Counted from the stretch's first letter, positions 1 through 54,155 are shown. The stretch: 54,155 nt of DNA from an uncultured Gammaproteobacteria bacterium (GCA_964548885.1 CAZJSQ010000004.1:1-54155), one strand, 5' to 3'. Made by a program: numbers and translations. Notes: generated by a model not told the origin, from the letters alone.

Positions 1-174
1 ATACCAGCGCACAATACTATAATGATTGGGGTTGGGGATGATACGCACCGCGATAACGTCAGCCGTATCAGTATTTGAAGATTGCGCGTCAGCTTCAGAC
101 AAAAAAGGCGACTTGGCCGTAAAAACCAAACTGATTCCTAAAATAATTAATAGAAAAACTCTGAAATTCTTCAT
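1..174 (-). CDS. 5' part of a secreted protein, third gene of the giant surface-protein operon; truncated by the window edge
   Basis: Not in the ORF track. ATG at 174 reads MKNFRVFLLIILGISLVFTAKSPFLSEADAQSSNTDTADVIAVRIIPNPNHYSIVRWY, with a signal peptide and an open frame to the edge. An alternative in-frame ATG lies at 192. Confidence 0.8.
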   Translation of the reverse strand, partial: MKNFRVFLLIILGISLVFTAKSPFLSEADAQSSNTDTADVIAVRIIPNPNHYSIVRWY

Positions 175-200
175 ACCGCTATAATTCTTCATACTGCTAT
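165..200. repeat. 18-bp tandem duplication spanning the start codon
   Basis: aattcttcataccgctat (165-182) and aattcttcatactgctat (183-200), one mismatch. Confidence 0.85.
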
Positions 201-221
201 AAACTAATTAACTGACTGCCT

Positions 222-3200
222 TCAACCGTTAACCTTAGTGGAGGTAGCGATTTTCGTAACCGTAAAATCATCAATATATAGATCTGTTCCGCCACTCATG
301 GTTGAATTATATCCGGTAGACATACCGACCTCGATCAATTTATTCCCCGACCGATCAACCCAAGAAGCCATTTCCGAAGTATAATCAAAAGGATAATAAT
401 ACCAAGACCAGTTAGTATAAGCATTGGCGGCAATGGTCGGCAAATAATTACCATTATAACATTTCTTCTGGGCCGGACCCATATAACAGCAGGCATCTGC
501 CTGATCGGAACAAGTCGGCCCCATGGCGCAAGGATCAACCCCGGGAGCCGGCGTCGGATAAACGGCTCCGTTCTTCCATGAATATCCCGATGCCAAAGCA
601 CCGACGTATGAATAAGGAACGCAGAAAGTGGACCAGCCTAAAGCAGCCGCTAAACCGACGCTAACATCAGAAACTGCCTTGCCTTTATAATAAAAATTAA
701 TCGCATAATGATCGCCTAATTTAAAATCTAAACGAGCTAAACTATAAGCCAAGCTAAGCCACATTACCCGGTTGCTTTGTCCCCAACAAAGAGTCTCTCC
801 TTCATGATAAACGGCCGCTTCATCAGGATGGCAGTCGTCCGGATTGGGAAAATTACAGGTTCTATCCGCCGCGACCCAGACACAGGCGCCGGTGTCGGCG
901 CAATGTTTCTGATCGCAAGACCCCGGATAAGCATAACCGGCATCTTGATGCAATAGCACGCTTTGCTTGCCGGACAAGAACTCGGCCTGACTTATTTTTA
1001 TTGATGAACGCTGTTGATAGCTTGAAGACCAGTCTTGCGGCAAACCGTCGGCAGTCGCTTTTTCAAAATCAACATTAGTCAGAATATTTAAAAAAAAATC
1101 AAAGTTAGCGCAGTTCGGTTTGGCCGGAGTAGCGCAGCTGGTTTTTACAAAATTAATCTCCGTTGATTTGCCGCTCTCATTTTTATTAACGTCAACGGCG
1201 CTAATAGCAAAAAAGTGGCTGCCAAAATCAAATTTATTAACATCAAATTCCGTCGAGGTCGCCTGGGCGCCTAAAGGGAAAGATTCACCGTAACTTAAAG
1301 AATAGACCCCATGATATAAGATATAAGAATTAGTCTTGTCTTCATTGGCCGCCCAAGTAAATAATAATTTGTTATTTTTTATTTCCGCTTGCAAGCCTAC
1401 CGGCGCGTTTGGCGGCGTCTTACCGCTTGGCGTAGCGCTTCGCTCGCCGGTTAAAAGACTTTCTGCCTTATTGACGGAAATCACGGAAACCTTGAATACA
1501 TAAAGAGTATCGCCGGTTAATCCGGAGACGGATGCATGGCAATTATAGGTATTTCCGGCCAAGACGCAAGCGCTGACATCAACTGCTTTTTCAAACATCG
1601 TTCCCTTACCTGATTTCAAATAATAAATTTTATAAGAACCAACTTGACTAGCGGCCGATTGCCAGCTGACCTCAACGGCGCCACCGGTCTGCAAATCAAT
1701 TGCCGCCGTTATTTCTCCGCCGGATATCAAAGCTTCGCGAAAAAAATATGATTCTTTCAAGACATCCCAAATACATAAACCGTCAAGAGTCCCGTCGCCG
1801 TTCTTGTCGGTGCCACAAGCGGCTCCGCTTGTAGAACAAGAACTGCGGTCAGCGCTACAGATAAGATTGGAACTTTGGCCGCGAATGACCGCCTGATTGA
1901 TGATTGCCGGCAAATCATCCAAAGTTCCAGATCCCCCCGAGTCGCGGCAATAGTAAAATTTATAATTATAATTAGAGCAAGCGCCTCCGATCGAACCGGT
2001 ACAATTATCCGCCCAAGGCGACCACAGGCCGGTACTCGCGACCGGCGGCCAAGGATTCTTACATAAGAACACATAAATATTGGCGGCTTGATTAAAGTTA
2101 TTGCCTCCGGAATAAGCGTTACAGCACTTATTAGAACAAATCTCATCGGAACAGGAACAACTGCCGCTGTTGCAAGAACCGGAGATAAAATTATTCATAT
2201 TGACCGTTGCTTTAACTTGCGTTTCGGCGTCAGTGACTCCGCTTACCGCGGCCACAAAGACCTTATTCCGAGCTAATCCGGAAACAGGAACAATAGAAGC
2301 GACGGCGGGATTGTTAATTTGGAAATCCCAGATCCAAAAATAACCGGTTACCGGCTGAATCGGCTGATTATTCAAACTATAAGCCTGAGCTGTAAAAACC
2401 TTGTCTTTATCGGCGACCGTGTCAAAAGTTTTATTATTAACGTCCGTATCATTTTCATTCAAATTATTATCCGCAGTACTAAATAAATAAGAAAATGGGG
2501 AGACATTAACATAATCAAGGGCGCAAATTCCGGCCAGCGGTCCCTGGTCCGATAGAGTGGAAAATTTTATAATCTGGGAATTAATGTAATTCTTATTATT
2601 GAATTTAATGAATTCGCTCTCGACGTAAGCGCCAGTATCATTATTAAAATAACCTAAACCGTTGAAGCCTATTCCGGCAAAACTTAAAATTCCAGACTGG
2701 CTATTCAGATTTGTATCACCAAGAACTACCAGATAATAATTGGAAGAAGCGGCTAATAATTTCTTCGGAGAAAAAACTAAAGAAGTATTCTCGCCATTAG
2801 TTTCCCCGGCAACTGTTCCCGGTATCGCGCAATATAGATTACTCTGATTGGGCGTATCTGCTAAGACGGGGCCGAAGAAATGTTTAGCTAAAGTTTTCCC
2901 TTGATGGCTGATATTATCAATCAAGCGCGCCAACCAGCCCTGATTCTGACGAGCTAATAATTTTTCTACGAAATCAGTTTCCGCTAAGAAAGTTCCGGCC
3001 GGACAAACGCCGTTGCCGTAGGCGCGTTCTTCTAATAATAAAACATTGCCGGCTAAGCTGCTGCTATCCATCGTCTGATCAAAATCAACTTTAATGACAG
3101 CATTGCGGCAGACATCCGTCTGCAGATGAGCCGGAGCGGTGCTAGTTATCGTCGGCCGCGCTTGGCAACAAGTGTCAGTGCCGCAACCGACGGTAGACGG

Positions 3201-6200
3201 CGAGCCGCATTCATCATCCTTGGAACAACCGCAACATAAGCCCCGATTCGCTCCCGAGCAATTACCTTTATCGGCTAAACATTGTAGTTTAGGGTCTATC
3301 GCCGTACAAGCGTCGGTAGTTGCTTCCGGCTGGCAACAACAAGTACCGCAATCTACATCCAGCGTGCCTAAAAGTCCGCTCGGCGAAAAGCAACCAAAAC
3401 CTTCAAAAGTACATTTATCGGTCGCGCAGGTTGAAGTGGCTTTACCGGCGCAGGAAAGACCCGGACCAGTCGGAGGATTGACACAATTCTTAGTGCAGGA
3501 GTTCAGATTATTATAAACTCCTGTCCGCTGCGGCGTCGTGCTGGCGCAAACATCACCGCTCGTAGGAGCGGCCTCACAATTATAATAAGCACAATAGCCT
3601 TTATCGGGATTACCGGCCGCGCCGGAAATCTGCGTTCCTAAAGTACAAGCATCATCGCTCGGCGCCGGAGTATTTTTAGAATCAAAACAACAGCGAGAAT
3701 TTGTTTGGCAAGCGCTAAAGCTTAAGCCGGGGCAAGGGTTGGCGTTAGCACAATCGTCGGCACAAGCCGTCGGGCTGGCATAATTACCGATCTGAACCGG
3801 AGTCGTGGAAGCGCACTCCGTCGGGTTAATTATTGAACAGTCATAATAAGCACAATAACCATAAGCCGGATTTCCCGGGGTTGAAGCAACTAATAAGCCA
3901 TCGCCGCCACGACAGATATCATCGGTCGTGGTCGCAGTCTTCTTAGCATCCAAACAGCAAGAGTTACTGTGATCAGTACATTCGGAACCGTTTAAATTAG
4001 AACAATCAGTACAGACACCGTCGGGAAAATCTGTATTATTGGTATTGCAAAATTGTCCGCTGTGTCCGCTACAATCACAGGCCGCATCATGTTCGGCCGC
4101 CGTCGTACCGACTGCCGCGCAACCGCCGCAACGGCCTAAAGTCGCGCCGCTGGTTCGGCCGGTATCGGAACCGCAGGTACCTTCACAGGTCAAAGGAGCA
4201 CAGCAATCGCGCGCGGCTTGGCCGATAGCACAACAACAATCGCATGTCGGTTGATCAGGAACGACGCAGTTGTCGGCTTCTCCAATAGCCGGATTGTCGG
4301 AACAGGTCGCACCGCTCGGACAAATTTTTTCAGAAACACAGTGTCCGACCCCGGAAATATCTTCACAAGTAAAATCGAATGAACAGATAGAACAATTAGA
4401 GATTAAATCAATACAGCGATTTCCATTAGCTCTGGTCCAGCCAAACGGACAGGATGAAGGGGTAGTTATCTCCCAATGACTATCGGTATTACAACTCTGC
4501 GTCGCCGAATAATTTACTCCATAGAAATTATAAGTAAAAGTGGAATCTAAATCGCAAGTCGCGCCCGTTCCATTCTTAAGGCACTTATCTATCGAGGCGT
4601 TGTAAGTACAATTATTTAAACCCAGCTCCCCGCAACCCGCGACCGTCGCGCAGCTATAATCGCAATTGCCGACCGTCTTAGTTCCGCCGCCGGCATAAGG
4701 CGAGCAAGTGCCCGGAACGTTCGGACAAGTCGCGCCCGTCTGACAGGAACCGAAATACGAGGCTAACCCGGAACAGCTATAAGCGTAAGGATTGGTGGAA
4801 GTGCCAAAGCCGGTGTTGAAACTCCATTCAAAAACCGAAGTTGGGATATTTATGAAACAATCCGCGATTGTATTGACGCAACGTCCTTTCTTATAAGTAT
4901 TGGGCGGACAGCAGACCTGCGTGCCGCAATCGGAATTGACGGCGCATTCGCCGATGGAGAAATTCAATTCGTTCCCCCAGCGGCTATTTTTTATAACTCG
5001 GACCGGACCGGTAATCGAAGCGGCCGGGACGGCCGTCTTGATGGTATCGGCGCGTCCATCTTTTACGATGGTGCCGGTCGCGGCTTTTTGATAATTGAAA
5101 TGAATAAGGCCTTCATTATTAAGCTGGCCGAAATATTCCCCCCAAAGAGCAATCGGAGTCGCAATCGGACCGAATTCGGGGTCTATCTTACAAAGACTGG
5201 TGGCCAAACTTAAATTTTTATCCGAATGAAAAGTATTCGGGTTTAACTTTTGCGTATCTAAAGTTGTCGTACCTTTAACCACTTTAATAAACTGATAACC
5301 ATCCGCCAATCCGGTGGGAACTTTAACGATTATCTGGTTATCTTTCCAAACGGAATTAAGACACATATCCGGAAAATCATAAGCTGCTTCGGAATTGCCG
5401 AAAAAAACCTGCGCCGAGCCGCGCGCCCCGCCGAAACCATTACCTCTGATAGTCACATATTGGCCGGCATTGCCTTCAGTCGGAGTAAACGAAGAAATGA
5501 ACGGACCCTCGCCCGGTTCCGGTTCCTTGGTAAAACTTAAATAATTGCTTTTCTCTTGATGGCCGTTGATATTATTCTGGACAAAACTGCCAGATTCGCC
5601 GGATTTGATATTCGGAATCGTGGAAGTTCCCGTTAAGCCGCCGGGATTAGTAAAGCTAGAGTTCAAGGCTCGGATATTGCTCTGATAATTGCCGAAGTAA
5701 GCATTACCGGAATATAGATTAATTCCTTGATAACCTATTTGCGAGCTTAAGACGCCGCTATTCGGGCTCAAATAACATAAGCCCGGACGCGCGATGTTAT
5801 TCGCTTGAAAATTGGGAATGGCCGGACCGTAAGAATTATTAGTCGTATCTTCAAGGTTATCGGAATTAATAACTTTGATAGCGCCGGTGCTGACGTCGCC
5901 GGGAATTGCCACGACGATTTCGTTATCGCGCCAGGTAGTAGTACAAGCGGAATTAAGTTCTACCGGGTTGCGGCCGTCGCGCGGATTGCCGTCGCCTTCA
6001 AAGATAACCCGGCTGGAAGTCGCCGAATAAACGCCAAAATTTTTGCCGATAACCGTGATAAAATTTCCCGCGGCACCGTTAGGGGCGGTAAGATTGCAGG
6101 TTGTAGCACAATCGCCGTCGGCGGTACAGGTCTGATTCGGATTGCTGTCGCAGAAACCGCCGAGCGGACTGATGGCGGTAATGATCGGCAATCCATAGCA

Positions 6201-6905
6201 AGTGCAGGTCGAAGGATGACAAGTCAAATACTCGGAACAGCGATTATTGTCGGCGTTGCAAGAAGTATTGGTTAAATCACTATCGCAAGAATCGCCTAAA
6301 TTCCCTTTCGCCTTACAACCGCAGTCCTTGTCGTCGCAATAATCGGTCGAAGCGCAAATCTGCGCCGCCGCCTGGCAGCCCGGATTGACGCTGGCATCGC
6401 AGCTGGTCGGCTTACCGGAACCGCCGCTGCAATCAGAACCGATGCAGAATCCATAAGAACCGCCGCTGCAGACCATCGCGCCCCCGCAACCGCAAGACAT
6501 GCTTTCCCCGTCAAGACAGCCGCTACCTGTTCCGTTAACCGCGCCGCTAAGACGAGAAATGATGAAAGTCGCTATGGCCCATGATGATAAGATAATCACC
6601 AAGCCGATAGCCGCGTTTTTTAAAATCTTTTTGGCGGTTGTAATTTTTTCTTCATCACCGTCGGAAGTCATCCATAAGAAACCGGCGTAGGTCATCAAAC
6701 CGACGGCGATCACTCCTAAGAACCCTAAAGCAATATTGATTATCCGGCCGACAATAGTCCGCGGGTCAGTTGAGCTTAAAGAACCGGCCAAACCGGTGTT
6801 GACTTCGTTAGTCCCGAAATTTTGAGCCAAAGCGAAATTGGCCGCCAATAAACCGGCAGTTAAGAGGGAAAATACTAATAAGTTTTTTAAAACTTTTTTA
6901 TTCAC
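222..6905 (-). CDS. Giant 2227-aa Cys-rich surface protein: signal peptide, TrbC/VirB2-like pilin domain, IPT/TIG repeats, Cys-rich repeats, Ig-like (Big_5/SbsA-type) domain, FN3 domains, C-terminal CBM-like domain
   Basis: GTG start and AxA signal peptide. Pilin-like segment IINIALGFLGVIAV..YAGFLWMTS.G.EEK...AKK...NA.IGL.II. IPT-like motifs (PFISSFTPTEG..GQYVTIRGNGFG; W.DNQIIVKVP). Ig-like PTITSTAP..VCRNAVIKVDFDQ. FN3 motifs (VEVSWQ..SYKIYY..SGL...YVFKV). C-terminal NVDFE...LYIDDF. Confidence 0.85.
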   Translation of the reverse strand: MNKKVLKNLLVFSLLTAGLLAANFALAQNFGTNEVNTGLAGSLSSTDPRTIVGRIINIALGFLGVIAVGLMTYAGFLWMTSDGDEEKITTAKKILKNAAIGLVIILSSWAIATFIISRLSGAVNGTGSGCLDGESMSCGCGGAMVCSGGSYGFCIGSDCSGGSGKPTSCDASVNPGCQAAAQICASTDYCDDKDCGCKAKGNLGDSCDSDLTNTSCNADNNRCSEYLTCHPSTCTCYGLPIITAISPLGGFCDSNPNQTCTADGDCATTCNLTAPNGAAGNFITVIGKNFGVYSATSSRVIFEGDGNPRDGRNPVELNSACTTTWRDNEIVVAIPGDVSTGAIKVINSDNLEDTTNNSYGPAIPNFQANNIARPGLCYLSPNSGVLSSQIGYQGINLYSGNAYFGNYQSNIRALNSSFTNPGGLTGTSTIPNIKSGESGSFVQNNINGHQEKSNYLSFTKEPEPGEGPFISSFTPTEGNAGQYVTIRGNGFGGARGSAQVFFGNSEAAYDFPDMCLNSVWKDNQIIVKVPTGLADGYQFIKVVKGTTTLDTQKLNPNTFHSDKNLSLATSLCKIDPEFGPIATPIALWGEYFGQLNNEGLIHFNYQKAATGTIVKDGRADTIKTAVPAASITGPVRVIKNSRWGNELNFSIGECAVNSDCGTQVCCPPNTYKKGRCVNTIADCFINIPTSVFEWSFNTGFGTSTNPYAYSCSGLASYFGSCQTGATCPNVPGTCSPYAGGGTKTVGNCDYSCATVAGCGELGLNNCTYNASIDKCLKNGTGATCDLDSTFTYNFYGVNYSATQSCNTDSHWEITTPSSCPFGWTRANGNRCIDLISNCSICSFDFTCEDISGVGHCVSEKICPSGATCSDNPAIGEADNCVVPDQPTCDCCCAIGQAARDCCAPLTCEGTCGSDTGRTSGATLGRCGGCAAVGTTAAEHDAACDCSGHSGQFCNTNNTDFPDGVCTDCSNLNGSECTDHSNSCCLDAKKTATTTDDICRGGDGLLVASTPGNPAYGYCAYYDCSIINPTECASTTPVQIGNYASPTACADDCANANPCPGLSFSACQTNSRCCFDSKNTPAPSDDACTLGTQISGAAGNPDKGYCAYYNCEAAPTSGDVCASTTPQRTGVYNNLNSCTKNCVNPPTGPGLSCAGKATSTCATDKCTFEGFGCFSPSGLLGTLDVDCGTCCCQPEATTDACTAIDPKLQCLADKGNCSGANRGLCCGCSKDDECGSPSTVGCGTDTCCQARPTITSTAPAHLQTDVCRNAVIKVDFDQTMDSSSLAGNVLLLEERAYGNGVCPAGTFLAETDFVEKLLARQNQGWLARLIDNISHQGKTLAKHFFGPVLADTPNQSNLYCAIPGTVAGETNGENTSLVFSPKKLLAASSNYYLVVLGDTNLNSQSGILSFAGIGFNGLGYFNNDTGAYVESEFIKFNNKNYINSQIIKFSTLSDQGPLAGICALDYVNVSPFSYLFSTADNNLNENDTDVNNKTFDTVADKDKVFTAQAYSLNNQPIQPVTGYFWIWDFQINNPAVASIVPVSGLARNKVFVAAVSGVTDAETQVKATVNMNNFISGSCNSGSCSCSDEICSNKCCNAYSGGNNFNQAANIYVFLCKNPWPPVASTGLWSPWADNCTGSIGGACSNYNYKFYYCRDSGGSGTLDDLPAIINQAVIRGQSSNLICSADRSSCSTSGAACGTDKNGDGTLDGLCIWDVLKESYFFREALISGGEITAAIDLQTGGAVEVSWQSAASQVGSYKIYYLKSGKGTMFEKAVDVSACVLAGNTYNCHASVSGLTGDTLYVFKVSVISVNKAESLLTGERSATPSGKTPPNAPVGLQAEIKNNKLLFTWAANEDKTNSYILYHGVYSLSYGESFPLGAQATSTEFDVNKFDFGSHFFAISAVDVNKNESGKSTEINFVKTSCATPAKPNCANFDFFLNILTNVDFEKATADGLPQDWSSSYQQRSSIKISQAEFLSGKQSVLLHQDAGYAYPGSCDQKHCADTGACVWVAADRTCNFPNPDDCHPDEAAVYHEGETLCWGQSNRVMWLSLAYSLARLDFKLGDHYAINFYYKGKAVSDVSVGLAAALGWSTFCVPYSYVGALASGYSWKNGAVYPTPAPGVDPCAMGPTCSDQADACCYMGPAQKKCYNGNYLPTIAANAYTNWSWYYYPFDYTSEMASWVDRSGNKLIEVGMSTGYNSTMSGGTDLYIDDFTVTKIATSTKVNG

Positions 6906-6916
6906 AAAATTTTATT

Positions 6917-9595
6917 TTATTGGCAATTACCGTCGGCGCCTAAAGCGCTGGTCGCCGAACCGAAACAGCAAGACGGCTGTTCGGCCGTAGCGTTACAACC
7001 CGGGCCAAGACTCGGCTTATAGCAATTCTGATAAATATCTTTAACGCCGGAACCGACTTGGGCGCGGAAAGTCAGAGACTCGGCCAAAGGAGAATGAAAA
7101 ATCTTGGTGATAGTTATGTCCGGTTCTTCGTCCAAAGGCGACACATCCTTATTCTCGCTGGAAATCCAGTAACCCAAAGCGCTCGGCGCCGAAGAACGCA
7201 GATTAATCAATTTATGTTCAAAAGTAGAAGACCCGTTATTAACTAGGATGCTGCCGGTATCAAGAGAGCTATTAAGCATCAAGGCGTTGAAATTTATCGT
7301 TATCGGATCGGCCAGCCCGATTCCGCCTTGACCTTGGACTGGAGTGACGGAAGTAATCTGAGGCGGTGTCAGCATTATCTGATCATTGATATAGAAAGAC
7401 CATTTATATTTATCTTTCTTATTGACATTCACGGTCGCATCATAATTATCATTATAAAAATCCCCGGGACCGTCGGAATAAGTGTTACGGTCGCCGTCAA
7501 AAGAGTTTATGGCCGCGTCCACGATTCCGTCGAGGCTGTTTAAATTAGCGGTCGGATAATTATGCCCTTCAGAATCTTGGCAAGTACGATAGCCGAGCGT
7601 AGTCGCCGCGCAAGTCTTATAAGGAGCAAAGGCTAAACAATCGCCGTCGGCCGTACAAGTCTTCAGATTAGCCGTCATGAGCTCGATGGATAAATGGCTG
7701 TTGGCCGGCAAACAATAAATCTCTTCGCCGCAGCCGTTAACCCCGCATTTGACGTCGGAAATAAATTCTAAAGTCTTATAAACGTTACTGACCGTAAATT
7801 TTCCGCCCAAATAATCGCCGACACAAGCGTTATTCTGACATTTATAAGATCGGCAATCGGCTTCCCGGCTACAGGCCGTCCCGGCGACACTACTGGAAGC
7901 GTTAGCGTTAACCACTCTGATATATTTATAGACTTCACTCGCCGAGCCGGAAACGGTAATCGGATTAATCGCTTCATTAAAATTTATTTGAATAGCGGAA
8001 TTCATCGGCCGATCCTGCCTATCCTTGGGCTGGCTTAACTCCTGGCGATTCTGGCCGCCGGACAAAGCGCGCAAAGATAAAGCGCCGGTGTTGGTCGTCG
8101 TCACCGCGATATTATTTCCGGCCGTCCCGGCGACTTTAGCGCTAAGGCCCACGGTCGCGCCGGTAAGGCTGACATCAATATCGGGATGGCCGCTTAGCTT
8201 TGCTTGAATATTCGCGGCTTGAGCGTTAAGACCGCAAGCCGGCGGAACGATGATATTGTTATTCTCACCCGTAGAAGCAAAAGTATAAACCGTATTATTA
8301 ACGGTCAAAGTGTCGGCCAACCTCTCCGGAGTAACGGAAATAGTCCATAAACTTCCGGCCGGGTGGCTGGTCGCCGTCAAAGTCAGAAAATTAGCGAAGA
8401 CCGCGACTCCCGTCGCGTTAAAATCGGCAACTCCTAAAAGATTATCGGAAGAATCAAAAAGTTGAGCCTTATCGGGAGCGTCGGCCGGAACGACAACTCT
8501 GAAACTGACCAATCCGCCATGATAATTAAGAACAACGGCGGCGGTCGCGGGACTGACGCTATTTATACTGGCCGGGGCATAGGTGTTCGGACAAGAATTA
8601 ACGGTAACCGCGCCCGTGGCCGCGGTCGCGGCCGTCACCACTTTATAAAGATCTTTTTGATTATCCGGTAACGGAAAAATCCCGGCCGGAACAACCAGCG
8701 GCGGCGTTAAATCAAATTTGGTGTCAACGGTAAAACCCCATTGGGCCAGATCGGAATTACAATTTTTAAACATTGAATCCCCGCCCAATTTCTTAACCTG
8801 GCTAGTCAGTTTAATGACGTAAGCGGTATTGCTATTGGCTGATCCTAAGGCGCTTAAAGGCATGAGAACTAAAATCTTATTGACGCCGGTAACGCTGACC
8901 AGGACATCGGTGACGTTAGTATTGGCGCTCGGACAAGCCGAATTAGAACAGGCGTCGCCGAGTTCAGTCTTATAAAGACGGATAGCGACCGGGTTTATTT
9001 TATTGCAATCGCTGGAATTGCAGGCGCAAGAAGCGCCGGTACCATTTATGCAGATAGAATCCGTCTGTAATTCTTCTTTAAAAGTAACCATGATTGAAGT
9101 GTTGCGCGGCACATCGGTCTGACCGCTCTCCGGATAAGTGCTGGCGATAGTGCAGGCGCCGATAGAACCGATACCGGCATTCAGGGAACCCGCGCCGGAT
9201 CCGTTATTGTTGCCGCCGATGTTAGCACCGGTGGCGGCTATTAAACGGGTAAGGATAAAAGTCGTGATCCCCCAAGCGGACAAAATTATCACTAAACCGA
9301 TAACCGCGTTCCGCAAAATTTTTTTTGCTTGAGAAACTTTTTCCTCTTCGCCGCCGGAAGTCATCCATAAAAAACCCGCGTACATCGTCAAGGCGATGGC
9401 GATAACTCCTAGAAAGCTCAAGGCCCACTGGATGATGCGGCCGATAATAATCCGCGGATCAGTCGCGCTCAGCGCGCCGCCTAAACCGTTGCTGACTTCA
9501 TTAACGCCAAAATCGGCCGCTAACACAAAATTAGTCGCCAAAAGAATCGCTAAAAAGCTCAAAGATAAGCCTATTAATTTAACTTTTTTAGCCAT
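6917..9595 (-). CDS. 892-aa secreted protein with N-terminal TrbC/VirB2-like pilin domain and Ig-like (Big_5) domains
   Basis: Signal peptide, then a pilin segment paralogous to the neighbouring giant gene. Ig-like starts: TYPESGQTDVPRNTSIMVTF, PMNSAIQINFNEAINP, PPQITSVTP...PITINFN. Cys clusters present. Confidence 0.85.
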   Translation of the reverse strand: MAKKVKLIGLSLSFLAILLATNFVLAADFGVNEVSNGLGGALSATDPRIIIGRIIQWALSFLGVIAIALTMYAGFLWMTSGGEEEKVSQAKKILRNAVIGLVIILSAWGITTFILTRLIAATGANIGGNNNGSGAGSLNAGIGSIGACTIASTYPESGQTDVPRNTSIMVTFKEELQTDSICINGTGASCACNSSDCNKINPVAIRLYKTELGDACSNSACPSANTNVTDVLVSVTGVNKILVLMPLSALGSANSNTAYVIKLTSQVKKLGGDSMFKNCNSDLAQWGFTVDTKFDLTPPLVVPAGIFPLPDNQKDLYKVVTAATAATGAVTVNSCPNTYAPASINSVSPATAAVVLNYHGGLVSFRVVVPADAPDKAQLFDSSDNLLGVADFNATGVAVFANFLTLTATSHPAGSLWTISVTPERLADTLTVNNTVYTFASTGENNNIIVPPACGLNAQAANIQAKLSGHPDIDVSLTGATVGLSAKVAGTAGNNIAVTTTNTGALSLRALSGGQNRQELSQPKDRQDRPMNSAIQINFNEAINPITVSGSASEVYKYIRVVNANASSSVAGTACSREADCRSYKCQNNACVGDYLGGKFTVSNVYKTLEFISDVKCGVNGCGEEIYCLPANSHLSIELMTANLKTCTADGDCLAFAPYKTCAATTLGYRTCQDSEGHNYPTANLNSLDGIVDAAINSFDGDRNTYSDGPGDFYNDNYDATVNVNKKDKYKWSFYINDQIMLTPPQITSVTPVQGQGGIGLADPITINFNALMLNSSLDTGSILVNNGSSTFEHKLINLRSSAPSALGYWISSENKDVSPLDEEPDITITKIFHSPLAESLTFRAQVGSGVKDIYQNCYKPSLGPGCNATAEQPSCCFGSATSALGADGNCQ

Positions 9596-9722
9596 TGTTC
9601 AAAATGATAAAAATTTTTAAACCAGCATTCAATATGGTATGATTGTGATACCCTTATTATAACATATTATAACATAAACCGGTTAAAATAAAAAAGGGCG
9701 TTAATCTCAAAACTAAGCTAAT

Positions 9723-11192
9723 ATGAAGATTGAACGGATAATTAAAAAATTCCAAGAGAACCATCCCGGAGAGGACGCTTCCATCTTGTCTTTAGCTTTT
9801 GATTTTGCCAGTGACGCCCATAACGACCAAATCCGAAAAAATGGCGAACCTTACATCCAGCACCCGCTTCATACCGCTTATCTCCTCACGGAAATTAAGG
9901 CTGATTTGGCGACTGTCACCGCCGGCTTGCTGCACGATGTCCCTGAAGATACGGATAAAACCTTAAAGGATATAAAAATACTTTTCGGCTCGGAAATAGC
10001 GACTCTGGTTGAAGGCGTCACCAAACTCGGTAAGATAAAATACCGCGGGATTGAGCGCTATCGCGAAAATCTGAAAAAAATGTTTCTGGCGATGGCCAGC
10101 GATTTAAGAGTTATTTTCATAAAATTTTGCGACCGTTTGAATAACTTGCGGACTCTGGAGATTCTGCCGCCGGAAAAGCAAAAAAGAATCGCCCAAGAAA
10201 CTTTAGAAATTTACGCGCCGATTGCCGGTCTTTTAGGAATCTGGCGCTTAAAATGGCAAATGGAAGATATCTGTTTTAAAGCTTTATTCCCGGAGAGATA
10301 TCATGAATTGGAATATAAATATGAAGTTGAAAAAAAAGTGGAGCGCAATCGTTTCTTTTATAAAATCAAAAGCATCCTGACTCCAAAGCTGGAGGAAGCC
10401 GAATTAAAATATACTATCGAAGTCCGTTTCAAGCATCTCTACAGTATTTATTTAAAAATGCAAGAAAAAGACCGTAAATTCGATGAAATTTATGACGTCT
10501 TCGCTTTAAGAATAATCGTACCGACCGTAGATGATTGTTATAAGACTCTGGGCATTATTCATACTCTGTGGAAGCCGAAACCTAATCGCTTCAAAGATTA
10601 TATCGCCGTCCCGAAACCGAACGGCTATCGATCGCTGCACACCACCATCTTCGGTCCGGAAGGAAAGACGACTGAATTCCAAATCAGGACGCAGGAAATG
10701 CACGAAGAAAGCATTTATGGTTTATCGGCTCATTGGTATTATAAGAACCAACATAGCCAGTCGATCTACAAAGCTCCGACTTGGGTAGAGGAGATTATCG
10801 AAATACAGAAAGAAATCACCAGTACCAGCGAATTCGTCAAAAAAATAAAATTGGACATTTTTCGCGACCGTATTTTCGTTTTTTCTCCCAAAGGCGACGT
10901 CTTTGAATTGCCGGAAGGAGCGACGCCGATAGATTTCGCTTACGCCGTCCATACTAATATCGGCAATAAAGCGGCCGGAGTTATCGTTAATGATAAACTA
11001 GGCAAGCTGGACCAAGAATTAAAAAATGGCGATTTTGTAGAAATAATCACGGAAAAGAAACGCCCCTACCCCAATCGCGATTGGCTCAAATTCGCTAAAA
11101 CCAAGCGCGCCCGCGACCGCATCAAGCAATTCGGAAAAAAATCAACCCTGGAAAACATTAAACGGTTCCTTCCCGGTATCAAAAATAAATAA
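9723..11192 (+). CDS. rel: RelA/SpoT-family (p)ppGpp synthetase/hydrolase (HD + SYNTH + TGS; no C-terminal ACT)
   Basis: HxxQxRKxGEPYIxHP, LLHDVPED, RFKDY, PKPNGYRSLHT, EFQIRT, TGS domain (GATPIDFAYAVHT). Confidence 0.95.
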   Translation: MKIERIIKKFQENHPGEDASILSLAFDFASDAHNDQIRKNGEPYIQHPLHTAYLLTEIKADLATVTAGLLHDVPEDTDKTLKDIKILFGSEIATLVEGVTKLGKIKYRGIERYRENLKKMFLAMASDLRVIFIKFCDRLNNLRTLEILPPEKQKRIAQETLEIYAPIAGLLGIWRLKWQMEDICFKALFPERYHELEYKYEVEKKVERNRFFYKIKSILTPKLEEAELKYTIEVRFKHLYSIYLKMQEKDRKFDEIYDVFALRIIVPTVDDCYKTLGIIHTLWKPKPNRFKDYIAVPKPNGYRSLHTTIFGPEGKTTEFQIRTQEMHEESIYGLSAHWYYKNQHSQSIYKAPTWVEEIIEIQKEITSTSEFVKKIKLDIFRDRIFVFSPKGDVFELPEGATPIDFAYAVHTNIGNKAAGVIVNDKLGKLDQELKNGDFVEIITEKKRPYPNRDWLKFAKTKRARDRIKQFGKKSTLENIKRFLPGIKNK

Positions 11193-11230
11193 ATAAAAGA
11201 CCGCTGTCTTAAATGACAGCGGTCTTTTAT
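11193..11230. terminator. Bidirectional intrinsic terminator between rel and rpsU
   Basis: Perfect 16-bp inverted repeat ataaaagaccgctgtc/gacagcggtcttttat with a 6-nt loop and T/A tracts, between convergent genes. Confidence 0.9.
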
Positions 11231-11255
11231 ATTTTTTTCTTCCATTATAAAAATC

Positions 11256-11489
11256 CTAAGCGCGCATGTTGCTTTCCGGCAATTTGCCGATTTTACGCAA
11301 ATATTCATTTTTCTTACGCAAATCCAACCCGGTTAACGCGTGTTTTTTCTGTTTCTGTCTAGTTGTTTTCGGTTCCAAGTGTTGTTTTGAACGCGCCTTT
11401 TCCAAACGCTTGCTGTTCTTCAGCCCTTTCTTGAATTTTCTCAAGAAACTTTCAAAACTTTCACCCGGTTTCCTTTTAAAGTCCGCCAT
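11256..11489 (-). CDS. rpsU: 30S ribosomal protein bS21
   Basis: KRKPGESFESFLRKFKK...HLEPK. Small and basic; AGGAAGGT SD before the ATG at 11489. Confidence 0.85.
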   Translation of the reverse strand: MADFKRKPGESFESFLRKFKKGLKNSKRLEKARSKQHLEPKTTRQKQKKHALTGLDLRKKNEYLRKIGKLPESNMRA

Positions 11490-12858
11490 AAAGCCCACCT
11501 TCCTTTCTATTATTTAATCTTTTTTCAATTAATTTATCTTTTTTTGACAGCCGTTCCTTAATTTTCTTATAAATAACGGTTTCTTGCGCCCCGGAATCCA
11601 TATCCCGCATGAGAATCGTTCCATCCATTATCTCCTTCTTCCCTAATATCAGGCTGGTTTTAGCTTGCATGGCCATCGCCTCTTCCAATTGAATTTTCAG
11701 GCTGTCGGAAGCGAAAGATTGGCGGACATTAAAACCGGCGGCGCGTAAATCCTCAAATAATTGCAGGGATTTCAACTTGGCCTGATCGCCTAATTGCGCG
11801 ATAAATACTATATCGTTTTCTTGTTTATTTATCAAGAGCTGTTTATCTTTAATCTTAGCCAAGGTTCTTTCCAGCCCGATGGCTAATCCGATTGCCGGAG
11901 TCGGAATTCCGCCTAAATTTTCCACTAAAGAATCATAACGACCGCCTCCGCCGAGAGCAATTTTACCCAGAATGGAACCGTCATCATTGATCGGCCAGAA
12001 TTCAAACACGGTATCATTATAATAACTCAAGCCGCGAACGAGATAAGGATTAAAATTATAATTAATATTTAACTCATCAAGAAATTCCAAAGTCTTGGTA
12101 AAATGCTCTCGGCTTTCGACTGATAAATAGTCCGCTATTTGCGGCGCTTCCTCGCGTAACTTGACGCAAGCGTCCTCGCTGCAGTCCAGCAGACTTAAGA
12201 CGTTCCGGCCTAAATTATTCTTGCATAAATTACAAAGTTTAGAGCGGCGCCCTCTTTCCTTATAAAAAGCCAGGAGCTTGCTGCCATATTCCCGGCGGCA
12301 TTCAGAATCGCCGATACTGTTTATCTGGACTTGGATTTTAATCCCCAATTCGGCGAAAAAATTATGCGCGACGGTGATGAGCAGCGCTTCGGCGAGCGGC
12401 TTATCCTCGCCGATTATTTCCAGATTCATCTGGGTAGACTCGCGATAATGGCCGGTTTGTAATTTTTCATGGCGGAAAATAGGACCAAGCGAAAACATTC
12501 GCGCCGGCAGTCCAGATTCGCCCAGATTATTTTCTAAATACGAGCGGATGACACCTTGGGTTATTTCGGGGCGTAAAGTCATTTTTCCGCTTTTTTCCCC
12601 TTCAACGGCGTAGAATTCTCTTTCCGTGTTATGGCGCGTGGATTTCTTATATAGATCATAGCTCTCCATAATCGGAGTCCGGATCGGAGTGAAACTGTAA
12701 ATCTTGGCGAATTCATTGGCTTTACCGACGATAAAATCAAAATAGCGGCATTCCGCTCCGACCCAGTCTTTCATTCCCAAAAGACGATTCGGAATTTTTT
12801 CACTTCGGCACTCTGGTTTTGGGGCCGCGCTCGGCGCGCCCTTTTTTCGTCTAGGCAT
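11476..12858 (-). CDS. hisS: Histidyl-tRNA synthetase family protein (divergent motif 2)
   Basis: LRPEIT, FRHE..Q.GHYRESTQ, LVRGLSYY, GGGGRYD, GLERT, C-terminal anticodon-binding domain. Confidence 0.85.
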   Translation of the reverse strand: MPRRKKGAPSAAPKPECRSEKIPNRLLGMKDWVGAECRYFDFIVGKANEFAKIYSFTPIRTPIMESYDLYKKSTRHNTEREFYAVEGEKSGKMTLRPEITQGVIRSYLENNLGESGLPARMFSLGPIFRHEKLQTGHYRESTQMNLEIIGEDKPLAEALLITVAHNFFAELGIKIQVQINSIGDSECRREYGSKLLAFYKERGRRSKLCNLCKNNLGRNVLSLLDCSEDACVKLREEAPQIADYLSVESREHFTKTLEFLDELNINYNFNPYLVRGLSYYNDTVFEFWPINDDGSILGKIALGGGGRYDSLVENLGGIPTPAIGLAIGLERTLAKIKDKQLLINKQENDIVFIAQLGDQAKLKSLQLFEDLRAAGFNVRQSFASDSLKIQLEEAMAMQAKTSLILGKKEIMDGTILMRDMDSGAQETVIYKKIKERLSKKDKLIEKRLNNRKEGGLYGGL

Positions 12859-12863
12859 AAATA

Positions 12864-13433
12864 TTAGTTATTATATTGAGGCCAATAATCTTTATTAAAA
12901 ACAGTCAATTCGTTCAATGGCCAACCGCGAAACAAGACTTTCCCGGTGATAAAACTCCGGTTGACCGGTCCGAAACTGCGCGAATCCTTGGAAGCGTTAC
13001 GGTTGTCGCCGAGTACGAAATATTCATTTGGGCCGACAGTCACTTTTAACTCGCTAGAATCGAAAGTGATTAAATCGCTGGCCAGATATTTTTCATCAAT
13101 GGCGAACCCTTCCGGATAAGCGGCGTTGGATATAAGGACTTGTCCGTCTTTGATCTGAATTTGTTCCCCCGGCAAGCCGATGACTCTTTTAATAAAATAT
13201 TCCTGCGGGTTGCGGGGATAACGGAAAACGATAACTTGACCGCGCTCCGGAGCGTTAAAACGATAACTAAGCTCATCGATTATCAAATATTCGTGGTCGT
13301 GAAAATTAGGTTCCATGGAAGCGCCTTTAACATAAAAAGGCTGAATCAGAAAATATCTGACCGGTAAGATTATCGCTAAAGAGATGGCCACCACTTTTGT
13401 TATCTCCCAGACAAATATAAAAAATTTCTTCAT
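12864..13433 (-). CDS. lepB: Signal peptidase I
   Basis: GASMEP (catalytic Ser), IKRVIGLPG (catalytic Lys), GDNR..S.DSR. Confidence 0.96.
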   Translation of the reverse strand: MKKFFIFVWEITKVVAISLAIILPVRYFLIQPFYVKGASMEPNFHDHEYLIIDELSYRFNAPERGQVIVFRYPRNPQEYFIKRVIGLPGEQIQIKDGQVLISNAAYPEGFAIDEKYLASDLITFDSSELKVTVGPNEYFVLGDNRNASKDSRSFGPVNRSFITGKVLFRGWPLNELTVFNKDYWPQYNN

Positions 13434-13522
13434 AATCTCGAAAAAAATATAAAATGAAATAAGATAAACTCTACTATATCAGAAAAATGCCAATAAATCA
13501 AATCAGCGATTTTATCTAACAT

Positions 13523-14683
13523 TTAATAAATAAACATCGCATCGCCATAACTGAAGAAGCGATATCCGCCGGAAATGGCCTGCTTATAAGCGGTGTCAAT
13601 GGGCCTCTTGCCGGCCAGGGCGCTTACTAGCATTAAAAGAGTAGATTTTGGTAAATGAAAATTAGTTATCAAGGCCTCCACTATCTTGAACTTATATCCG
13701 GGATAGATAAAAATATTGGTCCAGAAAGATTGCGATTTGAGGCTTTTGCTCTTTTTTAAACTTAGTTTCTTCTTAAAACCATTAATCTTTAACTGCGGCG
13801 CGAATTTTCCCCAATCCGCCGCTTCCAGAGTCCGACAGCTCGTCGTTCCGACAGCGATAATTCGTCCGCCGGCCTGCTTTGCGGCTAAAATTTCTTTAGC
13901 CGCCCGGCCGCTGATTTCAACGAATTCGCTATGCATCTTATGATCCGTAATCTTTTCCGTTTTGACCGGAGCGAAAGTCCCTAAGCCGACATGCAAAGTT
14001 ACCGTTACTATTTTTACGCCTTTCACCCTGATCTTCTTCAATAAATTTTTCGTAAAATGGAGGCCGGCCGTCGGTGCCGCCGCGGAACCGACCTTGCGCG
14101 GATCCGCGAAGACGGTCTGATAATTGTTTTTATCGCTGGCTATTTTTTTATCACGCTTGATATAAGGCGGCAAAGGGATAAGACCAATCTTATTAATAAC
14201 TTTCCAAAATTTACCGCCCGTTAAATTAAACTTTATCCGCCAAGTACCGTCATTATTATTTTTCACAATCATCGCTTGGAGCGGGCTTTTTAAAAAATTA
14301 ATATTAAGACCTTCTTTAACATGCCCGCCGACTAAACACTCCCAGATATTTTCTTGTTTCCTGTTTAGGCTTGTTTTATCGGCACTAATAATTTTTCCGG
14401 AATTTGCTTCTCCGTCGCTTAATTTCTGATGCAAAAAAATTTCCACCGCCCCGCCGGTGGCCGCCTTCTGACCGAGCAATCGGGCTGGAAAAACTTTGGA
14501 ATTATTCAAAACCAGCACGTCGCCCGGTTTCAAATAATCAAGAATCTCATAAAAATAATGATGGCTGATCGCGCCCGTCTCCTTATTTAACAACAAAAGC
14601 CGCGAATGGTCTCGCGGTCTGATTGGCCGCTGGGCGATAAGCTTAAGCAGTAAATGATAATCAAAATCCGAAGTCTGATACAT
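13523..14683 (-). CDS. queA: S-adenosylmethionine:tRNA ribosyltransferase-isomerase
   Basis: PLPPYI, YQTVFA, AAPTAGLHF, TLHVGLGTF, VGTTS.R.LE, TNFHLPKSTL, YRFFSYGDAM. Confidence 0.97.
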   Translation of the reverse strand: MYQTSDFDYHLLLKLIAQRPIRPRDHSRLLLLNKETGAISHHYFYEILDYLKPGDVLVLNNSKVFPARLLGQKAATGGAVEIFLHQKLSDGEANSGKIISADKTSLNRKQENIWECLVGGHVKEGLNINFLKSPLQAMIVKNNNDGTWRIKFNLTGGKFWKVINKIGLIPLPPYIKRDKKIASDKNNYQTVFADPRKVGSAAAPTAGLHFTKNLLKKIRVKGVKIVTVTLHVGLGTFAPVKTEKITDHKMHSEFVEISGRAAKEILAAKQAGGRIIAVGTTSCRTLEAADWGKFAPQLKINGFKKKLSLKKSKSLKSQSFWTNIFIYPGYKFKIVEALITNFHLPKSTLLMLVSALAGKRPIDTAYKQAISGGYRFFSYGDAMFIY

Positions 14684-14686
14684 AAA

Positions 14687-15709
14687 CTAAACAAGCTTGC
14701 CCGTTCCCGGCTCTTTCAAGCCAAGATGCTGATAGCCCAAAGCGGTAACGATCCGTCCGCGCGGCGAACGGTCCAAAAATCCCAGCTGCATTAAGTAAGG
14801 CTCATAAATATTTTCGATCGTCTCCATTTCTTCGCCGCTCGCGGCCGCGAGCGTATTCAGTCCGACCGGACCGCCCTTGAATTTATTAATGATAGTTTCC
14901 AAGATCCGACGATCAATCAAATCCAACCCGAGTTCATCGACTCCCAACATCTTAAAAGCGGCCAAGCTATCCGCTAAAGAAACTCGGCCGTCGCCTTTCA
15001 CTTCACAATAATCGCGCACCCGCTTTAACAAGCGATTAGCGATCCGCGGCGTCCGTCGACTGCGCTGGGCGATTTCTTTGCGCGCGTCCACGTCCATATC
15101 GATACTCAAAATACCGGCGCTGCGGCCGATAATCTTTTCCAAATCGCTATTTTCATAAAAATTAAGATGATGCGTGACGCCGAAACGGTCTCTGAGCGGC
15201 GCGGATAAAAGACTGGCTAAAGTCGTTGCCCCGATAATCGTAAATTTTGACAGATCTAAACGTAAAGTTCGCGCGCTCGGCCCCTTACCCATAATAATAT
15301 CCAAAGCGTAATCTTCCATGGCCGGATATAATATTTCTTCAACTACTTTTGGCAGGCGATGGATTTCATCGATAAACAGAATATCGCCGGCCTCCAAATT
15401 AGTTAAAATAGCGGCCAAATCACCGCTCTTTTCAATCGCCGGGCCGGAAGTCACCCGGATATTCGCCCCGATTTCATTAGCAATGACATGCGCTAAAGTC
15501 GTTTTTCCCAAACCCGGAGCGCCGTATAATAAAATATGTTCAATCGCTTCCCCGCGCTTGGTCGCGGCCGCGATAGTTATCCCTAAATTTTCCTTAATCC
15601 TCTCTTGACCGACATATTCTTTCAAGGTTTTCGGACGCAAAGATAAATCAAGCGCTTCATCGCCTTGGCGCTCTATCGGACTGATTAAGCGATCAGTTTT
15701 AGTAGTCAT
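14687..15709 (-). CDS. ruvB: Holliday junction branch-migration helicase RuvB
   Basis: [42 protein letters not shown]. Start adjusted to the ATG at 15709. Confidence 0.97.
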
Positions 15710-15789
15710 ATGGTTAATATCATGCTTTATTATACTATCTACTGCCAATATTCAATTTAATTCAATTTTAAACATTGCCAATGTATATT

Positions 15790-18700
15790 TTAAACCTCCC
15801 TGAATTCGCAAATTGAATTAAAATCGCAGAACTGGCACATCGGCGAGGGCGTCGGCGTAAAATTCCGTTTTTTGATGGCCGTGATTTCTTTCATGACGCT
15901 GACGCGCAATTTAGTGATATCTTTGGCCGTCGCCAGAAACGAAATTTTTTCGCCGCTTTCCAGATAATAATAGCTCAAGGCGCTGACTTTCTCTCCCAAG
16001 AACTCTTCCAAAAATAATTGATAAAGAATTAATTGGCGCTTGTCTTTAAATCCTAATTTCGTCCTATTTTTTCCGGTTTTATAATCTATAACCTCTAAAG
16101 TTCCGTCGCCGAGCTTATCAACCCGGTCAATCGCTCCCTTGATGACATCATCTCCGATTTTAAAAGAAAATTTCTTTTCCAAAAATAATATTTCCGTCCC
16201 GTTTGGCGCCGCTTGATAAGCGACTAAAAATTTTTTCAAAGCGTCACGGCCCTTAATCTGGTATTTCTCCCGCTCCTCTTTAGAAGCATAGCCGTCCGCC
16301 TGCCAGAACTCCGCGTATAATTCCATTAATCTCGCTTCGCTTAGAAGATTAGCTCCGGTTTTCCCCGGCGCGTCTTTCCCCGCGGCTGCTCCCGGCCCGG
16401 CGAACAGGTCGCCTTGTAATATTTTCCGCTCGCTTAGGAACGGGAGTAAAAAATTATATAAAGTATTATGGAGCACGCGGCCGAAAACGAGCGACGCCTT
16501 ATCAGCGGAGGCGGGAATTTTTAAAATAAAAGCGTATTTATACTGGAGCGGGCAAGTGGAATAAGCCGCCAATTGCGAAAAAGAAAATTTATCCGGGAGC
16601 GGATATTTATCCGCCGCGCTTTTTTCAAGCGGCGTTAGTTCGCGGGCGTTAAGATAATGCAGATCGCGCAAAAATTCGTTTTTTTCGCTCAGCGTCAGTT
16701 CCGGCCCGATTTCACTCGCGAGCCCCATCTCGGAAATAAAACGCGATGGTTTCTTCTCACGCGCTCCGCCATAATCCTTGGCGCCGGTCAGATATAATTC
16801 CGCTTTCGCTCGCGTTACTGCCACATAAAACAAGCGGCGCTCTTCTTCCAGATGCGCGTCCGACGCTTCCGCCAGCTTTTCGCGAACCAAGGCATCGGGA
16901 ATAGCAATTTTTTCGCCGCGGGCGATGGTCGGAAATTTCTTATCCACCAGGTTAACAATAAAAACATATTTAAACTCCAAGCCTTTGGCGCCATGGATAG
17001 TCATGATCTTAACCGTATCGCTATCGGCAAAATCCAGTTTTAAAGAACCGGTCTCGCCCGCTTCCAGTTCCATATTTATCGCCGAGAGAAAATCTCCCAA
17101 GCGCAAATCCGGTTCAGTTTCTTCCATAGTCTTTATCTTCTGATAGAGCTGGTTTAAAAATGAGAATAATTCCAGGTCCCGGTCGTGATCTAACCCGACG
17201 AGCAGCCCGGAATCGTAAGCGAAGCGCAAAAAAATCTTAGTCGGCTTGGCCGTCGCCGCCATTTTTGAAAACTCTTCAACCAGCGCCAAGAGCTTATTAA
17301 TGTTCTTAATGCTCTCGGGACTGACGCCGGAAATCGCGTTGATGTTCTTTAAAGCTTCATATAAAGACCAAACTTTACGCGCCGCCGTTTTATTGATATT
17401 TACGAGATCAAGATGCGCCACTTTGAATATTTCCATATTCAAGACGCGGAAAAGCGCGGCCGATTCATGATAATTATCCAGCAGCCTGAAAAAAGCTAAG
17501 ATATCCAGAATAATCGGCTTATAATAAAGTCCGCGCCAAGACATAAATTGGTTGGGAATATTTTGGCGGCTCAATTCCTTAACGTAAGCTTCGGCCGTAT
17601 CGTTGGCGCGCACGAGAATCGCGAAATCCGACCAATTAGTTTCTCCTGCGCCCGCCTCCTGGCCGTTATCCGCTTCATGAAGTTCAGTTATCCGCCGCGC
17701 GACGTATGACAGCTCGTCATGAGCCGATTCAAAATTCAAAAACTTCACGGCCGACCCCGCGGATTTCATTTTATTGATCTCGCCTTGAGCGACAAGTTTC
17801 TTATCAATCTTCAATTTAGTTTCCAAGCGGTTGGGATTATTGTTTTGGATAAAGCGATAAGCGTAATCCAGAATCGTTTGGCGCGAACGATAATTCGCCG
17901 TCAAAATTATTTCTTCGGCTCGCGGATAATCGTCTTTAAACTGCATGATATTGGAGAGCGAAGCGCCGCGGAATTTATAAATAGAATTGTGGACTAAGAT
18001 GCCGTTGGCCACAAAATTATGAGTCCGATTGACTTCTAAATCATAAACATAACCTGTTCTCCGGCTGGCTTGGCGGCTGACAATCTGATCATAAATAACG
18101 CCCCCATCCGTTACGATCGGCAAAGACATACCGGGAAAAATATTTTTAGCCGGGACGATTATGGCTTTCAAAAATTTTTCTTTAACCTTGCCGATTTTCA
18201 TCTGCGGCTCTATGAATCCGCCGATTTCTTTTTGAACCCGGCGCGCTATTTTTCCTAAATAGCTTAAATCCGGACTGGTCAAACGCAATCTCCGACCGAT
18301 TTGGCCGGGGTTGATTTTAAAACCCATCTTCTCTAATTTAAAAATCGTCAACTGATCACTGGTGTCGATTGACAATAAATGCGCCACAACGGGATTAATA
18401 AGAAAACCGTCCTTGGCGACCTTGGAATGATATTTCCGATAGCACATTTCCAAATGGATCTTTATTCGCAATTTATTCCCGCGATTTACCGCTTCCAGAC
18501 AATAGGGTGAGGCTTCTAAATCAATATTCAAATCTTGAGCTAAACGATGAACACCGGCCGCCACATCCAATTCTTTATATAATTTGGAACTCCAAATCTT
18601 TTTATCCATTATACCGTCTCTCTCCTGAAAACAAACCGTGGGAATGCCGTATTTCAAAGATAATAATACTTCCTGATGGCGCGCTTCGGCCATAGTTTGA

Positions 18701-19944
18701 TAGCAGCCAACGGCGATAATATTATCAGCCGACCTTTCCAGCCTTAAGCGCAGCGCCAAATCATTAGTCATGCCCAAACGCCAGCCTAATTCCTGCTTAA
18801 ACATCAGATAAACATAAAAATATTCCTTGCCGGAAATTCTGGGCATGAAACAGAACATTTTATGATTATCGGTCGCTGTTATTTTTTTGCCTGATTTAGT
18901 AACGAATGATAATAACAGCGCGGTTTTTTTTGTTTTATTAACATGTCCGACCCGGCTATAACTCAAACTCCCTTTCCCGACGGCCGTCGCCACTTCATCG
19001 CCCGTCTTGATATCTTTAATTTTTTTCCGGCCCGTTTTAGCCAGAATTAAAGTTTCGCCCGGCAAACACTGATCGTCATCGCCCACAACCACTAAATTAT
19101 TTTTCGGCGCGACCAATATTTTTACCAGCTCATATTGTGCCCAATTCGTATCCTGAAACTCGTCAACCATGATATATTTAAACTTAGCGCGATAAAATTT
19201 CAGAATATTTGACCGCTCTTTGAATAACTTTAAGGCATAGACAATCAAATCGCCGAAATCCAAAAAATTATTCTCCAACAATAATTGATTATAAGCATGA
19301 TAAGCGTCGGCTAATTCTCGGATGCGGCCGATTTCCAATTCTTCGCCGTCATCTTCGGCCCCCGCTTTAGGTAATGATTTTGCCTTTTTACCTATTTTTT
19401 TCCCGCTCAATCTGGCGTCCTGATCGGATTCCAACTCTTCCGCGTACTTTAAATATTCCGCGACAGAAATATTTTCATCCTTCAGGCGGGAAAAATGCCG
19501 CAACAGCTCCGAAATAAATTTAGTCGGATTGCCGAGAGGCCGATAATAATCCAAATTGAAACGATTTAAATTTTTCTTGATTAAAACCCATTGCTCGGTC
19601 GAATTTAAGAGTTTAAAACCGGGATTAAGCCCGATATCCAAGCTGAATTCTCTCAGCACTCGTTCGCAAAACCCGTGAAAAGTATTGATCCATAAATCCA
19701 CATAGCCGTAAGGCAAAATCTTATCCGCCCTCTCTTCCAATTCTCCGGCCGCCTTCTCCGTAAAAGTCAAAAGCAGAATCTCGTCAGTTTTTATTTTCTT
19801 CTCCGTTATCAGATAAGCCAAGCGGTTTATCAAAACCGTGGTCTTGCCCGTACCGGCGCCGGCCACTATTAAAAGCGGGCCCTGATCGTGAGTCGCGGCC
19901 GCCCGTTGTTCCTCATTTAATTGTTTCAACAATTCTGAAGGCAT
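15790..19944 (-). CDS. UvrD/REP-family helicase fused to a C-terminal PD-(D/E)XK (AddB/Cas4-like, 4-Cys) nuclease; contains an intein
   Basis: AGAGTGKT, TFTEKAA, VDEFQDTN, VGDDDQ/SIY.FRGA, TIHGAKGLEF, EERRLFYVAVTRA. Nuclease part: FSFSQL..Y..CP, GAIDRVD, IDYKTG, QLILY, C..C.F..IC. Confidence 0.93.
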   Translation of the reverse strand: MPSELLKQLNEEQRAAATHDQGPLLIVAGAGTGKTTVLINRLAYLITEKKIKTDEILLLTFTEKAAGELEERADKILPYGYVDLWINTFHGFCERVLREFSLDIGLNPGFKLLNSTEQWVLIKKNLNRFNLDYYRPLGNPTKFISELLRHFSRLKDENISVAEYLKYAEELESDQDARLSGKKIGKKAKSLPKAGAEDDGEELEIGRIRELADAYHAYNQLLLENNFLDFGDLIVYALKLFKERSNILKFYRAKFKYIMVDEFQDTNWAQYELVKILVAPKNNLVVVGDDDQCLPGETLILAKTGRKKIKDIKTGDEVATAVGKGSLSYSRVGHVNKTKKTALLLSFVTKSGKKITATDNHKMFCFMPRISGKEYFYVYLMFKQELGWRLGMTNDLALRLRLERSADNIIAVGCYQTMAEARHQEVLLSLKYGIPTVCFQERDGIMDKKIWSSKLYKELDVAAGVHRLAQDLNIDLEASPYCLEAVNRGNKLRIKIHLEMCYRKYHSKVAKDGFLINPVVAHLLSIDTSDQLTIFKLEKMGFKINPGQIGRRLRLTSPDLSYLGKIARRVQKEIGGFIEPQMKIGKVKEKFLKAIIVPAKNIFPGMSLPIVTDGGVIYDQIVSRQASRRTGYVYDLEVNRTHNFVANGILVHNSIYKFRGASLSNIMQFKDDYPRAEEIILTANYRSRQTILDYAYRFIQNNNPNRLETKLKIDKKLVAQGEINKMKSAGSAVKFLNFESAHDELSYVARRITELHEADNGQEAGAGETNWSDFAILVRANDTAEAYVKELSRQNIPNQFMSWRGLYYKPIILDILAFFRLLDNYHESAALFRVLNMEIFKVAHLDLVNINKTAARKVWSLYEALKNINAISGVSPESIKNINKLLALVEEFSKMAATAKPTKIFLRFAYDSGLLVGLDHDRDLELFSFLNQLYQKIKTMEETEPDLRLGDFLSAINMELEAGETGSLKLDFADSDTVKIMTIHGAKGLEFKYVFIVNLVDKKFPTIARGEKIAIPDALVREKLAEASDAHLEEERRLFYVAVTRAKAELYLTGAKDYGGAREKKPSRFISEMGLASEIGPELTLSEKNEFLRDLHYLNARELTPLEKSAADKYPLPDKFSFSQLAAYSTCPLQYKYAFILKIPASADKASLVFGRVLHNTLYNFLLPFLSERKILQGDLFAGPGAAAGKDAPGKTGANLLSEARLMELYAEFWQADGYASKEEREKYQIKGRDALKKFLVAYQAAPNGTEILFLEKKFSFKIGDDVIKGAIDRVDKLGDGTLEVIDYKTGKNRTKLGFKDKRQLILYQLFLEEFLGEKVSALSYYYLESGEKISFLATAKDITKLRVSVMKEITAIKKRNFTPTPSPMCQFCDFNSICEFREV
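17986..19068 (-). mobile_element. 361-aa intein inserted in helicase motif III
   Basis: Interrupts GDDDQ|SIYKFRG. Block A CLPGET, block B TATDNH, blocks F/G VYDLEV..THNFVANGILVHN, followed by Ser+1. Confidence 0.96.
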
Positions 19945-20018
19945 GTTAGCGATTATAGAATATAATCATCAAGCTAAGTTAAACGATACTAACGATACTA
20001 AAAGCTTATTTAATCAAA

Positions 20019-21284
20019 TTAAAATTTCAAAATACTTTTGAACTTGTCAGCTCCAGCCCGGCCGATCAAAGCCAGATTCAAACCGCTGTCCTTAAATATC
20101 TTTTTGGCCACGGCGCGCAACTCGCTCGCCGTCACCTTATTTATCTTCTTCAGAAATTCTCCCGGCGTCATTATTTTTCGGCGCAAAACCGCCTGGCGCG
20201 CGTACCAAGTCGCGAGATTATCGGTCGCTTCCATTTGTAACAACAATTTGCCTTGCAATAAGTCCTTGGCGCGTTTCAGCTCCGACGCGCCGACAAGTTC
20301 CGTCGTCAGATTTTTATATTCTTTCAAAATAATCTTAATCGCCGCTTCCGTTTTCGCGATCGGTACGCCGGCTTGCGTCGTCAGATAACCGGAATCGGAA
20401 TATGTCTCATTTATAGTCCGAACATAATAAGCCAAACCGTGGCGTTCGCGCAGACTGATGAATAAACGCGAGCTCATCGAGCCGCCGAGAATTATGGACA
20501 ATAGCTTGATCTTGAACTCATCCGGATGCCCGATTGGATAGGCGCGGACGCCCAAAGACATATTTATTTGATCGGTTTTTTTATAAACGACCCGCGTCTG
20601 CGGCGTTTTCTGGGTCTCTCGGACCGCCGGCTTGTTCCGCCACTTGTTTGCTTTAAATTCAGAAAACATCGCCGCGGCCGCTTTTTTCGCTTCCTCTTTT
20701 ATTCCGCCGACTAAAATAATATACGTCGATTTAGAACCGTATTGCGTTTTTAAATATTTAATAAAATCGGCGCGCTGGAAACCAGAAATGTTTTTCTTGG
20801 TGCCGATAGTTTCCCAACCGGCCGGAGTATCGCCGTAAAGACAGGATTCAAAAACGTCTTCCACGTGCATCATCGGATTGTCCTCATACATATTCAATTC
20901 TTCGATGATAACGCCTTTTTCTCTCTCGATCTCCGCCGTTTCGATCTTAGAATTCAAAAGCATGTCGCTTATAATATCAAGAGCCGCCGGCAATTTTGAC
21001 GCCGCTACCTTGACCCAGTAACCGGTAAATTCTTTGGCCGTAAAAGCATTATATTCTCCGCCGAGGGAATCCAGTTCGCTGGCCAGCGCTAAAGTGTTCG
21101 GGCGCTTAACCGTTCCCTTAAAAAACATGTGCTCCAAAAAGTGAGACAAGCCGTTACTCTCGGCGGTTTCATACTTAGAACCGGCCTTGATTATGATTAA
21201 AGCGGTCACGGTCGGCGCTCCTTTTATCGGTACCGTAATCAACGGCATCTTATTTGACAAAATATTGACTTTATATCTATTCAT
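20019..21284 (-). CDS. M16 (pitrilysin-family) zinc peptidase
   Basis: Inverted zinc motif HFLEH, NAFT, E..VIIEE, SSRLF..LRE..GLAY. Start adjusted to 21284. Confidence 0.95.
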   Translation of the reverse strand: MNRYKVNILSNKMPLITVPIKGAPTVTALIIIKAGSKYETAESNGLSHFLEHMFFKGTVKRPNTLALASELDSLGGEYNAFTAKEFTGYWVKVAASKLPAALDIISDMLLNSKIETAEIEREKGVIIEELNMYEDNPMMHVEDVFESCLYGDTPAGWETIGTKKNISGFQRADFIKYLKTQYGSKSTYIILVGGIKEEAKKAAAAMFSEFKANKWRNKPAVRETQKTPQTRVVYKKTDQINMSLGVRAYPIGHPDEFKIKLLSIILGGSMSSRLFISLRERHGLAYYVRTINETYSDSGYLTTQAGVPIAKTEAAIKIILKEYKNLTTELVGASELKRAKDLLQGKLLLQMEATDNLATWYARQAVLRRKIMTPGEFLKKINKVTASELRAVAKKIFKDSGLNLALIGRAGADKFKSILKF

Positions 21285-21396
21285 ATAATTATTCGGCATT
21301 TTAAATGCCAGATCGTTCTCATGTTTTAAATTTACCACATCTTTGATATAATTCAAAGTAAGGAAATCTGCCAATCATCATTAATTTAGGAAAAAT

Positions 21397-22113
21397 ATGC
21401 CTTATAAAATAAGCGACCGGAATTTCGTCCTGAACCATAGCAAACAATATAAGATTCTTCGCGTCAAGGACATGCTTGATGAAGAAAAACCGCGCGAAAA
21501 AATGGTTAAAGACGGGGCCGGATCGCTTAGCTCCGCCGAACTTTTAGCTATCGTTCTGGGCGTGGGCACGAAAAAAGAAGAAGTATATTCTATGTCCAGC
21601 CGTTTGCTGAGAGAATACGGGGAAAAAGGCATCGCCTACCAGAAAGACCCGAGCGTTATTGAACGAGATTTAAAAATTCCTTTGGTAAAGGCCTGCCAAA
21701 TAGTCGCCTGTTTTGAGCTTGGCCGCCGTTTTTACCAGAAAAAACCCGGAGGATCAATCACCGTCAGGACCGCCAAGCAAGCTTTTGAATACTTAAAAGA
21801 TATGGGCAGCCTTAATAAGGAGCAATTCCGCGGCCTCTATCTTAATACGCATTATCAGCTCATCCATGACGAAGTCATTTCCATCGGTACCTTAGATTCT
21901 TCCTTGGTTCAAGCGCGTGAAGTCTTCCGTCCGGCCCTGGAATATTCCGCCGCCGCCCTTATCATCGCCCATAACCATCCTTCCGGAATGATTAAAGCGA
22001 CTAAGGCCGACATCGAAATAACCAACAAGCTGATCGAAGCCGGAAATATCCTGGATATTGAAGTTTTAGATCATCTCATTATCGGTAAAAATAAATTCGC
22101 CAGTATTATTTAA
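21397..22113 (+). CDS. radC: RadC/JAB-domain protein
   Basis: KPREK....G...LS.AELLAI.LG.G, KACQI.A.FEL, E.FR, HNHPSG, LDHLII. Confidence 0.93.
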   Translation: MPYKISDRNFVLNHSKQYKILRVKDMLDEEKPREKMVKDGAGSLSSAELLAIVLGVGTKKEEVYSMSSRLLREYGEKGIAYQKDPSVIERDLKIPLVKACQIVACFELGRRFYQKKPGGSITVRTAKQAFEYLKDMGSLNKEQFRGLYLNTHYQLIHDEVISIGTLDSSLVQAREVFRPALEYSAAALIIAHNHPSGMIKATKADIEITNKLIEAGNILDIEVLDHLIIGKNKFASII

Positions 22114-22116
22114 TTC

Positions 22117-22416
22117 ATGCCTAAAAAATACCAACTAACTCCAATTATACATTCGCTAAAAGACGAAGCGAGCGTCAAATTCCATATTAAAAGCGCTGAT
22201 TATTTCGGTACCATCGCGACCGTTTTGGATTTGCTGAAACAGCGGATTAAAAAAGACGGTCGCGCTGACGCCGCCGTCTTAAATAAAACTCTGAAAAATC
22301 TGACCGCTGATTTGCTGTTTCTGCAAAAGAATTATGAAATAAAACACCGTCCTCAAATCAGCCCGAGAATTAGGAATAAGAATAATAAACCGAAAGGCAG
22401 GCTCAAGAGCCAATGA
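22117..22416 (+). CDS. Small hypothetical helical protein coupled to radC
   Basis: Starts 3 nt after the radC stop; plausible amphipathic sequence (FHIKSADYFGTIATVLDLL...DLLFLQKNY); 3' end overlaps the convergent gene. Confidence 0.7.
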   Translation: MPKKYQLTPIIHSLKDEASVKFHIKSADYFGTIATVLDLLKQRIKKDGRADAAVLNKTLKNLTADLLFLQKNYEIKHRPQISPRIRNKNNKPKGRLKSQ

Positions 22417-23654
22417 TCCAGCAACATGATAACGATTAACGCCGTTAAAATCGCTCCCGAATATACCGCGCGGCGATTTTTTTTAACCATCATTACGAGG
22501 AAGGCGCCGAATAAAAACAAGGCAAAAATTCCGCTTTCCGCCCACAGAAGCAAGAAAAAATTATGAACCGGCTGATAATCCCAAACCGCTTTCTTATAAT
22601 TATCTGTCTGCCTTAAAAATAAAGAATAATTGCCGACGCCGACGCCCGTTAAGTAATGACCCTTGATCAAGCCCTTCGCTTGTCCTAAATAATCACGACG
22701 CTCGCTCACCGATTTCTGCTCCAGGCGCGTCTCGCCTTGGAGGCGAACCTGAAGCAACGACTGATAGGGGTAAGCGATAATAAAAAGCATGACACCGGAA
22801 AAGAAGATCAGCGCCAAATAACGGCCGATAACCCAGCGGTCTTTTTGTCTTATCAGGCTTATTAAGAGGACGGTCAGACCGACGGCATAAGCGATCCAGG
22901 CGGTTCTCGAAAATGTAAAAAATAAGGCGAAGAGAGAGACAAAATAAAAAATAAATAAGAAGATGGATTCGCCGATTTCCTGCTTCGTCCGAATTATCTT
23001 CTTTTTCGCTAAAAGATAAGCGGTTAGAAGCAAAGCGATCGCCAAAACCCCGCCAAAAATATTGGGATGATCCATCCCGCCATAGACTCTCAACCAGCGG
23101 CCGGAGGCGGTCTCAATTACCGCCGTCCCCAGCGTTTCCGGATTATGAGCGGCCAGCCCCAGATATTTAGAAACGAAAGAACTCTGGCTTAAAAATTGAT
23201 AAATGCCGAGTACCGCTTGAAAAAATAAGCTGGTTAAAAAAACATAAATTATTTTTATTCGATCGAGACATTTATCCTCATAGCCGAAGCTCTCCGTCCC
23301 TTCTCTAAGCAGATAAAAAACTCCGACCCCCATCAAGAACAGGAGATAATGATAAAAAGCCAAAACTTTGTCGGGGGCGACAAAAAAGGATATAAGAACC
23401 GCTATTTCCAAACCGGCCAAAGCCCACCAGAGCCAAGAAATGGCGCCGCCCTCTTCCGGACGCTTGAGCTTATAAATAAAAAAGACGATCAAAATCACCA
23501 GTAATAATAAATGGCTGACATAAAGGCTGATCTCATTGAAATTAATGTCGGCCGGCCGTAAAATCAATTTAGTCTGCCAAGGAAAAAGAAGAACAAAAAC
23601 ATAAAAAGAATATTCAATTGTCTTCTTTAAGAATTTCGTTAATTTTGTTTCCAT
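22353..23654 (-). CDS. O-antigen ligase / O-oligosaccharyltransferase (Wzy_C) family membrane protein
   Basis: About 12 TM segments; R.YG...HPN..GG, TFSRTAW, GVG.GNY, HNFFL..WAE.G. Confidence 0.88.
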   Translation of the reverse strand: METKLTKFLKKTIEYSFYVFVLLFPWQTKLILRPADINFNEISLYVSHLLLLVILIVFFIYKLKRPEEGGAISWLWWALAGLEIAVLISFFVAPDKVLAFYHYLLFLMGVGVFYLLREGTESFGYEDKCLDRIKIIYVFLTSLFFQAVLGIYQFLSQSSFVSKYLGLAAHNPETLGTAVIETASGRWLRVYGGMDHPNIFGGVLAIALLLTAYLLAKKKIIRTKQEIGESIFLFIFYFVSLFALFFTFSRTAWIAYAVGLTVLLISLIRQKDRWVIGRYLALIFFSGVMLFIIAYPYQSLLQVRLQGETRLEQKSVSERRDYLGQAKGLIKGHYLTGVGVGNYSLFLRQTDNYKKAVWDYQPVHNFFLLLWAESGIFALFLFGAFLVMMVKKNRRAVYSGAILTALIVIMLLDHWLLSLPFGLLFLFLILGLI

Positions 23655-24516
23655 ATTTTTCCGCGTATTCCCGGCGCCGATCGCGCTGGTATAATTTTAA
23701 GATTGAATCATTAATGACGACGCCGTCGGAATTATTCATGTTTGCCTTTAATCCGGACGGCAGGATGGCTAATTGGAATTTCTTGGCCAAAATTTCCAAT
23801 TTATCCAAGAAAATATTATGTCCGAGGGATGTGGGCGCCTCGACGGTCATTGAATCGGAAGACAACCCGTTAGCTTCTAAGAATTGTTCGTAAGTCTTGT
23901 CCTTATTATACAATAAAACCAGAGACCGACGCCAATAATCAAAATAGGGGTCTTCTCCCTGAAGGCGTAAATCATCCAGACAGAGGCGGTCGGCGCCGAC
24001 ATAAAAGCTTAAACAGATCTTATCCTTCTTGCCGGTCGCGTTCGGGCGGCGATTTAGGAGCTTAGCCAGTCCGGTGCAGTATAAGCGCGTGAGCCAGACG
24101 CGGCGCGGCGCGCTGATAATAAAAAAATCGATATCGCTCTCGGCGCGTAAATTATACTGGCCGAGCGAATTGGCCAGCGCGATCATTTTAACGTAGGGCA
24201 GAAGTGAAAAAACGCGCGCGAACCGGCGGGCAATCTTTATTTTCTCGGCGCCGTAATTATGGCGCTTCTGTCTTATCCCTATAATTTCTTCGCGGCCGGC
24301 TAAAAAATAAAAGCCGCTTCTCTGACTAAGAGCCGCGGCGGGTTTTAATATTTCCTTATCTAAAAAATCTAAAATCTCGGCCAAGCCCCATTTTTTATCA
24401 AGCTTCATCCAGATTTCATAAGCGGTCAAAGGATGATCGAACAAATCAAAAAAGACAAGCACCTTGATAATCGCCTCTTTTAATCGACGCTCTTGTTTAA
24501 TTTCAAATTCCGACAT
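23614..24516 (-). CDS. Pol-beta-like nucleotidyltransferase-domain protein
   Basis: ALANSL......ESDIDFFII resembles the hG[GS]...DxD NTase motif. Start adjusted to the ATG at 24516. Confidence 0.65.
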   Translation of the reverse strand: MSEFEIKQERRLKEAIIKVLVFFDLFDHPLTAYEIWMKLDKKWGLAEILDFLDKEILKPAAALSQRSGFYFLAGREEIIGIRQKRHNYGAEKIKIARRFARVFSLLPYVKMIALANSLGQYNLRAESDIDFFIISAPRRVWLTRLYCTGLAKLLNRRPNATGKKDKICLSFYVGADRLCLDDLRLQGEDPYFDYWRRSLVLLYNKDKTYEQFLEANGLSSDSMTVEAPTSLGHNIFLDKLEILAKKFQLAILPSGLKANMNNSDGVVINDSILKLYQRDRRREYAEKYGNKINEILKEDN

Positions 24517-24520
24517 GTGA

Positions 24521-25648
24521 TCAACTCTGTTTCGGACGCTCAATCGTTAAAACTTCGATTTCGCTTTTGCCGCCGGTAATTTTCATCACATCCTTATCTA
24601 TTTTTTTGAATTCTCCGGCCGCGTTATTATAATGATTAACCGTCGTTGATAAGCTTAATCCCAGTTTTTTGATAAATTCATCATAACCGGCCATATGCTT
24701 GCCCAACTTTTCAATATTGGCCCGTATCTCCAGCGCTTTTTCCTCTATTTGCATCGCTTTCAGACCCTGGAGAACCGTCTGCAGATAAGCCAGAAAGGAA
24801 GTCGGAGAAACAATAATTACTTTCTTGTCGCGAAAAGCGTATTCAATCAGGTCGCGCGTATTGGTCTTAACCGCGCCGACTTTATTGACGAGCAGATCAT
24901 AATAAATCGCTTCCGAGGGAATAAACATAAAAGCGAATTCCAGGGTTTTTCGTTCCGGCAGAACATATTTGGCGGTTTCATCAATCCGGTTCTTGAGGTC
25001 TTTCTTGAACTCTTGCTCTAATTTTTCCCGGGTCTCCGCGTCAGTCGCGTTTAAAATCCGCTCATAATTTTCCAGAGAAAATTTCGCGTCAACCGGAATT
25101 ATTTTATCTTTAACGAAAACGACTGCGTCGACGATTAAATCTTTTCCGGTTTTTTCGTCCTTACCCATCTTATACTGCATTTCATAAGAACCCGGCGGCA
25201 AGACGTTCCTCAAAGTCTCTTCTAAAAAATACTCGCCTAAAACGCCGCGCTGTTTCGGGTTCTTGAGAATATCCTGCAAACTCTGAAGTTGGGAAGAAAA
25301 ATTAACAACCTGCTTATTTGTCTCGTCCAGTTTAGTCAGCTTCTCGGTCACATCGGCAATCAGACGCGCCGATTGGGCATTGATATTCTGGACTATCTTG
25401 ACGGTCTGGCCGAATTGATCTTGGTTGCTGCGGTGCGTTTCTGATAATTTCCGATCCAATTCGCCGCGCATTTCACCGTTCTGTTGGGACAGTTGCGCCA
25501 ATTTTTCCGATTGCTGGATTAAACGTTCCGCCAGGGCGTCTAATTTTCCGCCATCCGTGCCGTCTTTTTTCTTTAAAAGCAAAGAAATCACGGCCGCGAC
25601 GCCGATTATCAGGATTATTAAAAAAAAGACGATTAAATAATTATTCAT
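24521..25648 (-). CDS. rmuC: DNA recombination protein RmuC
   Basis: N-terminal TM and coiled coil; KQRGVLGE..LE, DAKF, FMFIPSEAIY, SPTSF.AYL. Confidence 0.93.
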   Translation of the reverse strand: MNNYLIVFFLIILIIGVAAVISLLLKKKDGTDGGKLDALAERLIQQSEKLAQLSQQNGEMRGELDRKLSETHRSNQDQFGQTVKIVQNINAQSARLIADVTEKLTKLDETNKQVVNFSSQLQSLQDILKNPKQRGVLGEYFLEETLRNVLPPGSYEMQYKMGKDEKTGKDLIVDAVVFVKDKIIPVDAKFSLENYERILNATDAETREKLEQEFKKDLKNRIDETAKYVLPERKTLEFAFMFIPSEAIYYDLLVNKVGAVKTNTRDLIEYAFRDKKVIIVSPTSFLAYLQTVLQGLKAMQIEEKALEIRANIEKLGKHMAGYDEFIKKLGLSLSTTVNHYNNAAGEFKKIDKDVMKITGGKSEIEVLTIERPKQS

Positions 25649-25699
25649 ATATTTGAATTATAGCCCAATCCCCGACTTTTTTAAAGTTGACAAGACTAA

Positions 25700-25730
25700 A
25701 TAAAAATCGGACATAAAAACCGATTTTTAT
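25700..25730 (-). terminator. Probable terminator after gyrA
   Basis: Inverted repeat ataaaaatcgg/ccgatttttat. Confidence 0.6.
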
Positions 25731-25766
25731 ATATCAAACATTTATTTTAATCTCAATTTCTTCGAC

Positions 25767-28292
25767 CTAGACCCAAGTAACCCCGGCGACTTTATCATTA
25801 TTTTCCTTAAATCTCATTATCTTGACGCCTTGCGTATCGCGGCCAAGCACGCTGACTGATTTGAACGGCGTACGGATAACTTGGCCCTGGTCGGAAATAA
25901 TAATCAAATCACGGCCTTCCATCGCCTCGGCGTTAACTAAGAAGGCGTTGGTGATATCACCGGTCTTGTCGGTAACTTTCGCGGTCTTGATGCCGCTGCC
26001 GCCTCGGCCCTGAACCTTATAAGCGGAAAAATCCGTACGCTTGCCGAAACCATGCGCCATGATAGTTAAAATTTGATAATTGCGTTTTCTTTCCTTATCG
26101 GTTTTGGCAATACCGACACCGATAAGAGCGTCGGCTTTATGCAATCTGATGCCATGGACGCCGGCGGCGCCGCGGCCCATCCCGCGGACATCAGTCTCTT
26201 TGAAACGGATGGCCTGTCCTTTAGCGGTAATCAGTTGGATATGATCAGAGCCGGAAGTCGGTTTGACCCAAATTAATTTATCATCTTCCTTTATCTTGAT
26301 GGCGATCAGACCGCTGCGACGAACATTGCTGAAAGCGCCGAGTTCCACTTTCTTGACGAGCCCTTGCGCGGTCGCGAAAAATAAATACTTGCTGAAAACC
26401 GCTTTATCCAAAGGCAGGATAGAAGAAATCTGCTCGCCGCCGATAAGCTGCAAGAAATTAACGACCGGAGTGCCTTTGGCGATCCGGGAAGCCTGCGGAA
26501 TCTCATAAACTTTAAGCTGGAAGACGCGGCCCTTGGTCGTAAAGAATAAGACGTCGTTATGAGTCTGGGAAGTGAACATAAAATCCACCGTATCTTCTTC
26601 TTTGGTCGTGAGCCCCATGACGCCTTTGCCGCCTCGGGCCTGAACCTTGAAAGTATCCGGCTCCAGGCGCTTAATATAGCCGTCGCGCGTCATCATCACG
26701 ACTGTTTCTTCGTTCGGCACCAGATCCTCCATGCTGAATTCCTTGACGCCATGAACGACGACTGCTGTCCGGCGTTCATCGCCATATTTATCGGCGAGCT
26801 CTTTTAGTTCATCTCTGACAATCGCCCGGATTTTGGCGACCGATCCCAAAATCGTTTCCAACTCCTTGATTAATTTCATTTTCTCTTTCCATTCTTCCTC
26901 GACTCTTAACTGTTCCAGGTTCGCTAAATTCTGCAGACGCATTTCTAAAATAGCCACGGTCTGTCTTTCGGAAAGTTTGAACTTCTTGATTAAATTAAGT
27001 TTGGCGACCTCTTTGTCTTTAGACGCCTTGATAATCTTAATGATTTCATCGATATGCTTTAAGGCAATCATCAAGCCTTCTAAGATATGGGCGCGATCCT
27101 TGGCTTTATTTAAATCAAATAAAGTCCGGCGGCGAACCACTTCTTGACGGTGCTTGATATATTCTTCCAGAATCATTTTCAAAGTCAGGACTTTCGGCTG
27201 AATGCCGTCAATGAGAGCTAACATATTAAGATGGAAAGTCGTCTGGAGAGATGTATGCTTATATAAACTGTTTAAAATCTTCTTCGGATAGGAATCTCTC
27301 TTAAGCTCAATCACGATGCGGACGCCGTCCTTATCCGACTCGTCGCGCAGACCCTTAATCCCTTCAATTTTCTTTTCTCTGACCAAATCGGCAATCTTCT
27401 CGACCAAATCGGCTTTATTGACCTGATAAGGAATTTCGGAAACGATAATACGGAAGCCGCCGCCCTTCTCCTCCTCGATCTCCGCCTTGCCGCGGACGAC
27501 AACGCCGCCCTTACCGGTCGCGTAAGCGGCCAGGATTTCTTTCTTATCATAAATAATTCCGCCGGTCGGAAAGTCCGGACCTTTGACAAATTGCATCAAA
27601 TCTTCAACGCTCGCCTCGGGATTAGTAATCAGATGATCAATCGCATCCGCCAATTCCTTTAAGTTATGAGGCGGAATATTCGTGGACATGCCGACCGCGA
27701 TACCCATCGTGCCGTTTAAAAGCAAGTTCGGCAATTTAGAGGGCAAAAGGCGCGGTTCTTTATGGCTGCCGTCGTAATTCGGAATAAAATCAACCGTATC
27801 TTTGTCAATATCAAAAAGCATTTCTTCGGCCACCGCGGATAATTTCGCTTCCGTATATCGCATGGCCGCCGCGTTGTCTCCGTCCATGGAACCAAAATTA
27901 CCCTGTCCTTTGACGAGCGGATAACGCATGGAAAAATCCTGAGCCATTCTGACCATAGATTCATAAACGGCGCTGTCGCCATGCGGATGATACTTACCCA
28001 AAACTTCACCGACGACAGTCGCGGATTTTCTGAATTTGGCGTTGGCCTTTAGCCCGACACTCCACATCGCGTACAAAATACGGCGATGAACCGGTTTTAA
28101 ACCGTCACGGACATCGGGTAAAGCGCGCGAAACAATAACACTCATCGCGTATTCAAGGTATGATCGACCCATTTCTTCTACTATCGGCTGTTCTTCAACG
28201 ATACCGTATTCGGTTTTCTTGCGCAGATTAGCGATAGCCTCTGTCGGCTCTTCTTTAGTATTCTGGATTTTTTCTTTGGCGATTTTAGGCAT
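25767..28292 (-). CDS. gyrA: DNA gyrase subunit A
   Basis: [29 protein letters not shown] (catalytic Tyr), GyrA-box QARGGKG. Confidence 0.98.
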
Positions 28293-28302
28293 AAAGAAAA
28301 AG

Positions 28303-28809
28303 TTAGTAAGCGATTAAGGTTATCCCTTCGCAACCGGACGGTATGACGCAAGGTCTGGTCGCGCCGATGGTTGGCATACAATCTATATATTGCGGACAAT
28401 TAGCGGCTGGCTTGGTCGAAGAGGCAATTCTTCCGGCATTGGGCGTTGACGTAGCCGAAAAAATCGGCGACGAGGTCGCAACGACAGCGGAAGAAGTCGC
28501 GATTAGCGCCGATGAAGAAGCCTTCTTAGTCGCTTCTTCTAATAATCCGGATAAGAATTCATCGCCGGCTTTCTTCTCCGCGGCCGCCTTATCTCCCTTT
28601 ATCTTATTAAGCTTAATTTGAGCCTCGTCTAGGGTCTTCCCCAAATCATTCTTAAGACTCGACCAGGCGGTGCTGGAAGCTTGATTATTATTTCGGCTAT
28701 CTTGCCAGACATTCTTCAAATTAAACCCCCAGAGAATCAAAATAATAAAAGCGACGCTGCCGATGATGACGCGCATCATGAATACTTTTTTCTTCTCGTC
28801 TTCATTCAT
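28303..28809 (-). CDS. Membrane-anchored hypothetical protein with Ser/Thr/Ala linker and C-terminal 4-Cys microdomain
   Basis: N-terminal TM, coiled region, ATSS repeats, C-terminal CPQYIDCMP...[15 protein letters not shown]. Confidence 0.8.
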
Positions 28810-28847
28810 AATTATTTTTTATTTGTTCCGGCCGCTCTTCTTCTCAA

Positions 28848-29930
28848 CTATTTTTTAATTAAAATGGCGTAAAGCTGTTTAATCAGAGAGATAACGACCG
28901 CCGGAGCCATCAGACTGTAGGAGTCTATCCCTTCATCGTCTTTAACTACGTAGGGTCCCTCGATAGTCTTAACTTTATCTCCCTCCAGTTGGTAACTGTA
29001 AGCCGGCGTCATTTCGTAATCGTCGATTAATTCGAGGGCGGCGCTTACCGGGATGGAGTTTCTCAACATTATTTTCGGGACGCCGTGGAGAGAAAAGGTT
29101 TTTCTAATCAGGACATCGTCCAATTCTAAACGTTCCCGAATCGCTTCAATCCCTAAGCTGTCCCCTTCTTTGGCTACCATCCGCGCTTTGTTACAACTCG
29201 GATTATCGCACATCAGATAAAATTCTTTCTTGGCTTGATCATAACCGACTTCCAGAGTGGCCAATAATTTCAGATTGCGCGGCGTCTGGCAAATCGGACA
29301 AACTACCCGCGCCCTCATGCGCTCGTCCAAAACATTTTCCGGTATATCAATCGCGATAAAAACATCCGGGTCCTGGCGATAATCAATCAAATTTCGGAAA
29401 TACAGAGCGTAAGAAATCTGATCCAAGGTCCGAGGAAAACCGTCGATAAAAATAATTTTTTTAGGAGACAGATCAATTTCCCTTTTAACTAAGGTCAGGA
29501 TAAACTCATTCGACAGAAGAGAGGCGGTATCCCGACTGAGAAAAGCGGCGATAGCTTCATCGATGGAAATATAGCCGCGGTAATGGGCGGCAAAATACTT
29601 TAACAATTCTTCTTTCTTGACCGGATCATTTAAATCAGCGGTTAAACGACGAACGATATCGCCGACGGAAACATGACTGATTTTATCGGCGCCGAAAATT
29701 TCCATCATCAGCTTAGAATAAGTGCCTTTGCCGGAATTTTTCTTGCCTAACCAATAGGCGATGAAAGTATCGGTTTTAAAATGCTCTCTTAAGGCCGTAA
29801 TTTCGCGACCGACTTTGGCTTCAAAATATTCGCGACGATCGGCGGGGTTCATAAGATTAAACTTCTTCGTCAAGCTTTCCGCCTTGGTCCGATACAAAGA
29901 CAAGGGAAAGTCATTTCTGGGGTGTGACAT
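28848..29930 (-). CDS. Adenylate-kinase-like nucleoside monophosphate kinase (extended)
   Basis: P-loop GKKNSGKGT, HVSVGD.VR, IDGFPR..DQ, LID with CPIC...CDNPSC. Confidence 0.75.
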   Translation of the reverse strand: MSHPRNDFPLSLYRTKAESLTKKFNLMNPADRREYFEAKVGREITALREHFKTDTFIAYWLGKKNSGKGTYSKLMMEIFGADKISHVSVGDIVRRLTADLNDPVKKEELLKYFAAHYRGYISIDEAIAAFLSRDTASLLSNEFILTLVKREIDLSPKKIIFIDGFPRTLDQISYALYFRNLIDYRQDPDVFIAIDIPENVLDERMRARVVCPICQTPRNLKLLATLEVGYDQAKKEFYLMCDNPSCNKARMVAKEGDSLGIEAIRERLELDDVLIRKTFSLHGVPKIMLRNSIPVSAALELIDDYEMTPAYSYQLEGDKVKTIEGPYVVKDDEGIDSYSLMAPAVVISLIKQLYAILIKK

Positions 29931-29953
29931 AATCATGATAAAAATTAATTGAA

Positions 29954-30607
29954 TTAAATACTCAAAATAACCAGTTCCATATCTTCCGGCGGCAGATCTT
30001 TCTTGGAAATTTTCAATTTTTCTTCGTAGGTCGGCGTCAAACCGATCTCTTTAATGAATTTTTCTATCCCGTCAATATCTAATTGTTCATTTTTAGAATC
30101 CTTGGTTTTATAATGCATCGGGATAACAATGCGCGGTTCAATCTGAGAAATTACTTCCACCGCTTTTTTCGCATCCAAGGTATATTTGCCGCCGACCGGA
30201 ATCAGTAAAATATCAGTACCGGCTAATTTTTCTATCTGCGCGTCGCTGAGCACATGCCCTAAATCACCGAGATGAGTTACGGAAACATCATCAATTTCTA
30301 TGCGATAAATAATATTACCGCCGCGCTCGGCGCCTTCTTTCTCGTCATGATAAGAATCAATCCCTTCAATTAAGACGCCTTTAAAATCATATTCACCGGC
30401 GCAATCAATGATAAAAGGAGCGCCGCGTAAGGCGTCGGTATTATTATGATCAGAATGCTGATGCGAAACCGTCACGATGTCCGCTTCAAAATTAGGAACC
30501 TTCAATCCCACTTCTTTATGGAACGGATCAGTCACGACGGTCACGCCTTCGGGTCCGATCTTATCTTGAATCTTAAAACAGGAATGTCCTTGCCAGGTAA
30601 TAATCAT
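29954..30607 (-). CDS. MBL-fold metallo-hydrolase (Lactamase_B_3-like)
   Basis: WQGHSCF, DP, SHQHSDH, HLGDLG, IPMHY. Start adjusted to 30607. Confidence 0.9.
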   Translation of the reverse strand: MIITWQGHSCFKIQDKIGPEGVTVVTDPFHKEVGLKVPNFEADIVTVSHQHSDHNNTDALRGAPFIIDCAGEYDFKGVLIEGIDSYHDEKEGAERGGNIIYRIEIDDVSVTHLGDLGHVLSDAQIEKLAGTDILLIPVGGKYTLDAKKAVEVISQIEPRIVIPMHYKTKDSKNEQLDIDGIEKFIKEIGLTPTYEEKLKISKKDLPPEDMELVILSI

Positions 30608-30712
30608 ATAAGTAATCAATAAAAATAGGCTATGAAACCTTATCTTTATTATAACAAACCAAATCCCCTCGGTCAACCGCGTCTCCTTGACTTTTTTGGT
30701 TATTATTAAGCA

Positions 30713-31555
30713 TTATTTAGCAAAAATTTTAACGTCGCCCTCAATATCCGTTCTTTTGATTGGAATATCGAGAGCCGTTGCCCTTTCCAAGAAAAAACTG
30801 CCGGGATGACCGAAGCGATTATCCGCCCCGACTGATATAATTATCAAACGCGGATTGATTTTTTCCAAAAAAGCCGCGCCATTAGAAGTGTTCGAACCGT
30901 GGTGCGAGGCCTTGAAAATATCAGCTTCCAAGGGCCAGCCGGACATAAGAAGCGCCTTCTCCGCCGTCGCCGGGTTATCGCCGGCCAATAGAAACCGTCG
31001 ACCACTGCAGTCCAGCCGGGAAACTAGAGAATTATTGGGGTCCTCTTTTATCCCCAAAATAATCGGATTCAATAGACTTAAATTACAGGTCGGACCGAAA
31101 GATAAGTCCGCTTGGCCGCTTAAAGCCTTTAATTCTACTTTATATTGAGAGGCGACTTTTAAAAGTTCAAGAATCAATAAAGAATCAGGGGCTTTGCCCG
31201 AATAAATCAGGGTTCCGACCCGATAACGCTTAATAATCTCTATTAAACCGACAAAATGATCATCATGATAATGGCTGAGGATTAAAAAATCTATCCGCCG
31301 ACGATAAAAAGGTAAATTTTTCCCTAACCCCCACAAAACCTTATTATCCGGTCCGCCGTCTATCAGGATCGTTCGGCCGTCAGGAGTCTTAATTAGCGTG
31401 CCGTCCCCCTGACCAACATCCAAAAAAACAAGCTCCAATTTGTGATTTGGTCGCCCAAAAATCGTAAAAATAAGTAAAATAAGTCCGAAAAGCGCCGCCA
31501 GAGCTAGAGCTGTTTTTTTAATAATATTAGACGATTTTAATCTATTTTTCTTCAT
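30713..31555 (-). CDS. ComEC/Rec2-type stand-alone MBL nuclease domain with N-terminal TM
   Basis: FLDVGQGD, LIDGG, SHYHDDH..G, NNSLV, ASHHGS, SVGA.N.FGHP, RTD..G. Confidence 0.9.
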   Translation of the reverse strand: MKKNRLKSSNIIKKTALALAALFGLILLIFTIFGRPNHKLELVFLDVGQGDGTLIKTPDGRTILIDGGPDNKVLWGLGKNLPFYRRRIDFLILSHYHDDHFVGLIEIIKRYRVGTLIYSGKAPDSLLILELLKVASQYKVELKALSGQADLSFGPTCNLSLLNPIILGIKEDPNNSLVSRLDCSGRRFLLAGDNPATAEKALLMSGWPLEADIFKASHHGSNTSNGAAFLEKINPRLIIISVGADNRFGHPGSFFLERATALDIPIKRTDIEGDVKIFAK

Positions 31556-31684
31556 ATTATTTATGGATTATTGATCTAAATCATGGGTCTAATCAGTTTA
31601 CTTGCCGGGGTTGTTTATCGCCTCCTATTATATAGATATCATCTTACTATTATAAAAGATCAAATATGAAGAAAAGTTAAAGCC

Positions 31685-31713
31685 TTGACAAAAACTAATA
31701 AATGTTATATAAT
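31685..31713 (+). promoter_or_regulatory. Consensus sigma70 promoter
   Basis: TTGACA-17 nt-TATAAT; SD AAGGAGGA at 31753-31760. Confidence 0.85.
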
Positions 31714-31766
31714 TGGTTCATACTTTAAAAATTAAATAAACTAAAATAAACCAAGGAGGATTAATC

Positions 31767-32354
31767 ATGACAAAATTCACTGAATTACCAGAAAACGCAT
31801 CTCCGGCAGTCATAAAAAACTGGATCCAAAAAGAGATTTTTAACGGAGACCTGCTAAAATTAACGAAGACTAAACTGCGCGAGCGCATCAAGAGATTAGA
31901 CGGCCCAAAATTCGTAGACGCAAATTTTACAGAGCAATACAGGCGCTCAGACGTCCTAATAAAGGTACCGCCAAGTAATGACTTGTGTCTGAGATTGGTG
32001 CCGAGCCATTACCTATTGGTTCCAAAGGGGAAGGAGTTAAAAGAAGGAGTTGAGATTCTTTGTATTCCTCTCCACTATCGTAGAACGTTAACGATTGAGA
32101 ATGGAGTACAGATCTTCAGAAATTTTTATACAGACGACGAAAAATTTCTAGGCGAAATGGTTATCGCCGATGTAACAATCCAAATAAAAGTCGACCTGAT
32201 TAGCGGAAAAGAAACTTTAGTTCTCGACTACGAGAACATCCGACCAAAAAGTTTATGCCGCGCCGCTTACGAACTTAAAATCGGCACACTTTCCGGTCAG
32301 GTCGCAATCCCAGGAACTCCTAAATTTGTTAATTTTAAAAAACTAAACAAGTAA
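31767..32354 (+). CDS. Hypothetical protein (195 aa, no recognised family)
   Basis: Clean ORF with a perfect promoter, strong SD and downstream terminator. Confidence 0.85.
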   Translation: MTKFTELPENASPAVIKNWIQKEIFNGDLLKLTKTKLRERIKRLDGPKFVDANFTEQYRRSDVLIKVPPSNDLCLRLVPSHYLLVPKGKELKEGVEILCIPLHYRRTLTIENGVQIFRNFYTDDEKFLGEMVIADVTIQIKVDLISGKETLVLDYENIRPKSLCRAAYELKIGTLSGQVAIPGTPKFVNFKKLNK

Positions 32355-32392
32355 TCAGAAAATTAAAAAAAAGCCAAAAACGCTTCGCTCGT

Positions 32393-32423
32393 AAAAGCCG
32401 TCATCAATAATTGACGGCTTTTT
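32393..32423 (+). terminator. Intrinsic terminator
   Basis: aaaagccgtca/tgacggctttt inverted repeat plus T tract. Confidence 0.8.
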
Positions 32424-32481
32424 CAATAGCTTTTTCAGCTTCTTTTTCAATAGCTCGTTCCTCGATTTATTCCCCTAATAC

Positions 32482-32511
32482 AAAAACCACCCTGATTCCG
32501 CAGGCCGGTTT
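32482..32511 (-). terminator. Terminator for the small Lys-rich gene
   Basis: Minus strand reads aaaccggcctg-cggaat-cagggtggttttt (imperfect stem with T tract). Confidence 0.6.
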
Positions 32512-32562
32512 CTGTATAATTTTCAAATCAATAAAATTTATCAATAAAATAAATTTTAAAAA

Positions 32563-32673
32563 TTATCTTTTCTTTTTAGCAGTCTTTTTTTTGGCCGCCT
32601 TCTTCGCCGGTCTCTTGGCGACTTTTTTCTTGGCGACTTTCTTGACAGCTTTTTTTGCAGCTTTCTTTTTCAT
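32563..32673 (-). CDS. 36-aa Lys/Ala-rich histone H1-like peptide
   Basis: MKKKAAKKAVKKVAKKKVAKRPAKKAAKKKTAKKKR*; SD GAGGGGGTGA; own promoter and terminator; below the ORF-track size cut-off. Confidence 0.85.
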   Translation of the reverse strand: MKKKAAKKAVKKVAKKKVAKRPAKKAAKKKTAKKKR

Positions 32674-32746
32674 AATATCACCCCCTCTCTTAAATAAATT
32701 AGAATCTATTTATTTTATTTTTTAAAAAATTTTACTTCTTGTCTTA

Positions 32747-32775
32747 ATTATATAACTTATTGAAATAAGTAGCAA
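32747..32775 (-). promoter_or_regulatory. sigma70 promoter of the Lys-rich peptide gene, with an inverted repeat in the spacer
   Basis: TTGCTA-17 nt-TATAAT; acttatt-ga-aataagt at 32755-32770. Confidence 0.7.
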
Positions 32776-32827
32776 TAGTTTTTTGTTTTTTGGGCGCGCG
32801 CCCGAACATTTTTTTTATTTTGCCATA

Positions 32828-32867
32828 AAAAAACCCGCCGCTCGATTCCGAGAGCGACGGATTTTTA
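32828..32867 (-). terminator. glyS terminator
   Basis: Minus strand reads tccgtcgctc...gagcggcggg-tttttt. Confidence 0.75.
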
Positions 32868-32897
32868 TTTTTTTCTTCACAAGAGTTTCTTCGATTT

Positions 32898-34286
32898 TTA
32901 TAAACGGGAACGAAAAAAATTTTCCAAATCAACTATCTTAATTCTCTCTTGTTGCATAGTATCGCGATCGCGCACCGTCACTTCCGAATTAGTTAAAGTA
33001 TCAAAATCAACCGTTAAGCAATAAGGAGTGCCAATCTCATCCTGACGTCGGTAGCGCTTGCCGATATTGCCGTTATCATCAAACTCACAGCGCCAGGTCA
33101 GCTTTAATTTATCAAATATCTCCCGCGCTTTACTCACCAACTCGGGCTTATTCTTTAACAAGGGGAAAACCGCAATCTTTATCGGCGCGAGCTTGGGCAG
33201 AAGTTTTAAAACTATTCTCGTTTCTCCCTCCAACGCCTCTTCTTGATAGCCTTCAGTAAGTACCGCCAAAAAAGTTCGGCCGACACCGGCGGAAGTTTCG
33301 ACAATATGCGGCGTGAATTTCTCGTTCGTCGCCGGATCCAAATAATTCAAATCTTGGCCGGAATATTTGGAATGCTGAGTCAAGTCATAATCGCCGCGGG
33401 CATGTACTCCTTCCAATTCCTTAAAACCGAAGGGGTAACGATATTCAATATCATACGCTTCTTTCGCGTAGAAGACCAGATTTTCATGTTTATGCCATTT
33501 TAAATTATTCGGATTGATTCCCAAACCCAAATAAAACTGCCAACGCGCTTCTTTCCACTCCTTAAAATATTTCATGTCCTCACCGGGCTTAACGAAATAT
33601 TGCATCTCCATCTGCTCAAATTCGCGCGTCCGAAAAATAAATTGGCGGGCCGTGATTTCGTTGCGGAAGGCCTTGCCGATCTGGGCGATGCCGAAAGGAA
33701 TCTTCACGCGGGCCGAATCAAGAACGTTTTTATAGTTAACATAAATTCCTTGGCAGGTTTCGCCGCGCAAATAGGTCGGTTCTTTGGTCCAATCGCCGGT
33801 AAAGTTTCCGAGATTGGATTGAACGAGCAGATTAAACTTGCGGCCGGGCGTAAAATCACTGGCGCCGCAAGCCGGACATTTAATTTTTTCTTTGTTCTCG
33901 TCAAAAATACGATTAATTTCCTCTTCGGTCATTTTTTCATCGGCAAAGATTCCCGCTTCTTCCAATAACGCGTCTAACCTTAAACGCGTATGGCATTTCC
34001 GGCATTCAGTTAAAGGATCGGAAAAGCCTTTGACGTGTCCCGACGCCTCCCAGATTTTTGGGTTCATAAAAATCGCCGAATCAAGCCCGACGATATCGTC
34101 ACGCAACTGCGTCATCGCTTTCCACCATTCTTTCTTGATATTATTAGCCAGTTCCACGCCGTAAGGTCCGAAATCATAAACCGCCGCGAAACCGTCGTAA
34201 ATTTCCGAAGACGGAAAAACAAATCCGCGCCGCTTACAGAGGGAAATGATCTTATCCAAAGAATTGTCAGCTTCTTTTTTCTTCAT
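32898..34286 (-). CDS. glyS: Glycyl-tRNA synthetase, homodimeric (alpha2) type
   Basis: KRRGFVFPSSEIY, ASGH, YLRGETCQG, GKAFRNEI, RTREFEQME, IGKRYRRQDEIGTP. Confidence 0.97.
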   Translation of the reverse strand: MKKKEADNSLDKIISLCKRRGFVFPSSEIYDGFAAVYDFGPYGVELANNIKKEWWKAMTQLRDDIVGLDSAIFMNPKIWEASGHVKGFSDPLTECRKCHTRLRLDALLEEAGIFADEKMTEEEINRIFDENKEKIKCPACGASDFTPGRKFNLLVQSNLGNFTGDWTKEPTYLRGETCQGIYVNYKNVLDSARVKIPFGIAQIGKAFRNEITARQFIFRTREFEQMEMQYFVKPGEDMKYFKEWKEARWQFYLGLGINPNNLKWHKHENLVFYAKEAYDIEYRYPFGFKELEGVHARGDYDLTQHSKYSGQDLNYLDPATNEKFTPHIVETSAGVGRTFLAVLTEGYQEEALEGETRIVLKLLPKLAPIKIAVFPLLKNKPELVSKAREIFDKLKLTWRCEFDDNGNIGKRYRRQDEIGTPYCLTVDFDTLTNSEVTVRDRDTMQQERIKIVDLENFFRSRL

Positions 34287-34342
34287 ATATTTCTGGCTTC
34301 TATCCATTTTTTGAAGCGTTGTTTTATCAAAGCCGTCTTTTT

Positions 34343-36034
34343 TTACATCTCTTCCAGCGCCTTGAGTCCTAAAATGTCAAAACCGTTATGCAAGACCCGG
34401 GCCAACGCTTTAATTAAAGCCAGGCGCGCTTTCCTTATCTTCGGCTCCGCTTTTAAGATATTAATCTCATGATAATAGTCGTTGAAGAGTTGAACCAGCT
34501 CAAATAGATATCTGGTGACTTCGCTCGGACTATATTTCTCTCCGGCGGAAGCAATCACTTCCGGATATTTCGCCATTCTGACCAATAATTCTTTTTCTTT
34601 CGGCTCGGTCAGCCGATTTAAATCGGCGCCGCCGAGACTGAAACCTTTTTTGCGGACGATACTCTTTAATCTAGCATAACCGTACTCCAAATAACAAGCC
34701 GTATAACCGTCAAAGCGCGCCGCCTCGTCAATATTAAAAGTGATTATCTTATCGGCGCTGACTTTAAGCATTTCAAATTTGATCGTCGCGATCGTTAGGG
34801 ACATGGCCACCTCCTTAATTCGGCCGGCGGTCCAGTTTTTATGACGGGAACCGGTTTCTTCTGACAATTTGGCGAAAAGCTTATCGCGCAATTCCTGATA
34901 AGTGATGACATTACCGGTGCGCGAAGACATCATCCCGCCCGGAAGCGTCACAAAATCATGAGTCAAGTGAATTAGCGGCTGCCGGTAGCCGATGAGCCCA
35001 AGAATCTTAAACAGCTGCTGGAAATATAAACTTTGGCGGACATCAACGACATAGATAGAACGGGACAGGTCATATTTTTTAAATTTTTCCGAAGCTAAGC
35101 TCAAATCGGCGGCCGGATAAAGCGCTGTCCCGTCGGAACGGATAATCGGCAAGACGCCAAGGCCGTATTTTTCCAAATCGGCGATAATCGCCCCTTCGCT
35201 CTTTTTTAAAACCCCCTTAACCAATAATTCTTTCACCAACTTTAAGCCGGCGTCAATCACTTCGCTCTCGTAAAAAATATGTTGAAATTTAATATCCAAC
35301 TCCTTATATATAGAGGTAAAATAATCGATGCTCCAGCCCCTGGTTTCTTGCCAAAATTTATAATTAGCGCCGCTCCGGTTTTCAATTTCCGTCATAATTT
35401 TTCCCACTTCTTCCTTATATTCCGGATTAACGGCCAGTTCTCGGTTGGCCGCGGCATAACATTTGCCTAAAAGATAACCTTTATTCTCCGGCTGATCCGC
35501 GTAATTCGGATTCTTCCGCCAATTCCAAATCGTCTTGGCGACATGAATTCCGAAATCATTAACATAAGAAACTGGAATAGAATGGCAGCCGTTCGCGCGC
35601 AAAAGATTATTGACGGCGTCGCCGTAAGAAATATTGCGCAGATGCCCGACATGATATTCCTTATGCGTATTACCGTTAGAATATTCGATCATGACCGACT
35701 TATTCGCGCCGCTCTCATTGAATCCATACGCGGTCTTCTCTTTTTTTACCTGTTTAACGACCAAATCAGCCAGATATTCAGGGGAAATAAAAAAATTAAG
35801 ATAGGGACCGGCCGCCTTGATGTCGGAAAAATATTTTTTTAGTTCTTTATCGGCTTTCAGTTCCGTCACCAGGTTTGAGGCGAACTCCGCCGGACTTTTT
35901 TGTTGCGCTTTGGCCGCTTCAAAACAAGCCAAACTCAAATCCCCCAGGGTCGGATTCGGCGGATAAGAAAAATTCGCCCTTTCCAGTTTTAAGGCGGAGG
36001 CAATCTTTGATTTTAAGTCTTCTAATATATACAT
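34343..36034 (-). CDS. argS: Arginyl-tRNA synthetase
   Basis: GPYLNF, HVGHLRN, RSDGT.LY, MSSRTG, DALR-type C-terminal domain. Confidence 0.96.
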   Translation of the reverse strand: MYILEDLKSKIASALKLERANFSYPPNPTLGDLSLACFEAAKAQQKSPAEFASNLVTELKADKELKKYFSDIKAAGPYLNFFISPEYLADLVVKQVKKEKTAYGFNESGANKSVMIEYSNGNTHKEYHVGHLRNISYGDAVNNLLRANGCHSIPVSYVNDFGIHVAKTIWNWRKNPNYADQPENKGYLLGKCYAAANRELAVNPEYKEEVGKIMTEIENRSGANYKFWQETRGWSIDYFTSIYKELDIKFQHIFYESEVIDAGLKLVKELLVKGVLKKSEGAIIADLEKYGLGVLPIIRSDGTALYPAADLSLASEKFKKYDLSRSIYVVDVRQSLYFQQLFKILGLIGYRQPLIHLTHDFVTLPGGMMSSRTGNVITYQELRDKLFAKLSEETGSRHKNWTAGRIKEVAMSLTIATIKFEMLKVSADKIITFNIDEAARFDGYTACYLEYGYARLKSIVRKKGFSLGGADLNRLTEPKEKELLVRMAKYPEVIASAGEKYSPSEVTRYLFELVQLFNDYYHEINILKAEPKIRKARLALIKALARVLHNGFDILGLKALEEM

Positions 36035-36069
36035 ATCTTATAAGGTCGCCGCCTAGACGCCCGATACAT

Positions 36070-37326
36070 TTATAGAATCACTCGAATAAAATTAAATTTT
36101 CCTTTCTGGATGATAACCGAGGTCATCTCGCCGTCAAAGTTTATTTCTTTCTTCACGTCTTTTATAACCGTCATCTCGCCGACATTGGCCTGCCCGTTCT
36201 TTTCCGGCCTGATCTTAATCGCCCCTTCTTCGATTTTTTGGCGCGCTTCGGTCTTGCTTTTAACGAATTTCGTTTCTACCAGCAGATCAATCAAGGTGTT
36301 CTGTTTTTTTATAGCCTGATAGACCCCGATTTCTTCCGGTATCTCCTTTTTCTGGATGGTGCTCACGAAATTTTCTTGAGCCTTCTCCGCCGCCGCCTGG
36401 CCGCGATTAATCTTCGTAATCTCGAAAGCGAGTTTCATCTTAAAATCGCGCGGGTTAGCTTGGCCCGGCTTTAATTCGGCCTCAATCTTTTTGACTTCGG
36501 CCATCGGGACTAGCGTACATAATTCCAAGGCGGAAATAATAATTCCGTCCGGCCAAGACATTACCTGACCATACATATCATTAGCCGCAACATTTAAAAA
36601 AACCACATTCCCTTCGCTCTTGCCCATTTTTTTGCCGCTCCCATCGGCGAGAAGCTTCATGGTCAAAACTGATTTTTCTTTATTTTTGAGAGTCCTTAAC
36701 AGATCCCGGCCGCACATCATATTAAACATCTGGTCATTGCCGCCGATTTCCAGATCCACGTCCAGCACCACGCTGTCGTAAGCCTGGGTTAACGGATATA
36801 AGAACTCATGAAGATAAATCGGCTTCTCTTCTTTTAATCTTTCCTGAAACATATCGCGCTGAATCATCTGCTGAACGGTAAAATTAGACGATAATTCTAT
36901 CAGCTCGCGAAAAGTTAATTTATCGTTCCAGGCGCTGTTATACATTATCTTGGCCGGATTATCGCCGTCGAACTTCAGATAAGCCGAGGCTTGTTCCTGA
37001 TAATGAGCGGCGTTAGCTAAAATCTCCTCGCGCGTCATTTTCCGACGCGTCGCTTTCTTGTCGGTCGGATCGCCGATAAGCCCGGTAAAGTCACCGACTA
37101 AGAAGATCACTTCGTGCCCCAAAGCCTGGAATTGTCCCAGTTTATTGATAGAAATGGCGTTACCGATATGTAAAGACGAAGCGGTCGGGTCATAACCGCA
37201 ATAAAGCCGGATTTTCTCCCCGCTTAAAAGTTTTTTCTCCAAATCGGCGTAACTCGGATAAATTTTTTCCACCCCCCTGGTTAACAGTTCCGCCACCAGC
37301 TTTTTGTCGGTTATAACTTTAGGCAT
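36070..37326 (-). CDS. tyrS: Tyrosyl-tRNA synthetase
   Basis: YCGYDPT..SLHIGN, QAYD, GGNDQ, KMGKS, C-terminal S4 domain. Confidence 0.97.
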   Translation of the reverse strand: MPKVITDKKLVAELLTRGVEKIYPSYADLEKKLLSGEKIRLYCGYDPTASSLHIGNAISINKLGQFQALGHEVIFLVGDFTGLIGDPTDKKATRRKMTREEILANAAHYQEQASAYLKFDGDNPAKIMYNSAWNDKLTFRELIELSSNFTVQQMIQRDMFQERLKEEKPIYLHEFLYPLTQAYDSVVLDVDLEIGGNDQMFNMMCGRDLLRTLKNKEKSVLTMKLLADGSGKKMGKSEGNVVFLNVAANDMYGQVMSWPDGIIISALELCTLVPMAEVKKIEAELKPGQANPRDFKMKLAFEITKINRGQAAAEKAQENFVSTIQKKEIPEEIGVYQAIKKQNTLIDLLVETKFVKSKTEARQKIEEGAIKIRPEKNGQANVGEMTVIKDVKKEINFDGEMTSVIIQKGKFNFIRVIL

Positions 37327-37414
37327 ATATAGATATTAATCCTTTGGTATAATTAAAAAATTATGTTATAATAATATCAGACTTTTTTGAATTTTTCAAT
37401 TAATTTTTAATCTT

Positions 37415-38410
37415 ATGTTTTCACACAGAAACATCTTGAAACAAGCTTGGGTAATCACCTGGAAACACAAATATTTGTGGTTTTTGGGATTATTCGCCTC
37501 TTTAGTGGCCGGCGGCGGTTCTTGGGAATACCAAGTGATAACGCAAAACCTCGGCCGAAATCCGATTGAGGGCTCATATTTCCAGCTCGGGAGCATCCTG
37601 ACTGTCGGTGATATCTTAAAAAATTTCTGCCTGGGACTGGCCAATCTGTTCCAACAGGACTTCTGGATGATTCTGAACACCTTATCCATATTGCTTATCA
37701 CCGCGATTTTATTAATTTCCTTTATCTGGCTGGCCATCACTTCTCAAGCGGCTCTAGTCGGCAGCGTGAAAAAGATCTTAACCGCCAAGAAAAAACCGGA
37801 AAATTTAAGCGTCCGCGACAGCCTTAGCGAGGGCTATCGTCATTTTTGGCCGGTGCTGGGCTTAAATGTCTTCATAAAAATCTTGATTTATTTTGTTGTT
37901 TTCATCGTCGGCCTGCCTCTTCTTTTCATGGCGATAAGCAACGCCTCGGTCTTATTCGCCGTTTATGTCATCATTTTTGTTATTTTTATTCCGCTGGCCA
38001 TGAGCCTATCGCTCTTGATTAAATACGCCATCGCTTATAAAGTCATAACCAATAGATCTTTCGTCGCTTCCTTAGAAGCGGGCGCGAAACTGTTCCGTAA
38101 CAATTGGCTCGTCAGTTTAGAGATGGCCGTTATTCTATTCCTGTTTAATTTCCTCTTCAGCGGCCTAGTTCTGATTTTCCTGGCTCTATTCTTATTACCG
38201 CTTGGCTTACTCGGTTTGATGCTCAATCTTTTCTGGCTAATAATCTTAATCCTCTTCTTGGCGATAGTGGCGGTTGTCACCTTCGGATCCGTCTTAGCGA
38301 CTTTCCAGACCGCCGCTTGGACCGGTCTGTTCTGGCAATTAAAAGAAGAGGGCGGCGAAGCGAAACTGGAACGTCTTTTCGGACGCTACCGGACAAACAC
38401 AAAAAAATAA
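37415..38410 (+). CDS. Polytopic membrane protein of unknown function
   Basis: About 6-7 hydrophobic segments; AW..TWKHKYLWFLG start. Confidence 0.8.
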   Translation: MFSHRNILKQAWVITWKHKYLWFLGLFASLVAGGGSWEYQVITQNLGRNPIEGSYFQLGSILTVGDILKNFCLGLANLFQQDFWMILNTLSILLITAILLISFIWLAITSQAALVGSVKKILTAKKKPENLSVRDSLSEGYRHFWPVLGLNVFIKILIYFVVFIVGLPLLFMAISNASVLFAVYVIIFVIFIPLAMSLSLLIKYAIAYKVITNRSFVASLEAGAKLFRNNWLVSLEMAVILFLFNFLFSGLVLIFLALFLLPLGLLGLMLNLFWLIILILFLAIVAVVTFGSVLATFQTAAWTGLFWQLKEEGGEAKLERLFGRYRTNTKK

Positions 38411-38426
38411 TTAGCTCCCCAAATCT

Positions 38427-41400
38427 ATGAGTGATCTCGATTCCATTGAAAATCTGATTAATCCGACCGATGACGAAGAAAGCGTCGCCGGTCGTTTTGC
38501 TAAAAAACAGGGGGAAATAAAAGAAAAAGAAATTGAAAAAGAAACCAAGCGGGCGGCGGCTCAGCTTGGTTTTGATTATGTCAGTCTGACCGGTTTTCCG
38601 ATCAGCCCCGAAGCCTTGTCGCTTATTCAAGAAGCAAGAGCCCAAGAAATCGGCGCCATCTGTTTTTATTATGACGGAAAAAATATCCGCCTCGGCTGCG
38701 TTAGTCCGACGACTGAAGTAAAAGACGAATTAACCCGTCTCGGCGACCAGTATTTCGCCGACACCAAATTATATTTGATCTCCCTGACCAGTTTCGCGAT
38801 CGGGCTTGAGGCCTATAAATCCCTGCCGAAGATCAAAAAATACGAAAGCGGCGTCGAAATAACCGAAGAGAATTTGGAAAAATTCAAAAAAGATATCAGT
38901 AGTTACAAAAGCTTGAATGAAAAAATAAACGAAGTGAATATCACCGATATCGTCACCCTGATGCTGGCGACGGCTCTAAAAGTCGGCGGCAGCGATATTC
39001 ATGTTGAAGCCGAAGAAAATGGCGTCGCCATCAGAATCAGGATTGACGGCGTCTTGCAAGAAGCGGCCGTTATCAGTCGAGCTAAATGGAATAAGATAGT
39101 CGCCCGCTTAAAGATCCTATCCCGCGTCAAGATAAATATTGAGAACAAACCGCAAGACGGACGTTATACTATTTATTTATCCGATAAGAAGATAGAGGTT
39201 CGCTGTTCATTCCTCCCGACCGCGTATGGAGAAAGCGTCGTGATGCGTCTTTTAGACTCAACCACAACTGTTTTGGAATTTGAGAGTTTAGGAATCAGAT
39301 CGGAAATCAGGCCTTTGCTAATGAAAGAAATCGCCAAGCCGAACGGATTGATAGCGACTGTCGGTCCGACCGGCAGCGGCAAGACCACAACCCTATACGC
39401 CATTTTAAATAAATTAAATCAACCGAGCGCCAAAATAATCACTCTAGAAGATCCTGTTGAGTATCATCTTAAAGGCATAAACCAGAGTCAAGTCGATGAA
39501 AAGCGCGGTTATACTTTTTCCGACGGCTTGCGTTCTATCTTGCGCCAAGACCCGAATATCGTCATGGTCGGAGAAATTCGTGATTTAGAAACCGCGGAAA
39601 TCGCCGTCCAGGCTTCTTTGACCGGCCACTTAGTTTTAACGACCATACATACTAACGACGCGGCCAGCTCTATTCCGCGCTTGATAGATATCGGAGTTAA
39701 GCCATATTTCTTAGCCCCGTCTATTAATGTCGTTATCGGCCAGCGTCTAATCAGAAAACTCTGTCCGCATTGCCGCGTTGAACATAAGCTAGAAAATTTC
39801 GAAACCGAACAGGTCAATAGGATTTTGGCGGTCTTATCGCCTAAGGCCGGCGTCAGCGTTCCGGCCACCCTGCCGACAATTTATAAAGTCGGACCGGGTT
39901 GTGCCGAATGCAACTTTATCGGCTACAAAGGCCGAATCGGCATTTACGAAATCTTCACAATGAATGATAAGATCAAGCAATTAACCATTGACCAAGCGCC
40001 CTCTTTCAAAATCTTGCAGCAAGCGATTGAAGACGGGATGATCACCATACTCCAAGATGGCATCCTGAAAGTTTTGGACGGCATAACTTCCGTTGAAGAG
40101 GTCTATCGCGTCAGCGGTGATTTTGGTTATATCGACGAATTATATGATATCGTCATCTCGCAGACCATCGGTCGCGGAGTGAAGATTAAACCAGACGAAT
40201 TTAAAAGAGCTGAAGAATTAAGCCATAATATCGCGGAAATTCCTAAGATTGTCAAAGGAATTCCTACCGGCGAATTGATAAATCTGGTCATGGCGCTCGG
40301 CGCCATCAGCGATGCCGGCGATATTCATATCGAACCGACCGAAAAAGACGTTAAAGTCCGTTTCCGCATTGACGGCGTCTTGCATGATATTCTTAATTTG
40401 CCGAAAACCAGTTACTTGCCGTTATTATCGGAAATAAAAATCCTGGCCGGCGCTCCCACTAATATCCGCCGCGCGACTTTTGACGGCCGTTTCGCGATTT
40501 ATCTGCCGGACAATAAGATCGATTGCCGTTTATCTATCATTGCCGGCGGTTACGGTGAAACCATTGTTATCCGTCTGCTCTCCACCTCGGCGGCGAACCT
40601 GGATATGAATAAGCTCGGCATAACTTCCATCGCTTATGCTTCCCTGCAAGAAGCGATGAAGAAGACTCGCGGCATCATAATCACCACCGGCCCGACCGGC
40701 AGCGGTAAGACCACGACTTTATATAGTATCTTGAATAAATTAAACAAACCGGATGTTAAGATAATTACGGTTGAAGACCCGATTGAATACCAGCTCGCCG
40801 GCGTCATGCAAACCCAGATTGACGAAGAGCGCGGCTATACTTTCGCCTCCGCCATGCGCTCCCTCTTGCGCCAGAATCCTAATATCATGATGATCGGAGA
40901 AATCCGCGATAGTGAAACCGCGAAAATCGCGATTGAAGCGTCTCTGACCGGCCACTTAGTCTTATCAACCATCCACGCGAACTCGGCGGCCAGCGCGATT
41001 TCCCGTTTCGTCGGGCTTGGTGTCGACCGCCAAACTTTAGCGAATTCCATCGAATTTACCATCGGCCAGCGCCTAGTCAGAAAACTCTGTCCTTACTGCA
41101 AAAAAACTGTTGACTTAAAACCGGAAGAAATGAAATACGTCCAGAATATCTTAGGCTCAATCAAAAATCCCAATGTCGCCATCCCTTCCAGCCTCGTTTT
41201 TTATACCGGAGTCGGTTGTATCAAATGCGGCCAAATAGGATATAAAGGGCGCCTCGGCTTATATGAAACCATAACTATGAATCCGACTATCCAAAAACTT
41301 ATCCAAACCGAAAACGTTACCGACGCGGACATTGAAAAAGCGGCGATTGCCGGCGGCATGATAACCATGCTCCAAGATGGCGTCTTAAAAGCGCTGGCCG

Positions 41401-41438
41401 GCGAAACCAGTCTGGACGAGGTATTCAGAGTAGTTTAA
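38427..41438 (+). CDS. Tandem-duplicated GspE/PilB-type secretion ATPase (two complete ATPase modules)
   Basis: Each motif occurs twice: DIH.E, R.RIDG.L, GPTGSGKTTT, EDP.EY, LRQ.P...M.GEIRD, TGHLV..T.H, QRL.RKLC..C...C..C..GYKGR. Confidence 0.93.
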   Translation: MSDLDSIENLINPTDDEESVAGRFAKKQGEIKEKEIEKETKRAAAQLGFDYVSLTGFPISPEALSLIQEARAQEIGAICFYYDGKNIRLGCVSPTTEVKDELTRLGDQYFADTKLYLISLTSFAIGLEAYKSLPKIKKYESGVEITEENLEKFKKDISSYKSLNEKINEVNITDIVTLMLATALKVGGSDIHVEAEENGVAIRIRIDGVLQEAAVISRAKWNKIVARLKILSRVKINIENKPQDGRYTIYLSDKKIEVRCSFLPTAYGESVVMRLLDSTTTVLEFESLGIRSEIRPLLMKEIAKPNGLIATVGPTGSGKTTTLYAILNKLNQPSAKIITLEDPVEYHLKGINQSQVDEKRGYTFSDGLRSILRQDPNIVMVGEIRDLETAEIAVQASLTGHLVLTTIHTNDAASSIPRLIDIGVKPYFLAPSINVVIGQRLIRKLCPHCRVEHKLENFETEQVNRILAVLSPKAGVSVPATLPTIYKVGPGCAECNFIGYKGRIGIYEIFTMNDKIKQLTIDQAPSFKILQQAIEDGMITILQDGILKVLDGITSVEEVYRVSGDFGYIDELYDIVISQTIGRGVKIKPDEFKRAEELSHNIAEIPKIVKGIPTGELINLVMALGAISDAGDIHIEPTEKDVKVRFRIDGVLHDILNLPKTSYLPLLSEIKILAGAPTNIRRATFDGRFAIYLPDNKIDCRLSIIAGGYGETIVIRLLSTSAANLDMNKLGITSIAYASLQEAMKKTRGIIITTGPTGSGKTTTLYSILNKLNKPDVKIITVEDPIEYQLAGVMQTQIDEERGYTFASAMRSLLRQNPNIMMIGEIRDSETAKIAIEASLTGHLVLSTIHANSAASAISRFVGLGVDRQTLANSIEFTIGQRLVRKLCPYCKKTVDLKPEEMKYVQNILGSIKNPNVAIPSSLVFYTGVGCIKCGQIGYKGRLGLYETITMNPTIQKLIQTENVTDADIEKAAIAGGMITMLQDGVLKALAGETSLDEVFRVV

Positions 41439-41482
41439 GCGCTTAAGAGTAATCTGGTAACTTAAGCGCGCCTAAAAAATAT

Positions 41483-42058
41483 ATGATCAATCAAAAATTT
41501 TTAGAACAGCTCAAAAAAGACTATCAAGCTAATGAATCCGAGCGCCGCCAGATTATCAGCGCCTCAAATGGCGTTCTGTTTGAAGCGAAAAAAACCATTT
41601 TTGCTATTCAACGCCAGGATTTCAAAACGGCCGAGCTTAAACTGGAAGAGAATGAAAAAAATCTGAAGAATTTGGCGGGGCGTTTCGGCCAGACTAGATT
41701 AAATAAAGAAGGCGCTTATAAAGCGGCGGTCGAAGAATATCTGGAAGGAAAAACTTTTTATACCGTTATTAAGAATAAAAAAATTGAAGCCACCCCCGAA
41801 CTTCAGCTTGATTACGAGGGTTATCTCGGCGGCATCTGCGACCTGATCGGCGAGTTGGTTCGTTACGCGACCAATCGGGCGGCGCAAGGAAAATTTAATG
41901 ATGTCGCCAAGATTAAAAAAAGCGCCGAAGATATCATGACCCAATTAATAGACTTCGACATGACCGGATATCTGCGCACCAAATATGATCAAGCGCGCGG
42001 TCATTTACGGAAACTGGAACAGATGGCTTACGAAATAAAGTTGAGAGGAAAAAAATAA
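41483..42058 (+). CDS. Translin/TRAX-family protein
   Basis: RRQII..S......K..I, AVEEYLEG, YLGGICDLIGELVRYA, LRTKYD. Confidence 0.8.
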   Translation: MINQKFLEQLKKDYQANESERRQIISASNGVLFEAKKTIFAIQRQDFKTAELKLEENEKNLKNLAGRFGQTRLNKEGAYKAAVEEYLEGKTFYTVIKNKKIEATPELQLDYEGYLGGICDLIGELVRYATNRAAQGKFNDVAKIKKSAEDIMTQLIDFDMTGYLRTKYDQARGHLRKLEQMAYEIKLRGKK

Positions 42059-42070
42059 ATCGCCGCGCTT

Positions 42071-42571
42071 ATGCTAATCGCCATTATTTCCGATATTCAC
42101 GATAATATCGCCAATTTAAAAAAATGCCTGGACTGGTGCGGGCGAAATGAAGTTGAAAAAATAATTCAGCTCGGCGATATCACGACTTTAGAAACTATAA
42201 ACTATCTCGCCGAGAATTTTCCCGGCGAGATTTTTATGGTCAGCGGCAATATGGAAATTTATCGCGCCGGCGAGCTGGCTGAATATAAAAATATCCGAGA
42301 CAGCGGCGGAATCGGCTTGAAAAAAATCGGCGGGTTGACTATCGGTTTCTGCCATGAGCCGAAAAATATTAAAAAAGTTTTAAAGTTGACGCCGACAACG
42401 CCAGATTTTATCTTTTACGGCCATACCCATAAGCCTTGGCTGGGACACGACGGTGAAACAATAATAGCCAATCCCGGCAATGTCTCTGGGACGTTCCACC
42501 AAGCCACTTTCGCTGTCCTGGATACGACCGCTAAAAAATTGGATTTAAAAATCATTGCTGATTTGAAATAA
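42071..42571 (+). CDS. YfcE-like calcineurin-type metallophosphoesterase
   Basis: SDIHDN, LGDI, GN, CHEP, GHTH, NPG. Confidence 0.92.
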   Translation: MLIAIISDIHDNIANLKKCLDWCGRNEVEKIIQLGDITTLETINYLAENFPGEIFMVSGNMEIYRAGELAEYKNIRDSGGIGLKKIGGLTIGFCHEPKNIKKVLKLTPTTPDFIFYGHTHKPWLGHDGETIIANPGNVSGTFHQATFAVLDTTAKKLDLKIIADLK

Positions 42572-42631
42572 ATCCGACCATTATAAATTCTAACCGTCTA
42601 AGCATCTTAATAAACAAACCCAATAACTAGT

Positions 42632-43417
42632 ATGGATAAGTTCGCGAAATATAAAAGTGTCCTCCTGAAAACGATAAAACAGGCCGGCGACGCCATCATT
42701 AAAGATTATAAACACTTGGACGCTTCCCAAGTAAAATTAAAAACGCCGCGCGACTTAGTGACGGCGGCGGATTTAAGGAGCGAAAAAATAATCCTAAGCG
42801 CTTTAAAAAAGAATTTTCCCGGCCAGCAGATCTTATCCGAAGAATCCGGCCGGACCAATAAAACGGGCGATTATCTCTGGATAGTTGATCCGCTTGACGG
42901 CACGACTAATTTTTTCATGCATAATCCGCTTTGGTCGGTGTCTATCGCCTTGGCTTATAAAGGAGAATTGGTTCTCGGCGCGGTCTATGCGCCTCTGCAA
43001 AAAGAATTATTCCACGCCGCGCTTGGCCAAGGCGCTTATTTGAACAATAAAAGAATAGCGGTTAACGATTCCCCGATAAAAGCCCTAAACGCTTTTTGTC
43101 ATGGCCGGGAAATCAAAGACATTAAAAGGATGTTGAAATATTTCAGCTATCAGAAACAACATGCGCTGGATTGCCGCCAGCTCGGCAGTGCGGCGATTGA
43201 AATGGCTTATGTCGCCAGCGGCCGCTTATCCTCAATCATGATCCCCGGCACTTGGGCCTGGGACGTTGCCGCCGGCGCCTTATTGGTTAAAGAAGCGGGC
43301 GGAAAAGTTACGGATTTTCAAGGACGAGATTGGCGGATTGAGAAACGGGATATCCTGGCGGCCGCTCCTAAAACACATACGCGGATATTGAAAATCATTA
43401 AACAAAATAAAATTTAG
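42632..43417 (+). CDS. suhB: Inositol monophosphatase family protein
   Basis: DLVT.AD, LSEE, WIVDPLDGTTNF, GSAA, WDVAAG.L.V.EAGG. Confidence 0.93.
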   Translation: MDKFAKYKSVLLKTIKQAGDAIIKDYKHLDASQVKLKTPRDLVTAADLRSEKIILSALKKNFPGQQILSEESGRTNKTGDYLWIVDPLDGTTNFFMHNPLWSVSIALAYKGELVLGAVYAPLQKELFHAALGQGAYLNNKRIAVNDSPIKALNAFCHGREIKDIKRMLKYFSYQKQHALDCRQLGSAAIEMAYVASGRLSSIMIPGTWAWDVAAGALLVKEAGGKVTDFQGRDWRIEKRDILAAAPKTHTRILKIIKQNKI

Positions 43418-43468
43418 ATTTTATTTCTTAAATATTTATCATTATAAAATTCAATCTATCTTAAACTC

Positions 43469-43508
43469 ATTATCAAAAAACCATTCGCGAGAATGGCTTT
43501 TTGATAAT
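43469..43508. terminator. Bidirectional terminator between suhB and uvrA
   Basis: attatcaaaaa-ccattc-gcga-gaatgg-tttttgataat. Confidence 0.85.
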
Positions 43509-43517
43509 CAATAGAAT

Positions 43518-46016
43518 TTAAATCACGTTTTTCAGGTATTTTCCCGTATAACTCTTAGGATTCTTGGCGATTTCCAGAGGCGTCCCCGCTCCGACGAGGT
43601 ATCCGCCGGCATCGCCGCCATCGGGGCCCAAATCAATAACCCAGTCCACCGATTTGATAACGTCCAGATTATGTTCAATAATCAAGACCGTATTACCCTG
43701 ATCAACCAGCATATTCAAAACTTTCAATAAGCGATCGATGTCGGCAAAATGCAGACCGGTCGTCGGTTCATCCAAAATATATAAAGTTTTTCCGGTCGCG
43801 CGGCGCGACAGTTCCGTCGCCAGTTTGATGCGCTGGGCTTCGCCGCCGGAAAAGGTCGTGGCGCTCTGACCGAGTTTGATATAGCCCAAGCCGACTTCGT
43901 CCAAAGTCTTTAATTTCTGACTGATGGCCGAATGGTCTAAAAAGAATTCTTTCGCCTCTTCAATCGTCATTTCCAAAATTTCATAAATATTCTTGCCTTT
44001 ATATAGAACCTCAAGAACTTTCGGCTGGAATTTTTTTCCGCCGCAAACATCGCAAGTCAAATAAACGTCGGCTAAAAATTGCATTTCTACCTTAATCACG
44101 CCGTCGCCGGAACAATTCTCGCAGCGCCCGCCCGGAACATTGAATGAAAAATGCCCGGTACTGAGTCCTTTAACGCGCGCCTCCGGCAAATCAGCAAAAA
44201 GATCGCGGATATAAGTAAATAAGCCGGTATAGGTGGCGGGGTTGGAACGCGGCGTGCGGCCGATCGGCGATTGATCGATGTCAATAACCTTATCGATAAA
44301 CTCCAAACCGGATAAGGCCCGATGCGCCCCGGGTTCTGTTTTCGCGCGATAAAATTTTTGACTGAGCGCGTTCGCCAAGATATCATTCATCAAAGTGGAT
44401 TTACCGCTGCCGGAAACGCCGGTTATCGCCACTAATTTCCCGAGCGGAATTTCTACATCCACATTCTTTAAATTATGTTCGGCAGCGCCGATAATCTTTA
44501 TGGACTTACCGCTCCCCGACCGAAAATTTTCCGGTATCTTGATGGCTTTCCGACCGGACAGATAGGCGCCGGTTAAAGACGGGGCGCAATCTTTTATGCC
44601 CGCGGGCGAACCGGCGAACAGGATATCGCCGCCGAAATCGCCGGCTCCGGGACCGATATCAATCAGCCAATCGGCCGCCACCATGGTAGAGGCGTCATGC
44701 TCAACAACAATAACTGTATTGCCGTTATCGCGCAATTTCTTAAGCGTCCGGATAAGCTTATCGTTATCGCGCTGATGCAAGCCGATGGAAGGCTCGTCTA
44801 AAACATACAAGACGCCGCTCAAAGTCGATCCGACTTGCGAGGCGAGACGGATGCGCTGCGCTTCGCCGCCGCTTAGAGTCGCCGCCGCGCGGCTTAAGGT
44901 CAGATAATCTAAACCGACGTTCGCCAAGAACTCCAAATTCTTAATCATTTCCCGAATTATCGGCCCGGCGATCAGCGCGCCGCCGTTTAAAGCCACAAGA
45001 TTTTTCAACCAATTATTTAAAAATTCTATTAAAAACTTAATGCTCTTACTGGTCACTTCAATTATTGATAAGCCGTTTATTCTGACAAGAAGCGATTCCG
45101 GTTTTAAACGCGCTCCTCGGCAAGCCGGACATAAAGTCGTCCGCATAACTTTCTCAATTTCCTGTTTGACAAAATTAGATTTCGTTTCTTGATATTTTTC
45201 TTCTAAGGCGGTCAGGAGCCCGCTGAATTTATCGTCGCCTCTGAGAATTAAATTCTTATGATCCTGATTCAAATCTCTTATCGCCGACCGCGGACTGAAA
45301 TTATGCCGCTGTGCCAGAGCCTCCAAATCGCCGAGCAAACCGTTGACGCCCGGGTTGGCGTGCGCGAGTGGCTTGATCGCTCCTTCAAAAATACTTAAAT
45401 TGTTATTGAAAACCAATTCCGGATCGATTTCCGATTTCGTTCCCAAACCGCCGCAAACCAAACAAGCGCCATGGCCGGAATTAAAAGAAAAATCACGCGG
45501 CTCTAACTCCGGGCGCCGATATTCGCAGTCCGGACAGAAAAAATATCTCTCCAGCCGCGTTGATTTTATTTCCCGGCCGCGAACGGTCTTGGCCGTCTTC
45601 TTTTTTTCCGCCGCCTTCTTTAATTTGATTTGGCAATGAGGACAATAGGGCTGACCGGCGCGAGCGTAAAGTAACCGCAAATAATCATAAATCTCCGTAA
45701 TCGTCCCGACCGTCGAGCGCGGATTATGAAGGACGGTGCGCTGATCGATAGAAATGGCCGGCGACAAACCTTCAATCAAATCAACATCCGGTTTATCCAT
45801 TAAGCCGACGAATTGCCGCGCGTAAGAAGACAAGGATTCAACATAACGCCGTTGACCCTCGGCATAAATCGTATCAAAAGCTAAAGAAGACTTGCCCGAT
45901 CCCGATAAACCGGTAATGACCACCAGCTTATCGCGCGGAATATCCAAATTGATGTTCTTCAGATTATTGGTTCGCGCTCCTCTGATCTTGATAAGATTCT
46001 CGGCCAGGTTTGTCAT
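43518..46016 (-). CDS. uvrA: UvrA-family ABC ATPase lacking the UvrB-binding domain
   Basis: [21 protein letters not shown], two ABC domains ([16 protein letters not shown]), zinc fingers; only about 30 aa between CPHC and CPDC. Start adjusted to 46016. Confidence 0.9.
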
Positions 46017-46061
46017 GATGATTAAAAAATTAATTAGGTTTATTATAGCCGAAGCGGCTAA

Positions 46062-46096
46062 AAAAAACAAGCCTGCCGCCGCCGGATCAGGCCTTT
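46062..46096 (-). terminator. Terminator after the PLD gene
   Basis: Minus strand reads aggcctg...caggctt-gttttttt. Confidence 0.55.
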
Positions 46097-46106
46097 AGAA
46101 AACATC

Positions 46107-47144
46107 TTAAAATATCGGGTAAAAAATCTTCAGGACGGCGATCATGATCCGATCCCGCCATCTTATCTTTCTTCCCAGAGCCTCAAAAACGACCGATTCT
46201 TTCTTCCACTGCTCGATAATTTTTTCCAAAGCGGCGACTAATTGCTTCTGCTGAAAAAAAATGCCGGCTTCAATATTCCAATTAAAAGAAAAAAAATCCA
46301 TATTCTGCGAACCGATGACCCCCTCACTGCCGTCTATCAGCATTATTTTCGCGTGATTCATAACCGGCAACAGATAAAATTTGACGCCATAAGCCGACAT
46401 CCGGCAGGAATTAAGATAATTAACCTTATTTAAAGGCTTCACGTCCGTATCATCGGGAATAAGTATCTCAACCTTAACGCCACGGCGGCAAGCATCATCC
46501 AGTAAGGCGATCATCCAGCGCGGCGGCAATAAATAGGGGGTAACCATCTGAATGGATTTCTTCGCTCCGATAATCTTCTTCTTGTAATATTCATTCAAAT
46601 GATATCCGGCGCCGGTGACTGAAAAATTATCGATGACCCAGGACTTCATTTTCTGGACAAGGGGCAGACGGCTGTATTTAAGGATAGATTCTTTCTTCCC
46701 GCCAACCATCTCATAGGCGTAAGCGAAAGATTTTAAGAGCGGCCCGACGATCCTGCCCCGAAGCTCAATCTGCATGTCGCGCCAATTCCGCGTCTTCTCT
46801 TCAATATTGACCCCGCCGATAAGCGCGACCGTGTTATCAATAATAAGTATCTTGCGGTGCGTACGCCGGAACCAATGAGAAAAATAAATAAATTCCACGC
46901 CCGCCGCTCGCAGTTCATCTATCGCTTCGGGCGCCAAAGAACTGCTGCCGTAAGCATCGGCGATAATCACCACTTCCACGCCGACGCGCGCTTTTCCTTC
47001 TAAAAGTTTAAGAAAATCATGAGTCTTCTGCGTGTCGTCTAAAAAAATATACATTTCAATATAAATGGATTTCCGGGCGGAAGACATCGCCTTAAACATG
47101 GCGTCCCAGGCTTTATATGAAGTTGTGTAGAAACGGTACCTCAT
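46107..47144 (-). CDS. Phospholipase D family / cardiolipin synthase (ClsB-like, no N-terminal TM)
   Basis: Two HKD motifs (HRKILIID, HAKIMLID), WRD, TPY..P, GSQN.D..S. Confidence 0.9.
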   Translation of the reverse strand: MRYRFYTTSYKAWDAMFKAMSSARKSIYIEMYIFLDDTQKTHDFLKLLEGKARVGVEVVIIADAYGSSSLAPEAIDELRAAGVEFIYFSHWFRRTHRKILIIDNTVALIGGVNIEEKTRNWRDMQIELRGRIVGPLLKSFAYAYEMVGGKKESILKYSRLPLVQKMKSWVIDNFSVTGAGYHLNEYYKKKIIGAKKSIQMVTPYLLPPRWMIALLDDACRRGVKVEILIPDDTDVKPLNKVNYLNSCRMSAYGVKFYLLPVMNHAKIMLIDGSEGVIGSQNMDFFSFNWNIEAGIFFQQKQLVAALEKIIEQWKKESVVFEALGRKIRWRDRIMIAVLKIFYPIF

Positions 47145-47226
47145 AATTAGAGTATTTGCTGAGCAATTATAGCATTAAAACCAAAAATTAAAAAGTTCCG
47201 GGCTCCATTTTTTATGAATCGGCGAT

Positions 47227-47257
47227 AAAAAAGGGCGATTTTTTAATCACCCTATTT
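47227..47257 (-). terminator. Terminator after the acyltransferase
   Basis: Minus strand reads agggtgatt-aaaa-aatcgccct-tttt. Confidence 0.65.
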
Positions 47258-47262
47258 CTAAA

Positions 47263-47976
47263 CTAATTTTCATCGGCCAGGTCCAATAAAATTTTTACAA
47301 ATTGAGCCGTCCCGGTAATTGAATTTTCCTTGTTGTCTTCTCCGAATAATTTAAATACCGGCCCGATTCTAATATCCACTCGTCGCCAAAATTTAGGCAA
47401 TCTTGAACCTAGCGGCATCACCCTCTCCGCTCCTTTTACCCAAACCGGCAAAACATCGCAATTGGTTTGTAAGGCTAAACGAGTAGCGCCTGATTTTAAG
47501 GGACGCAAGCGATGACCTTTTTCGGAAACAGACCATTGGTCGCTTTTATTAGTTCCGGTCCGGCCGCCTTCCGGAAAAATAATCACGATTCGGCCGCGTT
47601 TCAATAAGCGGCCGGCGCGAGCATGAGCGATCGCGCAACCTCTCTGATTACCTCGGGGGAAAAAAACAAAGCGATCCTTAAAAGTAGTCCAGTACCATTT
47701 ATCAAAGTTCTTCAGGTCGGGAGCGTTATAAGGAAAAAATCTGACCGGATTAAAAGTGGCTTGTCTGATAAACAGGCAATTCAAGACAAAAGGCTCCCAA
47801 TAAGAGGGGTGATTAGAAATCAATAATAAACCTTTAGGAAATTTAGGTATCAATTGTTCATTATGAATTCTGATTACACCGAATAATCTTAGAAGCCCGA
47901 AGAAGAGCCAGCCTAAAATGATTATCCCCGGATAAAGAAGCAGCCAAAAGAATAAAGCATTCTTAAACTTTTTCAT
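47263..47976 (-). CDS. Lysophospholipid acyltransferase (PlsC-like)
   Basis: N-terminal TM, SNHPSYWE, IFPEGGRT, GA.RLA....V.PV. Confidence 0.88.
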   Translation of the reverse strand: MKKFKNALFFWLLLYPGIIILGWLFFGLLRLFGVIRIHNEQLIPKFPKGLLLISNHPSYWEPFVLNCLFIRQATFNPVRFFPYNAPDLKNFDKWYWTTFKDRFVFFPRGNQRGCAIAHARAGRLLKRGRIVIIFPEGGRTGTNKSDQWSVSEKGHRLRPLKSGATRLALQTNCDVLPVWVKGAERVMPLGSRLPKFWRRVDIRIGPVFKLFGEDNKENSITGTAQFVKILLDLADEN

Positions 47977-48098
47977 GATTCTTCTTTTTTAAATGTACGA
48001 ATATTCGTCTGAATATATTAACAAGATATTTAATCTTTGACAACACTTTATATTTAAACTTATTTTTCGTACCCAGAATTACAGCCCTAAATTACTTC

Positions 48099-48127
48099 TT
48101 GACCAAAGTAAAGTTTCGCGATATATT
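48099..48127 (+). promoter_or_regulatory. Probable sigma70 promoter
   Basis: TTGACC-17 nt-TATATT. Confidence 0.55.
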
Positions 48128-48164
48128 ATAGAGTTGATAATAGTTCTTTAAAAAATAAGGTTAA

Positions 48165-48245
48165 TTGAGCTAATTACTAAATTTGTCTTCCGCCCCCGCC
48201 GCGGTTGACGGACGGCGGATTAGGCGGATTTAGTTATTAGCTCAA
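48165..48245 (+). ncRNA. Candidate structured RNA: long hairpin in the 5' leader
   Basis: About 81-nt fold-back: ttgagctaat/attagctcaa, actaaatttgtct/aggcggatttagt (three G-U pairs on the + strand), tccgcc/ggcgga. Confidence 0.45.
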
Positions 48246-48280
48246 AATAATATTAATTTAACCTTCTAAAATTTTAAGTC

Positions 48281-48703
48281 ATGAAACAGAAAAAAAATTT
48301 CTCTCGGCCAATTACCGATCGACCGGTTTTAGTGTCAATAATTTCTCTATTACTGGCTGCCGGTACAGCAATACTTCTTATGATTTTCCTAAGCCATACA
48401 GAATTTGTGACAGCTTGTCGTGTCATATGTTGTGGTTTTGGGATTGGTTGGCTTATCGTCGGCGCGAAGAAAGACTCAGACGATGTTCGGAAAAAAACTA
48501 AAACTCAAAAGTTTTTTTCGGCCTACATGACCGGCTGTATTGTATTAATCATCGGGTTTGTTTTTCTGACGTTCACTTACAATCCCCTTCCTGAAGCTAT
48601 ATCGGGAGAAGCTTGGCCTGCCGCTCGGAACTCCGATGTTATGTACATCATCACGGCGGTAGTAGGAGCCGTAGCTTTCGGGATAAAATTAAAGAAAGAT
48701 TGA
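48281..48703 (+). CDS. Hypothetical 4-TM membrane protein
   Basis: Four hydrophobic segments; own promoter and terminator. Confidence 0.75.
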   Translation: MKQKKNFSRPITDRPVLVSIISLLLAAGTAILLMIFLSHTEFVTACRVICCGFGIGWLIVGAKKDSDDVRKKTKTQKFFSAYMTGCIVLIIGFVFLTFTYNPLPEAISGEAWPAARNSDVMYIITAVVGAVAFGIKLKKD

Positions 48704-48780
48704 ACGAGGATTCTATGCACATTAATTAATTTGATTAGATGAAGTCTCAAGATATCTTTATCTAATAAATCTATTGAAAC

Positions 48781-48812
48781 AAAAGGCTGCCCTTGAAAGA
48801 CAGCTTTTTTTA
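48781..48812 (+). terminator. Intrinsic terminator
   Basis: aaaaggctg...cagctttttt. Confidence 0.65.
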
Positions 48813-48890
48813 TTATGTAGTCCTAAAGTCTGAAATTTCTCAAAATTTTGACGGAATTATTGGGGAAATCGAGAAGTGGGCGGAAATTTG

Positions 48891-48919
48891 TTGACATTAA
48901 ACTATTATGGGTATATACT
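48891..48919 (+). promoter_or_regulatory. sigma70 promoter of the DUF5320-DUF134 cassette
   Basis: TTGACA-17 nt-TATACT. Confidence 0.8.
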
Positions 48920-48927
48920 CATAATAG
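48902..48927. promoter_or_regulatory. Palindromic operator overlapping the -10 box
   Basis: ctattatgggtat|atactcataatag, 13+13 bp with one mismatch. Confidence 0.75.
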
Positions 48928-48978
48928 GCAGGAGGCAAAGGTCGATCTGTCGTTATAAAAAATGTTAATAATAAATTT

Positions 48979-49221
48979 ATGCCAAGAATGAACGGAACTG
49001 GCCCAACAGGGCAAGGACCACAAACCGGCCGAGGGATGGGGCGCTGTGCTAGCGGAGAAAGAATGTTCTGGTGCGGACGCAGAATGATGGGCCGAGGCGG
49101 TTTTAAGCTTTCTTTATCGCCCGAAGACCAGTTAAAGGCTTTAGACGAAGAAGAAAAAGCTCTGTTGTCAGACTTAGAAGCAGTAAAAACAGAGAAAGAG
49201 GCTTTAAAAAGCCAAAAATAA
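48979..49221 (+). CDS. DUF5320-family protein
   Basis: MPRMNGTGPTGQGPQTGRGMGRC, Gly/Arg-rich middle, C-terminal coiled coil. Confidence 0.85.
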   Translation: MPRMNGTGPTGQGPQTGRGMGRCASGERMFWCGRRMMGRGGFKLSLSPEDQLKALDEEEKALLSDLEAVKTEKEALKSQK

Positions 49222-49272
49222 AAGAAGGCATGGGAACCGGCCTCTTAATAAAAAGGGGCCGGAGAGCCTTCT
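49222..49272 (+). other. Intergenic hairpin between DUF5320 and DUF134
   Basis: agaaggc/gccttct and ccggcctctt/aaggggccgg stems. Confidence 0.5.
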
Positions 49273-49316
49273 CTTATAATTATAAAATAGCAAATAATAG
49301 ATAATTTTTCAAGATT

Positions 49317-49592
49317 ATGCCTAGACCAAGATTATGCCGAAAAACAGAATTCAATCCCGAAGTGACTTATTTTAAACCTCAAGGCATCCCCATGAGAGAT
49401 CTTGAAGTTATTGAATTAACAATAGAAGAAATGGAATCGTATCGCTTACGGCATTTGGATAATTTAGATCAAAAAGAAGCAGCCTTAAAAATGCATACTT
49501 CGCCTAGTACTTATCAAAGGATTCTTTATTCGGCCTATGAAAAAATTGCCAAGGCGCTTATAGGCGGCAAGGCTATAAAGATTGTAAAATAA
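49317..49592 (+). CDS. DUF134-family sigma-region-4-like HTH DNA-binding protein
   Basis: MPRPR.CR, YFKP.G.P, E.E..RL...D.L.Q..AA..M..S..T.QRIL..A..KIA.AL..GK. Confidence 0.92.
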   Translation: MPRPRLCRKTEFNPEVTYFKPQGIPMRDLEVIELTIEEMESYRLRHLDNLDQKEAALKMHTSPSTYQRILYSAYEKIAKALIGGKAIKIVK

Positions 49593-49596
49593 TTTT

Positions 49597-50655
49597 ATGA
49601 AAAAAATAATATTTTTTGTTATTGGCGTGTTATTTATTTCCTCTTTTCTGGCAAGGGATATTAAAGCACAAGATAATAAAGCGATTTTATACTATGGGAA
49701 CGGTTGCCCTCATTGTGCCGAAGTTGAAGATTTTATAAAAAACAACGCTTTTAATTTTTCTATCGAGCAAAAAGAAATATATCAAAATAAAATCAACGCC
49801 GAAGAGTTTAATAAAGTCTGTGCTGAAGAAGGAATAAGTTTAATGAATAGAGGGGTGCCTTTTCTTTATGCCGAAAATGAATGTTTTATCGGCGATAAAC
49901 AAATTATTTCTTATTTATCTGCCAAACAGAAATCAGCCGAGACAGATAGTCCTGTAAGTAATACTAACGATATAAAAACTAATTTTTCAGAATCTTTGAC
50001 TATGCCGATTTTAATTGGGGCGGCCTTAGTTGATTCTATTAATCCCTGCGAATTTGCGGTTCTCTTAATATTAATTGCCACTATTTTAGCCTCAGGAAAT
50101 AGAAAAAGAGCATTACTATCCGGATTAGCATATTCGGCTTCAATTTTCATTTCTTATTTTTTAATGGGCTTAGGTTTATATTCAGTTATTTCTAGTTTCG
50201 GGACTCCAGTTGTATTTATGAAAATAATTGGTGGTATGGCAATTCTAATTGGTTTATTTAATATTAAAGATTATTTTTGGTATGGGAAAATATTTCTAAT
50301 GGAAGTCCCTTTAAGTTGGCGACCAAAATTAAAGTCTTTAGTGAAATCTATCACCGGTCCACTTAGCGCTTTTTTAATCGGATTCTTGGTGAGCCTATTT
50401 CTGTTACCTTGTACCAGCGGTCCCTATATAGTTATTTTAGGCATGCTTGGTCACAGCGAAACACTCTTAAGAGCCATTTGGTTATTACTTTTATATAACT
50501 TCATATTTATTTTACCGATGATAATTATTAGTATCGGTATGTATTTTGGCATGAATGTTGAGAAAGCCGAAGAAACTAGAAATAAAAACCTAAAAGTATT
50601 ACATTTAATAGCCGGGGTTATTATGGTTATAATGGGTCTATTTTTAATTTTATAA
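49597..50655 (+). CDS. Exported glutaredoxin (CPHC) fused to a CcdA/DsbD-like transmembrane electron transporter
   Basis: Signal peptide, GCPHC, GVP; membrane domain DSINPC...LPCTSGPY. Confidence 0.85.
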   Translation: MKKIIFFVIGVLFISSFLARDIKAQDNKAILYYGNGCPHCAEVEDFIKNNAFNFSIEQKEIYQNKINAEEFNKVCAEEGISLMNRGVPFLYAENECFIGDKQIISYLSAKQKSAETDSPVSNTNDIKTNFSESLTMPILIGAALVDSINPCEFAVLLILIATILASGNRKRALLSGLAYSASIFISYFLMGLGLYSVISSFGTPVVFMKIIGGMAILIGLFNIKDYFWYGKIFLMEVPLSWRPKLKSLVKSITGPLSAFLIGFLVSLFLLPCTSGPYIVILGMLGHSETLLRAIWLLLLYNFIFILPMIIISIGMYFGMNVEKAEETRNKNLKVLHLIAGVIMVIMGLFLIL

Positions 50656-50678
50656 AATTAATAAATAATTATAAGTTT

Positions 50679-51083
50679 ATGAAAGGATTTAACACAAACA
50701 TTGAAAAAGCGACTTTAGAAAATAATTATTTTCGTAAAGTTTTCTATTCAGGAAAACATAGTCAATTGGTTCTAATGTCTCTAAAACCAAAAGAAGAAAT
50801 CGGTTTAGAGATTCATGCGGGAAACGATCAATTCTTCCGTTTTGAAAAAGGACAGGGTAAATGCATAATTGGCAATAATGAATATTTGGTAGAGGACGGC
50901 TCGGCCATAATCGTCCCGGCTGGAGCCGAACATAATATTATAAATATCTCAGAAACTGACGAATTGAAACTATATACAATTTATTCTCCTGCTCACCATA
51001 AGGATCAGATTGTTAGAATCACAAAAGAAGAAGCCGAAGCTAATGACGAAGAATTTGACGGTAAAACTACAGAGCAGTCTTAA
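50679..51083 (+). CDS. Cupin-domain protein
   Basis: EIGLEIH...DQFF..E.G.G; VPAG..HN..N; YSPAHH. Confidence 0.92.
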   Translation: MKGFNTNIEKATLENNYFRKVFYSGKHSQLVLMSLKPKEEIGLEIHAGNDQFFRFEKGQGKCIIGNNEYLVEDGSAIIVPAGAEHNIINISETDELKLYTIYSPAHHKDQIVRITKEEAEANDEEFDGKTTEQS

Positions 51084-51100
51084 TTTATAAATATATAAAA

Positions 51101-51865
51101 ATGGAATCAGATAAGATTAAGAATCATTTATTAGTATTTTCAGGCAAGGGCGGTGTTGGCAAGTCGACCGTGGCTGTTAATTTAGCTATCACTTTAGCAA
51201 AAAAGGGGCTAAAAGTTGGTTTACTAGATGCCGATATTCATGGACCAAATTTAGCTTTGATGCTCGGCGTACAAGAAAAAGCGATTTTTTCTTGTGGAGA
51301 AAATTTTATTTTACCAGTTGAAGTAAATAAAAATTTATTATTAGTTTCTATCGCGTATTTCATACCAAAAACAGATACTCCGGTAATCTGGCGAGGACCA
51401 GCGAAAATGAAAATTATTGAAAGATTTGTAAAAGAAGTAAGCTGGGGAAATTTAGATTGGCTAATAGTTGATGCCCCTCCTGGGACTGGTGATGAGCCGT
51501 TATCGATTGCTCAATTATTGCCAAAATCTAGAGCGGTTATAGTGACTACACCACAAGATGTTTCCTTGCTTGATTCAACCAAGGCAATTAACTTTGCTAA
51601 AGAATTAAAATTAAAAGTTTCTGGGTTAATCGAAAACATGAGCGGTTTAGTTTGTCCTCATTGCGGAGAAACAATAAATATATTTAAAAAAGACGGCGGA
51701 AAAAGAATTGCCAAACAATACAAAATACCATTTCTAGGGTCTATACCGATAGATCCGGAAATTGTTATTTCTGGCGACAATGGAGTTCCTGTTGTTATGA
51801 ATAAAAATTCGGAAATAACTAAAATATTTTCAGCAATTGTTGAAAAACTATTAATTAAGAAATAA
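51101..51865 (+). CDS. mrp: Mrp/NBP35 (ApbC) family Fe-S carrier ATPase
   Basis: SGKGGVGKST, DADIHGP, WRGP, DAPPGTGD, VTTPQ, ENMS...CPHCG. Confidence 0.93.
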   Translation: MESDKIKNHLLVFSGKGGVGKSTVAVNLAITLAKKGLKVGLLDADIHGPNLALMLGVQEKAIFSCGENFILPVEVNKNLLLVSIAYFIPKTDTPVIWRGPAKMKIIERFVKEVSWGNLDWLIVDAPPGTGDEPLSIAQLLPKSRAVIVTTPQDVSLLDSTKAINFAKELKLKVSGLIENMSGLVCPHCGETINIFKKDGGKRIAKQYKIPFLGSIPIDPEIVISGDNGVPVVMNKNSEITKIFSAIVEKLLIKK

Positions 51866-51870
51866 AGAAT

Positions 51871-52611
51871 ATGATAATTTTATCTTCAATTATTTTAGCA
51901 AGTCTAGCAATTAGTTTGTGTGTTTGGGTGGCTGTTTTATTTTTATATTTTAAAAAAGAAACACTACATAAAATAACTTTGTTTTTAGTATCACTGTCCG
52001 CCGGCGCTTTAATGGGTGGTGCTTTTTTGCATCTTCTGCCAGAAGCCGCTCAGGAAATAGAAACCAGTAAATTATATTTAATAGTATTGGCGGCTTTTAT
52101 TTTTTTCTTTTTCATGGAAAAATTATTATTTTGGCGACATTGCCATAAAGAAAATTGTCCGATTCATACTTTTGGATATATGAATTTAGTCGGGGATTCT
52201 TTACATAATTTTATTGATGGATTAGTTATTGCCGGGGCATTTTTAGTTGATATAAAATTAGGAATAGCCACGACGATAGCAATAGCCATACATGAGATAC
52301 CCCAAGAAATTGGTGATTTTGGAGTACTGATTCATGCGGGATTTAATAAAAAAAGAGCCTTAGTGGTAAATTATCTTGTTGCTTTGACGGTTGTTTTGGG
52401 CGGAGTTGTTGGATATTTTATTTCTTTTTCTCTTAATAATATTATTCCCTATCTTTTGCCTTTTGCGGCCGGTGGGTTTATTTATATTGCCGCCTCCGAT
52501 CTTATGCCAGAGTTAAGAAAAGAAAATAATCTAAAAAGATCCATTAGCTCTTTCGCGGTTTTTATATTAGGCATTGCCTTGATGTTGTTAGTAAAGCTGA
52601 TTAATAATTAA
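51871..52611 (+). CDS. ZIP-family metal transporter
   Basis: HLLPEA, His loop HCH..CPIH, HNFIDG, HEIPQEIGDF. Confidence 0.94.
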   Translation: MIILSSIILASLAISLCVWVAVLFLYFKKETLHKITLFLVSLSAGALMGGAFLHLLPEAAQEIETSKLYLIVLAAFIFFFFMEKLLFWRHCHKENCPIHTFGYMNLVGDSLHNFIDGLVIAGAFLVDIKLGIATTIAIAIHEIPQEIGDFGVLIHAGFNKKRALVVNYLVALTVVLGGVVGYFISFSLNNIIPYLLPFAAGGFIYIAASDLMPELRKENNLKRSISSFAVFILGIALMLLVKLINN

Positions 52612-52632
52612 AATAGTGAATTAAAAGTTAAT

Positions 52633-53745
52633 ATGAATAAGTATAAAAAAATTTATATCATGATAGCTTTGGCGGCTTTATTGTTTCCGCTTTTTTCGCA
52701 GGCCAATGAAATTAAAGAAGAAAACACTAATTTCAAGTCCGAAGTGATAGAAGTCATGAAAATAGAAGAAAAAATTAGGGAAGACGGGACTAAATTTAAA
52801 CAGCAAGATTTAAAACTTCTAGGGCTAGAGGGCACTTGGAAAAATAAGGAGATAATTTATAAAGGCATATCTGATATTGAAGTAGCTAACGCTAATTTCT
52901 ATAAAGCCGGGGATGAAGTTTATGTAGAGGGACACACGGACGAATCCGGTCAAGCTATTTTTTATGTGGTTGATTTTGTTAGAAGCGGATATCTTTATAT
53001 TTTATTTATTATTTTTGTCTTAGCTGTTTTGCTAGTTGGCAGAGTTAAAGGACTTAAGGCTTTAATCAGCCTATTTTTAAGTTTTGTAGTTATTATTAAA
53101 TTTATTTTACCGCAAATATTGAATGGCCGAGACCCTTTTTTGATTAGTTTAATAGGGGGTTTGGTTATTTTAGGAATAATAATTTATTTAACAGAGGGCT
53201 TTAAAAGAAAATCTCATATCGCTGTTTTATCGGTTTTGATTTCCTTATCGGCAACCCTAGTACTATCGGTAATTTTTACAAAATTAACTAAATTATCAGG
53301 ATTAGCACAAGAAGAAGCGGCTTTTCTAATTGGTGTTGGAAATGTTGAAATTAATTTTCAGGGCTTATTGCTGGCTGGTTTTATTATCGGTGCCATTGGA
53401 GTCCTAGACGATATTATTGTTGGTCAAATTGAAGCGGTTGAGCAAATCAGAGAAGCTAATCCGAATTTACCGACGAAAAAAGTATTTCAACTAGCTTATA
53501 AGGTTGGCAATACTCATTTAGGCGCAATTGTTAATACTTTATTTCTAACTTACGCCGGCGCCGCCCTACCCCTGCTTCTATTGTTTATTATAAATCAAAA
53601 TTCTGGATTGACGTTCAATCGACTAATTAATACAGAAATAGTCAGCACGGAAATAGTCAGAACTTTAGTCGGTAGTATCGGCGTAATGTTATCAATGCCG
53701 ATTGCCACTTTTTTAGCTTCTATTAAGTTGAAGAATATTAAATAA
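52633..53745 (+). CDS. YibE/F-family membrane protein
   Basis: GRVKGLKAL, IIGAIGVLDD, VNTLFLTYAGAALP, EIVRTLVGSIG. Confidence 0.92.
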   Translation: MNKYKKIYIMIALAALLFPLFSQANEIKEENTNFKSEVIEVMKIEEKIREDGTKFKQQDLKLLGLEGTWKNKEIIYKGISDIEVANANFYKAGDEVYVEGHTDESGQAIFYVVDFVRSGYLYILFIIFVLAVLLVGRVKGLKALISLFLSFVVIIKFILPQILNGRDPFLISLIGGLVILGIIIYLTEGFKRKSHIAVLSVLISLSATLVLSVIFTKLTKLSGLAQEEAAFLIGVGNVEINFQGLLLAGFIIGAIGVLDDIIVGQIEAVEQIREANPNLPTKKVFQLAYKVGNTHLGAIVNTLFLTYAGAALPLLLLFIINQNSGLTFNRLINTEIVSTEIVRTLVGSIGVMLSMPIATFLASIKLKNIK

Positions 53746-53770
53746 TTAAAAATCCCCAATAAATAACCCA

Positions 53771-53799
53771 TTGATTTACGCTCTATTTTCTGCTATAAT
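53771..53799 (+). promoter_or_regulatory. Strong sigma70 promoter with extended -10, with no downstream ORF in the window
   Basis: TTGATT-17 nt-TATAAT, preceded by TG (TGcTATAAT). Confidence 0.7.
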
Positions 53800-53956
53800 G
53801 ATCTCATAGACTTATAAAATAATAATAAAATAATCTATGGCGGGGAGACAAACCTAGCTAAGGCTAGTCAGATTACGGACATATATATAAAAATAGCAGT
53901 CTTCAAATAATATAATAAATATAAGCAAAGTCTAAATCTTTGCCAACTCAACTATA

Positions 53957-53999
53957 GACACAAGCAATATATCCGGATATATCGCTTGTGTTTTTGTTT
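53957..53999 (+). terminator. Terminator-like hairpin
   Basis: gacacaagc-(atatatccggatatat)-gcttgtgtt followed by T-rich sequence. Confidence 0.65.
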
Positions 54000-54008
54000 G
54001 GCCGAGTG

Positions 54009-54062
54009 GCCGTCTTATCGGGGCTACTGCTAAGCCCCAGATAAGACGGCTCTAACTTTTTT
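54009..54062 (+). other. Strong GC-rich hairpin, possibly a second terminator
   Basis: gccgtcttatc-ggggct/agcccc-a-gataagacggc, then a T6 tract. Confidence 0.6.
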
Positions 54063-54155
54063 AGTGTTCCTTTGATGTAAACATAGTCCGGCCGGCTCTC
54101 TGTTTTTTTCTTTTTTTCGGCGGATCCCCCGTGGGGGAGCCGAAAAAAGAAAAAC

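Follow-up and report, generated by a model that had tools for sequence, protein, structure and literature searches.

The window, a stretch of 54,155 nucleotides from a tiny uncultured bacterium, contains a single long open reading frame that spans the site of interest (15790..19944, minus strand). Its 1384-aa product is a helicase of the UvrD/PcrA type that bears an AddB/Cas4-like PD-(D/E)XK nuclease domain toward its C-terminus. Pfam searches of this protein recovered UvrD-helicase (4.4e-72), UvrD_C (5.1e-52), and PDDEXK_1 (7.4e-32), and the gene was the sole PF00580 match in the genome, which is 95% complete, placing the intein described here in the organism's only UvrD-type repair helicase. 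The predicted gene product is an intein-containing precursor: the N-extein (19069..19944, minus strand; residues 1-292) ends in VVGDDDQ, the first half of helicase motif III, and the C-extein (15793..17985, minus strand; residues 654-1384) begins with S-IYKFRGA, the second half of the same motif.

The intein itself occupies 17986..19068 on the minus strand and translates without a stop codon into 361 residues, from CLPGETL to ILVHN followed by SIYKFRGA, so that it lies exactly within motif III (GDDDQ|C...HN|SIYKFRGA). It is a class-1 intein with exact borders, whose Hint splicing domain is divided into an N-terminal part (18844..19068, minus strand; intein residues 1-75), with the block A C1 and the block B motif T66-D-N-H69, and a C-terminal part (17986..18150, minus strand; residues 307-361), with blocks F and G and the VHN end. 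Curated intein models scored above their cut-offs, including Pfam Intein_splicing (PF14890; E 1e-17; 64.8 bits, threshold 35.8), TIGR01445 intein_Nterm (36.9 bits, threshold 24.5; residues 1-72), and TIGR01443 intein_Cterm (35.2 bits, threshold 15.6; residues 340-361), and PDB sequence matches to mini-inteins spanned residues 305-361. C1, T66, and H69 were invariant across 85 aligned family sequences, and H360-N361 is followed by S654 at the +1 position, which is Ser or Cys among carriers. An AlphaFold2 model of the whole intein (pLDDT 94.9, pTM 0.91) retrieved Hint-fold proteins in Foldseek, mostly inteins, along with PI-SceI, hedgehog, and BIL domains, and the best matches (7qsu at 1.5e-7, 1dfa, and 1vde) were inteins of the LAGLIDADG type. 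These results bear out the initial annotation, which had placed an intein with an intact splicing domain (C1, TxxH, HN/S+1) in helicase motif III. Because the splicing motifs are intact and the host gene is the genome's sole UvrD-type helicase gene, the intein is probably active in protein splicing.

Inteins normally bear a LAGLIDADG or HNH homing nuclease. The middle of this one had been described as having neither, and indeed no LAGLIDADG (LAGLIDADG_1/3), Hom_end, or HNH family matched the middle 248 aa at E <= 10, nor was any Pfam or PDB sequence match found for it. The front of the insert is instead predicted to adopt a GIY-YIG fold (18619..18831, minus strand; intein residues 80-150, with a core at 84-140), and carries the motif YFYVYLM-x6-WRLGMT-NDLALRL...MAEARHQE at residues 83-133 (about 18670-18822, minus strand). 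Modeled alone, the insert (245 aa; pLDDT 87.7, pTM 0.82) shows a hairpin (84-91 and 95-101), an arginine helix (104-111), a linker strand (116-123), and a glutamate helix (126-140), the same order of elements as in the GIY-YIG core described in PMC3045582. Structure searches with residues 84-140 ranked Slx1, HIGLE, and I-TevI at the top, and among the 25 descriptively named proteins in the 50 BFVD matches listed, 14 were GIY-YIG proteins, two were MUG113, and five were homing or intron endonucleases or NUMOD proteins.

The insert could also be read as a degenerate form of LAGLIDADG or as a novel non-nuclease fold, its GIY-YIG likeness being a chance beta-beta-alpha-beta-alpha arrangement, as the top Foldseek rows against the PDB were LAGLIDADG meganucleases such as I-SmaMI (E 0.03-0.1), with UvrC GIY-YIG domains first appearing at E 0.5 and nothing at E <= 0.001. 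However, these meganuclease rows had probabilities of 0.12-0.2, a TM score of 0.18, and an rmsd near 16 A across some 260 columns, amounting to no real superposition, and together with the silence of the LAGLIDADG and Hom_end families this makes a LAGLIDADG domain very improbable. An HNH domain is not supported either, since no HNH family matched and neither an HNH nor a beta-beta-alpha-Me structure was present among the fold matches listed. Further evidence against a chance likeness comes from the BFVD matches, which were overwhelmingly GIY-YIG proteins, and from profile comparison. A profile of the module (57 of 64 sequences used) aligned by hhalign to a template of 19 small GIY-YIG proteins from relatives with Prob 88.6 and P 2.6e-6 over 53 columns, whereas all 34 control comparisons gave P 0.01 or worse (reversed templates 0.019-0.41; 30 column-shuffled templates with a minimum of 0.01 and a median of 0.29), a difference that topology alone cannot explain. 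We therefore consider a chance likeness very improbable. The module's match was also stronger than those between the small proteins and known members of the superfamily, namely UvrC (2e-4) and T5orf172 (3.5e-5), with family pairs ranging from 3.5e-5 to 0.055. The initial proposal of a GIY-YIG-superfamily nuclease domain thus agrees with fold prediction, structure searches, and profile alignment alike, with nuclease activity itself as the inferred part.

The more specific suggestion that the domain is T5orf172-like held up only in part. Alignment of the module to ten T5orf172 domains gave P 1.3e-3 over 28 columns with a trimmed query and 0.0059 with the whole insert, compared with 2.6e-6 for the Slx1/YhbQ type, and a limit as loose as E <= 10 still left the host protein unmatched by Pfam GIY-YIG (PF01541) and by T5orf172 (PF10544). 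Of 10 family members, PF01541 touched only two (best E 0.029); genome-wide, this model found two other loci and not the intein, and PF10544 found nothing at E <= 1e-5. What does recall T5orf172 is a basic residue where the YIG tyrosine would stand: K-x-G-x-T is invariant in the T5orf172 alignment, and the intein reads R-x-G-x-T. Among neighbors in the ESM Atlas, which we treat as a lead only, are clusters in which 11% and 48% of the members carry T5orf172. By profile, the module is nearer to small Slx1/YhbQ-type GIY-YIG proteins than to T5orf172.

Profile alignment and secondary structure together allow residues to be mapped onto the GIY-YIG catalytic positions, and we checked the codons of Y87, R97, R107, and E133 by hand against the DNA. 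The hhalign register places Y87 (18808..18810, minus strand), which faces the Tyr in the profile of small GIY-YIG proteins, at the GIY tyrosine position, G99 at the YIG glycine, R107 (18748..18750, minus strand) on the arginine helix opposite the invariant Arg of the profile, and E133 (18670..18672, minus strand) on the glutamate helix opposite the profile's Glu, as a putative metal ligand; the Arg and Glu pointed out at the outset thus fall on their expected helices. Y87 and E133 were invariant in 85 sequences, with E133 also invariant in the 64-sequence and phage-including alignments; G99 was kept in at least 90% of the 85 sequences and invariant in the 64, and R107 was kept in at least 90% in both alignments. 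The canonical YIG tyrosine is missing and is replaced in this register by R97 (18778..18780, minus strand), itself invariant in the 64-sequence alignment and kept in at least 90% of the 85 sequences. A coliphage intein (23% identity) retained Y87, R97, G99, and E133, and the invariant arginine-helix column in that comparison was R109 rather than R107. The Arg+4 position, a "proton shuttle" His or Tyr in other enzymes, aligns to Glu111, and the profile alignment stops before the late Asn region.

The departures from the canonical site, Arg for the YIG tyrosine and Glu for His/Tyr at Arg+4, along with the failure of curated GIY-YIG models to recognize the module, would fit a catalytically dead relic that no longer homes, with the insert kept for precursor folding or splicing or co-opted for DNA binding or regulation, such as the tuning of helicase splicing on DNA. 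Against this, the residues expected to serve catalysis only (Y87, R107, E133, and G99) show the strongest conservation anywhere in the insert, and this conservation spans Patescibacteria, other bacterial phyla, and, R107 excepted, coliphage. Hpy188I is also active despite a Lys at the YIG position; this residue, Lys73, contacts the scissile phosphate in that enzyme, according to PMC3045582, which also describes the GIY tyrosine as the proposed general base.

Distribution and divergence bear on the same question. In 27 of 30 relatives the intein was absent, with alignments breaking precisely at the predicted borders and the stretches matching query residues 1-293 and 654-1384 directly adjoining in the DNA; of the three carriers, one was among 18 genomes of the same genus and two were among 12 of the same order, and across the phylum 10 of 400 sampled genomes had a full-length copy. 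Empty alleles read GDDDQ-[A/S]-IYKFRGA across the junction, and within the genus the +1 codon was Ala (GCN) in 17 of 17 empty alleles versus Ser (TCN) in carriers. On the extein tree, the carrier G000 was sister to the empty G407 (support 99) and the carrier G414, in another subclade, to the empty G409 (support 97), a pattern that is patchy and calls for two or more gains or losses within one genus. At synonymous sites, divergence from the nearest relative was lower in the intein (0.192) than in the exteins (0.336; Fisher p 2e-5), and dN/dS in the same comparison was lowest in the module (0.04, versus 0.10-0.13 in the Hint parts and 0.07-0.09 in the exteins), demonstrating that the GIY-YIG-like module is under purifying selection. 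This low dN/dS, the nesting of every carrier in the genus beside an empty-allele sister, and an intein that appears younger than its host gene at synonymous sites all argue against a dead relic, though the low synonymous divergence could stem from constraint rather than transfer. On the other side, the closest pairs of intein-bearing and empty alleles showed no co-conversion tract flanking the insertion site, and the carriers' intein and extein identities were alike (71.5% versus 71-77% for G414), which would also fit long vertical residence. On balance, we regard loss of catalysis as unlikely, though it is an alternative to be taken seriously.

A further alternative is an active nuclease whose main role is something other than homing, such as repair, recombination (by Slx1-like junction cutting), or defense, acting either with the helicase precursor or free and kept by host benefit. 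The nearest structural and profile neighbors, Slx1 and small YhbQ-type proteins rather than I-TevI-type homing enzymes, point in this direction, as does a host gene that encodes a repair helicase-nuclease and the genome's only UvrD-type helicase. Nevertheless, the intein is absent from nearly all of the close relatives examined, and therefore any host benefit is not general, and 22 of 32 sampled module matches lay in UvrD-type helicases, with the rest mostly fragments. This near-exclusive occurrence within inteins at one site is the hallmark of a selfish, site-specific element, and we consider a primarily non-homing role improbable.

The remainder of the insert (18151..18618, minus strand; intein residues 151-306) is predicted to form two helices followed by a compact alpha/beta module. 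The DNA-binding tail suggested by the initial annotation corresponds to this module, which matched no DNA-binding family, including NUMOD and HTH; we propose that it may be the DNA-recognition part.

Taken together, we somewhat favor a bifunctional class-1 intein in which a divergent GIY-YIG nuclease domain stands in for LAGLIDADG or HNH and directs homing to the empty allele. The intein would be made inside the cell's only UvrD/PcrA-type helicase-nuclease and would excise itself by means of C1, the block-B TxxH, the terminal HN, and Ser+1, joining GDDDQ to SIYKFRGA to restore an intact motif III. Behind block B, where inteins usually hold their endonuclease, lies the divergent GIY-YIG domain (about residues 80-150), followed by the family-specific alpha/beta module (about 151-306). 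Homing being the most likely mechanism, the intein protein would recognize the uninterrupted motif-III coding DNA, probably via the C-terminal module, and the intein-free allele would be cleaved by the single GIY-YIG active site. There, if other enzymes of the superfamily are a guide, Y87 may serve as the general base, R97 and R107 may hold the scissile phosphate, and E133 may hold one metal ion. Repair off the intein-bearing allele would then copy in the intein, along with the Ser+1 codon.

In its general organization the element resembles PI-SceI, PI-PfuI, and the Tli/Pho VMA inteins, which share the Hint domain with C1, TxxH, HN, and a +1 nucleophile, a nuclease in frame after block B, and a patchy distribution that fits homing. 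Unlike these LAGLIDADG inteins, it has a GIY-YIG-like module with a single active site, presumably a monomer that nicks the strands in turn, and no LAGLIDADG saddle. I-TevI, I-BmoI, and the Seg proteins reside in group I introns or free-standing phage genes, whereas the present module lies inside a protein-splicing element, has Arg for the YIG tyrosine, and is joined to a putative recognition module that matches no NUMOD or HTH family. Slx1 and the small YhbQ proteins (UPF0213, URI-type) differ in being stand-alone cellular enzymes with the canonical YIG tyrosine, lacking both a Hint domain and a site-specific mobile setting. Hpy188I, as described in PMC3045582, shares the natural replacement of the YIG tyrosine by a basic residue, but this type II restriction enzyme is a dimer from an unrelated context, with Lys rather than Arg.

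A phage counterpart is the intein of the phi92-like coliphage UvrD/Rep helicases (e.g., Escherichia phage JohannJBalmer, MZ501084), which belongs to the same family and occupies the same motif-III site. It aligned over its full length (tblastn, 26.8% identity, E 9e-16) with the YGIP motif also conserved, though the phage helicase is without a PD-(D/E)XK domain and its C-terminal intein module has strongly diverged; the MZ501084 record is annotated as an "intein-containing UvrD / Rep family helicase precursor" and leaves the nuclease type unnamed. In the "fractured genes" described by Dassa et al. (2009, PMC2677866), the halves of a split intein flank an independent gene for a homing endonuclease of the GIY-YIG or Vsr-like type, which likewise ties a GIY-YIG nuclease physically to an intein at the endonuclease insertion point, but there the nuclease is a separate ORF, whereas here it is fused in frame inside one contiguous intein. 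The same paper proposed fractured genes as a route by which inteins might gain new nuclease types and referred to GIY-YIG as "not known to be present in inteins". The family described here is widespread, occurring in CPR bacteria, Omnitrophota, and phi92-like coliphages, with 162 confirmed loci in a one-genome-per-species set of bacteria and archaea and 39 phage records, so the mobile-element architecture that had been called rare is better described as undocumented: an intein with a GIY-YIG-like module in frame.

The intein lies in a helicase-nuclease gene on the minus strand (15790..19944; 1384 aa); no other long reading frame spans the site. Pfam assigned this ORF to the UvrD/PcrA helicases (UvrD-helicase 4.4e-72, UvrD_C 5.1e-52); it also placed a PD-(D/E)XK nuclease domain at the C-terminus (7.4e-32) and Intein_splicing over residues 300-653. 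The intein itself (17986-19068, minus strand) is a stop-free stretch of 361 residues running from CLPGETL... to ...ILVHN, and it splits helicase motif III into VVGDDDQ on one side and SIYKFRGA on the other. It scored 64.8 bits against PF14890 (cut-off 35.8), with residues 1-72 scoring 36.9 bits against TIGR01445 (cut-off 24.5) and residues 340-361 scoring 35.2 bits against TIGR01443 (cut-off 15.6). In an alignment of 85 homologues, the splicing residues C1, T66, H69, and N361 were invariant and H360 was at least 90% conserved. The coordinates and splicing residues proposed in the initial annotation were thus exact by translation, curated intein models, and conservation, and the element is almost certainly a real class-1 intein. 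The helicase gene is the sole PF00580 match in this 95%-complete genome, so splicing is presumably obligatory in this host. On the strand opposite the intein, we found no ORFs beyond two of 62 aa. By reading of translations, the flanking genes encode a RuvB-like AAA+ protein downstream of the helicase (14687-15748, minus strand) and an M16-type peptidase (20019-21374, minus strand) and a RadC/JAB-like protein (21397-22113, plus strand) upstream. Two more Intein_splicing matches lie outside the window in this 0.79 Mb genome (C18:1304-2218, minus strand, and C2:9243-10511, plus strand), within a 738-aa and a 1122-aa ORF; searching the genome with protein P0001 revealed no insert similarity in either.

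The middle 248 aa of the intein drew no Pfam match with the E-value limit relaxed to 10, and only the Hint parts at its ends were matched in NCBIfam, in PHROGs, and among PDB sequences (phmmer and two profile searches). A word-indexed search with the insert recovered 141 proteins at E <= 1e-3 from 1701 candidates of 761-2422 aa, with PF14890 and UvrD-family domains in 120/120 among the matches listed. An exhaustive search of 1.84 billion representatives returned 152 matches at E <= 1e-3, of which 49 reached <= 1e-10 and 19 reached <= 1e-30. UvrD-family domains were present in 22 of the 32 exhaustive-search matches scanned with Pfam; the other 10 comprised four with Hint/intein signals alone, four with no family, one tRNA-synthetase fragment, and one yeast repeat protein that we consider spurious. 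Judged by these matches, the insert is a real, conserved family despite the absence of a Pfam match.

Six short matches (P0202, P0247, P0260, P0267, P0166, and P0264) were read as intein fragments from short contigs and not as genes in their own right. In P0229 (332 aa), part of a class-I tRNA synthetase (PF00579, residues 8-92, KMSKS) directly abuts the GIY-YIG-like module, and the N-terminal Hint part is missing. This protein may come from a chimeric assembly or from recombination, or it may show the module in a different context. Some UvrD-family helicases carry a second intein further upstream of the one in motif III (P0148, P0160, P0216, P0173, and P0223); the nuclease domain of this second intein is LAGLIDADG in the first three and HNH in P0173. 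The upstream intein of P0223 (224-516) contains a DUF559/MTES_1575 Vsr-like domain at residues 409-472, and would be a case of an in-frame Vsr-like nuclease within a contiguous intein.

Structure prediction points to a GIY-YIG fold at the front of the insert. The AlphaFold2 model of the whole intein (85 sequences) reached a pLDDT of 94.9 and pTM of 0.91, and that of the insert alone, built from 64 insert-only sequences from genome loci, a pLDDT of 87.7 and pTM of 0.82. Directly after block B, the predicted elements are a strand (84-91), a strand (95-101), a helix (104-111), a strand (116-123), and a helix (126-140). The GIY-YIG core is described in the available text of Sokolowska et al. (PMC3045582) as a hairpin, an 'arginine helix', a 'linker strand', and a 'glutamate helix', and the model follows this order, in agreement with the GIY-YIG-like nuclease proposed from the initial reading of the sequence. 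Foldseek with the whole-intein model returned only Hint-fold proteins, mostly inteins, leaving the insert unseen, and the insert model matched nothing in the PDB at E <= 0.001. The top PDB rows for the insert, LAGLIDADG meganucleases, were rejected as non-superpositions (prob 0.12-0.2, TM 0.18, rmsd ~16 A); the UvrC GIY-YIG domains 1ycz and 1yd5 were found at E 0.5 with a TM of 0.43 on target. For the GIY-YIG-like part of the insert, Slx1, HIGLE, and I-TevI ranked highest in the structure searches, and five of the 50 rows listed with the insert model started within the first 10 model residues; HIGLE and PD-T4-3 are GIY-YIG enzymes. Among predicted viral structures (BFVD), three large proteins strongly matched the insert model: a 924-aa protein without a name (E 3.7e-10, TM 0.63 on query), a Siphoviridae 'DNA 3'-5' helicase' (E 1.7e-7), and A0A8S5TZY8, a 782-aa Myoviridae 'adenine specific DNA methyltransferase' (E 8.6e-7, 126 columns, 21% identity). 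The last of these suggests, from predicted structure, that proteins other than helicases may also house the module, or the intein as a whole. Descriptive names were attached to 25 of the 50 BFVD rows listed, namely 14 GIY-YIG, two MUG113, five homing/intron endonuclease or NUMOD, and four something else. The C-terminal module (residues 151-306) drew only generic alpha/beta matches (BMC shell, ACT, eIF1) in structure searches and no lead in the ESM Atlas, and we assign it to no family.

In profile comparison, the module was closest to small GIY-YIG proteins. Templates were taken from PF01541 and PF10544 matches in same-order and same-phylum genomes and aligned as 19 small GIY-YIG proteins, 10 UvrC N-termini, and 10 T5orf172 domains, with the module trimmed to residues 80-155 as the query. 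Using hhalign, the module matched the small GIY-YIG proteins over 53 columns from the hairpin through the Glu helix (Prob 88.6, P 2.6e-6), T5orf172 over 28 columns (P 1.3e-3), and UvrC in the Glu helix only (P 0.083). For calibration, the small GIY-YIG proteins matched UvrC at P 2e-4 and T5orf172 at P 3.5e-5, and UvrC matched T5orf172 at P 0.055; as controls, four reversed templates gave P 0.019-0.41 and 30 column-shuffled templates a minimum of 0.01 and a median of 0.29. The whole insert matched T5orf172 weakly (Prob 6%, P 0.0059), and a clear match came with the query trimmed to the module and small GIY-YIG proteins as the template. Based on profile alignment and secondary structure, Y87 corresponds to the GIY tyrosine, R97 and G99 to the YIG tyrosine and glycine, T101 to the Thr after YIG, R107 to the invariant Arg, and E133 to the Glu; the template His four residues past the Arg aligns to Glu111. 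Two weaker leads agree: PF01541 was touched by 2/10 family members (best E 0.029), and ESM Atlas feature neighbours were viral clusters, some of them carrying T5orf172 (in 11% and 48% of their members) or SegE_GIY-YIG. We conclude that the nuclease module of the intein is very probably a divergent GIY-YIG-superfamily domain. The small GIY-YIG genes that best match it are free-standing ORFs of ~80-115 aa, numerous in some of the same-order genomes (G419-G430; the maximum was 11 PF01541 matches, in G426), and several of them have in-frame stops.

Three features count against nuclease activity of the module: the Arg at the YIG-tyrosine position, the replacement by Glu of the His/Tyr four residues past the Arg, and the failure of any curated model to recognise the domain. 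In favour of activity, neither Y87 nor E133 varied across the 85 sequences, in which R97, G99, and R107 were conserved at 90% or more, and M89, R97, G99, E133, K139, Y140, P143, and F147 were invariant in 64 insert sequences of 23-76% identity. A coliphage copy of 23% identity kept Y87, L88, M89, G95, R97, G99, A129, E133, and Y140-G-I-P143, with a strongly diverged C-terminal module. Relative to the closest public relative, a Candidatus Falkowbacteria MAG with a 96% identical insert, dN/dS was lowest in the module (0.04), compared with 0.10 for the C-terminal module, 0.10-0.13 for the Hint parts, and 0.07-0.09 for the exteins. As characterized in the portions of PMC3045582 available, the active enzyme Hpy188I naturally has Lys at the YIG-tyrosine position; the general base is proposed to be its GIY tyrosine, and its one metal is held by the Glu. 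On balance, we consider it rather probable that the module still works as a homing endonuclease.

One peptide pattern detected 162 confirmed loci among 181 candidates in a one-genome-per-species collection. The 80 kept were mostly from Patescibacteria (Falkowbacteria, Paceibacterota, Nealsonbacteria, and Saccharibacteria, the last at 25-28% identity), with others in Omnitrophota, Saganbacteria/Margulisiibacteriota, and Elusimicrobiota. Records of several loci (L032, L033, L034, L039, and others) are titled 'uncultured Gammaproteobacteria bacterium', with helicase and intein 58-76% identical to those of the Falkowbacteria-like window; the taxonomy in these titles seems to be a default or an error. 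In the G276 MAG (loci L006 and L026; also L089, L092, and L105), this intein family occupies two or more helicase genes: one copy is full length on C30 (33% identity to the query), and another is split over the contig ends C25/C21 (39-48% identity to the query). Full-length copies were also present in 39 phage records, all below 60% identity (25.7-26.8% among the 25 matches listed), including phi92-like coliphages and phages of Campylobacter, Klebsiella, Serratia, and Salmonella. The annotation of one, MZ501084, names an 'intein-containing UvrD / Rep family helicase precursor' with an 'intein' mature peptide and gives no nuclease type.

The distribution of the intein among close relatives is patchy. 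A full-length copy occurred in 10/400 sampled other genomes of the phylum (E <= 2.2e-28), with 14 more matching at the generic Hint ends only, and carriers made up 1/18 same-genus and 2/12 same-order genomes. The comparison with intein-less alleles called for at the outset found a contiguous empty helicase allele in 27 of these 30 relatives. In a quick maximum-likelihood IQ-TREE extein tree of 29 rows, the genome under study was sister to the empty G407 (SH-aLRT 99), and the other same-genus carrier, G414, was sister to the empty G409 (SH-aLRT 97; exteins 92% identical) in a different subclade; intein presence has therefore changed at least twice recently in the genus. Synonymous divergence from the closest relative was 0.192 in the intein (44.5/232 sites) vs 0.336 in the exteins (226.7/674; Fisher p 2e-5), as would be expected if the two inteins diverged from each other later than their host genes; synonymous constraint on the intein is an alternative explanation of this difference. 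Other signals gave no support for mobility: intein and extein identities between carriers were similar (G414: 71.5% vs 71-77%), and there was no co-conversion tract in 20-codon windows either side of the junction, where intein/empty pairs were no more diverged than an empty/empty pair. The GC3 difference between intein and extein (45.7 vs 51.5) was small, too weak an argument for foreign origin by composition.

The +1 residue may represent a host response. All 17 same-genus empty alleles encode Ala (GCN) at +1 (GDD[DN]Q-A-IYKFRGAS), and the two genus carriers encode Ser (TCT, TCG); among 10 same-order empty alleles, +1 was Ser in six and Ala in one, and three were not parsed by the pattern. 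It is established intein chemistry that Ala cannot act as the +1 nucleophile, so gain of the intein would have had to carry a Ser codon along. The Ala allele may thus protect against productive intein invasion, making its fixation across the empty alleles of the genus a candidate for host-side immunity.

It has been thought that each element type has its own homing endonuclease families: LAGLIDADG, and rarely HNH, in inteins, and GIY-YIG in group I introns or encoded by free-standing genes. In the accessible portions of earlier papers, GIY-YIG nucleases are said not to occur in inteins (Dunin-Horkawicz et al. 2006; Dassa et al. 2009, PMC2677866), free-standing GIY-YIG genes are described between split-intein halves (Dassa et al. 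2009), 16 UvrD inteins are catalogued with the nuclease not typed (Novikova et al. 2016, PMC4760082), and GIY-YIG is mentioned merely as a general homing endonuclease family (2020 review, PMC7765530). A 2025 preprint (10.1101/2025.01.02.630785), in the text available, lists LAGLIDADG, HNH, Vsr-like, and endonuclease-VII-like nucleases in actinobacteriophage inteins and names 'GIY-YIG' once as an intein-associated type, citing only older papers; this mention counts against novelty, though we found no example behind it. Our full-text literature search, with supplements and subscription journals outside its scope, found no description of an in-frame GIY-YIG intein, and the family is widespread and apparently undescribed.

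We suggest a joint reading that could equally well hold or fail as a whole: a large undescribed intein family, with an in-frame GIY-YIG homing engine that is active today, would be circulating in CPR bacteria, Omnitrophota, and large coliphages, with helicase motif III as its target every time, and hosts would answer with a splicing-incompatible +1 Ala. This would supply the contiguous form expected under the 'fractured gene' model of nuclease acquisition by inteins, along with a new nuclease scaffold that is compact, monomeric, and site-specific. Such an intein would break the supposed partition of nuclease families and support the idea that inteins acquire whichever free-standing nuclease lands inside them. 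Since BASEL-collection phages of E. coli carry relatives, the family is experimentally tractable and may reveal how a single-active-site nuclease works when tethered within a splicing domain.
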